Positions 1 to 55,985 of a stretch of 55,985 bases of DNA are shown here, piece after piece. Positions within the stretch are counted from its first letter, which is position 1. Every line of letters begins with the position of its first letter. This DNA comes from an uncultured Gemmatimonas sp. (lineage in GTDB: Bacteria > Latescibacterota > UBA2968 > SICM01): positions 2,114 through 58,098 of the forward strand of contig CAYRZX010000003.1 of the NCBI GenBank assembly GCA_964428665.1. Direction: 5' to 3'. The notes under the pieces were generated by a model. It did no database searches and was not told where the DNA came from. It saw only the letters and a list, made by a program, of their open reading frames with translations. A program made the position numbers and the translations under genes.

Positions 1-1889
1 GGCCAGTCGGGGTCCCGGAGGGCCTCGTAGACCACGCCCCCCTCCACGTTCCTCGGCATCGGCACGCCCAGCAGGTAGCAGACCGTGGGCGCCACGTCCA
101 CGGCCCGCACCTGCCGCTGGAGCGCGCCCGCCCGGCGCACTCCCGCGCCGGCCATGACGAACGTGGAGTGCTGCCCCCCCATCCCGTAACTCACCGACGG
201 GAGCTGTTTCCCGTGCGCCCCGTCGAACTCCGGCCGGAGCGCATAGACCACGTCCCCCACCAGGTCGCCCCAGAGGTTCAGCATCTCCGCGTCCGCGCGT
301 GTCAGGGCCAGCGCAAAGGGGCGCTCCCCGGTGGCCGGGTCCCTGTAGTCGTGCAGCGCGGCCACGATCTCCCGCTGCGTGGCCTCGTAGTCCGCGCGGG
401 GGACGATGCCGCCAGGCTCCCGGCCTTTCAGGTTGATGAAGACGTGCACCAGGCCCACATTCGCGGCGCGGGTCCTGGACCAGTCGATCTTGCGGCTCTT
501 CCCCTGACCTCTGTAGACCAGGAACCCCGTCTCCTCCAGCACCCGCGCGATGTCCACGGCCGGGGACCGGATGGAGGTCCCGCCGTGGTCGGAGACGACC
601 AGGAAGACGGTCTCCTCGTCCGTCAGGCGCATCAGCCGCCCGATCATCCGGTCGATGGAGGCGTAGGTCCGGGCCACTCCCTCCCGGCAGCGCCTGAAGG
701 TCGCGGCGTCCGCTCCGCTGGTCCGGTCCATGTGCCCCACCCAGAAGTGGTTCGTGTAGTCCGAGGCGTGGGTCTCCACCATGAGCAGGTCCCACTTCCG
801 CGTCCGCGTCAGGTGGCCGGCCACGTCCGCGATGCGCTGGTGGTGAAACTCCAGGAGCTCAAAGTAGGTGTCGTCGTCGATCAGGCCGAGGGCGTCCCGC
901 GCCGGGTTCTGGAGGAAGTTCCCGACGCGCCGGTCGATCTCGCGGGCCACGCCCTTCGGGTGGGTGTAGCCGTCCGGGGGCCAGATCTGCGGGACGAACA
1001 GCTCGAACATGTCCGCGTCGGGCGTCAGCGTGATCAGTTTCATGCGGACGTAGCCCCTCACCCGCGCCCCGTCGATCTCGAAGCCGTCCAGCCACCAGTC
1101 GCTCCACTCCCCCGCGCCCAGGTCGGCCACGGCCCGGTTTCCGTCCCGGGACCGGCAGACGCGCACGCGGTCGTAGCATCCTCCGGAGGCGTAGATCAGG
1201 CCGTAGAAAGGCTTCGGCGTTCCCTCCTTGCCCCGCTGCATGTTCCCCCGGCCCCGCGCCAGCGGGCGGATGGTCAGCACGACCTCCCTGGGCGGACGGC
1301 TGGACCTGGGGAGGCGCCGCCATCCCTGAGCGGGGTCGATGCGCACGGGGTCGATCTCCCGCACGGTCTGGAGGGCGCTCGGGTCGAGGGTCTCCGGGTC
1401 GCGTTGTCCCCCGAGGGGGCGGGGCGCCCATTTGCCCCCCACGAAGAGGTGGTAGCCCGCCACCTGATGGTGGTTGGAGACGCCGGGGCCGGTCCCCTCC
1501 ACCTGCACCCCCCTCCTGACCGTGGGCGGCCAGGCCATCTCCCACTTCACCAGGATGGGTGTCCTGCCCGCCCGCTCGAAGGTGTTCCAGAGGTACTCCG
1601 ACTGAGAGAGCCGGGTGTTGATGCCCCAGACGGTCTGGTCCAGCCGGCGGCCCAAAGCCCGGATGTTGAAGTCCATCACCCGGTGCGTGCCCGGCCAGGA
1701 GCCGGTGGACAGGGCCGTCCAGCCGGGCGGGGTGAGGGTGGGAAACACGCCCACCATCGGCCTCCAGACGCCCCGTCTCATGAGCGTCGCGATATGGGGC
1801 GCATGGCCCTGGTCGGCCATGTTTTTGACGAGTTCCATGCTGGCGCCGTCCATCCCCACGATGACGGCGCGCCGGGCGGGGGGGTTCAA
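1..1889 (-). CDS. Alkaline-phosphatase superfamily protein, type I phosphodiesterase/nucleotide pyrophosphatase family (C-terminus runs off window start)
   Basis: Not in the ORF track because it is open at the window edge. Hand translation of the minus strand from TTG at 1889 gives LNPPARRAVIVGMDGASMELVKNMADQGHAPHIATLMRRGVW..FPTLTPPGWTALSTGSWPGTHRVMDF...FLVVSDHGG..., typical of PF01663-type enzymes. AGGAGG lies 6 nt upstream (1896-1901). Confidence 0.8.
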   Translation of the reverse strand, partial: MNPPARRAVIVGMDGASMELVKNMADQGHAPHIATLMRRGVWRPMVGVFPTLTPPGWTALSTGSWPGTHRVMDFNIRALGRRLDQTVWGINTRLSQSEYLWNTFERAGRTPILVKWEMAWPPTVRRGVQVEGTGPGVSNHHQVAGYHLFVGGKWAPRPLGGQRDPETLDPSALQTVREIDPVRIDPAQGWRRLPRSSRPPREVVLTIRPLARGRGNMQRGKEGTPKPFYGLIYASGGCYDRVRVCRSRDGNRAVADLGAGEWSDWWLDGFEIDGARVRGYVRMKLITLTPDADMFELFVPQIWPPDGYTHPKGVAREIDRRVGNFLQNPARDALGLIDDDTYFELLEFHHQRIADVAGHLTRTRKWDLLMVETHASDYTNHFWVGHMDRTSGADAATFRRCREGVARTYASIDRMIGRLMRLTDEETVFLVVSDHGGTSIRSPAVDIARVLEETGFLVYRGQGKSRKIDWSRTRAANVGLVHVFINLKGREPGGIVPRADYEATQREIVAALHDYRDPATGERPFALALTRADAEMLNLWGDLVGDVVYALRPEFDGAHGKQLPSVSYGMGGQHSTFVMAGAGVRRAGALQRQVRAVDVAPTVCYLLGVPMPRNVEGGVVYEALRDPDW

Positions 1890-1943
1890 GGGACACCTCC
1901 TTGCGTGAGGTTCGGGTCGCGCGGGGAGAGAAGCGACCTACAA

Positions 1944-1971
1944 TATATACGCTGACAACCTGCTTTTGCAA
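1944..1971 (-). promoter_or_regulatory. sigma70-type promoter (TTGCAA-16-TATATA) for the phosphodiesterase gene
   Basis: AT-rich hexamers read on the minus strand, about 55-80 nt upstream of the TTG start. Confidence 0.5.
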
Positions 1972-2010
1972 GTCCAAAAGCCCTCCCTCCTCCCCCTCTC
2001 CCCGGCATTG

Positions 2011-2042
2011 CCACTTTTCTTTGCTCGCCCAAAGAAAAGTGG
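2011..2042. repeat. Hairpin repeat CCACTTTTCTTT-loop-AAAGAAAAGTGG
   Basis: Inverted repeat; a near-identical hairpin is at 35030-35054. Confidence 0.6.
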
Positions 2043-2081
2043 GACAAAAGAAAAGGCGCTCCTCAAGCGCCGGAGGGGCTG

Positions 2082-2186
2082 GGCGCGACGCAAGGGCATT
2101 GCTCCAGAGGACGGATCGTCCAGAGGTTTCCACTGCCACCTATTGCTTCACCTGAACCCTAGTGGTTAGCCCTTCTGCGTCGCGCC
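2082..2186. repeat. Long-range inverted repeat (GGCGCGACGCAAGGG / CCCTTCTGCGTCGCGCC) enclosing about 73 nt
   Basis: 15-nt arms at 2082-2096 and 2170-2186. Interior has CCAGAGG twice and a GACG-GAT-CGTC hairpin. ATTTTGTCTTTT follows on the + strand. Confidence 0.5.
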
Positions 2187-2203
2187 ATTTTGTCTTTTAC
2201 CTT

Positions 2204-2295
2204 TCTCCCCTCTCCTTTAGGAGAGGGGCTGGGGGTGAGGTCTCCCCCTCTCCCCTTCTCCCTTTCTCCCTTTCAGGGAGAGGAGGGGGGAGAGG
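2204..2295. repeat. Two tandem C-arm/G-arm hairpins (CCCCTCTCC-TTTA-GGAGAGGGG..GGGGGTGAGGTCTCC, then a second imperfect one)
   Basis: Directly downstream (minus sense) of the ABC-2 operon stop. 2204-2245 is about 90% identical to 40685-40726 and similar to 35296-35336. Confidence 0.8.
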
Positions 2296-3099
2296 TCAGC
2301 TTCCCGTCGAACGATAATGCCGCACCCCGACCTTCCAGGCCTGGAGCGCCACGATCAAAAATGCCACGCCCACGGCGGGGGCCGCCCACTGAAAGACGAG
2401 AGGTGTGCCGAGTGGGTCGGGCCGGCCCAGGACTGCGAGCAGAGGGAAGTAGTTGACGCAGGCCAGGGGGACGACGAAGGTGAAGAACTTGCGGAACCAG
2501 GGGCGGTAGATGCTCACGGGATACTGGATGGTCTCAACGCCGCCATAGGTCACGGTATTCATGATCTCCAGCGTCTCCGTGGTCCAGAACGACAGTGTAC
2601 CCTGGAAGATGAACAGGCCGTAGAAGAGACATGTCCCGCCGGAGATCGCTGCGATGACCAGAACGATCCTGACAGGCGACCAGGCGATGTCCAGCGCCGA
2701 CGCAGCCCAGAGGAACACGGCAAGCCCTTGCAGAAGCCGCCCGACCCTCCGGAGGGTCAGTTCCTGCCCGGCCAGTTGCAGCACCGTGCTCCTGGGCCGA
2801 AGCATGAAACGGTCGAAATCGCCGTTTTTGATCAGAGTTCCCACGAGATCGAAGCCCCGGGATGAAGCGTCGGCAATCGCAAAGGCCACGTTGACCGTGC
2901 CGTAAAACAGCGCCACTTCAGGCAGTGTCCATCCCTGAAGGCCTCCGAAGCGATCGAAGAGCGCCCAGATGCCCAGGAACTCGATGCCGGTGACCAGAAA
3001 CTGTCCGGCGGAGAGCATCACGAACGAGGCCCGGTACTGCATCTGGCCGCGAAACGAGATGTCGATGTAGCGAAGGTAGAGTCGAAAGGCGTCCAGCAT
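2296..3099 (-). CDS. ABC-2 type transporter permease (DUF990/COG3694-like)
   Basis: 267-aa track ORF, multi-TM, typical ABC-2 permease sequence. 1-nt gap to the upstream permease. Confidence 0.75.
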   Translation of the reverse strand: MLDAFRLYLRYIDISFRGQMQYRASFVMLSAGQFLVTGIEFLGIWALFDRFGGLQGWTLPEVALFYGTVNVAFAIADASSRGFDLVGTLIKNGDFDRFMLRPRSTVLQLAGQELTLRRVGRLLQGLAVFLWAASALDIAWSPVRIVLVIAAISGGTCLFYGLFIFQGTLSFWTTETLEIMNTVTYGGVETIQYPVSIYRPWFRKFFTFVVPLACVNYFPLLAVLGRPDPLGTPLVFQWAAPAVGVAFLIVALQAWKVGVRHYRSTGS

Positions 3100-3100
3100 A

Positions 3101-3892
3101 TCATCCTCCCTGAACCACCAGACGGCGTATTCCCCGGCCGAGCATCCGGTGGCCCAGCGCTATGAAGGCGAGGGCCCACACGACCTGATGCGCCACGGCG
3201 GCGATGGCCTGATCCGGTGGAAGGTGTCCCGTGTAAAGACGGAAAGGGGTGTCTCCCACCCCTCTGAACGGCAGGAGGCGCAGGATGGGCTGCGCCCAGT
3301 CCGGGAAGAGCGGCAGGGGGATGACCAGCCCGGACAGAAGGATGACGGCGGTGGTCACCAGAATGGCGATGCCATCGCCCGAGACCGTCCACAACAGGGA
3401 GATGTTCAGCAGGGTTGTCGTGGCGCAACTCAGGAGCAGGGCGCCCACGGTGGCGAAGGCCCACGCCCCCGCCGAGGCCCAGGAGGGCGGGGAGGTCATT
3501 CCGAAGAAAAGTCCTGCCACGATGAACATCGGGATTGCGCGCAGCAGGGTGGGGGCGGCCCGCATAGCCAGGGCGCGGCAAAACCAGAACGTGTAGAGGT
3601 CCAGGGGACGCACCAGTTCATAGGCCACGTTCCCGGAGCGCACCATCGCCCTTATGTCCGCGTCCACATTCCACGGAAGCAGTGCGAGAAACGCCTGACC
3701 GAGCCAGATGTAAGTAACGACTTCGGGAAGGCTCATCGGCTGAGAGGCTGTCGTAGAGCGATAGAACGCCTCAAAAATCATCACCCGAATAAGCCCCCAG
3801 AACAACTGAGTTCCAAACCCGGCCAGCGCCGCCGCGCGGTACTGCAGCAGCATCCGGAACCGGGCGCTGACGACGGCCCAGTAGGCGCTCAT
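3101..3892 (-). CDS. ABC-2 type transporter permease (DUF990/COG4587-like)
   Basis: C-terminal 263 aa of the 682-aa track ORF, starting MSAYWAVVSARFRMLLQYRAAAL. The ATG overlaps the ATPase stop (ATGA at 3889-3892). Confidence 0.75.
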   Translation of the reverse strand: MSAYWAVVSARFRMLLQYRAAALAGFGTQLFWGLIRVMIFEAFYRSTTASQPMSLPEVVTYIWLGQAFLALLPWNVDADIRAMVRSGNVAYELVRPLDLYTFWFCRALAMRAAPTLLRAIPMFIVAGLFFGMTSPPSWASAGAWAFATVGALLLSCATTTLLNISLLWTVSGDGIAILVTTAVILLSGLVIPLPLFPDWAQPILRLLPFRGVGDTPFRLYTGHLPPDQAIAAVAHQVVWALAFIALGHRMLGRGIRRLVVQGG

Positions 3893-4872
3893 AGACGGTC
3901 CTCCCTGTAGAGCCGCGCGATGATCTCCTCGATGGGCGGGTTCTCCACGAACAGGTCGCGGATGGCGTGCGTGGCCGTGATCCGCCCGATCAGCGCCGCG
4001 GCCGGGACCCGGCTGGGGTCGAAGCTGAGGGTGACCCGGCGGTCCTCCCGGCGGAGCACGGTCGCGTCCGGGTCGCTCACCTCCCCGTCCTGGTCCATCA
4101 GGTCCACGATCAGCCGGCGCTCGGAGGTGACGCGCCTCCGCAGGTCTTCGAGGGTCCCGTCCGACAGGATCTGCCCCCTGCCGATGACCATCACGCGGGT
4201 GCAGAGGGCCTCGATGTCGTCCATGTCGTGGGTCGTGAGGATGACCGTGACGCCTCGCTCGCGGTTCAGGCGGCGGATGAAGTCCCGCACGGCGAGCTTG
4301 GACACGGCGTCCAGGCCGATGGTCGGCTCGTCCAGGAAGAGCAGGGAGGGGGCGTGGAGCAGGGCCGCGGCCAGGTCGCAGCGCATGCGCTGCCCCAGGC
4401 TGAGCTGGCGGACGGGCACGTCCAGGAGCGGCTCCAGGCTCAGCAGGGCGATCAGCTCGTCCCGCGTCCGGGCGTAGGCCGGCGGGGGCACGCGGTAGAT
4501 GTCCCGGAGCAGGTCGAACGACTCCACGACCGGGAGGTCCCACCAGAGCTGCGTGCGCTGCCCGAACACCACCCCGATCTCCCGGACGTGGGGGATGCGC
4601 TCCCGCCAGGGGACGCGCCCCAGGACCTCGCAGCGCCCGGAGTCGGGCACCAGGATGCCGGAGAGGACCTTGACCGTCGTGGACTTGCCCGCGCCGTTGG
4701 GGCCGATGTAGCCCACGAGTTCGCCGGGGGAGATGGAGAAGGTGACGCCGTCCAGGGCGTGGACCGTGCGGTGACGGCGATGCACCACGCCCCGCAGCGC
4801 CCCCCACATGCCCGGCTGACGCTCCGCGATCTGGAAGGTCTTGACGAGGTTTTCGACGATGATGTGCGACAT
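3889..4872 (-). CDS. ABC transporter ATP-binding protein (COG4586-like)
   Basis: Walker A GPNGAGKST, signature LSLGQRMR, Walker B LLFLDEPT. First gene of a three-gene operon. Confidence 0.9.
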   Translation of the reverse strand: MSHIIVENLVKTFQIAERQPGMWGALRGVVHRRHRTVHALDGVTFSISPGELVGYIGPNGAGKSTTVKVLSGILVPDSGRCEVLGRVPWRERIPHVREIGVVFGQRTQLWWDLPVVESFDLLRDIYRVPPPAYARTRDELIALLSLEPLLDVPVRQLSLGQRMRCDLAAALLHAPSLLFLDEPTIGLDAVSKLAVRDFIRRLNRERGVTVILTTHDMDDIEALCTRVMVIGRGQILSDGTLEDLRRRVTSERRLIVDLMDQDGEVSDPDATVLRREDRRVTLSFDPSRVPAAALIGRITATHAIRDLFVENPPIEEIIARLYREDRL

Positions 4873-4967
4873 GAGCGCCTATCTCCTCATATAGGGTATG
4901 CGGTGGAAGAGGGGTTGGAAGAGAGGTCTCCTGACCCGCCCCTGGCGGCCCGCGGGCTTTCGGATGG

Positions 4968-5008
4968 AAAACAAAAAGCCCGCTGTCGAATTTCATTCGA
5001 CAACGGGC
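4968..5008 (-). terminator. Intrinsic terminator inside the ABC-2 operon leader
   Basis: Minus strand reads GCCCGTTGTCGAAT-GAA-ATTCGACAGCGGGC (14-bp stem, one G-U pair) followed by TTTTTGTTTT. It lies about 96 nt upstream of the ATPase ATG. Confidence 0.7.
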
Positions 5009-5197
5009 GATAGGCGATACAAGGGGTCGGACCGTGCCAGTCGTCACAGGCCGCCCAGAGGTCAGCCCCCAGGGGAGCTTTCGCTCAACCCGGGGGCCTC
5101 GTATTATGGGTATTGTGTCTCTCGCTCGTTCTAAAAGCAGATAGACCACCTCGCTTTGTGCATTTTGAGGGTGGCATCCGGCTATCAGACAAGCCCG

Positions 5198-5226
5198 AAT
5201 ATAAGCTTCCTGCCCTCCAAAGTCAA
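5198..5226 (-). promoter_or_regulatory. Strong sigma70-type promoter TTGACT-17-TATATT
   Basis: Near-consensus hexamers with a 17-nt spacer on the minus strand. Located 31 nt after the asd stop and about 320 nt upstream of the ABC ATPase start. Confidence 0.65.
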
Positions 5227-5256
5227 GGGGGTTTTTGTCCTATCACCTGTCATCCC

Positions 5257-6339
<1,083 letters not shown>

Positions 6340-6370
6340 TGTAAAACTCCTTTCTCTGCTGCGCAGAAAC

Positions 6371-6415
6371 AAAAAAGCAGCCGGGCGCGCCAAGGGCAGA
6401 GACACGCGCGGCTGC
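6371..6415 (-). terminator. Expression-platform terminator of the lysine riboswitch
   Basis: Minus strand GCAGCCGCGCG...CGCGCCCGGCTGC followed by TTTTTT, between the aptamer and the asd RBS. Confidence 0.8.
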
Positions 6416-6440
6416 AAAACGTGCGCAGCGTGAACCTTGC

Positions 6441-6620
6441 ACAAGAGAGCGCTCCACAGGACCCTGTCCTGTGACAGTCCGGGGGATCTTATCCGCCGGC
6501 CCAGCCCGACGCCCCTGACGGATGGGACTCGGACTTCGGCAGCCCTCCCCTTTCGTCCGGCAGGTCCGGGTCCGTCTCCCTCTGCCGGTTACTCATGGAG
6601 GCCTGCGCCTCTACCCTTGT
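6441..6620 (-). promoter_or_regulatory. Lysine riboswitch (L-box) aptamer
   Basis: Minus strand carries the conserved L-box blocks in order: AGAGGCGC, GAGUAA, AAAGGGGAGGGCUGCCGAAG, GCUGGG, ACUGUCACAGGA...CCUGUGGAGCGC. It sits upstream of a lysine-pathway gene. Confidence 0.9.
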
Positions 6621-6631
6621 TGACAGGACAA

Positions 6632-6660
6632 AAGGTATGATTTCGGGCCGCTTTCGTCAA
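6632..6660 (-). promoter_or_regulatory. Candidate promoter TTGACG-17-TACCTT for the riboswitch-asd transcript
   Basis: Hexamers on the minus strand place the start site a few nt before the aptamer P1. Confidence 0.45.
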
Positions 6661-6687
6661 GAGAAAAGTTGGAGGGCCTATTTCTTC

Positions 6688-6715
6688 TTGACTTCCCGGT
6701 GGATGAAAGTAAATT
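6688..6715 (+). promoter_or_regulatory. Candidate promoter TTGACT-16-TAAATT
   Basis: AT-rich hexamers about 30 nt upstream of the 6744 start, divergent from the asd promoter. Confidence 0.55.
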
Positions 6716-6743
6716 GCATCTTTAAAAGAAAAGGAGAACCGTG

Positions 6744-8204
6744 ATGAGCGATTCCTCACTCAACGCCGACGCGACTCTGAAGGCGCTTGCCGTAGATACG
6801 GGCAAGATTTCCCCCGGCTTCAGCTCAGGCCGGACGAACTATTCCGTCTACCTCCCCCACGGGACCGACGCCATCCGCATCATCCCCACGGCCAGCGATC
6901 CGGGCGCGGCGGTGACGGTCAACGGGTCGGCGGTGGCCGGCGGACAGGCGTCAGGCCCCATTCATCTGGATGTCGGGCGGAACCTCATCCGCGTGGAGGT
7001 CACGGCGCAGGACGGGAAGACGAAAAAGAGTTACACCGTCAAGGCCATCCGCGCCTACCCCACGCCCACCTGGGTGAGGGTCAAAGAGAACGCCCCCTGG
7101 GTGGCGCGGGACTCCGCCGGGGAACTCGTGTTCAAGGGGCGCATGTGGTTGATCGGGGGCTACATCCCCAGCCTGGTCAGCGACGTCTGGTCCTCCGCCG
7201 ACGGCGTGAGCTGGACGAAGGAGGGGGAGGTCCCGTGCGAGGCCGGCGTGAACATCCCCGTGGCCTTCGTCTACGGCGACAGGATGTGGGTGACGACCAG
7301 CGATGGGAGGCTGTTTGCCTCGCCGGACGGGGCCACCTGGTCCCTGGTGACGGACCAGGCCTCCTGGAGGGGACGCTACGCGGCGGGCGGCGCGGTCTTC
7401 CAGGGGAGGATGTGGGTGATGGGCGGGAAGAGCGGGGACCTCTTCAACGATATCTGGTCTTCAATGGACGGCGTGCGCTGGACCCTGGAGACGCTGAACG
7501 CCCTCTGGTCGAAGCGGCAACTGTTCAGCCTGGCCGTCCACGACGACAGGCTCTGGGTGATCGGAGGGGGGATCACCATTTATCACCCGTTCCGGGCCTA
7601 CAGCGATGTCTGGTCCTCCCCGGACGGCAAGAGCTGGACGAAGGTGACGGATCAAGCGCCGTGGCCGGTCCGCATCTGGAACACCGCCGTCGCGTACAAA
7701 AACCGACTCTGGGTCCTGGGCGGCTTCCGGGCGGAGCCGATCTGGAATAACTTCAACGATGTCTGGTACTCCGCTGACGGCGCGGAGTGGCGCGAACTGG
7801 TCCCGGAGGACATCTGGTCCCCCCGGCACGAGATCTCCGTCTATGTCTTTGAGGACAGGCTGTGGGTGATCGGCGGCAACGCCTGGCCGCTGATGAACGA
7901 CGCCTGGTACCTGGAGATCAAGGGGCTGACCTTTTTGACGCAGCCTGTCATCGAGGAGTTCGCGGGCGCGCAGTACGCCTACCGGGCGCGCGCGGACTTC
8001 AACGAGAGCCGTCAGCAGGTCCGCTACCGGCTCACGGAAGGGCCGGCCTGGCTGACCGTCGAGCCGGAGACGGGCCTGGTCCGGGGGACGCCTCCGAAGG
8101 TGGAGGACGTGACGATCACAGTGGAGGCCTACGACGACGCGGGTGAGACGGCCCGGCAGACCTACACCCTGCACGCGCTGCCGGTCATCTCCACGACATC
8201 GTAG
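6744..8204 (+). CDS. Cadherin-like beta-sandwich + Kelch-type beta-propeller + Ig-like (dystroglycan/cadherin-type) repeat protein
   Basis: N-terminal ATLKALAVDTGKISPGFSSGRTNYSVYL motif, about six repeats of DVWSSxDGxxW...RLWVxGG, C-terminal LTEGPAWLTVEPETGLVRGTP. The ATG at 6744 has better RBS spacing than the GTG at 6741. Confidence 0.7.
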   Translation: MSDSSLNADATLKALAVDTGKISPGFSSGRTNYSVYLPHGTDAIRIIPTASDPGAAVTVNGSAVAGGQASGPIHLDVGRNLIRVEVTAQDGKTKKSYTVKAIRAYPTPTWVRVKENAPWVARDSAGELVFKGRMWLIGGYIPSLVSDVWSSADGVSWTKEGEVPCEAGVNIPVAFVYGDRMWVTTSDGRLFASPDGATWSLVTDQASWRGRYAAGGAVFQGRMWVMGGKSGDLFNDIWSSMDGVRWTLETLNALWSKRQLFSLAVHDDRLWVIGGGITIYHPFRAYSDVWSSPDGKSWTKVTDQAPWPVRIWNTAVAYKNRLWVLGGFRAEPIWNNFNDVWYSADGAEWRELVPEDIWSPRHEISVYVFEDRLWVIGGNAWPLMNDAWYLEIKGLTFLTQPVIEEFAGAQYAYRARADFNESRQQVRYRLTEGPAWLTVEPETGLVRGTPPKVEDVTITVEAYDDAGETARQTYTLHALPVISTTS

Positions 8205-8231
8205 GGGCAGGGCATGCCTCACCCCTACAGG

Positions 8232-8269
8232 AAAAAAGGCCCTGACAGGCGAACCTGTCAGGGCCTTTG
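8232..8269. terminator. Bidirectional intrinsic terminator
   Basis: AAAAAA-GGCCCTGACAGG-CGAA-CCTGTCAGGGCC-TTTG (12-bp perfect stem) between convergent genes. Confidence 0.75.
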
Positions 8270-8293
8270 TCGTCTCCGCGATCCGAGCCTCTC

Positions 8294-8650
8294 TCAAAAC
8301 GGGATCTCGTCCTCCCCCATGCCGAAGAAGTGCGCGATCTCGTGGATGACGGTCTTGCGGACCTCCTCGGCGATCTCCTCCGGCGTCTCGCACCCCTGCT
8401 CGATGTCCCACTGGAACAGCGTGATCCGATCCGGCAGGGTCAGGCCGTAGTCGCTGGTCCGCTGCGTGAGCGGCGTCCCCTGATACAGGCCGAACAGCAG
8501 GTCGTCCTCCGTCAGGCCCACGGACTCCAGGTCCTCGATCGTCGGCTCGTCCTCGATCACGATCTCCACGTTGTCGAGCCGCTTTCGGAACTCCTCCGGC
8601 AGCTCCTCCAGGGCCTTCAGGGCGAGGTTCTCGAATTGTTTGCGGGTCAT
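8294..8650 (-). CDS. Zincin-like metallopeptidase family protein (DUF1025/Zincin_1)
   Basis: 118 aa with HEIAHFFG motif. Start overlaps the upstream AKR stop by 4 nt. Confidence 0.7.
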   Translation of the reverse strand: MTRKQFENLALKALEELPEEFRKRLDNVEIVIEDEPTIEDLESVGLTEDDLLFGLYQGTPLTQRTSDYGLTLPDRITLFQWDIEQGCETPEEIAEEVRKTVIHEIAHFFGMGEDEIPF

Positions 8651-9516
8651 AGACCCACCCCAAACTCCGCCTTGAAGTCCCTCCAGACCTCCGGCGGGAC
8701 CTCCGTGGTGGCGGCCTGGTAGACCTCCTCCACCTGCTGCCGGTTCGCGGGACCGGACAGGACGATGCCGTTAATGGGCGCGGCCAGGCAGAACCGCAGG
8801 GCCAGGTGTCTGATGCTCATGCCCCGTTTCTGGCACCACGCCCACATCGCGCGCGCGCGGGGGTCGTCCTTTGGCTCCGGCCCGGCCAGCCTGCCCATGC
8901 CGAGCGGGCTGGCCAGGATCACGCCGACGTCCCGCTCCTTTGCGAGCGGCAGCGTGGTTTTCGCGACCGACTGATCGAGCAGGGTGTAATCCAGATAGGT
9001 CAGGACGATCTCCATCTGCCCGGTCTGGATAGCGCGGCGGTGGAAGTCGTGGCTCCGGACGCCGAGGCCGATATGCCGGACGATCCCCTGCTCCTTCATC
9101 CTCAACAGTTCGTCCAGGGCGCGGCCGGGCGCAAGGGGGTCCTCGATGTCCGGCGGGTCGTGGATGAGCACGGAGTCAAAATAGTCCGTCCTGAGCAGCC
9201 GGAGGCTGTTCTCCACGCTCCAGCGCGTGGCCTCCGCCGAGAAGTCGTGCCGCCTGGCCGGGTGCGTGCCCGTCTTGGTCTGAAGGCAGACCTTTTCGCG
9301 CCACCCCCCTTCGAGGGCCAGGCCCACCCGCCGCTCGCTCTCGCCGTAGAGGGGGGAGGTGTCCAGAAAGTCGACGCCCAGCTCGATGGCCCGGCGCACC
9401 CCTTCGACCGTGTCCCGGTCCGTGTTGTGCGCGGTCCCAAACCAGGCGCAGCCCAGGCCCAGGGCCTTTGGCCGCAGGCCGGTTCGGCCCAGACGGCGTG
9501 TCTCCAGTTCTGGCAT
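8647..9516 (-). CDS. Aldo/keto reductase
   Basis: MPELETRRLGRTGLRPKALGLGCAWFG...FLDTSPLYGESE typical AKR N-terminus. ATG 9516 is preceded by AGGGAG; the longer track ORF is an upstream extension. Confidence 0.8.
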   Translation of the reverse strand: MPELETRRLGRTGLRPKALGLGCAWFGTAHNTDRDTVEGVRRAIELGVDFLDTSPLYGESERRVGLALEGGWREKVCLQTKTGTHPARRHDFSAEATRWSVENSLRLLRTDYFDSVLIHDPPDIEDPLAPGRALDELLRMKEQGIVRHIGLGVRSHDFHRRAIQTGQMEIVLTYLDYTLLDQSVAKTTLPLAKERDVGVILASPLGMGRLAGPEPKDDPRARAMWAWCQKRGMSIRHLALRFCLAAPINGIVLSGPANRQQVEEVYQAATTEVPPEVWRDFKAEFGVGL

Positions 9517-9582
9517 GAGTCGCTCCCTGTGAATCATCGCTTGATGGCTTGAGATCTCTTTCGTTCTCTCCTTAATTTCCCC

Positions 9583-9611
9583 TTGACGAGCGGACACTCC
9601 TTTTATATATT
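9583..9611 (+). promoter_or_regulatory. sigma70-type promoter TTGACG-17-TATATT
   Basis: Near-consensus hexamers upstream of the CBS gene. A 12-bp AT palindrome GTAATATATTAC follows at 9628-9639. Confidence 0.6.
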
Positions 9612-9736
9612 AGGCGCAATCTATGTCGTAATATATTACAAACAGCCGAAAAGACCCCGTCTTTTTCCCGCCAGATAGACAAGTTGAAGAAGCGAGTGGA
9701 GGGGACGCCTGAGGACCTCAAGCAGGAGGTGGCGCC

Positions 9737-10174
9737 ATGAAGGTCAGAGAGATTATGGACAGCAAGGGGTGGCGGGTGGTCACCATCAGCGCGCAGGCCA
9801 CGCTCCGCGAGGCGCTCTGCACGCTTGTCGAGAACAAGGTGGGGGCTTTGCCGGTCCAGGACGGCTTTGGCTCGGTCCAGGGCATCATCACCGAGCGGGA
9901 CCTCATGAGGGAGGTCTACAAAAACAGCCCCCTGGAGCGCACGAGGGTGGACCAGGTGATGACCCGGAACCTGATCACCTCGACCCCGGAGGACGACATT
10001 GAGTACGTCATGAAGGAGATGACGGAGCGGCGGTTCCGGCACATGCCCGTGATGGTGGACGGGGCGCTCGCGGGCATCATCTCCATCGGGGACATCGTCA
10101 AGGCGCAGTTGAACCACGCGAAGACCCAGATCACTCACCTGATCGATTACGTGGCGGGGCCTGTGGCCGGATAA
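9737..10174 (+). CDS. CBS domain pair protein
   Basis: 145 aa with two CBS repeats (GALPVQD..GIITERDL, HMPVMVDGALAGIISIGDIV). AGGAGG RBS. Confidence 0.85.
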   Translation: MKVREIMDSKGWRVVTISAQATLREALCTLVENKVGALPVQDGFGSVQGIITERDLMREVYKNSPLERTRVDQVMTRNLITSTPEDDIEYVMKEMTERRFRHMPVMVDGALAGIISIGDIVKAQLNHAKTQITHLIDYVAGPVAG

Positions 10175-10201
10175 AATCTACCCCCAGGACACCAGGACGA
10201 T

Positions 10202-10273
10202 CCGCAGATGGCGCAGATGAACGCAGACGGTTTTCTATCTGCGTCTATCTGCGAAATCTGCGGATTTGTTTTT
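10202..10273 (+). terminator. Repeat-built hairpin terminator (three 10-nt units with core GCAGAT and their complement)
   Basis: CCGCAGATGGCGCAGATGAACGCAGACGG-TTTT-CTATCTGCGTCTATCTGCGAAATCTGCGG. 23 of 29 positions are complementary, and ATTTGTTTTT follows. Confidence 0.7.
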
Positions 10274-10323
10274 AGATGTCGTGAAGCTGGTAATCTGCTC
10301 GCGCCCGTGAGCACGCGCATGGG

Positions 10324-11805
10324 TCACACCCCCTCCCGGTCCAGGGAGAGCCAGCGCGCGACCTGGGCCTGAGCAAAGTTGACTTCGCCCTCCGCGCGGG
10401 GTCCGCACAGACCGACCTGTCCGTAGCCCGTCACCCCCTCGCGGACGCCGTCCCGGTCCGGGTCCGTGTAGCGCAAGAACCATTCCGTCAGCCGATCCCG
10501 CATCTCCCGCTCTTTCGCCCGGCGCTCGGCCCTGCCTGCCAGATTCGTCGTCTCGCCGGGGTCGTTCCGCAGGTCGTAGAGCTCGTGAGGGCCATAAGGG
10601 TACCGGTGGATATACTTCCACTCCGGCGTGCGCACCGCGCGGACGGGCCCGTACTCGTCGAACACGACGACGTGCTCGTGGCCGGCCGGGGCATCCCCCC
10701 GCAGCCGGGCCGCAAAGCTGGTCCCCGGCAGGTCGCCGGCCGCAGGGGGCGCGACCCCGGCGTAGTCCAGCAGGGTCGGCAGGAAGTCGTACTGGCTGAG
10801 CAGGTCCGCGTTCGTGGCCCCCTCCGGGATGTGCCCTGGCCGGGAGACGAGGAAGGGGACCCGGATGGACTCCTCGAACATGTTCATCGGAAAGGTGGCG
10901 TTCCCCTTCCCGAAGACCCCGTGGTGCCCCATGTTCATGCCGTTGTCGCTGGTGAAGACGATGAGCGTGTTTTCGCGCAGGCGGTTGGCCTCCAGCCAGT
11001 CCAGCAGGCGTCCGACGCAGGCGTCCATCGCCGTGGTTGCCGCGTAGTAGCCGCTCAGGAAGACCCGCCGCTGGTCGGCGTCGCGGACGGGAATGCTGAG
11101 GTTCTTGGCCCAGGACGGGGGCGCCAGGCCGTCCGGGACGGACTTGAAAGGGCAGTTTTCAAAGTATCGGTCGTAGAGGGCCGGGGGGTGGTGCTCCCGC
11201 TGCCAGGGGGAGTGGGGCGCGGTGTAGTGCACGCTCAGGTAGAAGGGGCGGTCGGTGTCCTTCTCCCCCTCCAGAAAGGCGAGGGCGTTCTCCGTGATCG
11301 CGTCTGTGACGTAGCGCGGCTCTTCGTAGACCTCCCCGTCCCGGACCATCGGGGCGTTGTAATACGGGCCGCCCCCCTTGGCGTGGACCCTCCAGAAGGT
11401 GAACCCCTTCTGGGGACGGTGGGCGTCGCCCAGGTGCCATTTGCCGCTGAGGCCGCAGACGTAGCCCGCCGCCGTCAGCGCGTCCGTGTAGCCCGGCATG
11501 CCCTTGAGATACTCGATCAGTACGCCGTTCCTGGCGGGCTCGTAGCGGGCGACGGTGTTCCCCGCCGCGATCCAGTCGTGGACGCCGTGCTGGGAGGGGA
11601 TGCGGCCGGTGAGCAGGGTCGCCCGCGCGGGCGAGCAGACGGGGGACGCGCAGAAGAAGCGCTCGAAGCGCGTGCCGGCGCCGGCCAGCCGGTCCAGGTG
11701 AGGCGTCTCGATCTCCCGGTTCCCCTCACACCCCATCGCCCAGAAGCCCTGGTCGTCCGACAGGATGAACAGGATGTTCGGGCGGTTCGCGATGCGGCTT
11801 GCCAT
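10324..11805 (-). CDS. Sulfatase (formylglycine-dependent arylsulfatase family)
   Basis: ILFILSDDQG and the CSPARATLLTGR (C-x-P-x-R) signature. No obvious signal peptide. Confidence 0.9.
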   Translation of the reverse strand: MASRIANRPNILFILSDDQGFWAMGCEGNREIETPHLDRLAGAGTRFERFFCASPVCSPARATLLTGRIPSQHGVHDWIAAGNTVARYEPARNGVLIEYLKGMPGYTDALTAAGYVCGLSGKWHLGDAHRPQKGFTFWRVHAKGGGPYYNAPMVRDGEVYEEPRYVTDAITENALAFLEGEKDTDRPFYLSVHYTAPHSPWQREHHPPALYDRYFENCPFKSVPDGLAPPSWAKNLSIPVRDADQRRVFLSGYYAATTAMDACVGRLLDWLEANRLRENTLIVFTSDNGMNMGHHGVFGKGNATFPMNMFEESIRVPFLVSRPGHIPEGATNADLLSQYDFLPTLLDYAGVAPPAAGDLPGTSFAARLRGDAPAGHEHVVVFDEYGPVRAVRTPEWKYIHRYPYGPHELYDLRNDPGETTNLAGRAERRAKEREMRDRLTEWFLRYTDPDRDGVREGVTGYGQVGLCGPRAEGEVNFAQAQVARWLSLDREGV

Positions 11806-11820
11806 GGTGCATGATCTCCT

Positions 11821-12051
11821 TCAGACTGCGGTTAACTCGCGCACGTGGGCCAGGTCGCGGCGAGTGATCGGGCGCAGTTGGGACGGCAACAGCGTGACGA
11901 CAGCCACGGTTTCTCCGGCCAGCGTTATGAATTCGACTTCGTAGCCCGCTCCACCCTGGTGGACGTGCACCACCGTCCCGATGTCGCCGGCCTTCAGACC
12001 GTCTTCGGGCAGGTCCCGTAACAGAACGATGCAATCGTGTTCTTTAATCAT
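11821..12051 (-). CDS. DUF4926 domain protein
   Basis: 76 aa, MIKEHDCIVLLRDLPEDGLKAGDIGTVVHVH...YEVEF pattern typical of DUF4926. Confidence 0.6.
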   Translation of the reverse strand: MIKEHDCIVLLRDLPEDGLKAGDIGTVVHVHQGGAGYEVEFITLAGETVAVVTLLPSQLRPITRRDLAHVRELTAV

Positions 12052-12072
12052 TGGCTTGCCTTCAGCAGACGG

Positions 12073-12462
12073 TCACTCGTCTCTTAACTTCAGGCTGAGT
12101 CGGACTTGCTTGCGCATCTGACGGCACAGAGTCATCGCTTCGCGGGCCGTGGCTTTGTCAGCGCGTTCACCGGGGTATCGGACATCGATGGCAAATACGG
12201 TCAATGCTTGCAGAAGCGGACGCATATCTTCCCAGGCTGGCTCGATGGACAACAGGAGGTCCAGCAGGGCAGGTAGGTTGTGTGTTCTTCCGAACGGGGT
12301 CTCCGCTTCCTGTAGACGCGCCTTGAGGTATTTCTCAACGCATTGCTGGGCGTGGAAACAGGCAGCGTCGTAATTTGGCGCTTTACGCGCCCGTAGCTCC
12401 CGCGTTGCAGTGGCAAAATCGCCCTCGGCCTTTTCCACCCATTCACGCGTGAGGGGCTTCAT
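12073..12462 (-). CDS. HEPN domain protein (toxin of a HEPN/MNT pair)
   Basis: 129 aa, AACFHAQQCVEKYLKARL and downstream helix typical of PF05168 HEPN. Overlaps the MNT gene by 20 nt. Confidence 0.8.
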   Translation of the reverse strand: MKPLTREWVEKAEGDFATATRELRARKAPNYDAACFHAQQCVEKYLKARLQEAETPFGRTHNLPALLDLLLSIEPAWEDMRPLLQALTVFAIDVRYPGERADKATAREAMTLCRQMRKQVRLSLKLRDE

Positions 12463-12763
12463 AGAGGACCCTGCCCTTTTCCAGGATTTCGCGCAGGAAA
12501 AAGTCGTTCCAGGTCAGGCGCTGCCGGACCTGCTGCGGGGTGCGGACCAGGAGGTCCACAGGGAAGCGCGGATGGACCCTGTTGAGGATTTCCAAAGATT
12601 TATAGACGCTCTTGCCCTCAAAAGGCAGGATGACCAGAAGGTCCACGTCCGAGTCCGGGGCGGGAGTTCCGCAGGCATAGGACCCGAAGAGAATGATCCG
12701 TTCCGGATGAAACTCCCGCGCAATCTGCTGGCTCAATTCTACGATTTTATCTATACCGACCAT
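12443..12763 (-). CDS. Nucleotidyltransferase domain protein (MNT antitoxin)
   Basis: LFGSYACGTPAPDSDVDLLV (GS..DxD pol-beta NTase motif), 106 aa. Confidence 0.85.
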   Translation of the reverse strand: MVGIDKIVELSQQIAREFHPERIILFGSYACGTPAPDSDVDLLVILPFEGKSVYKSLEILNRVHPRFPVDLLVRTPQQVRQRLTWNDFFLREILEKGRVLYEAPHA

Positions 12764-12889
12764 TTTAACAGACCAGGGTATCCATCCGTTCTGTTCAAAA
12801 AATCCCTTTGGGTGTCCTCATGATCGTAAAAAAGGGGGTTGAAAGCAAGCCTTCTTGCAAAATCCCGGCCGGCCCCCTCATTTTTCCTC

Positions 12890-12918
12890 TTGACAGGGGA
12901 GGGCCGACGCCTTATATT
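12890..12918 (+). promoter_or_regulatory. sigma70-type promoter TTGACA-17-TATATT for tetR
   Basis: Consensus -35, 17-nt spacer, near-consensus -10. Confidence 0.7.
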
Positions 12919-12922
12919 AGAA

Positions 12923-12936
12923 ACCGACCGGTCGGT
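12923..12936. promoter_or_regulatory. 14-bp perfect palindrome ACCGACCGGTCGGT (candidate TetR operator)
   Basis: Lies 4 nt after the -10 hexamer. A related copy is at 13585-13600. Confidence 0.6.
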
Positions 12937-12970
12937 CTATTAGGTCTATAAATGAAAGGAAGCGATTTTC

Positions 12971-13561
12971 ATGGCTGTTCACGCCACAGAAGGGGCCCGC
13001 AGGGCGCAGATCCTGGGGGCGGCCAAGCGGTGCTTCGCCCGGAAGGGCTACCACGAGACGAAGGTGGACGACATCGTCCGCGAGGCCGGGCTGAGCAAGG
13101 GGGCGCTCTACTGGTACTTCAAGAGCAAAGAGGAGCTGCTGGACGCCCTGTGCGACAGCTTCGTGAAGGAGACGCAGGAGGACTTCCTGAAAGGCTCCGC
13201 CGTCAAGACGCTGGACCCCGACTACCTGATCTGCGACCTGGGGGCGATGCTGATGGGGCGGATGCTGAACGACCCCGAGCACCGCCTGATCTGGATGGAG
13301 CACTGGTCGATGGCGTCCAGGGACGCCAAGGGCCGGAAGAAGGTCTCCGAGGTCCATCAGGGCTGGCTGGACATCCTCGTCCCTCTGATCAAGAAGAACA
13401 TCAAGGAGGGGAAGCTCAAGCCGGTCGATCCCAGGCAGCTCGCGATGGGCCTGATGTCGCTGTTCGACGGGATTTTAACGCATCGGACCTTTGAGGACAT
13501 GGACGCCCCGGCCCTCTGGCGGTCCACGACCCGGATGCTCCTGGAGGGGATCAGGAAGTAG
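12971..13561 (+). CDS. TetR/AcrR family transcriptional regulator
   Basis: HTH region ILGAAKRCFARKGYHETKVDDIVREAGLSKGALYWYFKSKEEL. Confidence 0.9.
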   Translation: MAVHATEGARRAQILGAAKRCFARKGYHETKVDDIVREAGLSKGALYWYFKSKEELLDALCDSFVKETQEDFLKGSAVKTLDPDYLICDLGAMLMGRMLNDPEHRLIWMEHWSMASRDAKGRKKVSEVHQGWLDILVPLIKKNIKEGKLKPVDPRQLAMGLMSLFDGILTHRTFEDMDAPALWRSTTRMLLEGIRK

Positions 13562-13584
13562 GTTATTTTTTTGGCTCCAACACA

Positions 13585-13600
13585 AACTGACCGGTCGGTT
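13585..13600. promoter_or_regulatory. Second operator-like site AACTGACCGGTCGGTT
   Basis: Shares the core GACCGGTCGG with 12923-12936. Sits between tetR and the TolC-like gene. Confidence 0.5.
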
Positions 13601-13625
13601 TTATCCGAAGGTCTGAGGATTTGAC

Positions 13626-14996
13626 ATGCGAACGCGGATCGTCTCCCTCCTGAGCGCAGGCCTGCTCGCCGGCGCGGGCGTGGCCTCCGGCCAGGCTCCC
13701 CTCCTGACGCTCGACCAGGCCGTCCGGGCTGCCGTCGAGCACAACCGGACCCTGGCCGGCGCGCGGGCCGAGGTCGCCTCGGCGACGTGGGGGGTCAAAA
13801 GGGCCTACGCCAACTGGCTCCCGAAGGTCGAGGTGAACGCCGGGGTGACGCGCATCAACGACGAGGCGCTCCGGCTGGCCAACGCCCCCATCGACTTCAT
13901 CGAGAGCGCGCCCGGCCTCCCCCCTGAGCTTAAAGAGAACATCCGCCCCTTCGCCTACAAGAACACCTACAGCGCCGGCATCACGGTGCTTCAGCCGATC
14001 TACAACAGCGGTCTGGAGCGGGTCGGCATCCAGGCCGCGGACCTGCTCAGACAGAGGGGGGGGCACACCCTCCGGGACGTGGAGCAGGAGGTCGTCAGCC
14101 GGGTCCGAAAGACCTACTACGCCGTCCTCAAGGCCCAGGAGCTGGTCCGGCTGAGCCGGGAGACCGAGCGGCGGACCCTGGCCTACCTCGAATCCACGAG
14201 GCGCAAGGCCGGGGCGGGGCTGCGGACCTCCGCCGACATCCTCCGGTGGGAGGCCCAGGCCGCCTCCGACCGGGGGGGCATCGTGGATGCGGAGAACGCC
14301 CTGGCCACGGCGAAGGCCGCGCTCAACGAGGGGATGGGGGTCGAGCTCGACCAGGACTACACCTTTGAGCCGCCGGCCGCGGTCCTGGCCTCCGCAGGCG
14401 GGGACCTGGCCCCGGAGTCGCTCCCGCCGAGGCCCGCCCACGACCCGGCGGCGTTCAGGTCGCACCCGGGCGTCTTAGCCGCGCGGAGCCTGGTCGGGCT
14501 CCAGCGCACGAGCCTCCGGAGGGCGTGGGGGGAGTTCCAGCCGCAGGTCAACCTCGCCTTCTCCTATGCGTGGGAGAAGAACGGCACCCTGGCCCTGGAC
14601 GGCGCGAAGACCTGGAGCACGGCCCTGATGGTCCGCTTCCCGATCTTCAACAGCCTCGGGGACTACGCGCAGGTCCGGCAGGCCCGCGAGGACCTCCGGA
14701 GGGCCGAACTCCTCGCCCAGGACGCGGAGCGCCAGTGGCGACTCCGGGCCAGGAGCGCGGACCTGGCCCTGGACTCCGCGCAGGAGCGCATCGTCATCGC
14801 CCGGAAGGGGGTGGAGTATGCGGAAGCCAACCTGCAGACCGTGACGCGGCGCTACGAGGCAGGGGTGGCGTCCAACATCGACCTGATCGACGCCCAGACC
14901 ACGGCCTACCAGGCGCGGGCGCTGCTCATCCACGCGACCTACGACGCGGCCATCGCCCGGGTGGAGCTGGAAAGGGCCACGGGAAGGACACAGTGA
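13626..14996 (+). CDS. TolC family outer-membrane efflux protein
   Basis: Signal peptide, two OEP repeats, LTLDQAVRAAVEHN start typical of TolC-like proteins. Confidence 0.85.
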   Translation: MRTRIVSLLSAGLLAGAGVASGQAPLLTLDQAVRAAVEHNRTLAGARAEVASATWGVKRAYANWLPKVEVNAGVTRINDEALRLANAPIDFIESAPGLPPELKENIRPFAYKNTYSAGITVLQPIYNSGLERVGIQAADLLRQRGGHTLRDVEQEVVSRVRKTYYAVLKAQELVRLSRETERRTLAYLESTRRKAGAGLRTSADILRWEAQAASDRGGIVDAENALATAKAALNEGMGVELDQDYTFEPPAAVLASAGGDLAPESLPPRPAHDPAAFRSHPGVLAARSLVGLQRTSLRRAWGEFQPQVNLAFSYAWEKNGTLALDGAKTWSTALMVRFPIFNSLGDYAQVRQAREDLRRAELLAQDAERQWRLRARSADLALDSAQERIVIARKGVEYAEANLQTVTRRYEAGVASNIDLIDAQTTAYQARALLIHATYDAAIARVELERATGRTQ

Positions 14997-15019
14997 CGAG
15001 TGATGAGTGATGAGTGATG
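14992..15019. repeat. Heptamer tandem repeat (AGTGAYG)x4 overlapping the TolC stop codon
   Basis: AGTGACG AGTGATG AGTGATG AGTGATG. TGA occurs in all three + frames. Confidence 0.85.
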
Positions 15020-15023
15020 AGCA

Positions 15024-15123
15024 GGCCCTCACCCTCCCCCATGCCTTATGGAAAAGCCCTTGTTACCCCCTCCCTCTCCCGTACGTACGGGAGAGGGAGG
15101 GGGGTAGGGGGTGGGCGAGGGCC
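15024..15123. repeat. About 100-bp C-arm/G-arm element with terminal inverted repeats and a 38-bp perfect central palindrome
   Basis: Ends GGCCCTCACCCTCCCCC ... GGGGGTGGGCGAGGGCC. Core CCCCCTCCCTCTCCCGTAC|GTACGGGAGAGGGAGGGGG at 15066-15103. The left half is homologous to 22196-22240. Confidence 0.8.
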
Positions 15124-15153
15124 TGACCACCGATTTATCCAGGGAGAGACACC

Positions 15154-16251
15154 ATGACACGCTGCAGAAAGATCGCCGGAGTCGGCGCTGTGACGCTCCT
15201 GCTGGGGGGAGGTCTGCTCTACGTGGCCTGGAAGGCCGACCGGGCAGAGGCCTCCAGGCCCCGGGGGCCGTCGGCGGTCCCCGTGGAGGTGGCCAGGGTG
15301 ACGCTGGGTCCCCTCGCGAACCGCGTGTCTGCCGTCGGGACCGTCGAGGCCAGGCGCGACGTGGTCGTGAGCGCCGAGGCCGCGGGGAGGGTCGTGCGGG
15401 TCTGCGTTGAGGTGGGGGACCGGGTGGCGCAGGGCGCGGTCCTGGCCGAGGTGGACGCGGAGCTCCGCCGCCTGGCCGTGGAGCAGGCCGAGGCCCAGCT
15501 CGCCCTGGCCGGGGCGAACGCCCGCAAGACCGCGAAGGACCTGGGGCGGAACAGGGCGCTGTTTGAGAAGGGGGACGTGTCCGACGCCGAGATGGAGGGC
15601 CTCCGGCTGGCGGCCCAGAGCGCGGAGTCCGCCCTCCGGTCCGTGGAGGTCGCCCTGCGGGTCGCGCAGCGGCAGCTCGCCGACGCGCAGGTCCGCAGCC
15701 CCATCGCGGGCGCGGTGGCCAGACGGTTCGTGGAGGTGGGGGAGACGGTGGGGCCGGGGACGCCCGTGGCCAATGTCGTGGACCTGGACGTGGTGAAGAT
15801 AAAGCTCACGGTCCCGGAGCAGGAGATCGGCCTGGTGGCCGTGGGCCAGGCCGCACGGGTGACGATAGACCCCTATCCGGGGGTGACCTTCGAGGGGAGG
15901 GTGGTCCATATCGGGTCGAAGGCCGAGGGGAACAGCCACCGCTACCCGGTGGAGGTGGAGGTCGCCAACCGGGGGGAGAGTCCCCTGAAGGCGGGGATGT
16001 TCGCCCGGACGGAGGTGCTCACGTCCGCGCACGAACGGGTCCCGCTCATCCCGGCCGCGGCCCTCATCGAGGGGGCGGCGCAGCCCTCCGTCTATGTCGT
16101 GCGGGAGGGCTGGGCGCTCCTCAGGCCCATCTCCCTGGGCGGGCGACAGGGGGATGCGGCGGCGGTGGTGGAGGGCCTGAAGGAGGGAGATAGGGTCGTG
16201 ACGATGGGGCAGCAGATGCTCAGGGACGGCGCGGCGGTGGAGGTCAGGTAA
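15154..16251 (+). CDS. Efflux RND transporter periplasmic adaptor (MFP/HlyD family)
   Basis: 365 aa with lipoyl/beta-barrel MFP pattern, in a TolC-MFP-RND gene order. Confidence 0.9.
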   Translation: MTRCRKIAGVGAVTLLLGGGLLYVAWKADRAEASRPRGPSAVPVEVARVTLGPLANRVSAVGTVEARRDVVVSAEAAGRVVRVCVEVGDRVAQGAVLAEVDAELRRLAVEQAEAQLALAGANARKTAKDLGRNRALFEKGDVSDAEMEGLRLAAQSAESALRSVEVALRVAQRQLADAQVRSPIAGAVARRFVEVGETVGPGTPVANVVDLDVVKIKLTVPEQEIGLVAVGQAARVTIDPYPGVTFEGRVVHIGSKAEGNSHRYPVEVEVANRGESPLKAGMFARTEVLTSAHERVPLIPAAALIEGAAQPSVYVVREGWALLRPISLGGRQGDAAAVVEGLKEGDRVVTMGQQMLRDGAAVEVR

Positions 16252-16254
16252 AGC

Positions 16255-16297
16255 AACGCGGAATGATGAACGCGGAACGCAGAACGAAAGGCGGACG
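16255..16297. repeat. Heptamer repeat run GCGGAAT GATGAAC GCGGAAC GCAGAAC ...
   Basis: Same word family as 28556-28640. Runs up to the RND start codon. Confidence 0.7.
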
Positions 16298-19200
16298 ATG
16301 AAAGTCACACGCATTGCCATAGAGCGCCCGGCGCTGATCGTGATGGTCTTCTCCGCGCTGGCGGTCCTGGGGGTCTACAGCGCCCTCAGCCTCGGCGTGG
16401 ACCTGCTGCCGGACGTGGACATCCCGACCGTGCTGGTGACGACCGTCTATCCGGGGGCCGGGCCGAAGGAGATCGAGACGAGCGTGGCCAAGCCGATCGA
16501 GGAGGCGGTCGTGGCCATCAACCGGGTGAAGAACGTGCGCTCCTTTTCGTCGGAGGGGGTCTCCCTGGTGATGGTGGAGTTCTCGATGGGCGCCCGGATC
16601 GACGACGCGGCCGCGGAGGTGCAGCGGAAGGTGGACGCGACCCGCCACAGGCTCCCGAAGGACGCGGAGACCCCCACGGTGTCCAAGGTCGGGATCAAGG
16701 ACCTGCCGGTCCTCCGCATCTCGCTGACCGGGGACCTCCCGCCAAAACAGCTCTACCAGCTCGCCAAGGACCGGGTCAAGCCCGCCCTGGAGCGGCTGGA
16801 GGGGGTCGGCCTGGTGACGCTCGTGGGCGGCGAGGAGCGGGAGGTGCGGGTGGAGGTGGACCTGGACCGACTGAGGGCCTACAACCTCTCCATCCTGCAG
16901 GTCTCGCAGGCCCTGGCCAGGGAGAACCTGGACTTCCCGGCGGGAAAGGTGGACGAGCGCCAGCGGGAGTACATCGTCCGCCTCTCCGGGCAGTTCCGGA
17001 CCCTGGACGAGATGGGGCGCATCGCCGTGGCCTCCACGCCGGGGGGGACGGTCTACCTCAAGGACGTGGCGGAGGTCCGGGACGGGGTCAAGGAGAATAA
17101 GGAGCGCAGCCGGCTGAACCGCCAGCCCTCCATCGGCGTCCTGGTCCAGAAGCAGTCCGACGCCAACACGGTGGGCGTGAGCGAGCGGGTGCGCCGGGAG
17201 CTGGCGCGCCTGGAGAGGGCGCTGCCGGGGGGGGTCGCGTTCGTGGTGGCCCAGGACACGTCGGTCTTCACGAAGGACGCCGTGGACGAGCTGGAGCGGA
17301 ACATCGCCGAGGCCGTGCTGAGCGTGTCCCTGATGCTCCTGATCTTCCTGCACAGCTGGAGGAACGCCTTTATCGTGCTGCTGGCCATCCCGACGTCCCT
17401 CGTGTCCACGTTCATCATGATGTACGCCTTCGGGTTCACGATCAACCTGATGTCCCTGATGGGCCTGGCCCTCACCATCGGCATCCTGGTGGACGACTCC
17501 ATCGTCATCCTGGAGAACATCCACCGGCGTCTCGAAAAGGGGGAGGGGCCGAGGGAGGCCGCGCTGAACGGGCGGACGGAGGTCGGGTTTGCGGCGATGG
17601 CGATCACCCTGGTGGACGTGGTGGTGTTCCTGCCCGTGGCCCTGCTGACCGGCATCGTGGGGGACATCTTCCGGGAGTTTGCGGCGGTGATCGTGACGGC
17701 CACGCTGATGTCGCTGTTCGTGTCGTTCACGCTCACGCCGATGCTCGCCTCCCGCTGGTCGAGGCGGATGGAGAGGAGGGACGGGAGGGCGTGGGGCGCC
17801 CGGTTCGCGGCCCGGTGGGAGGGGGGGATGGAGCGGCTGAACGGGGGCTACCGCAGGCTGCTCGGCTGGGCGCTGGATCACCGGAAGGCGGTCCTCGCCG
17901 TCAGCGCCGGGACGCTGGTCGGCAGCCTGGCCCTGGTCCCGCTGCACGTGATCGGGACGGAGTTCATGACGCAGGTGGACCGGGGGGAGTTCTCCATCGC
18001 CCTGGAGATGCCGAGCGGCACGGCGCTGGAACAGATGGATCGGGCGGTCCGGAGGGTGGAGGAGGTCCTGTCCGGGACGCCGGAGGTGGAGCGGTTCTTC
18101 AGCACGGTCGGGACGTCGGAGGAGGGCATCCTGAACTCGCAGGCGTCCCACCTGGCGCAGATTCAGGTCCATCTCGTCGGGCGGGCGGAGCGGCGGCGGT
18201 TCACGGAGGAGGAGGTGGAGGGATTGAAGGCGGCGGTGGCGCAGGTTCCGGGCCTGAAGGGGCGCGCCAACTTCATCGGCATCTTCGGGACGGCGGACGA
18301 CACGCCGATCTTCATCGAGGTGAAGGGGCAGAATCTGGAGGAACTGGTGAAGGTGGCCGCGGAGGTGGAGGCGCGCACCGCGCGGACGCCGGGCGCGACG
18401 GACATCAAGAGTTCGTGGGAGGAGGGGAGGCCGGAGGCGCGGGTGGAGCTCGACCGGGAGAAGGCCGCGCAGATGGGCCTGACCCTCGGCGAGGTGGCCC
18501 TGGCGCTGCGCACGGCCTTTGAGGGGGATGTGGCCACGCAGTTCCGGGACGGGGAGACGGAGGTGGACGCGCGGGTGATCGCGCGCAAGCTGAACCGCTC
18601 CAGCGTGGAGGACGTGGGGCGGATGTCCTTCCTGAACCCCGCGGGGCAGCAGGTGGAGCTGAGGCAGATCGCCCGCGTGTACCAGGGCTCCGGCCCCACG
18701 AAGATCCAGCGTAAGAACCGGGAGCGCTCGATCACCATCCAGTCGAATCTGTCGGGCAGGCCCCTGGGCGACGTGGTGCGGGACCTGCGCACCTCCTTCT
18801 CGGAAATGAAGCTCCCGGAGGGGGTGACGATCTTCTTCGCCGGGGACGCGGAGATGCAGGAGGAGACATTCACGAAGCTCTTCACCGCCCTCCTCCTGGG
18901 CATCGTGTTTGTCTACATGATCATGGTCGCCCTGTTCGAGTCCTACCTCCACCCGTTCACGATCATGTTCTCCCTGCCCGTGGCGGTCGTGGGGGCGCTG
19001 GGGGGGCTGGCGCTGACCGGCAAGACGCTCAACATGTTCTCGATGATCGGGGTGATCATGCTCGTGGGCCTCGTCACCAAGAATGCCATCCTCCTGGTGG
19101 ACTACACGAACCACCTCCGGGGGCGCGGCCTCGGGGCGCGGAAGGCGCTCCTGGAGGCAGGCCCGGCGCGCCTCCGGCCCATCATCATGACCACGCTGAC

Positions 19201-19426
19201 GCTCATCCTGGGCATGCTCCCCCTGGCCCTGAGCCTGGGGCCGGGCACGGAGATGCGCTCCGGCATGGCCGTGGTCCTGATCGGGGGCCTGACCACCTCG
19301 ACCCTGCTGACGCTCGTGCTCGTGCCGGTGGTCTACACGATGATGGAAGAGTTGAGGGTGAAGGTCCCGGCCCTGCTCGGGCGTCGGGCGAAGGCCGGGG
19401 AGACGGCGTCGGAGGCGGCGGATTAG
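16298..19426 (+). CDS. Efflux RND transporter permease (AcrB/HAE1 family)
   Basis: 1042 aa with 12-TM AcrB architecture and typical N-terminus MKVTRIAIERPALIVMVF. Confidence 0.95.
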   Translation: MKVTRIAIERPALIVMVFSALAVLGVYSALSLGVDLLPDVDIPTVLVTTVYPGAGPKEIETSVAKPIEEAVVAINRVKNVRSFSSEGVSLVMVEFSMGARIDDAAAEVQRKVDATRHRLPKDAETPTVSKVGIKDLPVLRISLTGDLPPKQLYQLAKDRVKPALERLEGVGLVTLVGGEEREVRVEVDLDRLRAYNLSILQVSQALARENLDFPAGKVDERQREYIVRLSGQFRTLDEMGRIAVASTPGGTVYLKDVAEVRDGVKENKERSRLNRQPSIGVLVQKQSDANTVGVSERVRRELARLERALPGGVAFVVAQDTSVFTKDAVDELERNIAEAVLSVSLMLLIFLHSWRNAFIVLLAIPTSLVSTFIMMYAFGFTINLMSLMGLALTIGILVDDSIVILENIHRRLEKGEGPREAALNGRTEVGFAAMAITLVDVVVFLPVALLTGIVGDIFREFAAVIVTATLMSLFVSFTLTPMLASRWSRRMERRDGRAWGARFAARWEGGMERLNGGYRRLLGWALDHRKAVLAVSAGTLVGSLALVPLHVIGTEFMTQVDRGEFSIALEMPSGTALEQMDRAVRRVEEVLSGTPEVERFFSTVGTSEEGILNSQASHLAQIQVHLVGRAERRRFTEEEVEGLKAAVAQVPGLKGRANFIGIFGTADDTPIFIEVKGQNLEELVKVAAEVEARTARTPGATDIKSSWEEGRPEARVELDREKAAQMGLTLGEVALALRTAFEGDVATQFRDGETEVDARVIARKLNRSSVEDVGRMSFLNPAGQQVELRQIARVYQGSGPTKIQRKNRERSITIQSNLSGRPLGDVVRDLRTSFSEMKLPEGVTIFFAGDAEMQEETFTKLFTALLLGIVFVYMIMVALFESYLHPFTIMFSLPVAVVGALGGLALTGKTLNMFSMIGVIMLVGLVTKNAILLVDYTNHLRGRGLGARKALLEAGPARLRPIIMTTLTLILGMLPLALSLGPGTEMRSGMAVVLIGGLTTSTLLTLVLVPVVYTMMEELRVKVPALLGRRAKAGETASEAAD

Positions 19427-19558
19427 AAGGCGGAAGACGGAAGGCGGTCCCTCGATACGCCCCTTCGGGGCTACTCGGGACAGACGGAACCGTATTCCCC
19501 GAGTAGCGAACGGAGTGAGCGTATCGAGGGGAAGGCGGAAGGCGGAAGGGCGTGAAGG
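19427..19558. repeat. Direct heptamer arrays (AAGGCGG/GAAGGCG) flanking an 82-nt multi-stem core
   Basis: Arrays at 19427-19447 and 19531-19558. Core at 19449-19530: a 12-bp outer stem, a CCC-TTCG-GGG hairpin and a 9-bp CTACTCGGG/CCCGAGTAG stem. Confidence 0.7.
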
Positions 19559-19572
19559 CCGGAAAAATGTCC

Positions 19573-19601
19573 TTGTAAGTTCTTGTAACAGGGCCTATAT
19601 T
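19573..19601 (+). promoter_or_regulatory. sigma70-type promoter TTGTAA-17-TATATT
   Basis: The -10 ends 10 nt before the GT2 ATG, which implies a leaderless or near-leaderless mRNA. Confidence 0.65.
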
Positions 19602-19611
19602 AGACCTCATC

Positions 19612-20544
19612 ATGTCAACCGTCTCCATCATCGTCGTCAACCACAACACCCGTGACCTGCTCCGGGACTGCCTCCGCTCTGTCCGGGCGGAGGCCGCCGG
19701 GCTTCCGGCGGAGACGGTCGTCGTGGACAACGCCTCCTCCGATGGCAGCGCGGCGATGGTCCGGGCGGAGTTCTCCGAGGTCCGCCTGATCGAGAGCCCC
19801 TCCAACCTCGGCTTCTCGAAGGCCAACAACGCCGGCCTCCGGGCCTCCTCCTCCCCCTACGTCCTGCTCCTCAACAGCGACGCCCGGCTCCGCCCCGGCG
19901 CGCTCCGGGCGATGGTCTCGTTCATGGAGGCCCACCCCGACGCCGGGGTCGTCGGCCCCCGGCTCCTCAGCGCGGACGGCTCCCTCCAGCTCTCCTGCGG
20001 CATTCCGCCCACGCCCTGGACCGAGGTCTGCAACAAGCTTCTCCTCCACATCCCGTTTCCGTTCTTCAAGATGGGCGACTGGGCGCACGACCGGGTCCGG
20101 GAGGTGGGGTGGGTGACCGGGGCCTGCCTCCTCGCCCGCCGGGCGATGCTCGACCGGATCGGCCTGTTAGACGAGGGGATGTTCATGTACTACGAGGACC
20201 TGGACCTCTGTTTCCGGGCGCGGCGGGCCGGGTGGAAGGTCTGCTATCTCCCGGACGCCCAGGCCGTCCACCTGGGCGGCGCCACCTCGCGGGGTGCCTT
20301 CGGCCCGATGCTCGTCGCCAGCGGACGGAGCAGTTTCTACTTCTTCCGCAAGCACTACGGGGACGGCGCGGTTCGCCTTCTGCGCCTCATCACCCTGCCG
20401 GAGATGGCCCTCCGCTCGGCCCTCTGGGGGGCCCTGGCCGTCCTGTCGCTCCGCCGGCGCGCGGAGGCCCGCGAGCGCCTCGTCGCCTACCGGACCATTC
20501 TCTGGCGCACCCTCACCGACCGGAGCTACTGGCGCCCGGCGTAA
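19612..20544 (+). CDS. Glycosyltransferase family 2
   Basis: VSIIVVNHNTRDLLRDCLRSV...VVDNASSDGS, DxD region, GT-A fold pattern. Confidence 0.85.
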   Translation: MSTVSIIVVNHNTRDLLRDCLRSVRAEAAGLPAETVVVDNASSDGSAAMVRAEFSEVRLIESPSNLGFSKANNAGLRASSSPYVLLLNSDARLRPGALRAMVSFMEAHPDAGVVGPRLLSADGSLQLSCGIPPTPWTEVCNKLLLHIPFPFFKMGDWAHDRVREVGWVTGACLLARRAMLDRIGLLDEGMFMYYEDLDLCFRARRAGWKVCYLPDAQAVHLGGATSRGAFGPMLVASGRSSFYFFRKHYGDGAVRLLRLITLPEMALRSALWGALAVLSLRRRAEARERLVAYRTILWRTLTDRSYWRPA

Positions 20545-20549
20545 AAGAA

Positions 20550-20574
20550 AAGGCGAAGGGCGAAAGGCGAAAGG
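20550..20574. repeat. Heptamer repeat AAGGCGA AGGGCGA AAGGCGA
   Basis: Tandem 7-mers immediately after the GT2 stop. Confidence 0.7.
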
Positions 20575-20635
20575 AAAAAATAGAGGCGCGGCGTCCGCAT
20601 TTCCCCTCCAGGGGTCGTTAAACCACCGCTGCCCC

Positions 20636-21601
20636 ATGTCCGACCATCTGATTCTCCCATTTCTGATCTCCCTCCTCATCGCTGCCCTTCTGACCCCCCT
20701 TGCCGGCCGCCTCGCCGTGCGTCTTGGCCGGGTCAGCCTCCCCAACCCGTGCGTGGACGGCCATACGAGGGCCACGCCCTACCTGGGCGGCCTGGCCGTC
20801 TTCTGCGCCGTCCTGCCGTTTCTGATGTCCTCAAAAGAGGTGGGCTGGGCCTCCGGCGCGGTCGGGATGATGCTGGTGGGGCTGGTGGATGATTTTTTCG
20901 TCCTCTCCCCTGTGCGGAAGCTGATCGGACAGGCGGGCGCCGGGGCAGTGACGGTCGCGTGTGGCCTCCGTCTCGACCTGTCGGGCTTTTTCCCCCTCGA
21001 CGCTGCGCTGACTGTCCTCTGGTTGATGACCGTCGCGAACGCCTTCAACGTCATCGACATGATGGATGGCCTGTCCGCCGGCGTCGGAGGGATCGCCGGC
21101 CTCGGGTTCGCCGTCGCGCTGGTCTACCTCGGCCCGGCCGATTCCGCGTCCGTTGCGGCGGCCCTGGGTGGAGGGTTGTTCGGGTTTCTGATCCACAACT
21201 TTCATCCCGCCCGAATCTTTATGGGCGATACCGGGAGCCTCTTTGCCGCGGCGCTCCTCGGCAGCCTGGCCGTGACGCTGCAACGGGGAGGCGCAGGGGT
21301 CGCCGGCCTCCTCCTGCTCGGCCTTCCTCTGTTCGAGGCGCTCTTCTTAGTTGTCGTGCGGACGCGGCAGGGACGCCCGTGGTACCGGGCCAGCCGGGAC
21401 CACACCGCGCAGCGCCTGGTGCAGGCCGGATGCTCCATCCGGGGCGCGGTCCTGGCCCTGTATGCCGCCGCCCTCCTCTGCGCCGTCGTCGCGGTGTCCA
21501 TCCTGCGCCAGCCGCCGCGGGTCTCTTACCTCGCCGCCGGGGCGTTCGTCGGGGTCGGCCTGCTCGCAGGATGGGGGCTGGCGAAGGTGAAGATGGAGTA
21601 G
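20636..21601 (+). CDS. Polyprenyl-phosphate N-acetylhexosamine-1-phosphate transferase (MraY/WecA family, GT4 of the PNPT superfamily)
   Basis: MSDHLILPFLISLLIAALLTP..., VGLVDDF, NAFNVIDMMDGL, FMGDTGS motifs. The upstream part of track ORF 20294.. is a shadow. Confidence 0.8.
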   Translation: MSDHLILPFLISLLIAALLTPLAGRLAVRLGRVSLPNPCVDGHTRATPYLGGLAVFCAVLPFLMSSKEVGWASGAVGMMLVGLVDDFFVLSPVRKLIGQAGAGAVTVACGLRLDLSGFFPLDAALTVLWLMTVANAFNVIDMMDGLSAGVGGIAGLGFAVALVYLGPADSASVAAALGGGLFGFLIHNFHPARIFMGDTGSLFAAALLGSLAVTLQRGGAGVAGLLLLGLPLFEALFLVVVRTRQGRPWYRASRDHTAQRLVQAGCSIRGAVLALYAAALLCAVVAVSILRQPPRVSYLAAGAFVGVGLLAGWGLAKVKME

Positions 21602-21604
21602 CGT

Positions 21605-23191
21605 TTGAGGTTTGTCTTGGACAGCTCCCTCACCGGCCGCGTCGCAAGAGGCATCTCCTGGACCGGGGCCGTTCAGGTGGCGGACCACCTTGTCACCGTC
21701 GCCGCGCTGACCCTTCTGGCCCGTCTCCTCCGCCCCGCGGACTTCGGGGCGCAGGCCCTGGCGGCGACGGTCGTCGGTCTGATCCTCATGGTCGGCGACC
21801 TCGGCCTCGGCGCCGCCCTGATTCAGGCCCCGGCCCTGCGACGGGCCGACGTCCGGAGGGCCTCCGCCCTCTGCGCCGGCGCCGGCCTCGCCTGGGGCGG
21901 CCTCGCCTTTGCGCTCTCGCCCTGGATCAGCCGGGCGTTCCAGGGCGGGGAGGAGGTCCGCGACCTGGTCCGGGTCCTTTCGCTCTGCGCCCTCCTCCAC
22001 CCGGCAGGCGCGGTCCCCCGCGCCCTGATGACGCGGGACCTGGACTTTCGCCGCCTGGCCCTGATCGACGCGGCGTCGGCGTTCGCCTCCGCGACCGCGT
22101 CCGTGGCCCTGGCCCTCCACGGCGCAGGGGCGCAGAGCCTGGCCTGGGGCTACGTCGTGCGCGTGGCCCTGTCCTCCGGCCTGGCGTGGGTTGCCCCCCA
22201 CTCTCCCCCATTCCAAGCGGCAAAGCCCTGGGTACCCCCCACCCAACCTGTCGCTCCCATGAGGTCGCGACCCTCCTCCCTCTCCCCCACCTGTGGGGGG
22301 AGGGAGGGGGTTGGGGGGGGGGAAGGGGGGAGCCTTCTCCGCTTTGGCCTCCACGCCACGGGCGCGGGCCTTCTCAACTACCTCTCGGCCAGCGTGGACT
22401 ATCTCCTCGTCTGGCTCTACCTCGGCCCGACGGCCCTCGGCCTTTACTACTTAGCCTACCAGCTCGTCTCTTTCGTCCACTTCAGGGGGGTCTCGATCCT
22501 GCTCAGGGTTCTCCTCCCGACCTTCTCGGCCATTCAGGACGACCCGGAGCGCCTCCGACGCGCCTACCTCCGGGCTGTCCGGGGCATCGCCCTGTTCGCC
22601 TTCCCCGCCCTGGCGCTCCTCGGGGCCCTCGCCCGCGAGGCCGTGCCTGTCCTCTACGGGTCGGGAAAAGGGCCTGCGGTCCTGCTCGTGCAGGTCCTCT
22701 GCGTCCTGGGCATCGCCAAGGCCGTGGGCGGGGCCGTCGGCCCGGTGTTTCTGGCCAGGGGCCGGGCAGACATCGCCCTCCTCTGGAACGGCTTTGCCCT
22801 GGCCACCACGACCGTGGCCGTGGCCGCCGGCATCCCCTTTGGCGTGGAGGGGGTCGCGGCCGGCGTCAGTCTGAACGCCCTCCTGCTCCTGGCGGTCTCC
22901 GAGGGGGTCGTCCACCGGCTCATCCCCCTCGGCTTCCGGGCCTACCTGGCCGCGCAGGCGCCGGCCCTCCTCGCCGCGGGCTGCGCCGGGGTCGCCGCGG
23001 GCTGCGGGGTCGTCCTCATCCACCCGCACCTCTCTCCGGCTGCGGCCCTGATCGCGGGCGCCGCATTCGGGGCAGCGCTCTACGGGGCGTTGATCTGGAC
23101 CTTTCAACGAAAGGCCGTGTCAGAAGTGGCGGGATTCATCCGGGCCTGGAAGGGCGATGAGATGGAGGGGCACAAGGGCAACCCGGCCTGA
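21605..23191 (+). CDS. Polysaccharide flippase (Wzx-like, MOP superfamily) carrying an in-frame repeat insertion
   Basis: Multi-TM, LLARLLRPADFG..LIQ motif of Polysacc_synt_3. TTG start 3 nt after the upstream stop; the start call is uncertain. Confidence 0.75.
   Translation: MRFVLDSSLTGRVARGISWTGAVQVADHLVTVAALTLLARLLRPADFGAQALAATVVGLILMVGDLGLGAALIQAPALRRADVRRASALCAGAGLAWGGLAFALSPWISRAFQGGEEVRDLVRVLSLCALLHPAGAVPRALMTRDLDFRRLALIDAASAFASATASVALALHGAGAQSLAWGYVVRVALSSGLAWVAPHSPPFQAAKPWVPPTQPVAPMRSRPSSLSPTCGGREGVGGGEGGSLLRFGLHATGAGLLNYLSASVDYLLVWLYLGPTALGLYYLAYQLVSFVHFRGVSILLRVLLPTFSAIQDDPERLRRAYLRAVRGIALFAFPALALLGALAREAVPVLYGSGKGPAVLLVQVLCVLGIAKAVGGAVGPVFLARGRADIALLWNGFALATTTVAVAAGIPFGVEGVAAGVSLNALLLLAVSEGVVHRLIPLGFRAYLAAQAPALLAAGCAGVAAGCGVVLIHPHLSPAAALIAGAAFGAALYGALIWTFQRKAVSEVAGFIRAWKGDEMEGHKGNPA
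22193..22330. repeat. 138-bp C-arm/G-arm element inserted in frame in the Wzx-like gene
   Basis: Encodes APHSPPFQAAKPWVPPTQPVAPMRSRPSSLSPTCGGREGVGGGEGG. The DNA is homologous to the intergenic element 15024-15123 (CTCCCCCAT.CC..AAAGCCCT.G.TACCCCC, then CCCTCC..GGGAGGG hairpin). Confidence 0.75.
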
Positions 23192-23250
23192 CCGTCTGAG
23201 CGATCTTCGTCATTGATTTTCTTAGACGTAGGCGTTATATTTAAACGTTT

Positions 23251-23278
23251 TTGTCCAATTTGGCATCTCAGGTATAAA
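23251..23278 (+). promoter_or_regulatory. Candidate promoter TTGTCC-16-TATAAA
   Basis: AT-rich island (23200-23285) upstream of the AsnB-like gene. Confidence 0.5.
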
Positions 23279-23291
23279 TGAGAGGTTGGGC

Positions 23292-25307
23292 GTGTGCGGA
23301 ATCGTCGGCGTGGTCAGCCCCGGCGGCCCCCCGGTTGAGCCGGACCTGTTCGCCCGGATGTGCGCGGCGCTGGCGCACCGGGGACCCGACGACCGGGGGA
23401 CCCATCTGTTTTCGTCCGGCCGGGGGCCGGGCGCGGCCCTCGGTCACACCCGCCTCTCCATCCTCGACCTGTCGCCCAGCGGCCGCCAGCCGATGGCGAA
23501 CGAGGACGACTCCGTCCACCTGACCTGCAACGGCGAGATCTACAACCACGCCGAACTCAGGGCGCAGACCGAGGGGCGGGGACATCGCTACCGCTCCCGC
23601 ACCGACGTGGAGGCGATTCTCCACCTCTACGAGGACTTCGGCCTGGCCGCCCCGGAGCGACTGAACGGCATGTTCGCCTTCGGGCTCTGGGACGGCCGGC
23701 GTCAAGAACTGCTCCTGGCCCGCGACCGGGCCGGGGTCAAGCCGCTCTATTACACCTGTTCCGCTGGAAGGCTGGCGTTCGCCTCCGAACTCAAGGCCCT
23801 GCTCCCGCTCCCCTGGGTGAGCCGGGAGATCGACCCGGAGGCCCTCGACCTCTACCTCTCTCTGCTCTACATCCCGGCCCCCTGGAGCATCTTCCGGGAC
23901 ATCCGGAAACTCCCCGCCGGCCACCGCCTCCTCTGGCGGGATGGGGAGGTCAGGATAGAACCCTATTGCGGATTGCGGAATACTCAATTACGAATGACGA
24001 ACCACCACCCCGGACGATTCACCGGATCGTCTCCCTGCCCTGAATTGCGAATTGAAGAACAAAAAATTCGACATTCGACATTCGACATTCGACATTCGCC
24101 CCATTCCGAAATCCGAAATCCAAAATTTTCTGAGGCTGAGGCCGCGGCGGTCCTGCTCGATCACCTCGACCGCTCCGTGGGGATGCAGTTGCAGGGGGAC
24201 GTGCCCGCCGGCGCGCTGCTGAGCGGGGGGATCGACTCCAGCCTGATCGTGGCCCTGATGGCCCGGCGCGTTGGGCGCATCCCCACGTTCTCCGTGGGCT
24301 TCAGGGGCGCGGGCCACTACGACGAGCGGCCTCACGCCCGCCGTGTCGCGCAACTTTTCGGGACGGAACACGTCGAAGAGGAGGTGGACGCGCGCATCTC
24401 GGACCTCCTGCCGGCCCTCGCCAGGGCCTTCGACGAGCCGTTCGGGGACTCTTCAGCGGTCCCCACCTACCTGGTCGCCCGAACTGCTGGCCGCCGGGTG
24501 AAGGTCGTCCTGTCCGGCACGGGGAGCGACGAGCTGTTCGGGGGCTACCGCAGGCACGCCGCCGGGCCGGCCCTCCGGGCCTTCCATTGCCTCCCGACCC
24601 CGGCGCTCCGCGCCGCCTCTGCGCTGCTGTCGCTGCTGCCGGGCTCCCGCACGAGCGCCTTCGGGGAGCGGGTGCTCCTGACCCGCCGCCTGATGGACGC
24701 GGCCTGTGAGCGAGACGGCCGCGCCTATCTCCGGCTCGTCACCTTTCTGGACGAGGGGGCGAAGGAGAAGGTCTGGAAGATGCGGTCAGAGGGGTCCGGT
24801 CTCGTGGAGAGACTCTTCGAGGACCGGGCCGCCGGCCACGACGCCTTTCTGGACCGGGCCCTGGCCTTTGACCGGACCGTGTACCTGCCTGACGACCTCC
24901 TGGTCAAGGAGGATCGGATGAGCATGGCCGTCTCGGTGGAGGGCCGGGTGCCGTTTCTGGACAACAGTCTGGTGGGCTTTGTCGTCGGCCTCCCTTCCTC
25001 GCTCCACGCGCGGGGCCGGGTGACCAAGCCCCTGCTCAGGCGGGCCGCAGCCGGCCTGTTGCCGGACGACATCCTCCATCGCCCCAAGCACGGGTTTGGC
25101 GTCCCGATCTCCGAGTGGCTGCGAGGCGACCTGAGGGGGATGGGGCGCGACCTGCTGCTCGGCCCTTCGGCCCGGCTCCGGGGCCTCCTTGACGCCGGGG
25201 GGGTCTCGGCGCTGTGGGAGCGGCACGCTCAGCGGAGGGCCGACCTCGGCCCGGCCCTCTGGGGGCTGATCATGCTGGAGCTGTGGTGTCAGGAGTATGC
25301 CGCGTAA
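23292..25307 (+). CDS. Asparagine synthase (glutamine-hydrolysing) family amidotransferase, AsnB-like, with in-frame repeat insertion
   Basis: A GTG start at 23292 gives the obligatory M-CGIVG N-terminal nucleophile. LSGGIDSS PP-loop is present. GAGAGG RBS 6 nt upstream. Confidence 0.85.
   Translation: MCGIVGVVSPGGPPVEPDLFARMCAALAHRGPDDRGTHLFSSGRGPGAALGHTRLSILDLSPSGRQPMANEDDSVHLTCNGEIYNHAELRAQTEGRGHRYRSRTDVEAILHLYEDFGLAAPERLNGMFAFGLWDGRRQELLLARDRAGVKPLYYTCSAGRLAFASELKALLPLPWVSREIDPEALDLYLSLLYIPAPWSIFRDIRKLPAGHRLLWRDGEVRIEPYCGLRNTQLRMTNHHPGRFTGSSPCPELRIEEQKIRHSTFDIRHSPHSEIRNPKFSEAEAAAVLLDHLDRSVGMQLQGDVPAGALLSGGIDSSLIVALMARRVGRIPTFSVGFRGAGHYDERPHARRVAQLFGTEHVEEEVDARISDLLPALARAFDEPFGDSSAVPTYLVARTAGRRVKVVLSGTGSDELFGGYRRHAAGPALRAFHCLPTPALRAASALLSLLPGSRTSAFGERVLLTRRLMDAACERDGRAYLRLVTFLDEGAKEKVWKMRSEGSGLVERLFEDRAAGHDAFLDRALAFDRTVYLPDDLLVKEDRMSMAVSVEGRVPFLDNSLVGFVVGLPSSLHARGRVTKPLLRRAAAGLLPDDILHRPKHGFGVPISEWLRGDLRGMGRDLLLGPSARLRGLLDAGGVSALWERHAQRRADLGPALWGLIMLELWCQEYAA
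23967..24131. repeat. About 165-bp low-GC heptamer-structured insertion, in frame, in the AsnB-like interdomain linker
   Basis: ATTGCGG x2 ... ATTCGAC x4 ... CCGAAAT x2. Encodes CGLRNTQLRMTNHHPGRFTGSSPCPELRIEEQKIRHSTFDIRHSPHSEIRNPKFS between the glutaminase and synthetase domains. Confidence 0.75.
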
Positions 25308-26439
25308 AACGTCGTTGCGCGTCCTGTTTGTCATGCCCTACGGCCCCCTGGCCGCCAGCAGCCGGACGCGGGTTTATCAGTATTTTCCCTACCTGGACCG
25401 GGCGGGGATTCAGTATGACGTCCTGACGGTCTTCCCAGACGCCCGCATGGACGGCATCACCCTCCCCCTGTTGAGGGGACGGGCGCGCAAGGTCGTCTAT
25501 TACATCGAGGGCTGGATCAGGGCCCTCTGCGTGGGCTGGCGCACGCTCCTCCGGGCGCGGCGCTACGATGTCCTTTTTTTTCAGCGGGCCGTGTTTCCCT
25601 GGCCCCTCCCGGCGCTGTTCCGGCGCCGGCGCGCAAGGGTCGTTTACGACTTCGACGACGCGATCTTCACCACCGATATCACGGAGAAAAGCCTCGTCAA
25701 CCGGGTCGTGCGCTGGCGGAACAGCCGGGGGCTGCCCCCCCTGCTCAGGGCCTCCGCGCACGCCGTCGTGGAGAACGACTACACGCGGACCTACGCGGAG
25801 CGCTACTGTCCCCGCGTCTCCACGATCACCGGTCCCATCGACACGGAGCGATACCGGCCCTCAGAGGTCCCGAAGTCGTCCGACGATCCCATCGTCCTCG
25901 GCTGGATCGGAAGCCCGACGACCGAGAAGTACCTGGAGATGATCCGGGGGCCGCTGGAGGAGGTCGGGAGGCGGTTTTCGGGCGTCCGCCTCCTGCTGGT
26001 GGGGGCCTCGGCGTTCGAGGTCGCAGGCCTCCCCACCGAGCGCCGGAGGTGGGGGCTGGAGCGGGAGGTGTCCGACCTCCAGGCGTTCGACATCGGCCTG
26101 ATGCCCCTGCCCGATGACGAGTGGACGCGGGGCAAGGGGGGGTACAAGTTGCTCCAGTACATGGCCGTCGCCGTCCCGGCGGTCGCCAGCCCCGTGGGGG
26201 TCAACCGCATCCTCGTCTCCGACGGCGTGGACGGTTTCCACGCGACCGGGGAGGAGGAATGGGGGGATCGTCTCTGTCGCCTGATCCGGGACGCTGACCT
26301 CCGCCGCCAAATGGGCGCGGCGGGACGCCGGAAGATGGAGCGGGAGTATGCCCTGTCGGTCAGCGCCGGCCGTCTCATCGAAATCCTGAAAGCGACGTGT
26401 CCAGACCCATCCGCATCCTCCGCATCATCGACCGCCTGA
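25297..26439 (+). CDS. Glycosyltransferase family 4 (GT-B, Glycos_transf_1)
   Basis: 380 aa with C-terminal E-x7-E region ...GKGGYKLLQYMAVAVPAVASPVG. Overlaps the asnB-like stop by 11 nt. Confidence 0.8.
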   Translation: MPRKTSLRVLFVMPYGPLAASSRTRVYQYFPYLDRAGIQYDVLTVFPDARMDGITLPLLRGRARKVVYYIEGWIRALCVGWRTLLRARRYDVLFFQRAVFPWPLPALFRRRRARVVYDFDDAIFTTDITEKSLVNRVVRWRNSRGLPPLLRASAHAVVENDYTRTYAERYCPRVSTITGPIDTERYRPSEVPKSSDDPIVLGWIGSPTTEKYLEMIRGPLEEVGRRFSGVRLLLVGASAFEVAGLPTERRRWGLEREVSDLQAFDIGLMPLPDDEWTRGKGGYKLLQYMAVAVPAVASPVGVNRILVSDGVDGFHATGEEEWGDRLCRLIRDADLRRQMGAAGRRKMEREYALSVSAGRLIEILKATCPDPSASSASSTA

Positions 26440-27590
26440 ACGTGGGGGGGCCCACGCACCACGTGACCCTGCTGACGCGCCGGCTGGAGGAGCGGGGGTA
26501 CCGGACGACCCTCGTCAAGGGGTGCGTGGCCCCAGGCGAGGTCGAGATGACGGACGTGATCGCCGAGGCGGGCGTGCGGCCCGTTCACGTGCCCACCCTG
26601 GGTCGGGGGATGTCCTGGCGGGACGACCCGACCTCGCTCGTGGCCCTCTGCCGACTCATCCGGCGTGTGCGCCCCGACGTGGTCCACACGCACAAGTCCA
26701 AGGCCGGGGCCCTGGGCCGGGTCGCGTCCCGGCTGACCGGGGTCCCGGTGGTGGTGCACACCTTTCACGGCCACGTGTTCCGCGGCTACTTCGGCCCGGT
26801 CGCGTCCGCCGCCGCCGTGCTCCTGGAGCGGCTGTTCGGCGCGTGGACCGACGCGGTCGTGGCGATCAGCCCGGCCCAGCGCCGGGACCTGCTCGGCTTT
26901 CGCATCGCGCCGCCGGAGCGGGTGCGCTGCGTCCCCCTCGGCCTGCGGCTCGACCGCTTCCGTTGCGCGGACCGGGTCGCCGGGCAGTTCCGCGCGGAGG
27001 TGGGGGTCGCCCCTGCCCAGCCCCTGGCCGGGTACGTCGGGCGTCTCGTCCCGATCAAGGGGGTGGAGGTCTTCCTCAGGGCTGCGGCGCGTGTCCTGCG
27101 AAGCCTGCCCGATGCCCGGTTCGTGGTCGTGGGGGACGGGGAGCGCAGGCCGGCCCTGGAGGCAGAGGCGGAGGCCCTGGGGATTGCAGGGGCCGTCCGC
27201 TTCACGGGCTATCGCCGGGACGCAGACCGGGTCTACGCCTCGCTCGACCTGTTCGTCCTCCCCTCCTTCAACGAGGGGCTGCCCGTCACGATCATTGAGG
27301 CCCTCGTCGCCGGGTGTTACGTGGTGGCCTCGCGGGTGGGCGGCGTCCCGGACCTGCTGACGAGCGAGCGGCTCGGCCTGACGGTCGAGCCGGGGGACCC
27401 GGAGGCCCTGTCCGGGGCGATGGTCAGGGCGTTGTCGGAGCGGCGAAGAGTGGCGGAGGAGGACCGGGACGCGACGCGCCGGCGCTATGACATCGACCGC
27501 CTGGTGGAGGACTTAGACGGTCTGTATCGGAGGCTTCTCAAACGCAAGGGGTGCAGATTGGAAGGTTTTCGGGAGGACAAGGACGTATGA
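26397..27590 (+). CDS. Glycosyltransferase family 4 (GT-B)
   Basis: IRILRIIDRLNVGGPTHHV N-terminus and FVLPSFNEGLPVTIIEALVAGCYVVASRVGG motif. GTG start. Confidence 0.8.
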   Translation: MSRPIRILRIIDRLNVGGPTHHVTLLTRRLEERGYRTTLVKGCVAPGEVEMTDVIAEAGVRPVHVPTLGRGMSWRDDPTSLVALCRLIRRVRPDVVHTHKSKAGALGRVASRLTGVPVVVHTFHGHVFRGYFGPVASAAAVLLERLFGAWTDAVVAISPAQRRDLLGFRIAPPERVRCVPLGLRLDRFRCADRVAGQFRAEVGVAPAQPLAGYVGRLVPIKGVEVFLRAAARVLRSLPDARFVVVGDGERRPALEAEAEALGIAGAVRFTGYRRDADRVYASLDLFVLPSFNEGLPVTIIEALVAGCYVVASRVGGVPDLLTSERLGLTVEPGDPEALSGAMVRALSERRRVAEEDRDATRRRYDIDRLVEDLDGLYRRLLKRKGCRLEGFREDKDV

Positions 27591-28552
27591 GAGTGCTCAT
27601 CACGGGTGGGGCAGGGTTCATCGGGTCGCATCTCGCGGATCGTCTGCTGGCCAGAGGGGATGAGGTCTACGCGATCGACAACCTGTCCACCGGCAGCTTT
27701 TCCAACATCAGCCATCTGGAGGATCACCCCCGCTTTCACCTCACCATAGACACCGTCCAGGACCAGAAGGTCATGAAGGACCTGGTGTCCCGGTGCGATG
27801 TCATCTACCACCTCGCCGCCGCCGTGGGCGTGCAGTACGTGATCGACAACCCCCTGGAGTCCCTGATCAACAACATCCGGGGCACGGAGATCGTCCTGGA
27901 GCAGGCCAACGTCGAGAAGAAGAAGGTCATCCTGGCCTCCTCGTCAGAGATCTACGGCAAGAAGAACGGCAAGGTCCCCTTCCGGGAGGACGACGACCGC
28001 ATCCTCGGCCCCACGACCGTCATCCGGTGGAGCTACTCCACCTCCAAGGCCGTTGATGAGTTGCTGGCCCTGGCCTACTGGCGGGAGAAGAGGCTGCCCA
28101 CGGTCATCGTCCGCTGCTTCAACGTGATCGGCCCCCGCCAGACCGGGCGCTACGGCATGGTCGTCCCCCGGTTCATCAAGCAGGCCCTCCTCAACCACCC
28201 GATCACGATCTACGGCGACGGCGAGCAGCGCCGCTGCTTCACCGACATCGACGACGCCTTAGACGGCCTCATCGCCCTGGCCGAGCATCCCGGCGCGGTC
28301 GGGGAGATCTTCAACCTGGGGTCCAACTTCGAGATCAGCATCAAGGACCTGGCGCACAAGATCAAGACCATGACCGAGAGTTCGTCCCCCATCAAGTTCA
28401 TCCCCTACGAGGAGGCGTTCGCCAACGGATGGTATGAGGACCTCCACTACCGGGTGCCGAACCTGGACAAGATCAAGGCCCTGGTCAACTACGACCCGAA
28501 GTTCAACCTCGACGCCACGCTCAGAAAGATCATCGCCTACCACGAGGCGTAA
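27587..28552 (+). CDS. NAD-dependent epimerase/dehydratase (UDP-sugar decarboxylase/dehydratase-like extended SDR)
   Basis: MRVLITGGAGFIGSHL, YSTSK catalytic motif. The ATG overlaps the upstream stop (ATGA). Confidence 0.9.
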   Translation: MRVLITGGAGFIGSHLADRLLARGDEVYAIDNLSTGSFSNISHLEDHPRFHLTIDTVQDQKVMKDLVSRCDVIYHLAAAVGVQYVIDNPLESLINNIRGTEIVLEQANVEKKKVILASSSEIYGKKNGKVPFREDDDRILGPTTVIRWSYSTSKAVDELLALAYWREKRLPTVIVRCFNVIGPRQTGRYGMVVPRFIKQALLNHPITIYGDGEQRRCFTDIDDALDGLIALAEHPGAVGEIFNLGSNFEISIKDLAHKIKTMTESSSPIKFIPYEEAFANGWYEDLHYRVPNLDKIKALVNYDPKFNLDATLRKIIAYHEA

Positions 28553-28555
28553 AAA

Positions 28556-28697
28556 ACAGCGCGGAACGATGAACGCGGAACGATGAACGCGGAACGATGA
28601 AAAGGCAACGCGGAATGATGAACGCGGAACGATGAACGAAAAGCAAAACAAGTTTATGCCTTTACTTCATCGTTCTGACTTCATCGTTCATCGTTTA
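28556..28697. repeat. 14-nt (2x7) tandem array GCGGAAC-GATGAAC x5 plus inverted partner (GTTCATC units)
   Basis: Left array 28561-28637, right arm 28664-28697. Together they form a long imperfect hairpin between the dehydratase gene and rpmH. Confidence 0.85.
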
Positions 28698-28715
28698 ACA
28701 CAGGAGGCTTTTTCT

Positions 28716-28853
28716 ATGAAGCGGACTTTCCAGCCCAGCAATCGCAAGAAGAGCAACAAGCACGGCTTCCGGGAGCGCATGAGGACCCCGGGCGGGCGCA
28801 AGACCCTCAACCGCCGCCGCGCCAAGGGCCGCAAGCGGGTGTCGGTGCAATAA
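28716..28853 (+). CDS. rpmH: 50S ribosomal protein L34
   Basis: [45 protein letters not shown] with an AGGAGG RBS. Confidence 0.95.
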
Positions 28854-28856
28854 AAG

Positions 28857-28930
28857 AGTTCAAGGTTAGAAAGTTGAAAGTTCAAAGTTAGAACCTTGAA
28901 CCTTGAACCTTGAACCTTAAACTTTGAGCC
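28857..28930. repeat. Heptamer hairpin repeat (GTTCAAG / AACCTTG units), copy A
   Basis: 28880-28918 is identical over 39 nt to 32795-32833. The flanks are also similar. Confidence 0.9.
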
Positions 28931-28935
28931 TTGTC

Positions 28936-30048
28936 ATGCGCATCGACCGCATCGAGATCTACTACGTCCGCCTGCCGCTGATCTATCCCTGGAAGACTGC
29001 CTACGGCGAGGACGCGGACATCCACTCCGTGCTGTTTCGGATGACCTCCGGGGACTTCGAGGGCTGGGGCGAGACCACCCCCTTCTTCGCCCCGACCTAC
29101 TCCCCGGAGACGGCCTCCACGGTCTTCGTCCTGAACCAGGAGGTCTTCTGCCCCGCGCTGGTGGGCAGGGACCTTGAGACGGCGGAGGATCTGCTGGACG
29201 CCCTGAAGGTCTTCAAGGGCAACCCCTTCGCCAAGGCCGGTCCCGAGTCGGCCTGGTGGGACCTGAAGGCCCGGATGGAGGGAAAGCCCCTGCATCGCCT
29301 GCTGGGGGGGGAGCGGAAGGTGGTGGACGCGGGGTCCGACTTCGGCGTGCAGGACACGCTCGACATGCTCCTTCAGAAGATCCAGGGGGCCATCGACCGG
29401 GGCTTCAAGCGGACCAAGCTCAAGGTGCGCCCCGGCTGGGACCTGGAGATGCTCAAACTGGTCCGCAGCACGTTTCCGAGGCACACCTTCCACATCGACT
29501 GCAACTCCGGCTACGCGCTGAGTGACCTGCCGTTCTTCAGGGCGGTGGACAGGCTGGGCCTGGCCATGATCGAGCAGCCTCTGTTCCACCGCGACCTGCT
29601 CGACCACGCGGAGCTCCAGCGCCAGCTCGACACCCCGGTCTGCCTGGACGAGTCCGTCACGTCCCTGCGCGACTTCGAGCAGGCCCTGCAACTGAAGGCC
29701 TGCCGCTACCTGAACATCAAGTACGGGCGCGTGGGCGGCATTTCGGTGGCCAAAGCCCTCCATGACCGCGCCCGCGACGCGGGCATCCCCTGCTGGGTGG
29801 GGGGCATGCTGGAGAGCGGGGTCGGCGCCGGCCTCAACGTCGAGCTGGCCAGCCTGGGCAACTTCACCTACCCCGCCGACCTCTTCCCCTCCGCCTTCTT
29901 CTACCGCCAGGACCTCACGGAGCCGGAGCTGGTCCTGAACCCGGACTGCACGTTCACGGTATCTACCGTCCCCGGCGCTCCCTACCGGCCTATCCTGGAG
30001 CGGATCGAGGCGGCTACGCTCCGCAAGGCCGTCATAAGACCATCTTAG
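28936..30048 (+). CDS. Enolase-superfamily enzyme, o-succinylbenzoate synthase / N-acylamino-acid racemase (MenC) family
   Basis: MRIDRIEIYYVRLPL..., KLKV (KxK), IDCNSGY, MIEQP, LDES, NIKYGRVGG metal/acid-base motifs. Confidence 0.8.
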   Translation: MRIDRIEIYYVRLPLIYPWKTAYGEDADIHSVLFRMTSGDFEGWGETTPFFAPTYSPETASTVFVLNQEVFCPALVGRDLETAEDLLDALKVFKGNPFAKAGPESAWWDLKARMEGKPLHRLLGGERKVVDAGSDFGVQDTLDMLLQKIQGAIDRGFKRTKLKVRPGWDLEMLKLVRSTFPRHTFHIDCNSGYALSDLPFFRAVDRLGLAMIEQPLFHRDLLDHAELQRQLDTPVCLDESVTSLRDFEQALQLKACRYLNIKYGRVGGISVAKALHDRARDAGIPCWVGGMLESGVGAGLNVELASLGNFTYPADLFPSAFFYRQDLTEPELVLNPDCTFTVSTVPGAPYRPILERIEAATLRKAVIRPS

Positions 30049-30050
30049 AG

Positions 30051-30896
30051 ATGAGCAACATCCTTATTACAGGTACCAGCGGCTTCATCGGCCGCCAGTT
30101 GGCGCAAGCCATGTCGCGTAGTCACCGCGTCGTCTGCCTGTCTCGAAAGGAGACGGAGGTGGACGGCGTGGCGGCCCTCCAGGGGGACTTCACCTCGCCC
30201 GACGACCTGCGCCGGCTCGATTCGCACCCCATTGACGTGGTCGTCCACCTGGCCGCGGTGACCGGCGGCTGCTCCGAGGAGGACGGGCTCCGTGTGAATG
30301 TCCTGGGCACGCACGGCCTGCTGCGCTACCTGATCGGCCGGGGGTGCAGGAAGTTCGTCCTGGCCAGCTCCATCGCCGCGGTCGGGTTCCAGTCCGTCCA
30401 ATTCAGGCCCCTCCGGTTGCCCATGCCCGACGAGCACCCCTGCCTGGACCGGGACGGCTACGGCCTCTCCAAGTATCTCATGGAGGAGGTGGCCCGCTAC
30501 CTCTCCCGGCAGGACGAGGGCCTGGACTTCATCGCCATCCGCCTGGCCAGCATCCTCCCCGATGACCGCGCGCCGAGGCCCCGGAAGGCCGGCCCGATCA
30601 CGCCCTGGGCCATCGGGTCGCTCTCCGTCATGTACGCCAGCGACGCCGTGCGCTGCTTCGCCATGGCCGCGGAGGCCCCCTTCAAGCCGGGCGTTCGGAT
30701 TCTGAACGCGGTGGGTGCTCAGGCCTGCGCGGAGGACACGGTCCCGGAGATCCTCCGCGCCTGGTACGGCCCTGACGCCGATAGGATCGACCTGTCCCAC
30801 TATGAGCGCCCCGGCCACGAGCGGGACCCGGTGTTCGACATCTCGCGCATCCGGGAGGAGCTGGGGTTCGCGCCGGAGCGGAGCGTATTGAGCTGA
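30051..30896 (+). CDS. NAD-dependent epimerase/dehydratase family protein (SDR)
   Basis: ILITGTSGFIGRQL Rossmann motif and YGLSK catalytic motif. Confidence 0.75.
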   Translation: MSNILITGTSGFIGRQLAQAMSRSHRVVCLSRKETEVDGVAALQGDFTSPDDLRRLDSHPIDVVVHLAAVTGGCSEEDGLRVNVLGTHGLLRYLIGRGCRKFVLASSIAAVGFQSVQFRPLRLPMPDEHPCLDRDGYGLSKYLMEEVARYLSRQDEGLDFIAIRLASILPDDRAPRPRKAGPITPWAIGSLSVMYASDAVRCFAMAAEAPFKPGVRILNAVGAQACAEDTVPEILRAWYGPDADRIDLSHYERPGHERDPVFDISRIREELGFAPERSVLS

Positions 30897-30898
30897 TC

Positions 30899-31768
30899 GT
30901 GAAAAATGCCCTGACCATAGACCTGGAGGACTGGTACCACCCGGAGCTGGTCAAGCGCCACGTCCCTGAGCACCCTGAACCGCAGATCGAGGCGTCCACG
31001 CATCGCATCCTGGACCTGCTGGGCCGGCATCGCGTCAGGGCCACGTTCTTCGTCCTGGGCGACGTGGCGCGGAGGCATCCGTGCCTGATCCGGGCGATCC
31101 GGGACGGGGGGCACGAGATCGCCTCTCACGGCATGACCCACGCGCCCCTGTGGGACCTGGACTATGACGGTCTGGACCGGGAGTTGAAGGCCTTTCGCGA
31201 GGTCATGGACGAGGTCCTGGGGCCGGGGGCGAGCCTGGCGGGCTTTCGGGCGCCCACCTTCTCGATGGACAACCGGACCCGGTATGCGATGAGGTGTCTC
31301 GCGGACAATGGCTACCTCTACGACACGAGCGTCTTCCCGGTGAAGAATTATATGTACGGCGTGAAGGGCGTGCCGTGCGCCCTCTACAGGCCCGACCTGA
31401 ACGACCTCAGCCGCCAGGATGCCCGGTCGGCCATTCTCGAATTTCCCCTGACCGTCTTCGAGTGGGGCAGGGTCAGAATCCCCGTGAGCGGAGGGTTTTA
31501 CCTCAGGATTTTCCCCTACTTTATCCTGAAGTCACTCCTCCGGAAAATCAATCGGACGCGGCCCTTTGTGATCTATTTTCACCCGTGGGAGGTCTATCCT
31601 GAGACGCGAAGGGTCAAAGGGATCGGCCTCAAAAATTACTGGATCACATACTACGGCGTCAAAAATGCCCTCTGGAAAATTGAGCGCCTCCTGCAGGATT
31701 TTGACTTTGAGCCGATGAAGGACGTCATCCAGCGTGCGACGCGGGCGGAGTATGCGACCGGGGCGTGA
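30899..31768 (+). CDS. Polysaccharide deacetylase family protein (with DUF3473-type C-terminal region, as in PEP-CTERM/EPS loci)
   Basis: LTIDLEDWYH, ATFFVLGDVARRHP, GHEIASHGMTH motifs. GTG start. Confidence 0.8.
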   Translation: MKNALTIDLEDWYHPELVKRHVPEHPEPQIEASTHRILDLLGRHRVRATFFVLGDVARRHPCLIRAIRDGGHEIASHGMTHAPLWDLDYDGLDRELKAFREVMDEVLGPGASLAGFRAPTFSMDNRTRYAMRCLADNGYLYDTSVFPVKNYMYGVKGVPCALYRPDLNDLSRQDARSAILEFPLTVFEWGRVRIPVSGGFYLRIFPYFILKSLLRKINRTRPFVIYFHPWEVYPETRRVKGIGLKNYWITYYGVKNALWKIERLLQDFDFEPMKDVIQRATRAEYATGA

Positions 31769-32477
31769 TCAGATCAAGGACTACTTTGAGAGGTGCGCGG
31801 ATCGCTTCGACGGGTTTTATAAGGAGGGCCACAGGAGTCTGTTTCAACACCTGGCCCACGTCGTCTTCCGAAAGCCCGGCCTGGTGCGGCGCTTTCAGGC
31901 CACGGTCGATATCCTCGGAGACGTCCGGGGAAAGGCCATCCTGGATGTGGGGTGCGGGTCCGGGGTCTACGCCATTTACTTCGCCCGGAAGGGCGCGGAG
32001 GTGACCGGCATCGACTTCTCCGAGGGCATGCTCTCCCTGGCTCGCAAAAACGCCAGGGATGAACACTGCGAGGTCCGGTTTATACACGGTGATTTTCTGA
32101 AGTGTCCACTAAATGCCCGCTTCGACCATGTGCTCTTCATAGGCGTGTTCGATTACGTCAAAAAAAGGGACCTTCTCATCTACTTTGAGAAGGCCCTGCG
32201 GGTCACCGATCAAAAAATCGTCGCGACGTTCCCGAAGCGGTACACGCTCCTTCAGACGCCCATCCGCTATCTCTGGCTCAGGCGTCAGGGCTGCCCGGTC
32301 TACTTCTACACCGAAAGACAGATCAGGGCCATCGCCAAACAGTTAGGCCTTTCATTAAAGTTTCACAACTGCGGCCCGATATGGACCGTGGAGTTCACCC
32401 CAAAAATGACCACAGACCACAGACCACAGACCACAGACCACAACCCTTATGCGAACCAGCCTCCAGAAACGAGTTGA
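31752..32477 (+). CDS. Class I SAM-dependent methyltransferase
   Basis: ILDVGCGSGVYAIYFARKGAEVTGIDFSEGML. Start uncertain (GTG 31734 or ATG 31752). The C-terminus is encoded by GACCACA repeats. Confidence 0.75.
   Translation: MRPGRDQIKDYFERCADRFDGFYKEGHRSLFQHLAHVVFRKPGLVRRFQATVDILGDVRGKAILDVGCGSGVYAIYFARKGAEVTGIDFSEGMLSLARKNARDEHCEVRFIHGDFLKCPLNARFDHVLFIGVFDYVKKRDLLIYFEKALRVTDQKIVATFPKRYTLLQTPIRYLWLRRQGCPVYFYTERQIRAIAKQLGLSLKFHNCGPIWTVEFTPKMTTDHRPQTTDHNPYANQPPETS
32408..32442. repeat. Heptamer tandem repeat (GACCACA)x5 inside the MTase 3' end
   Basis: Perfect 5 x 7 nt, translated as TTDHRPQTTDH. Ends 6 nt before the rnpA ATG. Confidence 0.9.
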
Positions 32478-32814
32478 AACGGTCCGCAAGACAGGAATGC
32501 GAGGGCGAGGCCAGTGGCTCCGGGTCTGCTCCGGCCCTGACGCGGAGGGCCGCGTCGTCATCTCTGTTCGGCGAAAGTTCGGCAAGGCCGTCCAGCGAAA
32601 CCGCATCCGTCGCCAGCTTCGCGTCCTCTGCCGCGCCCTGTCCGACGCCTCGTGGGATGCCCGGCTCACCCTCCTGTCCGTGGATGACCGGGCCGGTGGG
32701 GTCTCTTACGCGGCGCTCCGGGAGGACCTGGCGAAGGCGCTGAGACAGGCCAGGGTGCCGGTTCGTGAAAAAGTTCAAGGTTTTAAGTTAGAAGGTTCAA
32801 AGTTAGAACCTTGA
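32449..32814 (+). CDS. rnpA: Ribonuclease P protein component
   Basis: Basic 121-aa protein with VSVRRKFGKAVQRNRIRRQLR (the RNR motif region), directly upstream of yidD. The last 12 or so codons lie in repeat copy B. Confidence 0.7.
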   Translation: MRTSLQKRVETVRKTGMRGRGQWLRVCSGPDAEGRVVISVRRKFGKAVQRNRIRRQLRVLCRALSDASWDARLTLLSVDDRAGGVSYAALREDLAKALRQARVPVREKVQGFKLEGSKLEP

Positions 32815-32838
32815 ACCTTGAACCTTGAACCTTGAGCC
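32772..32838. repeat. Heptamer hairpin repeat (GTTCAAG / AACCTTG units), copy B
   Basis: See copy A. It overlaps the rnpA 3' end and stop codon. Confidence 0.9.
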
Positions 32839-32843
32839 TGAAT

Positions 32844-33062
32844 ATGAGTCCTGTCGCTTATATCCTCTCCTGGGCGGTCCGGTTCTACATCGCCGCCGTC
32901 TCCCCCTACACCCGGCCCCGCTGCCGGTTCCTGCCCACCTGCTCCGCCTACGCCCTGGAGGCCCTCCGGCGTCACGGCGCGGCCCGCGGCCTCTACCTCT
33001 CCCTCCGCCGCCTGCTCCGCTGTCATCCGTGGGGCGGGTCGGGCTGCGACCCGGTTCCATAG
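32844..33062 (+). CDS. yidD: Membrane protein insertion efficiency factor YidD
   Basis: [40 protein letters not shown]...[13 protein letters not shown]. Confidence 0.9.
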
Positions 33063-33066
33063 ACAG

Positions 33067-34200
33067 ATGCCTTGCGACTCTCGCCCTACGGTGGCCCACT
33101 GCGCCAGCCCCTTCCTGAACCTGACGATGATCTGGGTCCACAGGCAGATCGCGCACCACCGCCGGTATCGTCCTGTCGTGCTGACGCAGGAGGCCCGGAA
33201 CACCTCTCACTTTCCCGTCGACACCCTCCACGACGTGGCTGGCTGGCCCGTCGCAAAACGCCTCCTCCACCGCGCCCTCCGCCGGCTGACCGGCCACTAC
33301 GCCTTCTACGCCCCCATCCTCCGCCGTGAGCGCGCCGCCCTGGTCCACGCCCATTTCGGGCAGGAGGGGTACCGCTGCCTGAGCGCCCGGCGAAAGGCGG
33401 ACATCCCTCTGGTCACGACTTTCTACGGCCTGGACGTCTCCGCCCTGCCCCGCATCCCGGCGTGGCGTCGGCGGTTCAAGCGGCTGTTTGAGGAAGGGGC
33501 GCTGTTTCTGGCGGAGGGTCCGCACCTCGGCGAGCGGCTCGTGGACCTCGGGTGTCCCCCGGAGAAGGTCCGTATCCAGAGGCTTGGCGTCGACCTGGCC
33601 GCCATCCCCTGCAGACCTGTCCGCGAGCCGGTGGACGGCGGCCAGATCGTCCTGATGTGCGGCTACTTCAACGAGAAGAAGGGCTTCCCCTATGGCGTGC
33701 GGGCGTTTGGCCGGGTCGCGGAACGACATCGAGACGCCCGGCTGCGCATCATCGGCGACGGCCCCCGCAGGGCAGAGATCGAGGCGGCCGTCCGTGAGCT
33801 GGACCTCTCGGATCGCGTGACTTTCCTGGGAATGCTCTCCGCGCCCGAGTATCTTCAGCACCTCCTGAAGGCCCACGTCCTGCTCCACCCCAGCGTCACG
33901 GCCTCCGACGGCGACACCGAGGGAGGGGCGCCCGTCACCATTCTCGAAGCCCTCGCCTCAGGACTCCCCGTTGTCTCCTCCCGCCACGCCGACATCCCCG
34001 CCGTGGCCCCTGACGGGCAGTGCGCCCTGCTCGCGCCGGAGCGGGACGTGGACGGCCTGGCAGAACGGCTCGACGCCCTGCTGTCCGACCCGGCCCTGCG
34101 AGGGCGGATGGGGGAGGCCGGCCGCCGTCACATCGAGGAACATCACGATGCGGTCAAGCAGGGGGAACGGCTGGAGGAGATATATGATGAGGTGGTGTAG
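33067..34200 (+). CDS. Glycosyltransferase family 4 (WcaL-like GT-B)
   Basis: LHPSVTASDGDTEGGAPVTILEALASGLPVVSSRHADIP motif. Start position moderately certain. Confidence 0.75.
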   Translation: MPCDSRPTVAHCASPFLNLTMIWVHRQIAHHRRYRPVVLTQEARNTSHFPVDTLHDVAGWPVAKRLLHRALRRLTGHYAFYAPILRRERAALVHAHFGQEGYRCLSARRKADIPLVTTFYGLDVSALPRIPAWRRRFKRLFEEGALFLAEGPHLGERLVDLGCPPEKVRIQRLGVDLAAIPCRPVREPVDGGQIVLMCGYFNEKKGFPYGVRAFGRVAERHRDARLRIIGDGPRRAEIEAAVRELDLSDRVTFLGMLSAPEYLQHLLKAHVLLHPSVTASDGDTEGGAPVTILEALASGLPVVSSRHADIPAVAPDGQCALLAPERDVDGLAERLDALLSDPALRGRMGEAGRRHIEEHHDAVKQGERLEEIYDEVV

Positions 34201-34209
34201 TCAGGGGCG

Positions 34210-34284
34210 AATCGGGGAAACGGGGAAACGGAGAAGCGGAGAGGTGCATTTTCCCCAGTTCTCCCTTCTCCGTTTCTCCGCTTC
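34210..34284. terminator. Repeat-built hairpin (CGGGGAAA/CGGAGAAG units and complement) between convergent genes
   Basis: CGGGGAAACGGGGAAACGGAGAAGCGGAGAGG ... CTCCCTTCTCCGTTTCTCCGCTTC. The right arm reaches the MTase stop codon. Confidence 0.7.
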
Positions 34285-34963
34285 AAGGTTTTAGGATGAG
34301 CGCCCTCCGGCTGGCTCCGCGAAGGTCGTTGACGACCTCAAAGTCGGTCCGTCGGGCGAGGCGGGCGAGGCGATGAAAGGAGGGATAGCGGGCGAGGAGG
34401 TAGAAATCCGGGACGAGCCGGAGCCTCAGGCGGCGCGTCAAAACCTTGCGGACGTTCATCGAGAGGCCATACCGGGAGCAGGGGTCGCGGTCGAACACGA
34501 CGAATACCCCCCCCTCCTTTAGCAGAGATCGGACGTTGGTGAAGATCAGGCCGTGGTCGCGCCGGTCGATCTGCTGGACCACGTCGTAGGCATAACAGAG
34601 GTGGTGCCGGCCCGCGATGTCCCCTTTCAGGAGATCCCCGACGGACAGGGCCGGCGCCGGGTTCAGGTCTTTCAACGCCTCCTTCGCCAGGTTGATCAGC
34701 GCCGGCGTGATGTCCACGCCGCGCAGGTCCGCAACCAGACCCATCTCAGCCGCCGTCTGTGCGACCGCCCGGAGCCAGTAGCCGTTCCCGCAGCCGATCT
34801 CCAGGACCCGGAAGGGAGGAGTTGAGGTGACCTGCGACAGCGCCGCCCGCAGGACCGACTCGAAGAAGGCGTGGGACTCCGGCGGATGCCGGTAGGCCGG
34901 GCCGTAGACTGTGTCGGCCACGGCGCTGAAGGCGGAGGCGATTTTTTTTACGTCTGTTTTCAC
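34283..34963 (-). CDS. Class I SAM-dependent methyltransferase
   Basis: VLEIGCGNGYWLRAVA motif. I place the start at GTG 34963 (VKTDVKKIASAF...) because the upstream 130 codons of the track ORF are made of repeat elements. Start uncertain. Confidence 0.6.
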   Translation of the reverse strand: MKTDVKKIASAFSAVADTVYGPAYRHPPESHAFFESVLRAALSQVTSTPPFRVLEIGCGNGYWLRAVAQTAAEMGLVADLRGVDITPALINLAKEALKDLNPAPALSVGDLLKGDIAGRHHLCYAYDVVQQIDRRDHGLIFTNVRSLLKEGGVFVVFDRDPCSRYGLSMNVRKVLTRRLRLRLVPDFYLLARYPSFHRLARLARRTDFEVVNDLRGASRRALILKP

Positions 34964-35029
34964 GAGTCGGCCTGTGAGGTAGGGCGAAGACTCGGCGACC
35001 GGAAAGGTATTTGTCTCAGCGTCCTTTTT

Positions 35030-35054
35030 GCCACTTTCTTTAAAAGAAAGTGGC
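35030..35054. repeat. Hairpin repeat GCCACTTTCTTT-AAA-AGAAAGTGGC
   Basis: Second copy of the 2011-2042 hairpin family. Confidence 0.6.
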
Positions 35055-35249
35055 GCAAAGAATTCCACCCCGCCTAACGCTCCTGTCCGTCGCGTTCCAC
35101 CACCCTGCTCAGGCGCCGCGCGGGCTTGGCGCGCCGTACTCTGTTCCGTGGTGTAATCTGGATTCTGTGGCAGGGCGAACCCCTTCCACCTCTCCCCCGC
35201 GCAGCATAGCTGCGCTCGTACCCCATCTTGCCTGAACGAACATCCTGCT

Positions 35250-35354
35250 TGAAAGTCGGGACGGCGCGCCCTCTTATCCTTATTGATAAGGCTGTTCCCC
35301 CTCTCCCTTCGGGGGAGGGGGGTGGGGGGAGGGGTCTGAAAGTCGGGACGGCGC
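35250..35354. repeat. 69-bp hairpin element (35268-35336) bracketed by an 18-bp perfect direct repeat TGAAAGTCGGGACGGCGC
   Basis: Direct repeats at 35250-35267 and 35337-35354. The interior has a CTTATC/GATAAG hairpin and a CCCCCTCTCCC-TTCG-GGGGAGGGGG hairpin of the C-arm/G-arm family. Confidence 0.8.
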
Positions 35355-35359
35355 ATCTT

Positions 35360-36514
35360 TCACCTTTCTGCGATCCCTTTCTTCATAACCTTCTCCTCCA
35401 GCATCAGCGCATCCACGAAGAACTTGGCCGCCCAGTTGGGGTACCGGAACGGGAGGTACGCGCCCCACAGGGGCTGCGATCCCTTGACGCCTCCCCGGAT
35501 GCCGGGGTTGCGGGAGGTCAGGTCCTGAGTCGATTTGACGAGGACGTTCATCCGGAGCGCCGCGTTCAGGAACCGGCCACCCCCTCCGACCTCGAACAGC
35601 CGCAGGCAGAGGTGGGCGAACTGGGCGCAGCCGGTCAGGCAGGCGAATCGGTCCCGCGTCTGCCAGGAGGCGTCGCAGGTCCCCCCCAGAAAACCGTCCG
35701 CCTCGAACCGGCGCATCAGCGCCTCCGCCGGCCCTTTCGCCCGCGCCACGAGGTCCTCGTCCCCCAGGATCAACCCGCACTCCAGGAATCCGCGAAGGGC
35801 ATAGACGAGGGTGTGCGTGAACGGTGGGGAGGTCTCGTCAAAGGCGCAGAGGGACAGCCAGCCGTTCTGTTGCTGCTGCCCGGAGGCCCACCGGAGGTTG
35901 CGGACCGCCGCCTCCCGATACGCCTTCTCCGGCGCAACGCCGTGAAGGTCGAGCAGGGCCCAGGCGACCCGCGTGTGGTAGGTGTGCGGGATGTCTCCAA
36001 ACGAGTGGCGACGCCACGCCCCGTCCGTGTCCTGAACCTCGACCAGCCAGGCCCCGGCCCGCGCCGCCTCCTCCCGGTAGGCCTCCTGCCCGGTCCTCCG
36101 GAATGCCTCGATCAGGCCGAAGAGGATCATGCCGGTGTTGAAGACCTCCGGACGGGGCGGGTCGTCCACCGTCCCGCCGGAGTAAGCGCCAGAGGGCATC
36201 TGGAGGCCGAGCAGCCATTCTGCCATCCGCCCCGCGCGGTCTGCGTACAGGGGTTCGCCGAGATGGTCGGCGGCGGCGTAAAAGGTGGGGATGAGGTAGC
36301 CCGTGGTCTCGGGGTAGGGGGGGTGCCATCCCCGTTTCAGGCCGTAGGCGTAGGACACGCCCCCGCAGCCGGTGGCGTCCTGGGCGCGGCAGAGCCAGTC
36401 GAGGGCCGCGAGCAGGTGGGTTCGGGTGGGTCGGAGGGGATGACGGAGGCGCAGGGCGTCGCGCAGGAGGGCGATGCCGAAGCTGAGGGGACGGAATAGG
36501 GTCTTAGAGCGCAC
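35360..36514 (-). CDS. Hypothetical (alpha/alpha)-toroid protein (prenyltransferase/terpene-cyclase-like repeat fold)
   Basis: 384 aa with repeated aromatic/Gly helical-hairpin pattern (QxxDGxW-like: VQDTDGAWRRH, QQQNGWL). Assignment is by pattern only. Confidence 0.5.
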   Translation of the reverse strand: MRSKTLFRPLSFGIALLRDALRLRHPLRPTRTHLLAALDWLCRAQDATGCGGVSYAYGLKRGWHPPYPETTGYLIPTFYAAADHLGEPLYADRAGRMAEWLLGLQMPSGAYSGGTVDDPPRPEVFNTGMILFGLIEAFRRTGQEAYREEAARAGAWLVEVQDTDGAWRRHSFGDIPHTYHTRVAWALLDLHGVAPEKAYREAAVRNLRWASGQQQQNGWLSLCAFDETSPPFTHTLVYALRGFLECGLILGDEDLVARAKGPAEALMRRFEADGFLGGTCDASWQTRDRFACLTGCAQFAHLCLRLFEVGGGGRFLNAALRMNVLVKSTQDLTSRNPGIRGGVKGSQPLWGAYLPFRYPNWAAKFFVDALMLEEKVMKKGIAER

Positions 36515-37346
36515 GGCGGAGGCCGGATTTCATCCGTCTGAAGTCGTGGCGGACCTTTGCCCAGAGCCTGTCCGTGATCCGCGCCGGCCGCGCCCGGAGC
36601 AGGCGCAGGCTCAGGTCCCACAGGCCCCGGGCGTCGATCAGGAGCAGGGAGCTGTTCCCCACCCGCGCCCGCCGGAGCAGCCCCTCGTTCTCCAGGACCC
36701 CCTCCATCGCCGCCCGGTCGGACACCGCACCCTCGTAGGACCGGTGAAGGCGCAGATAGACCGTGCGCTCCCCCGCCCCGGTCACGACCCGGCACGGGGT
36801 GGGCGGCGTGCATCGGGCGTCCGGCTCGGCCTCCTCCTCAGGGCCGTGGAACATGGTGCAGTAGAAGGTCCCGACGCCGATCATGAGCACGTGGCCGCCC
36901 GCGCGGGCGATGCGCCCCCAGGGGGAGTCCGGGCCGCAGGGCGTGGGTGAGTGCTCGTGGCCCTTCAGCAGCTCCTCCGCCCGCGCCCCGAAGGCGGCCA
37001 GGGAGTGGGTGGGGTGGAGGCTCCGTCTCACGCCGGGCCGCCCCCGGAACCGCTCCGGGATGCGCCCCACGATGCCGGGCGTGGCGCGGGGGTCGAATGG
37101 CGGAGGGGGACGCCTGGGGCCGTAGTCGCCGTAGGAGAGGGTCGGCATGCAGACCGTGCCCGTTGGTCCGACCACGGCGATCAGGGCGTCGATCACGGCG
37201 TCCTCCCCCCCCTCCACCCAGCCGAAGCTCCTGAGGGCGCTGTGCGCGACCACGACGGCGCCGGCCCTCAACCCCACCTCGCGCAGCCCCTCCTCAATCA
37301 TCGCCTGCGTGACCACCGGGCGGCCATCCGGGAGAGACCGGCTCAT
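36504..37346 (-). CDS. AAC(3)-family N-acetyltransferase (Antibiotic_NAT fold)
   Basis: VVVAHSALRSFGWVEGG..VIDALIAVVGPTGTVCMPT...HPTHSLAAFG typical of PF02522. ATG 37346 has a GAGGGGA RBS. Confidence 0.7.
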   Translation of the reverse strand: MSRSLPDGRPVVTQAMIEEGLREVGLRAGAVVVAHSALRSFGWVEGGEDAVIDALIAVVGPTGTVCMPTLSYGDYGPRRPPPPFDPRATPGIVGRIPERFRGRPGVRRSLHPTHSLAAFGARAEELLKGHEHSPTPCGPDSPWGRIARAGGHVLMIGVGTFYCTMFHGPEEEAEPDARCTPPTPCRVVTGAGERTVYLRLHRSYEGAVSDRAAMEGVLENEGLLRRARVGNSSLLLIDARGLWDLSLRLLRARPARITDRLWAKVRHDFRRMKSGLRRAL

Positions 37347-37360
37347 CGAGTCCCCTCGCC

Positions 37361-40300
37361 CTATGCCATATTCCTGCCGTGGCATTTCTTATATTTTTTT
37401 CCGCTCCCGCAGGGGCAGGGGTCGTTCCGGCCCACCTTCGGCCCCACGCGCACGGGCTGGGTCACGACGGGCCCCTCCTCCGGGGCGTTGGTGGTCATTC
37501 CCTCCCGCGAGGGGACCTCGGGCGCGTCCCCGAACCCCCCGATCTCCTGGTGGATCGCCGTGATGCGCTCCGGGGCCCGGCGGCGGGAAGGCATCCGGGC
37601 CGGGGCCTCCTCCGCCATCGGGATGCGGAACAGCGCCCGGAGGGTCTCCCGGTTGATCTCGTCCAGCAGCCCCACGAACATGTTGAACGCCTCTTTCTTG
37701 TACTCCACGAGGGGGTCGCGCTGCCCGTAGGCCCGGAAGCTGATCCCCTCCTTGAGCTCGTCCATGTTGTAGAGGTGCTCTTTCCACTTGTCGTCGATCA
37801 CGCTCAGGGTGACCCCCCGCTCGATCTGCCGCATCTGCTCCGCCCCGAAGGCCCGCTCGCGGCGGGCGTAGGCGTCCCGGACCACGGCCCTGACCCGCTC
37901 CTTCAGGTCGTCCACGCGCGTGATCTGCGCGTCCTCCCCCTGGAAGGTCGGCGCGACCAGGAAGACGCCCCGCAGGTCCGCCTTCAGCCCCTCGAAGTTC
38001 CACCCCTCCGGGTGGTCCTCCTCGTTCGTCTGCGCGTCCACGACGGCCTCGGCCACCTCGTCGATCATCTCCTGGACCTGGTCCGACAGGTCCGCCTGCT
38101 CCAGGGCGTAGCGCCGGCGGTCGTAGATCACCTCCCGCTGCTGGTTCATGACGTCGTCGTACTCCAGGAGGTGCTTCCGCATCTCGAAGTTGCGGGCCTC
38201 CACCCGGCGCTGCGCCCGGCTGATCGACTTGGTCACCATCGAGTGCTCGATGACCTCCCCCTCCTCCGCGCCCAGCCTGTCCATGATCGTGGCGATCCGG
38301 TCCGACCCGAACAGGCGCATCAGGTCGTCCTCCAGGGAGATGAAGAACCGGGACGAGCCGGGGTCCCCCTGCCTGCCGCTGCGCCCCCGGAGCTGCCGGT
38401 CGATCCGCCTGGCCTCGTGCCGCTCGGTCCCGATGATGTGCAGGCCGCACGGCACGTCCTCCCGACAGGTGTAGTCTCTCAGGTGGGGGCAGAGGGGGCG
38501 GCGGTCCTTCGCGTTGAGCACGAGGGCGCACATGTGGTCCTCCGGGGCCCTGACCACGCCGGGGCCCAGCTTGATGTCCGTGCCGCGCCCCGCCATGTTC
38601 GTGGCGATGGTCACCGCCCCGGCCTGCCCGGCCCGCGCCACGATCTGCGCCTCCTGCTGGTGGTAGCGGGCGTTCAGGACACTGTGCTGGATACCACGCT
38701 GCTTCAGAAGGCGGCTCAGGAGCTCCGACACCTCCACCGAGATCGTGCCCACCAGGACCGGGATGCCCTTCTCGTGCAGCCGGGCGATCTCCTCGACGAT
38801 GGCGTTGTACTTCTCCCGCTTGGTCTTGTAGATGAGGTCGTCGTAGTCGATCCGCCGCACCGGCTGGTTGGTCGGGATGACCGTCACGTCCAGCTTGTAG
38901 ATCTCGAACAGCTCCGCGCTCTCCGTCTCCGCCGTGCCCGTCATCCCGGCCAGCTTGTCGTAGAGCCGGAAGTAGTTCTGGAGGGTGACCGTGGCGATGG
39001 TCTGCGTCTCCTGCTCGATCTGGACGCTCTCTTTGGCCTCGATGGCCTGGTGGAGGCCGTCGGAGTAGCGGTGGCCCGGCTGCGGCCGGCCCGTGTATTC
39101 GTTGATGATGACCACGCGCCCGTTGTCCACGATGTACTGCACGTCCTTCTCGTAGAGGGCGTAGGCCTTCAGGAGCTGGTGGACGTTGTGGATGGCCTCG
39201 CTCTTCAGGGCGTAGGCCCGGTGCGCCTCGTCCTGCCGCTTGACCTTCTCCTCGTCCGGCAGGGCATCCTCCTCGATCTGCTGGAGGTCCACGCTCAGGT
39301 CGGGCAGCACGAAGGCGTCCTGCTCCTCCGGGGACAGGGACGCCCGCCCCCGCTCCGTCAGGTCCACGAGGTGGCTGCGCTCATCCACGCTGTAGTAGAG
39401 GGGATCGTCGATCTCCCCCATCCGCTTGTCCCGCAGGTAGTCCAGCTCCACGCGGGTGATCAGCTTCTTGATCCCCTCCTCCTGCAGGAGCTTCATGAAC
39501 CGCCGGTTCCGGGGCGCGCCCCGCTGCACCTGGAGGAGTCTGATCCCGGTGTCGTAGTCGTCCTTCCCCTCCTGAATCATCCGCTCCGCCTCCGCCAGGA
39601 TGCGGTTCACGACCTCGGTCTGGCGGCGGACCAGCTTCTGCACGAGGGGCTTCATCTCCTCGTAGCGGTGGGTCGATTCGGGGACCGGGCCGGAGATGAT
39701 CAGCGGGGTGCGCGCCTCGTCGATCAGGATGCTGTCGGCCTCGTCCACGATCCCGAAGTGGTGCCCGCGCTGCATGATGTCCTCCACGCGGACGGCCATG
39801 TTGTCGTAGAGGTAGTCGAACCCGAACTGGTCCTTCGATCCATAGGTGATGTCCGCGGCGTAGGCGTCCTGGTGCTCGCAGGGGACGATCTGGAACCTCT
39901 CCCCCTCCTGCGTCAGCAGATAGGCGTCCGCCTGCTCCACGCGCCGGTCCTGGATGATCCCCACCGTCAGGCCCAGGAACAGGTAGATCGGCCCCACCCA
40001 CATGGCGTCCCGCCGGGCCAGGTAGTTGTTCACCGTGACGAGGTGGACGCCGCGGGCTGTCAGGGCGTTCAGGTAGATCGGCATGGCGGCCACCAGGGTC
40101 TTCCCCTCGCCCGTGGCCATCTCCGCGATCTTCCCCTGGTGCAGCACGACCCCGCCGATGAGTTGCACGTCGTAGGGGACCTCCCGCCAGGTGACCTGCT
40201 CCCCGGCCCGCTCGAAGGTCAGCCCCCGGTCCCGGAATCGCCGGCAGACCTCCTTGACCACGGCATAGGCCTCGGGCAGGACCTCGTCCAGAACCTCCGC

Positions 40301-40600
40301 CTCGATCGACCGGATCTCCTGCTCGGTCTCCCCGACCTCCTCCATCAGCGCGGTCCGCTCCTCGGTGGACATCGGCTCCCGAAGACGCCCCTGCATCTCC
40401 GCGAGGTCCTTCCGGAGGTCCGCCGTCTCCTCCGTCAGCCTCGCCCTGAACGCCGCCGTCCTGGCCTTCAGGGCCTCATCGGGCAGCCCGCGCAGGGTCT
40501 CGCAGGTCGCGTTGATCTCCTCCACGATGGGCAGGACCTTTTTGATGTCCCGCTCGTGCTTGTTCCCGAAAACCTTCGTCAGCCAGCCTGTCGCGCTCAT
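37361..40600 (-). CDS. secA: Preprotein translocase subunit SecA
   Basis: 1079 aa with MATGEGKTL Walker [55 protein letters not shown], and C-terminal zinc motif [14 protein letters not shown]. Confidence 0.97.
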
Positions 40601-40647
40601 GGGTGATGATCTCCCGTCGTCGGAACTCAGCCGACCTAACCCCCTAA

Positions 40648-40726
40648 CCCCCTTCCCTAAAGGGAAGGGGGAATATGCAAGTCTTCTCCCCTCTCCTTCA
40701 GGAGAGGGGACGGGGGAGAGGTCTCC
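40648..40726. repeat. Two C-arm/G-arm hairpins (CCCCCTTCCC-TAAA-GGGAAGGGGG; TCCCCTCTCC-TTCA-GGAGAGGGGA..GAGGTCTCC)
   Basis: Between the metallophosphoesterase stop and the secA start. The second hairpin is about 90% identical to 2204-2245. Confidence 0.8.
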
Positions 40727-40729
40727 TTT

Positions 40730-41449
40730 TTACCTCCCCAGCGCCAAGCGCTCCGCCAGGGAGGGCGGCAGCCCGGCCGCCACGATCCTGGCCTGAGCGC
40801 CCGCGATGTCGTACGCCACGCGGACGATCTGGACCTCCCGCCGGTCCTGATCCCACAGGGCGAACGCCGCACGGGGGTCGAGGTCGCGGGGCTGCCCCAC
40901 GCTCCCCGCGTTGGTCACGTACCGGCATCCGTCTGAGATGGGCGATGAGGCGGCCATCTCCCGGCCGCGTCCCCTGGCGACGCAGATGAACGCCACGTGC
41001 GAGTGCCCGAGGAAACAGAGCTGCCAGCCCGTCTGCGCGAAGCACGCCTCCGCGTCGTAGGCGTCGAACACGTAATGCCACGCCTCCGGCTCGTGGGGGG
41101 TCGCGTGGACGAACAGGGTCATTTCCGTCGAGAGGGTCAGGGGGCGCTCCCGGAGGTAGTCGGCGTTCTCCGGGGTCAACTGCCCGGCGGTCCAGACCGC
41201 GGCGGCCCGCGCCAGGGGGTTGAAGGCGTCCAGGTCGGTCAGCCCCAGGGCGGCGTGGTCGTGGTTGCCTGCCACTGTCCGGTCCGTCAGCGCCCGCATC
41301 CGTTCCACGCACTCGTTCGGGCTGGCGCCGTAGCCCACCAGGTCGCCGAGGCACACATAGTCGTCCACACCGGACGCCCGACACGCAGCGAGGACCGCCT
41401 CCAGGGCCTCCAGGTTTCCGTGGATGTCCGAAAGCACCGCCGTCCGCAT
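40730..41449 (-). CDS. Metallophosphoesterase family protein
   Basis: AVLSDIHGNLEAL, GDLVGYG, GNHD, GHSH motifs. Confidence 0.8.
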   Translation of the reverse strand: MRTAVLSDIHGNLEALEAVLAACRASGVDDYVCLGDLVGYGASPNECVERMRALTDRTVAGNHDHAALGLTDLDAFNPLARAAAVWTAGQLTPENADYLRERPLTLSTEMTLFVHATPHEPEAWHYVFDAYDAEACFAQTGWQLCFLGHSHVAFICVARGRGREMAASSPISDGCRYVTNAGSVGQPRDLDPRAAFALWDQDRREVQIVRVAYDIAGAQARIVAAGLPPSLAERLALGR

Positions 41450-41458
41450 AGGCCGCCC

Positions 41459-41890
41459 CTACGGTTTCTTCACTATTCCCCGCTTCTTGACGATCGCGTC
41501 CAGGATGCCGTTGATGAAGCCGGGGGACTCCTCCCCGCCGAACCGCCGCCCCAGCTCGATGGCCTCGTCGATAGAGACCTTGACCGGGATGTCGTCGAAA
41601 CAGAGCATCTCCGCCAGCGCCATCCGGATCACCGCGCGGTCCACGCGGGCGAGGCGCTGGACGTCCCAGTGCTCGGCCACCTCCGCGATCATCGCATCCA
41701 GGGCCTCCCTCCTGGCGAGCGTCTCCGCGCCCAGGCGGACGGCGAAGGCCCTGGAGGGGGCGTCGAGATGGGCCATCTCCGACGCGCCCTGCACGGCCTT
41801 CTCAAAGGGGTCGCCGGAGCTCTCGACCCAGTACAGGGCCTGCAGCGCAACCTCCCGCCCCCGCCTTCTGTCCGCAAAGCCCTTATTCAC
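41459..41890 (-). CDS. nusB: Transcription antitermination factor NusB
   Basis: [16 protein letters not shown]... typical NusB, downstream of ribH as in many bacteria. Confidence 0.85.
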
Positions 41891-42363
41891 CGCTTTTCGA
41901 TCTTTTTCACCAGGCTCGCCATCTCAATCGCCCCCAGCGCCGCGTCCCACCCCTTGTTCCCGGCCTTCGTCCCGGCCCGCTCGATGGCCTGCTCGATGGT
42001 GTCCGTCGTGAGCACCCCGAACAGGACCGGCACGCCGGAGGAGAGGGAGACGTGGGCGATCCCCTTGGAGACCTCGCTGGCCACGTAGTCGAAATGGGGC
42101 GTGGCCCCCCGGATGACGGCCCCCAGGCAGATCAGGGCGTCGTAGCGCCCGGACCCGGCCATCTTCTGCGCAATGGGCGGGATCTCGAAAGCCCCCGGCA
42201 CCCAGGCCACGTCGATCTTCCCCTCGTCCGCGCCGTGACGGCGCAGGCAGTCGAGCGCCCCCTCCAGCAGCTTCGACCCGATCAGCTCGTTGAAGCGACT
42301 GACCACGATCCCGAACCGCATCTCTCCGGCGGAGAGAAAGTTGCCCTCGATGACGTTTGGCAT
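41887..42363 (-). CDS. ribH: 6,7-dimethyl-8-ribityllumazine synthase
   Basis: [37 protein letters not shown]. Confidence 0.95.
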
Positions 42364-42370
42364 AAATCCC

Positions 42371-43615
42371 TCACCTCTCGACCTTCAGGTCCCTCTCGCT
42401 GAACATATGCCCCATCTTCTCCCGCTTGGTCCGCAGGTAGCGCACGTTCCACCGGTTGGGCCGGATCTTGATCGGCACCCGCTCGACGATCTCGATGCCG
42501 TAGGCCTCCAGCCCCACCCGCTTGGCCGGGTTGTTCGTCAGCAGGCGCACCCGGCGGATGCCCAGGTCGCTCAGGATCTGCGCCCCGATCCCATAGTCCC
42601 GCTCGTCCATCTTGAACCCGAGCTTGAGGTTGGCGTCCACCGTGTCGTAGCCCTCGTCCTGAAGCTGATAGGCCTTGATCTTGTTGGCCAGGCCGATGCC
42701 GCGCCCCTCCTGCCGCATGTAGACGACCGCCCCGCACCCCTCCTTGACGATCATCCGAAGGGCGGTGTCGAGCTGCTCCCCGCACTCACACCGCTGCGAC
42801 CCGAACACGTCTCCGGTCAGGCATTCCGAGTGCATGCGGACCAGGACGCCGTCCCGGCTCGACACATTCCCCCTGACGAGGGCGAGGTGATTCCGCTCGT
42901 CCACGTCGCTCTCGTAGAGGTGCAGCCGGAACTCCCCGTGGCGCGTGGGGAGGCGCACGGTGGACAGGCAGCGCACGAGCTTCTCAGACCGCCTCCGGTA
43001 GGCGATCAGGTCCTTGATCGTGATGAGCCTGAGGCCGAAGCGCCTGGCCAGTTTCATGAGGTCGGGCAGCCGGCTCATGGTCCCGTCCTCGTTCATGATC
43101 TCGCAGAGCACGCCCGCCGGAGACAGGCCCGCCAGGCGGGCCAGGTCCACCGCCGCCTCCGTGTGCCCGGCCCGCCGGAGCACCCCTCCGGGACGGGCCT
43201 GGAGCGGAAAGATGTGGCCGGGGCGGGCGAAGTCCTGCGGCTGCGCCTTCGGGCTCACGAACTTGCGGATCGTCGTGGCGCGGTCGTGCGCGGAGATGCC
43301 GGTCGTGGTCCCCTCCACGGCGTCGATGGTCACCGTGAACGGCGTGCCGTGCAGGGCCGTGTTCTCATTGACCATCAGGTCGAGCTTCAGTTCGCGCAGC
43401 CGCTCCGCCGTGGCCGGAAGGCAGACCATCCCCCGGCCGTAGCGGGCCATGAAGTTGATCGCTTTGGCCGTGGCCTTCTCCGCGGCCATGATGAGGTCGC
43501 CCTCGTTCTCCCGGTCCTCGTCATCCACGACAATGACCATCTTCCCCCGGCGGATGTCCCGGATCGCGTCCTCGATGGGGTCGAATCGAAAAGGCGTCTT
43601 TTTAGCAGACATCAA
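42371..43615 (-). CDS. ribBA: Bifunctional 3,4-dihydroxy-2-butanone-4-phosphate synthase / GTP cyclohydrolase II
   Basis: [12 protein letters not shown] (DHBPS) and [18 protein letters not shown] (GCHII zinc site). Confidence 0.95.
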
Positions 43616-44259
43616 CAGTATCCCAGGTCTTTTAGCCTTTGCTCACTCAGTCCTTCCTCTGCGCGGTCCCTGTGCGCCATCAGCCGCTCCACGTAGCGCG
43701 CCACCAGGTCCACCTCCACGTTCACGGGGTCCCCGGCGTGGCGCAGGGAGAGGGTCGTGGCCCTCAGCGTGTGCGGGATGATCGCGACCGTAAAGCGATG
43801 CCCGGCCACGCCCACGACTGTCAGGCTGATCCCGTCCACGGCCACGCTCCCCTTCTCCGCGATGTACTTTTCAAGCCCCTCCGGGAGCTCAAACTGGAAG
43901 ACCGACTCCGCCGGCCCGTCTGACCGGTCCGCCACGCGCCCCACTCCGTCCACGTGTCCGGCCACGAGGTGCCCGCCCAGCCGGTCGCCAACGCGCAGGG
44001 ACCGCTCTAAGTTCACCCGCTCCCCGGCCTTCAGACGGCCCAGCGTGGTGCGACGCAGCGTCTCCGCCACCGACTCAAACGCGAACCCCTCCCGGCCGCA
44101 GGCCACGACCGTCTGGCACGCCCCGTCGATGTTGACGCTGTCGCCGACCCGCAGGCTGTCCAGAAGACCCGCGCTCGCCGCCACGACCGTCCTCTGAAAA
44201 TCCCCGCGGCGCTCCGCCCTCACGACCGCGCCGATCTCTTCGATCAGACCCGTGAACAT
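43612..44259 (-). CDS. ribE: Riboflavin synthase
   Basis: [10 protein letters not shown]..., duplicated lumazine-binding repeats ([13 protein letters not shown] / [12 protein letters not shown]). Confidence 0.9.
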
Positions 44260-44292
44260 AGCCCCTCTGCGGGAGCGACCGGCCTGTCGCCC

Positions 44293-45372
44293 CTACGGCG
44301 ATACGACCCTCGCCGTGTACAACAGATCGTCCCCCACGCGCTCGATCTCCACGTCCGTCAGCCGGAGGCCCTCCGCAACCTTCTCAACCCTCAGGTCCCC
44401 GACCGCGCCGAGCCCGGCCCCGATCACCCTCGGCGCGATGAAGACCTGCGCCTGGTCTACCAGGCCCGCCTTCAGCGCCGACGCCGCCACCGCCGCGCCC
44501 CCTTCCACCATCACACTCAGGAAGCCCTGACGCCCCAGTTCGGCCATCAGCGCCCGCAGGTCCACGCGCCCCTTCGCAGAGGGGAGACGCCAGACCTCCG
44601 CGCCCCGCTCCCGCAACTTGCGGGCACGCCCCTCGTCCGCGCCCTCCGTCGTGGCCACAATGGCCCGGCCCGGCCCGAAGATGCGCGCCGTCTCCGGGAC
44701 TCTCAGCGCGCTGTCCACGACGATCCGCGCCGGGTCGCGTCCAGCGACGCTCCGGACGGTCAGCAGCGGGTCGTCCGCGAGCACCGTCCCGACGCCGACC
44801 AGCACCGCGTCCACGCGGCTGCGCAGGAGGTGCGCCCGGCGGCGCGCGGCATCCCCCGTGATCCACCGGGAGTCGCCCGAGACGGTGGCGATGCGCCCGT
44901 CCAGCGACTGGGCCAGCTTCAGGATCACGAACGGCAGCCCCGTGGTCCGGTGCTTCACGTAGAAGACGTTCAGCCGCCGCGCCTCGGCCTCCAGGACCCC
45001 GACCGTCACCTCGACCCCGGCCCTCCGGAGCCGCTCGATGCCCCGGCCCGACACGCGGGGGTCCGGGTCGGCCATCGCGCAGACGACCCGGCAGACGCCC
45101 CGCGCCAGGACCAGGTCCGCGCAGGGGGGCGTGCGCCCGTGGTGCGAGCAGGGCTCCAGGGTCACGTAGAGCGTGGCTCCGGCCGCCCGGTCGCCCGCCT
45201 CGTCGAGCGCCCCCACCTCGGCGTGCGGCCCCCCGGCCCGTTCGTGAAACCCCTGCCCGATCACCGCGCGGTCCCGCACCATGACCGCGCCCACCATCGG
45301 GTTCGGGCTTGTGGTCCCCTCCCCCCGCCGGGCCAGGGCCAGGGCCAGGCGCATGTAGGTGTCGTCAGGCAT
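44293..45372 (-). CDS. ribD: Bifunctional riboflavin biosynthesis deaminase/reductase RibD
   Basis: HAEVGAL...TLEPCSHHGRTPPC deaminase zinc motif plus C-terminal reductase domain. ATG 45372 is preferred over the TTG at 45375. Confidence 0.9.
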   Translation of the reverse strand: MPDDTYMRLALALARRGEGTTSPNPMVGAVMVRDRAVIGQGFHERAGGPHAEVGALDEAGDRAAGATLYVTLEPCSHHGRTPPCADLVLARGVCRVVCAMADPDPRVSGRGIERLRRAGVEVTVGVLEAEARRLNVFYVKHRTTGLPFVILKLAQSLDGRIATVSGDSRWITGDAARRRAHLLRSRVDAVLVGVGTVLADDPLLTVRSVAGRDPARIVVDSALRVPETARIFGPGRAIVATTEGADEGRARKLRERGAEVWRLPSAKGRVDLRALMAELGRQGFLSVMVEGGAAVAASALKAGLVDQAQVFIAPRVIGAGLGAVGDLRVEKVAEGLRLTDVEIERVGDDLLYTARVVSP

Positions 45373-45378
45373 CAAGAA

Positions 45379-45463
45379 AACGATGAAGTAGGAACGATGA
45401 ACGATGAACTGAAAACCCGAACGCCTTTTGCTTTTCGTTCATCGTTCATCATTCATCGTTCTG
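45379..45463. repeat. Heptamer hairpin repeat (GAACGAT units / TTCATCG units)
   Basis: Fills the whole gap between the beta-propeller gene stop and the ribD start. Same word family as 28556-28697. Confidence 0.85.
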
Positions 45464-45466
45464 CAT

Positions 45467-47557
45467 TTATTTCGTCCCTGACCGGATCACGACCTTCCCC
45501 ACGCCCACGTTGTCCAGGGCGTCCGTCACCCGCACCAGCACGACGTGGCCCCCCTCCGAAAGCCCCGTGACCCTGAACGAAAAAGGCTCGGTTCGGGAGT
45601 CGAAGATGCCGTCCGACGGGAAGAAGGCGTTCCAGTCGCCGGAGTCCACCGCATACTCCCCCCGCTTGAGCGGGCTCGTCTCGTCCGACGCCTCCCCCTC
45701 GACGCGGAAGGCCCCGCCGCCGTCCGGAAGGGCCTTCAGAGAGGTCAGGCGGGGAGGCGTGTTGTCCACCTCGAACGGCTCGCTCACCCGCTCGGCCGTC
45801 AGCGCGAGCGGCTCCGGGTTGTCGGGCCGGTCCGACGCCACCACCCGGATCAGGGTCGTGCCGTCCGGCGTCGACTCGGTGTTCCAGGGGTAAGAGGTCG
45901 CCTTCAGGTCCTTCTCGATCAGCCGCCACCCCGTCTCATCGATCCCCCGGACGTAGAGCGCGTAGGACAGCTCGTCCCCGTTGGGGTCGCCGGCCGCCCA
46001 CTGGACGGTGGTGACGCCCTGCTTTGACGCCGGCCCCGGCTTGGGATTGCCCCCGCCTCCCCCCTGCGGGGCGCGCTGCGGGGGCGGCCCCCCCTCCGAG
46101 GGAGGCCGGCCCCGGCCCGGCGGAAGCAGGTCCAGCGAGGAGATCGTCGGCCTCAGGTTCTCCTGAAGCCCTGTGAGGGTGACCTCCCGCAGGACCGGCG
46201 CAACGCCCGGCGTTGTGGAACTCAGGCGGACGCGATACTGGAGGAACCGGGCCGGGGGGCTTGCGATGGGATTCCCCGACGAATCCCTGAGGTCCGCGGA
46301 CCACTCGCTCCACCCGTCGTCCGACTTCTCGGCGTTGCCCGACCGGGTCTGAACGCTCACAGCGGTCCCCGCCGGCGTCTCCGCCCTCCAGACGAGCTTC
46401 CCCCACCGCGCCCCTGAGCCGAAGTCGTAGCGCCGGGAGATGTAGGTCCCCTCTGTCCCGGCCCCTTTCCACATCCGGTAGACCTTCCCGGCGCCCCCCA
46501 TCCCCACGAAGACATCCCCCTCTCTCCCCGCGCAGACGGTTAGCGGCTGGGCCTCCTCGAACCGCGCCACGACCGCCGCTGCCCCGTCGTCCCCCACCCG
46601 GTAGAACAGCCCCTTGTCCCCCGTGGCCAGGAGGACCCGCCCGTCCCCGTCTATCAGCGCGGACAGCAGGAGCGGCTGGCCAGATTCCCACAGCTTGAGC
46701 ACGGCCCCGGACGGGGAGATGCGGTAGAGGCTGGACCGCTCCTCCGTCGAGGCCCCCTCCGGCCTGGGCCGCGGAGGCTCCTCCTTCCCCTCCTCCAGCC
46801 GGATCGCTCCGGACATGGCCCCGGCATAGAGCGTCCCGTCCTTTCCCACGGCCAGGCCGCGCACTTCGCGCTCCGGGGCGTCGTAGAGGACCTGCATCCG
46901 CCCCCCGCTGACCCGGTAGACCAGCCCGCTCCCCTCCGTCCCGGCGTAGAGGGCCCCGTCCTGTCCCGCGGCCAGCGAGACGATGTGCTCGTCCGAGGAC
47001 GCCCCCACCTCCGTTGCCTTCCCATCCGGCGAGATGCGGAGGACCTTTCCGCCCCCGCCCGTGGCGGCGTAGAGTTCCCCCTTCGGCGTGAGGGTTAGCG
47101 CCCAGACGTAGCGCGCCCCGGTGCTGCAGACCAGGGCGGGCGCCTTTCCCGGGGCGATCCGGTAGATCCGCCCGCCGGGCGAGGTCCCGGCGTAGACCGT
47201 CCCCTCCGCGTCCACGGTTAGGGCGTGGACGATCCTGGCGTCCGGCAGCGCGCCGGCCAGGTCCACCCTCCGATCCGGTCCGATCCGGAACACCTTCCCC
47301 TCGTTCCCGGTCCCGGCGTAGAGATTCCCCTGCGCGTCCCTCGCCAGCGCCCAGACGTGCAGGGCCTTCGTGTCCGCGTAGTCCTCCACGGCCTGCGAGA
47401 GGGTCACGCTTCCGTCGGCGGCAATGGCGACCCCCTTCGGATCCCCCTTCTCGAACTCCGCGAAGGTGTCGTCCCGCCAGACCGTGGGCGTCACGGCGGA
47501 AGCTGAACCACTCAACGCCAGTACCAGAGTCAATCCTGTGATCCAGATACGTTTCAC
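45467..47557 (-). CDS. Secreted beta-propeller repeat protein with C-terminal Ig-like domains (hypothetical)
   Basis: Signal peptide MKRIWITGLTLVLALSGSASA. Repeated ..G.LYAGT...G.VYR.. blades. Confidence 0.6.
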   Translation of the reverse strand: MKRIWITGLTLVLALSGSASAVTPTVWRDDTFAEFEKGDPKGVAIAADGSVTLSQAVEDYADTKALHVWALARDAQGNLYAGTGNEGKVFRIGPDRRVDLAGALPDARIVHALTVDAEGTVYAGTSPGGRIYRIAPGKAPALVCSTGARYVWALTLTPKGELYAATGGGGKVLRISPDGKATEVGASSDEHIVSLAAGQDGALYAGTEGSGLVYRVSGGRMQVLYDAPEREVRGLAVGKDGTLYAGAMSGAIRLEEGKEEPPRPRPEGASTEERSSLYRISPSGAVLKLWESGQPLLLSALIDGDGRVLLATGDKGLFYRVGDDGAAAVVARFEEAQPLTVCAGREGDVFVGMGGAGKVYRMWKGAGTEGTYISRRYDFGSGARWGKLVWRAETPAGTAVSVQTRSGNAEKSDDGWSEWSADLRDSSGNPIASPPARFLQYRVRLSSTTPGVAPVLREVTLTGLQENLRPTISSLDLLPPGRGRPPSEGGPPPQRAPQGGGGGNPKPGPASKQGVTTVQWAAGDPNGDELSYALYVRGIDETGWRLIEKDLKATSYPWNTESTPDGTTLIRVVASDRPDNPEPLALTAERVSEPFEVDNTPPRLTSLKALPDGGGAFRVEGEASDETSPLKRGEYAVDSGDWNAFFPSDGIFDSRTEPFSFRVTGLSEGGHVVLVRVTDALDNVGVGKVVIRSGTK

Positions 47558-47586
47558 AATCGCACTCTGCTTTCTAAGGTTTTCAC

Positions 47587-48189
47587 CTACCAGATCTCCC
47601 GCACGTCAAAAACGAAGCCGGGCAGGACGGGATCGCCGCTGAGCGCCGCCGGACTTTCCAGACATTCCACAGGTTGTCCGGGGCGGTAGAGATAGACGCG
47701 CCGGTCGACGGGGTCGATCAGCCACCCCAGCCGGGCGCCGTTTTCGAGGTACTCCGACATCTTATCCTGCAAGGCGGACAGGCTGTCCCGGGGCGAGCGA
47801 AGCTCCACGACGAAGTCGGGACAGAGCGGGGCGAACCCCTCCTGCTGCTCCTCGCTCAACGCCTCCCAGCGCTCCCGCCGTATCCACGCCGCATCCGGGG
47901 CGCGCTTTGTCCCACCAGGCAGGGTGAAGCCGGTCGAGGAGTCGAAGGAGAGCCCGGTTCCGTCGCGCTCCGCCCAATTCGCCAGGCGCTGATTCAGCCT
48001 GCTGTTGCGCCAGCCGGTCTTTGAACCTGTCGGGGCCGTGATCACCAGCTCCCTCCGCGCGGTCAGTTCCAGCCGAAGGTCCGGGTTGTCCTGACACAGC
48101 CGGTAAAACTGCTCGTCCGTCAGCCCGGCGGATTGGACGCTGAGCGTGAGCAGATGCGACGTCTGTTCAGAGGTCACCGCTTCAACCAT
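47587..48189 (-). CDS. Uma2 family endonuclease (DUF820)
   Basis: ELTARRELVITAPTGSKTG...PDAAWI...PDFVVELRSP (PD-(D/E)xK pattern). Confidence 0.75.
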   Translation of the reverse strand: MVEAVTSEQTSHLLTLSVQSAGLTDEQFYRLCQDNPDLRLELTARRELVITAPTGSKTGWRNSRLNQRLANWAERDGTGLSFDSSTGFTLPGGTKRAPDAAWIRRERWEALSEEQQEGFAPLCPDFVVELRSPRDSLSALQDKMSEYLENGARLGWLIDPVDRRVYLYRPGQPVECLESPAALSGDPVLPGFVFDVREIW

Positions 48190-49258
48190 GACCTTCTCCT
48201 CGCGATGATTTCAACAGGCGCATGTACTCCCGCGCCACCTTCAGGTCCTCCAGCGCCTCCTCGCTGCCACAGGGAGGCGGGGCCTCGCCCCGGATCGCTC
48301 GCACGAAGCTCATCGCCTGCTGGCGCATGGCGTGCACCCAGGGGAGGTGCGGCCGGGTCGTCTCCGGCGCGGCCCCGTTCCCCGGATCGCGCAGGACCTC
48401 CACCTTCCCCGGACGGTTGGACGCCAGCGGCGCGGGCAGGTCCAGCCGCACGTAGCCCCGCTCGAACGCGATCAGCGCCGACTCCTGCCAGTCCACGGTC
48501 GTCCGGTAGGGGCTCATCTCAAGGACACACGGGACGCCGCTCTGGCTCTGCCCGGCCAGCACCACCCCCTTCGGGTCCGCGTAGGTCACCGAGTAGGGCT
48601 CGCCCAGCAGATGGCGCATCAGGTTGACCTGGTGGATGTAGTAGTTCACGAAGCTGACGTAGTCCCTGTGCGTGGCCTCGTCCGTGTCCGTCGGAGGTGG
48701 GTCGTAGTTTAGCTGGGGCTTCGGGTCGTCCTCCCGGATCAGGTCCGTGAACCCGCCCGCGATCCAGTCCCCCGCCGGCATCGTGATGCGGACGTAGGTC
48801 AGCCTCCCGACCTCCCCTGACGCCTTCAGCCGCTCGACCTCCGCCCTGGCCCAGGCCGTCGCCGGGTCGCTCCGTTTGTGGTAGCCCACCATGTGCCAGG
48901 TCCTCCCCTCCCGCGCGGCCCGCACGATCCGCTCCCCGGCCTCCACCGAGGCGGCCAGGGGCTTCTCGCTGAAGACCGGAATGCCCGCCCGCAGGAGTTC
49001 GGGGAGGATCACGCCGTGCCGGGTGAATGGCTGCGAGGCCACGATTCCGTCCAGCCGCTCGTCCGTCAGCATCTCCTCGTGCGTGCGGTAGACCTTCGGG
49101 ACGCCGTAGCGCTCCGCCACGCGGCGGGCGGTCTTCTCGCGCAGCTCCGCGAGGGCCACCACCTCGCACCCCGGAAGCGTGACGTAGTTGCGCAGGTGCG
49201 CGCACTGCCCCATGCTCCCGACCCCGACAAACCCGATGCGGACACGCTGGTCAGACAT
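48182..49258 (-). CDS. Gfo/Idh/MocA family oxidoreductase
   Basis: RIGFVGVGSMGQCAHL Rossmann N-terminus and the EKPLA motif. ATG 49258. Confidence 0.85.
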   Translation of the reverse strand: MSDQRVRIGFVGVGSMGQCAHLRNYVTLPGCEVVALAELREKTARRVAERYGVPKVYRTHEEMLTDERLDGIVASQPFTRHGVILPELLRAGIPVFSEKPLAASVEAGERIVRAAREGRTWHMVGYHKRSDPATAWARAEVERLKASGEVGRLTYVRITMPAGDWIAGGFTDLIREDDPKPQLNYDPPPTDTDEATHRDYVSFVNYYIHQVNLMRHLLGEPYSVTYADPKGVVLAGQSQSGVPCVLEMSPYRTTVDWQESALIAFERGYVRLDLPAPLASNRPGKVEVLRDPGNGAAPETTRPHLPWVHAMRQQAMSFVRAIRGEAPPPCGSEEALEDLKVAREYMRLLKSSRGEGHG

Positions 49259-49273
49259 TGAAACGTATCCTTT

Positions 49274-49309
49274 GGACGCGATCAATCGGGACGCGATCAA
49301 TCGCGTCCC
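49274..49309. repeat. Direct 14-mer GGACGCGATCAATC x2 ending in hairpin GGGACGCGA-TCAA-TCGCGTCCC
   Basis: Between the S55 peptidase stop and the oxidoreductase start. Confidence 0.75.
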
Positions 49310-49318
49310 TACTACGGT

Positions 49319-51079
49319 TCATTCTCGTTCCACGGTCACCGTCGTCTGTTGCCCTCCGGCCAGGATGAACGCCGTGCGGATGCGGATGCGCGCCAGCACC
49401 GTCCCCTCCACCCGGTCCACGCCCCCGGTCTGCCGGGACATCCGCAGGATGGACAGCACGGAGGATGGGGGCGAGGGCAGCTCCTCTCCTGCCACGGTCA
49501 CGCCGCGCTCCTGAGAGACCACCTCCACGATCAGGTCGTCGTTCCGCTCCGCCTGGGAGATCAACTCCAGGAGGTGGGCAAAGTCTTTGGGGGCGTAGCG
49601 GCCCGGCGCGCGCTTGACCTCGATCTTCTCCAGGGCCTGCGCGCCCCCGGCCCGCACCACGAGCGGCCCGGCGGGGACGTAGGGGGGGAGGGCCACCCGG
49701 CCGGAGACCACCTGCTCCCCCCCGTGGAACGGCCTGATCGTCACCTCGAACGGGACCGCCTCGCCCGGCTGGAACCGGCCCCTGGGGAGCCTCAGCCCCT
49801 CCACCGAGGCCGTGTGCAGGCTCTCGTCCACGGCCACCTCGAATTGCACCTCCTTCACCGGCGCGGCCAGGAACGGGTTGTCCATCAGCGCGTCCAGCGG
49901 CTTCACCAGGTCCAGCACCGTCAGGCCCAGGGCCTGCGCCCCGGAGTAGGCGTTCTCCAAGTGGATGTCGGGATACCCCTCCATCCGGATGACCGACCGG
50001 GTGCGCGTGGTGACATCCCCGCTCTGCTTCTCGGCGGAGATCAGCGCGCTCAGCAGCGTGCCACGGGCCAGGATGGGCGTCAGGTCCGGGTGCCGGATCA
50101 TCTCGAAGCGATAGGCCTGCGTCCGGGCGTCGGATCGAACCGTCACCTCCACGGGGACCACGCTAGCGGCGCGTCCCACGACCCCCACGATGCCGGCGGC
50201 CCGGTCCTCCACGACGGCCCCCTGCTCCGCGGACGCCGCGCCCAGCTTGAACGAGATGAGCTGGCTGGGGATAATGCCGTAGATATGCGCAGAGGTCATC
50301 GGAAAGCTGCTCCGCCCGCCGTAGAGCATCGGATGGCCGAACGCCACCACCCGGCCCCTGTCCCGATACGTCAGCGTGCCGATGCCGGTCAGGCTCAGGT
50401 CCCCCCGGACAAGCTGCACGCCCAGGGCCGCCCCCGGCTCCAGGGGACCTGCGGCGAGCGTCGTGTCTGTTCCGCCTCCCCCCTGCACCGGCAGAAACCC
50501 GTAGGGCGCGAGATCGGCCCGCATCTGCTCCACGGCCCGGGGGGCAAACCCGCTGGCCGACAGGGGCACGGCCACCGGGCGCACCCCCTCCTGCCCGTGG
50601 TCCATCGGGAGATCCCTGGAGGACTCCCCCGCAGGACTGTTCAGACGTCCCCTGTCTGAAGGCAACGGAGAGGACCCAGGGGCCCGGTTCAGGGTCGCCA
50701 GCATGTCCGAGATCGGCGTGATCCCGCAGATCGGCTCCTTCGAGAACCCCCAGGCGTAGGCCACGGCCCCGATCAGTTTGCCGTCGATGTAGACCGGACT
50801 CCCGCTCATCCCCGCGATCACCCCCGTCTTCTCCAGAGGGCCCCCCGACAGCCGGGCGAGGATCACGTCCTCCCTGGGGCCGAATACGTTCCGCATCACA
50901 TCCACGATTTCCACGCCGAACGTGTCGATCTTTGTCCCCCGGAACACCGTCTTTCCGAACCCCGCCATGCCCGGACGGATCTGGTCCACACTTAGCGTCG
51001 GGACCTCCCCGGCCGCGCCGGAGGAGAGCAGGGCTATCCAAATAAGACACAAACACGAAACAGACAGGCGTTTTCGCAT
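49319..51079 (-). CDS. SpoIVB-type peptidase S55 domain protein (secreted)
   Basis: Signal peptide. GKTVFRGTKIDTFGVEIV...GMSGSPVYIDGKLIGAVAYAW matches the S55 serine-protease core. Confidence 0.7.
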   Translation of the reverse strand: MRKRLSVSCLCLIWIALLSSGAAGEVPTLSVDQIRPGMAGFGKTVFRGTKIDTFGVEIVDVMRNVFGPREDVILARLSGGPLEKTGVIAGMSGSPVYIDGKLIGAVAYAWGFSKEPICGITPISDMLATLNRAPGSSPLPSDRGRLNSPAGESSRDLPMDHGQEGVRPVAVPLSASGFAPRAVEQMRADLAPYGFLPVQGGGGTDTTLAAGPLEPGAALGVQLVRGDLSLTGIGTLTYRDRGRVVAFGHPMLYGGRSSFPMTSAHIYGIIPSQLISFKLGAASAEQGAVVEDRAAGIVGVVGRAASVVPVEVTVRSDARTQAYRFEMIRHPDLTPILARGTLLSALISAEKQSGDVTTRTRSVIRMEGYPDIHLENAYSGAQALGLTVLDLVKPLDALMDNPFLAAPVKEVQFEVAVDESLHTASVEGLRLPRGRFQPGEAVPFEVTIRPFHGGEQVVSGRVALPPYVPAGPLVVRAGGAQALEKIEVKRAPGRYAPKDFAHLLELISQAERNDDLIVEVVSQERGVTVAGEELPSPPSSVLSILRMSRQTGGVDRVEGTVLARIRIRTAFILAGGQQTTVTVERE

Positions 51080-51136
51080 AAAATCTCCGGATGAAGCGAG
51101 GACCTTGCCGCAAACTCAGTGGGGCCGTAATGAGGT

Positions 51137-51165
51137 AATATACCAAAAGAATTGTCGAATATCAA
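51137..51165 (-). promoter_or_regulatory. sigma70-type promoter TTGATA-17-TATATT
   Basis: Near-consensus hexamers on the minus strand, about 60 nt upstream of the S55 peptidase ATG. Confidence 0.6.
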
Positions 51166-51291
51166 ATCCCATGCAACTCCCCCCCTGCGCTCGCGAACAT
51201 GAGGCTTGAATTTCGGCGGAAATTTGTTATCTTAAGAACTCGCCAGATCTGGATAACATTCAGAATATACTCTTTTTTCGGAGGTTGCGCG

Positions 51292-52329
51292 ATGGCCTTC
51301 GTCGAGACCATGAAGCCCCGCGAGCGCGTCCTGGCGGCGCTCAACCGGCAGCCCGTGGACCGCACGCCCTGCTCCAACCCGACCTCGGTGGCCACGGTGG
51401 AGCTGATGGACCTGGTGGACGCCCCGTTCCCGGACGCCAACCGGGACCCGGAGAAGATGGCCCGGCTGGCCGCCACGGGCTACACGGAGCTCGGCTTCGA
51501 CAGCATCATGCCCGTGTTCACGATCATCCAGGAGTCCTCGGCCCTCGGCTGCGACATCCAGTGGGAGGAGAAGGACAACTGGCCCACGGTGCGGATGAAC
51601 CGGCCCATCTGGAAGGAGCCCGAGGACATCCGGATCCCGAAGGACCTCCTGACGCACAACGACACGAAGTGCGTCCTGGAGGCCATCCGCATCCTCAAGC
51701 GGGACTACGGCGACGAGGTCGCCATCATCGGCAAGACCATGGGCCCCTGGTCCCTCGGCTACCACTGCTTCGGCGTGGAGAACTTCCTGCTGATGTCCTA
51801 CGACGACTCCGACAAGACCAGGCGCTGTCTCGACCTCATGAAGGAGGCCACGGTGATCTTCGGCAACGCCCAGGTCGAGGCCGGCGCCGACGCCCTGACC
51901 CTCCCCGACCACGCCACCGGAGACCTGGTCAGCGGGGAATATTACAAGGAGTACCTGCAGGACCTCCATGTGGAGTTCGCCGACCGGATCAGGTGTCCGC
52001 TCATCCTCCACATCTGCGGGAACACCCTGGACCGGATGGGCTACATCGCGCAGACCGGCATGCACTGCTTCCACTTCGACTCCAAGAACGACCCGCAGGA
52101 GGCCCGCAGGGTCGTGGAGGGCAAGATCTCCCTCGTGGGGAATGTGAACAACCCCTCGACCCTCTACGCGCGCGCGCCCGAGGAGGTGCGGAAGGAGGTC
52201 TATCGCTGCCTCGACGCGGGCGTGGAGCTGGTCGCCCCGGAGTGCGCCATCCCCCTCCGCACGCGCTTAGAGAACCTGACGGAGATCCCGAAGGCGGTCA
52301 AGGACTGGCATCAGGAGCACGCGAGCTAA
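51292..52329 (+). CDS. MtaA/MtbA/CmuA-type methylcobamide:thiol methyltransferase (uroporphyrinogen decarboxylase fold)
   Basis: VATVELMDLVDAPFPDANRDPEKMARLA, ILHICGN, VAPECAIPLRTRLEN closely parallel methanogen MtaA, including the His/Cys/Cys zinc positions. GGAGG RBS. Confidence 0.85.
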   Translation: MAFVETMKPRERVLAALNRQPVDRTPCSNPTSVATVELMDLVDAPFPDANRDPEKMARLAATGYTELGFDSIMPVFTIIQESSALGCDIQWEEKDNWPTVRMNRPIWKEPEDIRIPKDLLTHNDTKCVLEAIRILKRDYGDEVAIIGKTMGPWSLGYHCFGVENFLLMSYDDSDKTRRCLDLMKEATVIFGNAQVEAGADALTLPDHATGDLVSGEYYKEYLQDLHVEFADRIRCPLILHICGNTLDRMGYIAQTGMHCFHFDSKNDPQEARRVVEGKISLVGNVNNPSTLYARAPEEVRKEVYRCLDAGVELVAPECAIPLRTRLENLTEIPKAVKDWHQEHAS

Positions 52330-52342
52330 CCTATCCCCCCAT

Positions 52343-52366
52343 CCCCCTTTCCTAAAGGAAAGGGGG
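52343..52366. repeat. C-arm/G-arm hairpin CCCCCTTTCC-TAAA-GGAAAGGGGG
   Basis: Perfect 10-bp stem between the first two genes of the corrinoid cluster. Confidence 0.8.
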
Positions 52367-52375
52367 AGCAGCCTT

Positions 52376-53272
52376 ATGAGAGAAACCATGAGCAGGAATG
52401 GACTCTTAGACCGCCTGAAATCCGGCGAGATTCTCATCTCCGACGGCGCCACGGGGACCTATCTCCAGGCCAGGGGCCTGGAGCCGGGCGGATGCCCGGA
52501 GGAGTGGAACGCCTCCCACCCGGAGGTCGTGCGGGGCATGGCCGCCGACTACTTTGCCGCCGGCTCCGACGCGGTGGAGACCAACTCCTTCGGCGGCAGC
52601 CCCTTCATGCTCAAGAAGTACGGCCATGCCGACCGCGTCGAAGAGCTGAACCGCCTGGCCGCCCGGCACGCCCGGAGCGCCGCCCCCCCCGGCCGCTACG
52701 TCATCGGCTCCGTGGGCCCCACCGGCGAGTTCCTGGAGCCCGTCGGCCCCGTGAGCGTTGAAGAGATGTACGAGGGGTTCGTCCGGCAGGTCACGGCCCT
52801 GGCCGAAGGCGGCGCCGACGCGATCTGCGCCGAGACCATGACCGCCCTCGATGAGGCATGCTTAGTCGTCCGGGCCACGAAGGAGCGCACGGGCCTCGTG
52901 GCCGTGGCGACGATGACCTTTGACAAGGGCCCGCGCGGGAACTTCACCATGATGGGCGTGACCCCGGAGGACGCGGTCCGGGGCCTGTTGGACGCCGGGG
53001 CGGACGTGGTGGGGGCCAACTGCGGCAACGGCATCCTCTACATGGTCGAGATCTCCGCGGAGATGCGGAGGGTCACCGACGCCCCCATTTTGATCCACGC
53101 CAACGCGGGCATCCCGGCCATTCGGAAGGGGCAGATCATCTACCCCGAAGCCCCCGACTGGATGGGCCCGCACTACCGGGCGCTCGTGGATGCCGGGGCC
53201 ACCTTCGTGGGCGGCTGCTGCGGCACGACGCCGGACCACATACGAGCCATCGTCAAGGCGTTACGTGGATAA
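52376..53272 (+). CDS. Homocysteine S-methyltransferase domain protein (stand-alone MetH/BHMT-type Hcy-binding module)
   Basis: DGATGT, ETNSFG, GANCGNG and GGCCGTTPDHI (zinc-thiolate Cys triad). Confidence 0.85.
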   Translation: MRETMSRNGLLDRLKSGEILISDGATGTYLQARGLEPGGCPEEWNASHPEVVRGMAADYFAAGSDAVETNSFGGSPFMLKKYGHADRVEELNRLAARHARSAAPPGRYVIGSVGPTGEFLEPVGPVSVEEMYEGFVRQVTALAEGGADAICAETMTALDEACLVVRATKERTGLVAVATMTFDKGPRGNFTMMGVTPEDAVRGLLDAGADVVGANCGNGILYMVEISAEMRRVTDAPILIHANAGIPAIRKGQIIYPEAPDWMGPHYRALVDAGATFVGGCCGTTPDHIRAIVKALRG

Positions 53273-53284
53273 TAGAACGTGTAG

Positions 53285-53304
53285 GGGCGACCGGCCGGTC
53301 GCCC
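53285..53304. promoter_or_regulatory. 20-bp perfect GC palindrome GGGCGACCGGCCGGTCGCCC (intercistronic hairpin or operator)
   Basis: Between the Hcy-domain gene and the corrinoid-protein gene, followed by TTACCTT. Confidence 0.4.
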
Positions 53305-53332
53305 TTACCTTGCCCTCACGAGGTTGCGATCC

Positions 53333-54085
53333 ATGCCGATTGTGAACGAAGGTATCCAGCAGGAGATCGACAAATACGTCACCCGTCCGGAGGAGAAGGA
53401 GAAGTTCACCGCCTGGTTCAGCGAGGTCTCCCCTCTGATGCAGGACATCGCCTACGCCCTGATCAAGGGCAAGCAGCACGACGTCAGCCGGCTGGTGAGA
53501 CAGGCCCTCGACGAGGGCGTGGAGGCCCACGACGCGCTGGACGATGGCCTGATCTCCGGCATGGGCATCGTCGGGGTGAAGTTCCGGGACAACATCATCT
53601 TCGTCCCGGAGGTCCTGGTGGCCGCGCGGGCCATGAAGGCGGGCATGGCCCACATCGAGCCCATCCTCTCCGCCGCCGGCATCGAGCCGGTCGGAAAGGT
53701 CATCATGGGCACGGTGAAGGGGGACCTCCACGACATCGGCAAAAATCTCTGCATCATGATGCTGCGCGGGTCCGGCTTCGAGGTGATCGACTTAGGCGTG
53801 GACACGAAGTCCGACCAGTTCATCGCGGCGGTGGAGGAGCACAGCGCCCGCATCGTGGGCATGTCCGCGCTTCTGACGACCACCATGCCCAACATGGGGA
53901 AGACCATCCAGGCGTTCATCGACGCCGGGCTGCGGGACGACGTCAAGATCATGGTCGGGGGCGCGCCCGTGACGCAGGAGTTTGCGGACGAGATGGGGGC
54001 CGACGGCTACGGCAAGGACGCCCTCGCCTGCGTGGCGAAGGCCAAGGAGTTCATCGCGGAGCTGGGCGTGGCCGTGGAGGCGTGA
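53333..54085 (+). CDS. Corrinoid (B12-binding) protein, MtaC/MetH-cap+Rossmann type
   Basis: GDLHDIGKN (DxHxxG), MSALLTTT (SxL), IMVGGAP (GG). ATG 53333 has better RBS spacing than TTG 53324. Confidence 0.9.
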   Translation: MPIVNEGIQQEIDKYVTRPEEKEKFTAWFSEVSPLMQDIAYALIKGKQHDVSRLVRQALDEGVEAHDALDDGLISGMGIVGVKFRDNIIFVPEVLVAARAMKAGMAHIEPILSAAGIEPVGKVIMGTVKGDLHDIGKNLCIMMLRGSGFEVIDLGVDTKSDQFIAAVEEHSARIVGMSALLTTTMPNMGKTIQAFIDAGLRDDVKIMVGGAPVTQEFADEMGADGYGKDALACVAKAKEFIAELGVAVEA

Positions 54086-54089
54086 GCCG

Positions 54090-54362
54090 ATGGCAGGACC
54101 GGACAGGGCGCGATTTCGGCGGAGCCTCGACCGGCTCAACGAGATCATGGCCGGGATCGTCAGGAAGGCGGAGGAGGTCTCGCTCCGGCGCTGCCCCTAC
54201 AAGAACGCCGAGGATCGGTGCACCGCCCACTTCGGGTGCCGCTACCAGAGGCCACCCACGGCGCCGGGCGGCCTGAAGGTCTGCACGAGCGACGACAAGC
54301 TGGACTACCGGAAGGCGTGGGAGGTCGATCCCGCGCCCCTCATCCCCCCCGATAAGGCCTGA
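54090..54362 (+). CDS. Hypothetical 90-aa four-cysteine protein
   Basis: GGAGG RBS. Cys pattern C-x9-C-x5-C-x14-C. No family recognised. Tight spacing inside the operon supports that it is coding. Confidence 0.5.
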   Translation: MAGPDRARFRRSLDRLNEIMAGIVRKAEEVSLRRCPYKNAEDRCTAHFGCRYQRPPTAPGGLKVCTSDDKLDYRKAWEVDPAPLIPPDKA

Positions 54363-54371
54363 TCCCTGCCC

Positions 54372-55985
54372 ATGGCCACCATCTCCCACGGCAACAAGAC
54401 CGCCGAACTCTCCGCAGGAAAGACCCTCTTCGACTACGCGGACGACCTGCGGGTGAAGGTCCCCACCTCCTGCCGCAGGACCGGTCGGTGCCACGAGTGC
54501 ATCGTCGAGGTCGCATCGGGCGCGGAGGCCCTCTCCCCGCCCACAGAGGCGGAGCAGTTTCTGAGGCCCCCCTACCGGCTCGCCTGCCAGACGGTCGTGG
54601 TCGACCCGGACCGCGACATCCGATTCTCCGTCCTCAAGCGCACCCCCCAGATCCTCACCCGGGGCAGGGAGACCGGCTTCGACCTCGACCCCTTCGTCCG
54701 GCGGCAGGGGGACCGGGTCTTTTGCGGCGACCGGGAGGTGGACGCCTACCGGGGGCGCATCCTGGGCCTCGCCGTGGACGCGGGCACGACCACGGTCGTG
54801 CTGAACCTGGTGGACTTAGAGGCCGGGGCCTGCCTCTGCACGAGCGCCTTCGAGAACCCTCAGCGGTTCGGGGGCAGCGACATCATGCACCGCATCTCCT
54901 ACGATGCGGGGCCCTACCGGGGGGAGCTGCACAAGGCGATCCTCAGCGCGCTCAACTACGAGGTCCGGGAGATGTGCCGGAGGCTCCGCCTCCCCCGCAG
55001 GGCGATCTACGAGGTCGTGGTCGTGGGCAACGCCACGATGCGCGACATCTTCTTTAACTTAGACGTCCAGACCATCGGCGAGAAGCCCTACAAGTCCATC
55101 ATCGAGCACGAGCTGGACGCGGGCAGGCGGACGACCACGGCCCTGACGACCACGGCCCGCGCCCTCGGCCTGCGCATCCACCCGAAGGCGAACGTCTACG
55201 GAGGCCCTCTGATCGGCTGTCACGTGGGCGCGGACGTGGCCGCCGATCTCCTGGCCGTCGGGATGGACCGGGAGCAGGGCGTGGTCATGCTCGTGGACAT
55301 CGGCACCAACACGGAGGTGGTCGTCGGAAACGCCGGCCGGATGATGGCCGCCTCCTGCCCGGCGGGCCCGGCGTTTGAGGGGGGGCTGATCACCTACGGC
55401 ATGCCGGGCTACGACGGGGCCATCCAGTCCGTGGCCATCCAGAACGGCTGCGTCCGCTATCGCACCGTCGGCGACGCCCCCGCCCAGGGCATCTGCGGGT
55501 CGGGGCTGATCGACCTCCTGGCCGAGCTGCGGCGCGCCGGGAAGATGGACGAGCTGGGGGTCTTCCCGGAGGAGATGGACAGGTTCGTCGTGGCCCCGGA
55601 CCGGGGCATCACCTTCTCGCGGGAGGATGTCAGCCACCTCGCCCAGGCCAAGGCGGCCAACTATTGCGGGCAGCGGATCGTCCTGCAAAATTACGGCGTC
55701 GGCCTGGAGGAGGTCCAGAAGCTCTACCTGGCCGGGGGGTTCGCCAACTACATCGACGTCCGGCACGCCGTGGAGATCGGGTTCATCCCCAACTTCCCGG
55801 AGGAGAAGATCGAGAAGGTGGGCAACGCCTCCCTCCAGGGGGCCACGGCCATGCTCCTGTCCAGGGCGAAGCGGGAGGCCCTGGAGCGCCTCGTGCGCCG
55901 CGTCGAGCACGTGGAGCTGGAGACCACACCGGACTTCTTCGATGTGTTCGTCGAAGGCTGCATGTTCAAGCCGATGTACGAATAA
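54372..55985 (+). CDS. Reductive activator of corrinoid proteins (RACo/RamA-like): [2Fe-2S] ferredoxin + ASKHA ATPase (DUF4445)
   Basis: N-terminal C-x5-C-x2-C...C ferredoxin motif (SCRRTGRCHECIV..LACQ) and ASKHA phosphate motifs (LGLAVDAGTTTV, VDIGTNTE). The stop is the last codon of the window. Confidence 0.85.
   Translation: MATISHGNKTAELSAGKTLFDYADDLRVKVPTSCRRTGRCHECIVEVASGAEALSPPTEAEQFLRPPYRLACQTVVVDPDRDIRFSVLKRTPQILTRGRETGFDLDPFVRRQGDRVFCGDREVDAYRGRILGLAVDAGTTTVVLNLVDLEAGACLCTSAFENPQRFGGSDIMHRISYDAGPYRGELHKAILSALNYEVREMCRRLRLPRRAIYEVVVVGNATMRDIFFNLDVQTIGEKPYKSIIEHELDAGRRTTTALTTTARALGLRIHPKANVYGGPLIGCHVGADVAADLLAVGMDREQGVVMLVDIGTNTEVVVGNAGRMMAASCPAGPAFEGGLITYGMPGYDGAIQSVAIQNGCVRYRTVGDAPAQGICGSGLIDLLAELRRAGKMDELGVFPEEMDRFVVAPDRGITFSREDVSHLAQAKAANYCGQRIVLQNYGVGLEEVQKLYLAGGFANYIDVRHAVEIGFIPNFPEEKIEKVGNASLQGATAMLLSRAKREALERLVRRVEHVELETTPDFFDVFVEGCMFKPMYE

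Follow-up and report, generated by a model that had tools for sequence, protein, structure and literature searches.

The five genes at positions 51292-55985 of the window, the whole 55,985-nt stretch of DNA analysed here, open an operon-like cluster that has nine or more members. They encode an MtaA-like methyltransferase, a homocysteine-binding (Hcy) module, a corrinoid protein (CP), a 90-aa protein with four cysteines (s90) and a RACo-type activase, and together form the front half of a larger split methionine synthase (MetH) cluster. Its core is very probably a split, RACo-reactivated, folate-dependent cobalamin MetH with its own MTHFR. The MtaA-like enzyme is, from its sequence, best read as giving the same CP a second point of exchange for sulfur-bound methyl groups, and the complete picture, in which it joins the split MetH core on the donor side, is offered tentatively.

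The genes are co-directional on the + strand and tightly spaced, with gaps of 46, 60, 4 and 9 nt, as an earlier note on this DNA had described, but the cluster does not end with them. The window breaks off exactly where the RACo stop codon ends, and contig Ga0212128_10000805 (L001), which is 100% identical to the window DNA over 11,614 nt, carries beyond this edge a fused MTHFR-MetV gene, a gene for a PF00809 pterin-binding methyl-THF:corrinoid methyltransferase (MeTr), a PF13769 protein gene and a 2-hydroxyacid dehydrogenase (2-Hacid_dh) gene, as classified by Pfam and NCBIfam profiles. MTHFR-MetV starts 137 nt beyond the RACo stop, with MeTr next; since this gap contains a REP-like 38-nt palindrome, the two halves may not share a transcript. 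Searches with tblastn using E. coli MetH and the L001 MeTr as queries found no pterin module inside the window. The note's statement to this effect is thus literally true, but the absence is an edge artefact of the window cut. From it the note had proposed a folate-independent route, while naming a MeTr gene immediately downstream as the observation that would make the cluster an ordinary split MetH; this gene is present, and the proposal is not supported for the window genome. Among the profiles suggested there, PF01208, PF02574, PF02310/PF02607 and the Fer2 activase all matched in the window, and PF00809 matched on L001, beyond the window edge. Upstream, a 212-nt intergenic region (51080..51291, + strand) is shared with a divergent Peptidase_S55 gene; it gave no Rfam match, and hence no riboswitch, even at E <= 1, and no sigma-70-like site was found on its + strand.

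The stand-alone Hcy module (52376..53272, + strand; 298 aa; PF02574, E 6e-65) can be aligned over its full length with the Hcy domains of MetH structures, that from T. maritima among them, and is the tblastn match for E. coli MetH residues 16-327. Its putative zinc-thiolate triad, recognized from the sequence in the earlier note, is borne out by alignment: in T. maritima MetH (1q7m), the NC and GGCCGTTP motifs occupy the positions of C216 and C281/C282, which are invariant in 60/60 Hcy-module sequences. The module is equivalent to MtgE, the Hcy part of split_metH. The CP (53333..54085, + strand; 250 aa) combines cap and Rossmann domains (PF02607 + PF02310), matches E. coli MetH residues 650-839 (tblastn) and is the methyl carrier of the system. 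Its previously noted corrinoid motifs, D131-x-H133-xx-G136 (DLHDIG), S178-x-L180 (SAL) and G209-G210, are invariant in all 67 sequences compared.

Two further proteins would serve reactivation. RACo (54372..55985, + strand; 537 aa; PF00111 + PF17651 + PF14574) is an ATP-dependent reductive activase of the RACo/RamA type, as had been predicted, in which a [2Fe-2S] ferredoxin domain precedes an ASKHA domain (Fer2 + Raco_middle + RACo_C_ter); it scores 306 bits against NF040756 (AcsV-like) and its C34/C40/C43/C72 are kept in 41/42 sequences. The smaller s90 (54090..54362, + strand) has an N-terminal helix and the motif RCPYK-x5-C-x5-C-x14-C...LDYR-AW, and profile searches assigned it to no Pfam or NCBIfam family. 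Its cysteine spacing is C-x8-C-x5-C-x14-C, which corrects the first interval of nine residues given in the earlier note, and the four cysteines are invariant in 65 distinct sequences. Relatives form 151 representative clusters among 1.8 billion proteins, and an AF2 model is confident for helix 5-33 only. Because s90 is sometimes naturally fused to Fer2 + Raco_middle + RACo_C_ter (e.g. P0328, 647 aa), it is probably a metal-binding accessory of the activase.

In the proposed pathway, MTHFR would convert methylene-THF to methyl-THF, MeTr would transfer the methyl group of the latter to Co(I) of the CP, and the Hcy module would methylate zinc-bound homocysteine from methyl-Co(III), yielding methionine; RACo, probably aided by s90, would reduce oxidised Co(II) back to Co(I) at the expense of ATP and a low-potential electron. 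Genetic evidence from Phaeobacter and Ruegeria demonstrates methionine formation by separate Hcy, B12 and pterin proteins with a RamA-like protein (PMC5764234, PMC12478193). In the homologous systems of Phaeobacter inhibens and of Ruegeria pomeroyi (MtgC/MtgD/MtgE in the latter), the PF02574 Hcy, PF02607+PF02310 corrinoid and PF00809 pterin proteins are likewise separate, a Fer2+ASKHA activase likewise replaces the MetH activation domain, and in both cases more than one methyltransferase is served by one CP. Paralogous MTHFR (MetF2/MetV) and PF13769 genes are also linked in related Proteobacterial clusters. In contrast to these systems, the window cluster with its continuation holds all parts together, belongs to a Latescibacterota-like host rather than to Proteobacteria and lacks DUF1638, whose position is taken by the unrelated s90; no MttB-family MtgB was found, and the extra methyltransferase is instead a zinc enzyme of the MtaA type. 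A comparable VirF - MetV - MetF - MeTr - ASKHA - CP set stands beside betaine transport and purU genes in Azoarcus KH32C, with 31-49% identity to the window proteins (49% for the CP, 33% for the ASKHA protein).

This extra enzyme (51292..52329, + strand; 345 aa; PF01208, E 5e-69) has a URO-D fold and passes the cut-offs of TIGR01463 (MtaA/CmuA; 284.5 bits against 235.4) and NF004889 (289.5 against 244), while remaining under the NCBIfam equivalog cut-offs for both MtaA and MtbA. It is 37% identical to M. mazei MtaA (4ay7; E 2e-56), whose LHICGN and APGC motifs align with H240/C242 (LHICGN) and C318 (APEC); the zinc positions proposed earlier thus withstand alignment and are invariant in 82-83 of 83 orthologues. 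His/Cys/Cys zinc sites are typical of S- or Se-methyltransferases. The enzyme matches the published rule for such sites (PMC10418091) and is predicted to be an S-methyltransferase acting between methylcorrinoid and a thiol or thioether.

The MtaA-like gene belongs to the split MetH system. Its orthologues, 70-92% identical, come from 80 species-level genomes of at least eight phyla (Chloroflexota, Acidobacteriota, Planctomycetota, Latescibacterota and others), and the gene lies next to that of the CP in 65 of these, of s90 in 64 and of the Hcy module in 58; s90 lies directly 3' of the CP in 64/80. The Hcy module is found within 10 kb in 58/80 genomes and in 55 of 65 where the CP is retained, and conversely the MtaA-like gene is present in 3/3 contexts of Hcy-module homologues (67-72% identity). 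The arrangement of two zinc-thiol methyltransferases around one CP, and the co-occurrence on which it depends, are therefore strongly conserved; a search of the available literature found no description of MtaA-type and MetH-type methyltransferases sharing a CP. Gene order varies. A Chloroflexota genome (L012) has the complete URO-D - Hcy - CP - s90 - RACo - MTHFR - MetV - MeTr order, and in L006, the nearest relative at genome level (88% identity), RACo is followed by MTHFR-MetV, with no MeTr in the next 4.6 kb. Most related genomes carry a seven-gene module, VirF - Hcy - X226 - URO-D - CP - s90 - RACo, with no MeTr or MTHFR within +/-10 kb; X226 is a new 226-aa family that accompanies the MtaA-like gene in 65 genomes and is absent from the window cluster. 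Five Acidobacteriota clusters (L015, L017, L029, L030 and L086) read MetV - MetF - VirF - X226 - URO-D - MeTr - CP - s90 - RACo and have no Hcy module within 10 kb; this version adjoins sarcosine oxidase genes. A 2-hydroxyacid dehydrogenase, which could be a hydroxypyruvate reductase, recurs in the neighbourhoods. Many carriers are marine, with assembly names suggestive of symbiont metagenomes, and freshwater and groundwater lineages are also represented.

Working on the donor side like MtsA and MtpA, which we consider its likeliest mode of action, the MtaA-like enzyme would demethylate a methyl thioether or methanethiol onto Co(I), so that homocysteine could receive methyl groups via the shared CP from two alternative sources, folate or a salvaged methyl-sulfur compound. 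This placement, plausible though short of probable, is supported because the MtaA-like and Hcy modules, the sole methyltransferases near the CP in 50/65 clusters, make a complete donor-acceptor pair only with the former as donor. Demethylation of DMS or MMPA onto a corrinoid protein by MT2-type enzymes is a precedent (bioRxiv 10.1101/548461). Transfer the other way, in which a second thiol is methylated, is only slightly less likely. Counting against the donor role, MtaA and MtbA physiologically transfer methyl groups from methyl-Co to thiol, and identities of 70-92% across at least eight phyla would be expected for a universal substrate more than for a niche nutrient. The enzyme might then use folate-derived methyl groups to S-methylate some thiol that is not homocysteine, or else sulfide or selenide, and the operon would combine a methionine synthase with a second methylcorrinoid:thiol methyltransferase working in the MtaA/MtbA direction. 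This second-acceptor role, which we consider somewhat doubtful, draws on the 37% identity to MtaA and the methylcobalamin:CoM methyltransferase family cut-offs passed, and the high conservation suggests a common cellular thiol. Moreover, the Acidobacteriota MetVF + MeTr + URO-D + CP clusters are complete only in this way; if they are self-contained, transfer from methyl-THF to a thiol is favoured, with the MtaA-like enzyme on the acceptor side. Methyl transfer from methyl-pterin to a thiol yields about -30 kJ/mol. A related bacterial Mlp, ClMlp2, accepts both selenide and sulfide as substrates in vitro, with methylcobalamin as the methyl donor (PMC10418091). On the other hand, 50/65 clusters would have a pair of acceptors near the CP but lack a donor there, the neighbourhoods offer no candidate thiol or pathway beyond the generic dehydrogenase, and no coenzyme M genes were seen.

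Two further readings were weighed. A folate-independent methionine synthase, in which the MtaA-like enzyme, CP and Hcy module replace MetH and MetE by passing methyl groups from a small donor via cobalamin to homocysteine, would suit the seven-gene modules mostly free of MeTr and MTHFR, and transfer from thioether to homocysteine is roughly thermoneutral, with MtsA and MtpA as precedents. It is nevertheless unlikely: MTHFR and MeTr lie directly 3' in the window genome, and an essential enzyme needs an endogenous methyl donor, for which only methyl-THF is evident. Although MeTr lies within 10 kb in just 9 genomes and is missing at that distance from 56/65 clusters, this does not imply folate independence, because split MetH parts are often unlinked and MeTr genes are so as a rule (PMC12478193). 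Still less probable is a catabolic role in which the MtaA-like enzyme, in the place of MtgB or CmuA, is a substrate-specific MT I demethylating an activated donor (e.g. a sulfonium compound such as DMSP), with MeTr and MTHFR running oxidatively into C1 metabolism and methionine as a side branch, as in Ruegeria MtgBCDE. The homology of the CP/VirF/MetV/MetF/MeTr/RACo core to the betaine-associated Azoarcus cluster would agree with this, as would the Acidobacteriota sarcosine oxidase genes, the possible hydroxypyruvate reductase and the marine, perhaps symbiotic, carriers. However, methyl transfer from thioether to THF is strongly uphill, the cluster has no conserved companions among transporter or downstream catabolic genes, freshwater and groundwater carriers live where DMSP is scarce, a plasmid collection gave no CmuA-like match (tblastn, E <= 1e-5), and the His/Cys/Cys site points to thiolate chemistry (PMC10418091).

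Sulfur-methyl exchange on a shared CP, the preferred reading, can be set beside three known systems. Methanogen MtaA/MtbA and the bifunctional thioether enzymes MtsA/MtpA have the same URO-D fold and His-x-Cys...Cys zinc site, and a further common feature is that the MtaA-like gene adjoins those of its own MtaC-like corrinoid protein and of an activase of the Ram type. Here, however, the bacterium has no methanogenesis context and the partner is a MetH Hcy module or MeTr rather than MtaB/MtbB; coenzyme M is an unlikely substrate. Type 1 mlp clusters, with a proposed role in methyl-sulfur/methyl-selenium metabolism and methionine salvage (Kountz & Balskus, PMC10418091), contain at least two Mlps (Mlp2, Mlp3) and occur in anaerobic bacteria, obligate anaerobes that are mostly Firmicutes, and in Methanococcales. 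The present clusters carry only one Mlp, together with a PF02574 Hcy module and s90, to which the 226-aa family is usually added in the related clusters; the carriers are from Chloroflexota, Acidobacteriota, Planctomycetota, Latescibacterota and other groups. The MesA-D core methionine synthases (PMC7857596) share the idea of a URO-D/MetE-clan zinc barrel that methylates homocysteine from a methyl-corrinoid protein without folate. Mes families belong to PF01717 (the MetE C-terminal half), whereas the MtaA-like enzyme matches PF01208 only and already has a dedicated PF02574 Hcy module beside it.

Five plus-strand genes occupy positions 51292-55985 of the window, with intergenic gaps of 46, 60, 4 and 9 nt. 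Four of them are identified by Pfam and NCBIfam: an MtaA-like zinc methyltransferase of the URO-D fold (51292-52329; PF01208, E 5e-69; TIGR01463, 284.5 bits against a cut-off of 235.4; NF004889, 289.5 against 244), a stand-alone MetH-type homocysteine (Hcy) module (52376-53272; PF02574, E 6e-65), a corrinoid protein (53333-54085; PF02607 and PF02310) and the reductive activase RACo, which combines Fer2 and ASKHA domains (54372-55985; PF00111, PF17651 and PF14574). The exception is a 90-aa protein with four cysteines, termed s90 (54090-54362). The cofactor ligands that the earlier note had recognised in the sequence proved to be real, as judged by structure alignments and by invariance across orthologues. 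When the URO-D protein is aligned with Methanosarcina mazei MtaA (4ay7; E 2e-56), LHICGN falls on LHICGN and APEC on APGC, and the zinc ligands H240, C242 and C318 are invariant among the orthologues. The cysteines of the NC and GGCCGTTP motifs of the Hcy module are in register with Thermotoga maritima MetH (1q7m), and the C216/C281/C282 zinc triad, aligned to MetH structures, is invariant in 60 of 60 sequences. Likewise, the corrinoid protein carries the B12 cap and Rossmann signature with invariant D131-x-H133-xx-G136, S178-x-L180 and G209-G210, while C34, C40, C43 and C72 of RACo do not vary across orthologues. The cysteine spacing of s90 is C-x8-C-x5-C-x14-C.

The last codon of the window is the RACo stop codon. 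An exact look-up of the RACo protein led to four public contigs, and contig L001 (JGI 3300022563, Ga0212128_10000805) is 100% identical to the final 11,614 nt of the window and extends 7.5 kb further. There, a gap of 137 nt after RACo is followed by a 544-aa MTHFR (PF02219) fused to a MetV-type C-terminal domain (PF12225) and, 93 nt on, by a 342-aa pterin-binding methyltransferase, MeTr (L001 13480-14508; PF00809, E 6e-24), whose best NCBIfam match is the methyltetrahydrofolate:corrinoid/iron-sulfur protein methyltransferase (NF005719, E 7e-59). This gene lies about 1.9 kb past the window end. After another 8 nt come a 115-aa PF13769 ('Virulence_fact') protein, a 2-hydroxyacid dehydrogenase, a tRNA (Rfam) and a transposase-related gene. 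Within the window, no further MetH, MetE or MeTr homologue was detected: with E. coli MetH the sole matches are to the Hcy module (for residues 16-327) and to the corrinoid protein (for residues 650-839), and MetH residues 900-1227 and E. coli MetE give none. The earlier statement that a pterin module is missing thus holds for the window but not for the cluster, because the window edge cuts the latter before MTHFR-MetV and MeTr. With a pterin-binding MeTr directly downstream, the folate-independent methionine synthase proposed on this ground has to be abandoned for this genome.

The Hcy module, corrinoid protein, MeTr and RACo, with MTHFR alongside, very probably form a split cobalamin-dependent methionine synthase that brings its own source of methyl groups, as their domain content indicates. 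All sequence-level features that define split, RamA/RACo-reactivated MetH are present save DUF1638, which does not occur among the called genes of L001; a Fer2 and ASKHA (DUF4445/RACo) protein for reactivation stands in place of the PF02965 activation domain. The same building blocks are found on a plasmid of Azoarcus sp. KH32C in the order corrinoid protein - DUF1638 - PF13769 - MetV - MetF - PF00809 - ASKHA, with identities to the window cluster of 49% for the corrinoid protein, 40% for PF13769, 38% for MetV, 33% for MetF, 31% for MeTr and 33% for RACo. A glycine-betaine transporter, purU and ETF genes lie beside this plasmid cluster (pAZKH, NC_020548.1 163345-181515; locus L092). The Azoarcus-type arrangement corresponds to the system that genetic work has established in Phaeobacter, where a three-part MetH acts with a RamA-like protein and DUF1638 (PMC5764234), and in Ruegeria, where MtgC and MtgD are required for methionine synthesis and betaine demethylation alike, with MtgE as the Hcy module (PMC12478193). 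Unlike these systems, the window cluster lacks DUF1638 and an MttB-type MtgB and contains the MtaA-like gene and s90. The PF13769 protein has no NCBIfam match, and the family name 'virulence factor' probably mislabels what is a part of corrinoid methyltransferase systems. In Terrarubrum (L093), a B12-binding protein and DUF1638 are followed by a gene annotated as 'virulence factor' (about 760 aa), of which only the N-terminal 56 residues were matched.

The MtaA-like enzyme belongs to the MtaA/CmuA family (TIGR01463), with a fold score above the curated cut-off and the His-x-Cys...Cys ligands in place. It is not MtaA or MtbA proper, as it scores 252 against an equivalog cut-off of 400 for NF040654 and 212 against 600 for NF041608. 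A type 1 mlp cluster (PMC10418091) is ruled out because only one MtaA-like protein (Mlp) is present: the window and L001 contain a single URO-D gene, and a second copy was seen at one (L078) of the 80 best related loci out of 151. The glycine-betaine methyltransferase MtgBCD is rejected since no MttB-superfamily (PF06253) MtgB appears in the precomputed Pfam annotation of the genes called on three loci (L001, L094 and L095), which span window positions of about 6.3-40.6 kb and 44.4-56.0 kb and, beyond the window end, a further 7.5 kb. Mes-type core synthases (MesA-D) are likewise rejected because no PF01717 Meth_synt_2 barrel is present, the URO-D protein being matched by PF01208 only. A tblastn comparison of the URO-D protein with 72,556 plasmids returned only matches of about 25% identity to hemE-like or other URO-D genes, on which grounds a relation to CmuA or to cultured carriers was dismissed. 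A look-up of ten orthologue clusters for cultured hosts returned MAGs only.

The MtaA-like gene is a genuine part of the split MetH cluster, an arrangement of which no description was found in the literature searched. A scan with one genome per species gave 151 relatives of the URO-D protein, and the best 80 of these (70-92% identity) were analysed by tblastn annotation of their flanks (+/-10 kb). They belong to Latescibacterota, Dehalococcoidia/SAR202, other Chloroflexota, Acidobacteriota, Planctomycetota, Entotheonella, SAR324, Verrucomicrobiota and Kiritimatiellia. Counted over a distance of 10 kb from URO-D, these best 80 of 151 loci carry the corrinoid protein in 65 cases, X226 (a family of about 226 aa) in 65, s90 in 64, the Hcy module in 58 (55 of the 65 with a corrinoid protein), RACo in at least 40, PF13769 in 32, a 2-hydroxyacid dehydrogenase in 23, MeTr in nine and MTHFR in six. 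Conversely, all three examined contexts of Hcy-module homologues (67-72% identity) contain the URO-D gene. The association of the MtaA-type enzyme and two small proteins with split MetH is robust and widespread. Median identities are 71% for URO-D, 69% for the corrinoid protein, 64% for the Hcy module and 63% for RACo, the higher URO-D value being biased because the loci were picked by URO-D similarity.

Gene order varies among these loci. The most frequent layout is PF13769 - Hcy - X226 - URO-D - corrinoid protein - s90 - RACo, while the order of the window and its continuation (URO-D - Hcy - corrinoid protein - s90 - RACo - MTHFR - MetV - MeTr) also occurs in a groundwater Chloroflexota genome (L012). 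A Latescibacterota genome with 88% identity (L006) keeps MTHFR-MetV and has no MeTr within the following 4.6 kb. In Acidobacteriota, the order is MetV - MetF - PF13769 - X226 - URO-D - MeTr - corrinoid protein - s90 - RACo - dehydrogenase, and an Hcy module is missing from the vicinity. One such Acidobacteriota cluster (L086:1-4976) is preceded by a glutamine-synthetase-like gene and by genes resembling sarcosine oxidase (a SoxA-type gene with GCV_T, another GCV_T gene and DAO), which put it in a C1 or methylated-amine context. In eleven genomes (L041, L043, L047, L048, L050, L051, L058, L063, L068, L024 and L025, at about 10001-11040 each) the URO-D orthologue, about 71% identical, is solitary: the 10-kb flanks contain neither a corrinoid protein nor an Hcy module nor RACo. 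In nine Dehalococcoidia the solitary gene is preceded by a gene for a HIBADH-like dehydrogenase; this neighbour, a TPP enzyme and a luciferase-like gene are uninformative as to its role.

The two small proteins are both families with invariant cysteines. For s90, no Pfam or NCBIfam family exists, and an exhaustive search of 1.8 billion representatives returned only 151 clusters. Its motif, RCPYK...C...C...C...LDYR-AW, has all four cysteines invariant in 65 distinct sequences. Although s90 holds the position that DUF1638 has in Proteobacterial split-MetH clusters, no similarity was found that would make it a reduced DUF1638. An AlphaFold2 model from a 13-sequence alignment reached a pLDDT of 58, with the N-terminal helix alone confident and the Cys-rich part poor. 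Natural fusions to RACo, with s90 in frame at its N-terminus (P0328: s90, Fer2, Raco_middle and RACo_C_ter; fragments P0310, P0323, P0360 and P0380, all metagenomic proteins), lead us to infer that s90 is a metal-binding accessory of the activase, while part of these fusions could be gene-calling read-throughs because the s90-RACo gap is just 9 nt. X226 contains two invariant CGxxH motifs (C89/H93 and C182/H186) and is encoded nearly always immediately upstream of the URO-D gene, for example at L021:9275-9955 (+), L005:9054-9734 and L089:10920-11591; the Planctomycetota versions are divergent (24-32% identity). It is absent from the window and the window's closest relatives, has no Pfam or NCBIfam match, found no real match in a PDB profile search and has none among the plasmids.

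Within the URO-D superfamily, a His-Cys-Cys zinc site is the hallmark of S- or Se-methyltransferases; in O-demethylases, carboxylates take these positions (PMC10418091). A PDB sequence search with the URO-D protein matched, among solved URO-D-type structures, only MtaA and true uroporphyrinogen decarboxylases. Given the zinc site and this similarity to MtaA, the most likely reaction of the MtaA-like enzyme is the interconversion of R-S-CH3 and R-SH on the corrinoid protein that it shares. MtsA and MtpA demethylate DMS or MMPA, with a corrinoid protein as methyl acceptor (bioRxiv 10.1101/548461). If the MtaA-like enzyme works in the same way, it would load the shared corrinoid protein from a methyl-sulfur compound; the majority layout would then become a complete donor-acceptor pair, with a thermoneutral transfer towards homocysteine. 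[quoted passage not shown] Since methyl transfer from methyl-pterin to a thiol amounts to about -30 kJ/mol, this is the sole thermodynamically easy direction where MeTr and MTHFR are clustered but the Hcy module is missing, and it also agrees with the very high conservation. Gene neighbourhoods cannot decide the direction because the parts of split MetH are often unlinked (PMC12478193). No conserved riboswitch, transporter or catabolic gene accompanies the cluster, and a search for a riboswitch or leader upstream of the operon was negative for the window, for L001 and for three related loci; for 50900-51500 it stayed negative at a threshold of E <= 1. Overall, loading from a methyl-sulfur compound is slightly preferred over transfer to a thiol.

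A further reading would revive folate independence outside this genome: the seven-gene module PF13769 - Hcy - X226 - URO-D - corrinoid protein - s90 - RACo has no linked pterin module in most genomes, and could be a self-sufficient, folate-independent transmethylase from a methyl-sulfur donor to methionine, merged with the folate branch in the window's lineage. This is considered unlikely. Its donors could be methanethiol, DMS, MMPA or an MTA-derived thioether. If true, aerobic Chloroflexota, Acidobacteriota, Planctomycetota, Latescibacterota and relatives would possess a corrinoid-dependent methyl-salvage route to methionine, and two new protein families would be essential to it.

Split, RamA-reactivated methionine synthases have been recognised only of late, and in marine Proteobacteria the split-MetH corrinoid protein also serves a betaine demethylase. 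The clusters described here represent a parallel arrangement, in which the shared corrinoid protein has a zinc S-methyltransferase of methanogen type as its partner, in Latescibacterota, Chloroflexota/SAR202, Acidobacteriota, Planctomycetota, Entotheonella and SAR324. Should the MtaA-like enzyme load methyl groups from methyl-sulfur compounds, the organic sulfur cycle would be tied directly to methionine synthesis, and abundant uncultured bacteria would have a further need for cobalamin. For annotation, 'coenzyme M methyltransferase' should be avoided for such MtaA-like genes, nor should they be read as signs of methanogenesis. In addition, two uncharacterised families, s90 as an accessory of the RACo activase and X226 as a partner of the MtaA-like enzyme, are flagged as parts of corrinoid methyltransferase systems that lend themselves to testing.

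Elsewhere in the window, a lysine riboswitch (RF00168; 6439-6621, minus strand; 89 bits, E 1e-21) lies directly upstream of a minus-strand gene with aspartate-semialdehyde dehydrogenase domains (Semialdhyde_dh in the neighbour list of L095). A GC-rich perfect palindrome, CCCCCTCCCTCTCCCGTAC/GTACGGGAGAGGGAGGGGG, occurs at two intergenic sites, window 15072-15097 and L001 11668-11705, the latter 54 nt past the window end and between RACo and MTHFR. Its 26-nt core, CCCTCTCCCGTACGTACGGGAGAGGG, is the same at both sites. The palindrome resembles a dispersed element of the REP type and not a specific regulator, and it is not followed by a T-run. Other dispersed intergenic elements consist of inverted runs of 7-nt repeats, (GAACGNN)n in one arm and (TTCATCG)n in the other, forming long imperfect hairpins (window 28567-28700 and 45381-45458; L001 13303-13472). 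The copy between MTHFR and MeTr reaches into the 3' end of MTHFR and gives its reading frame a repetitive tail.
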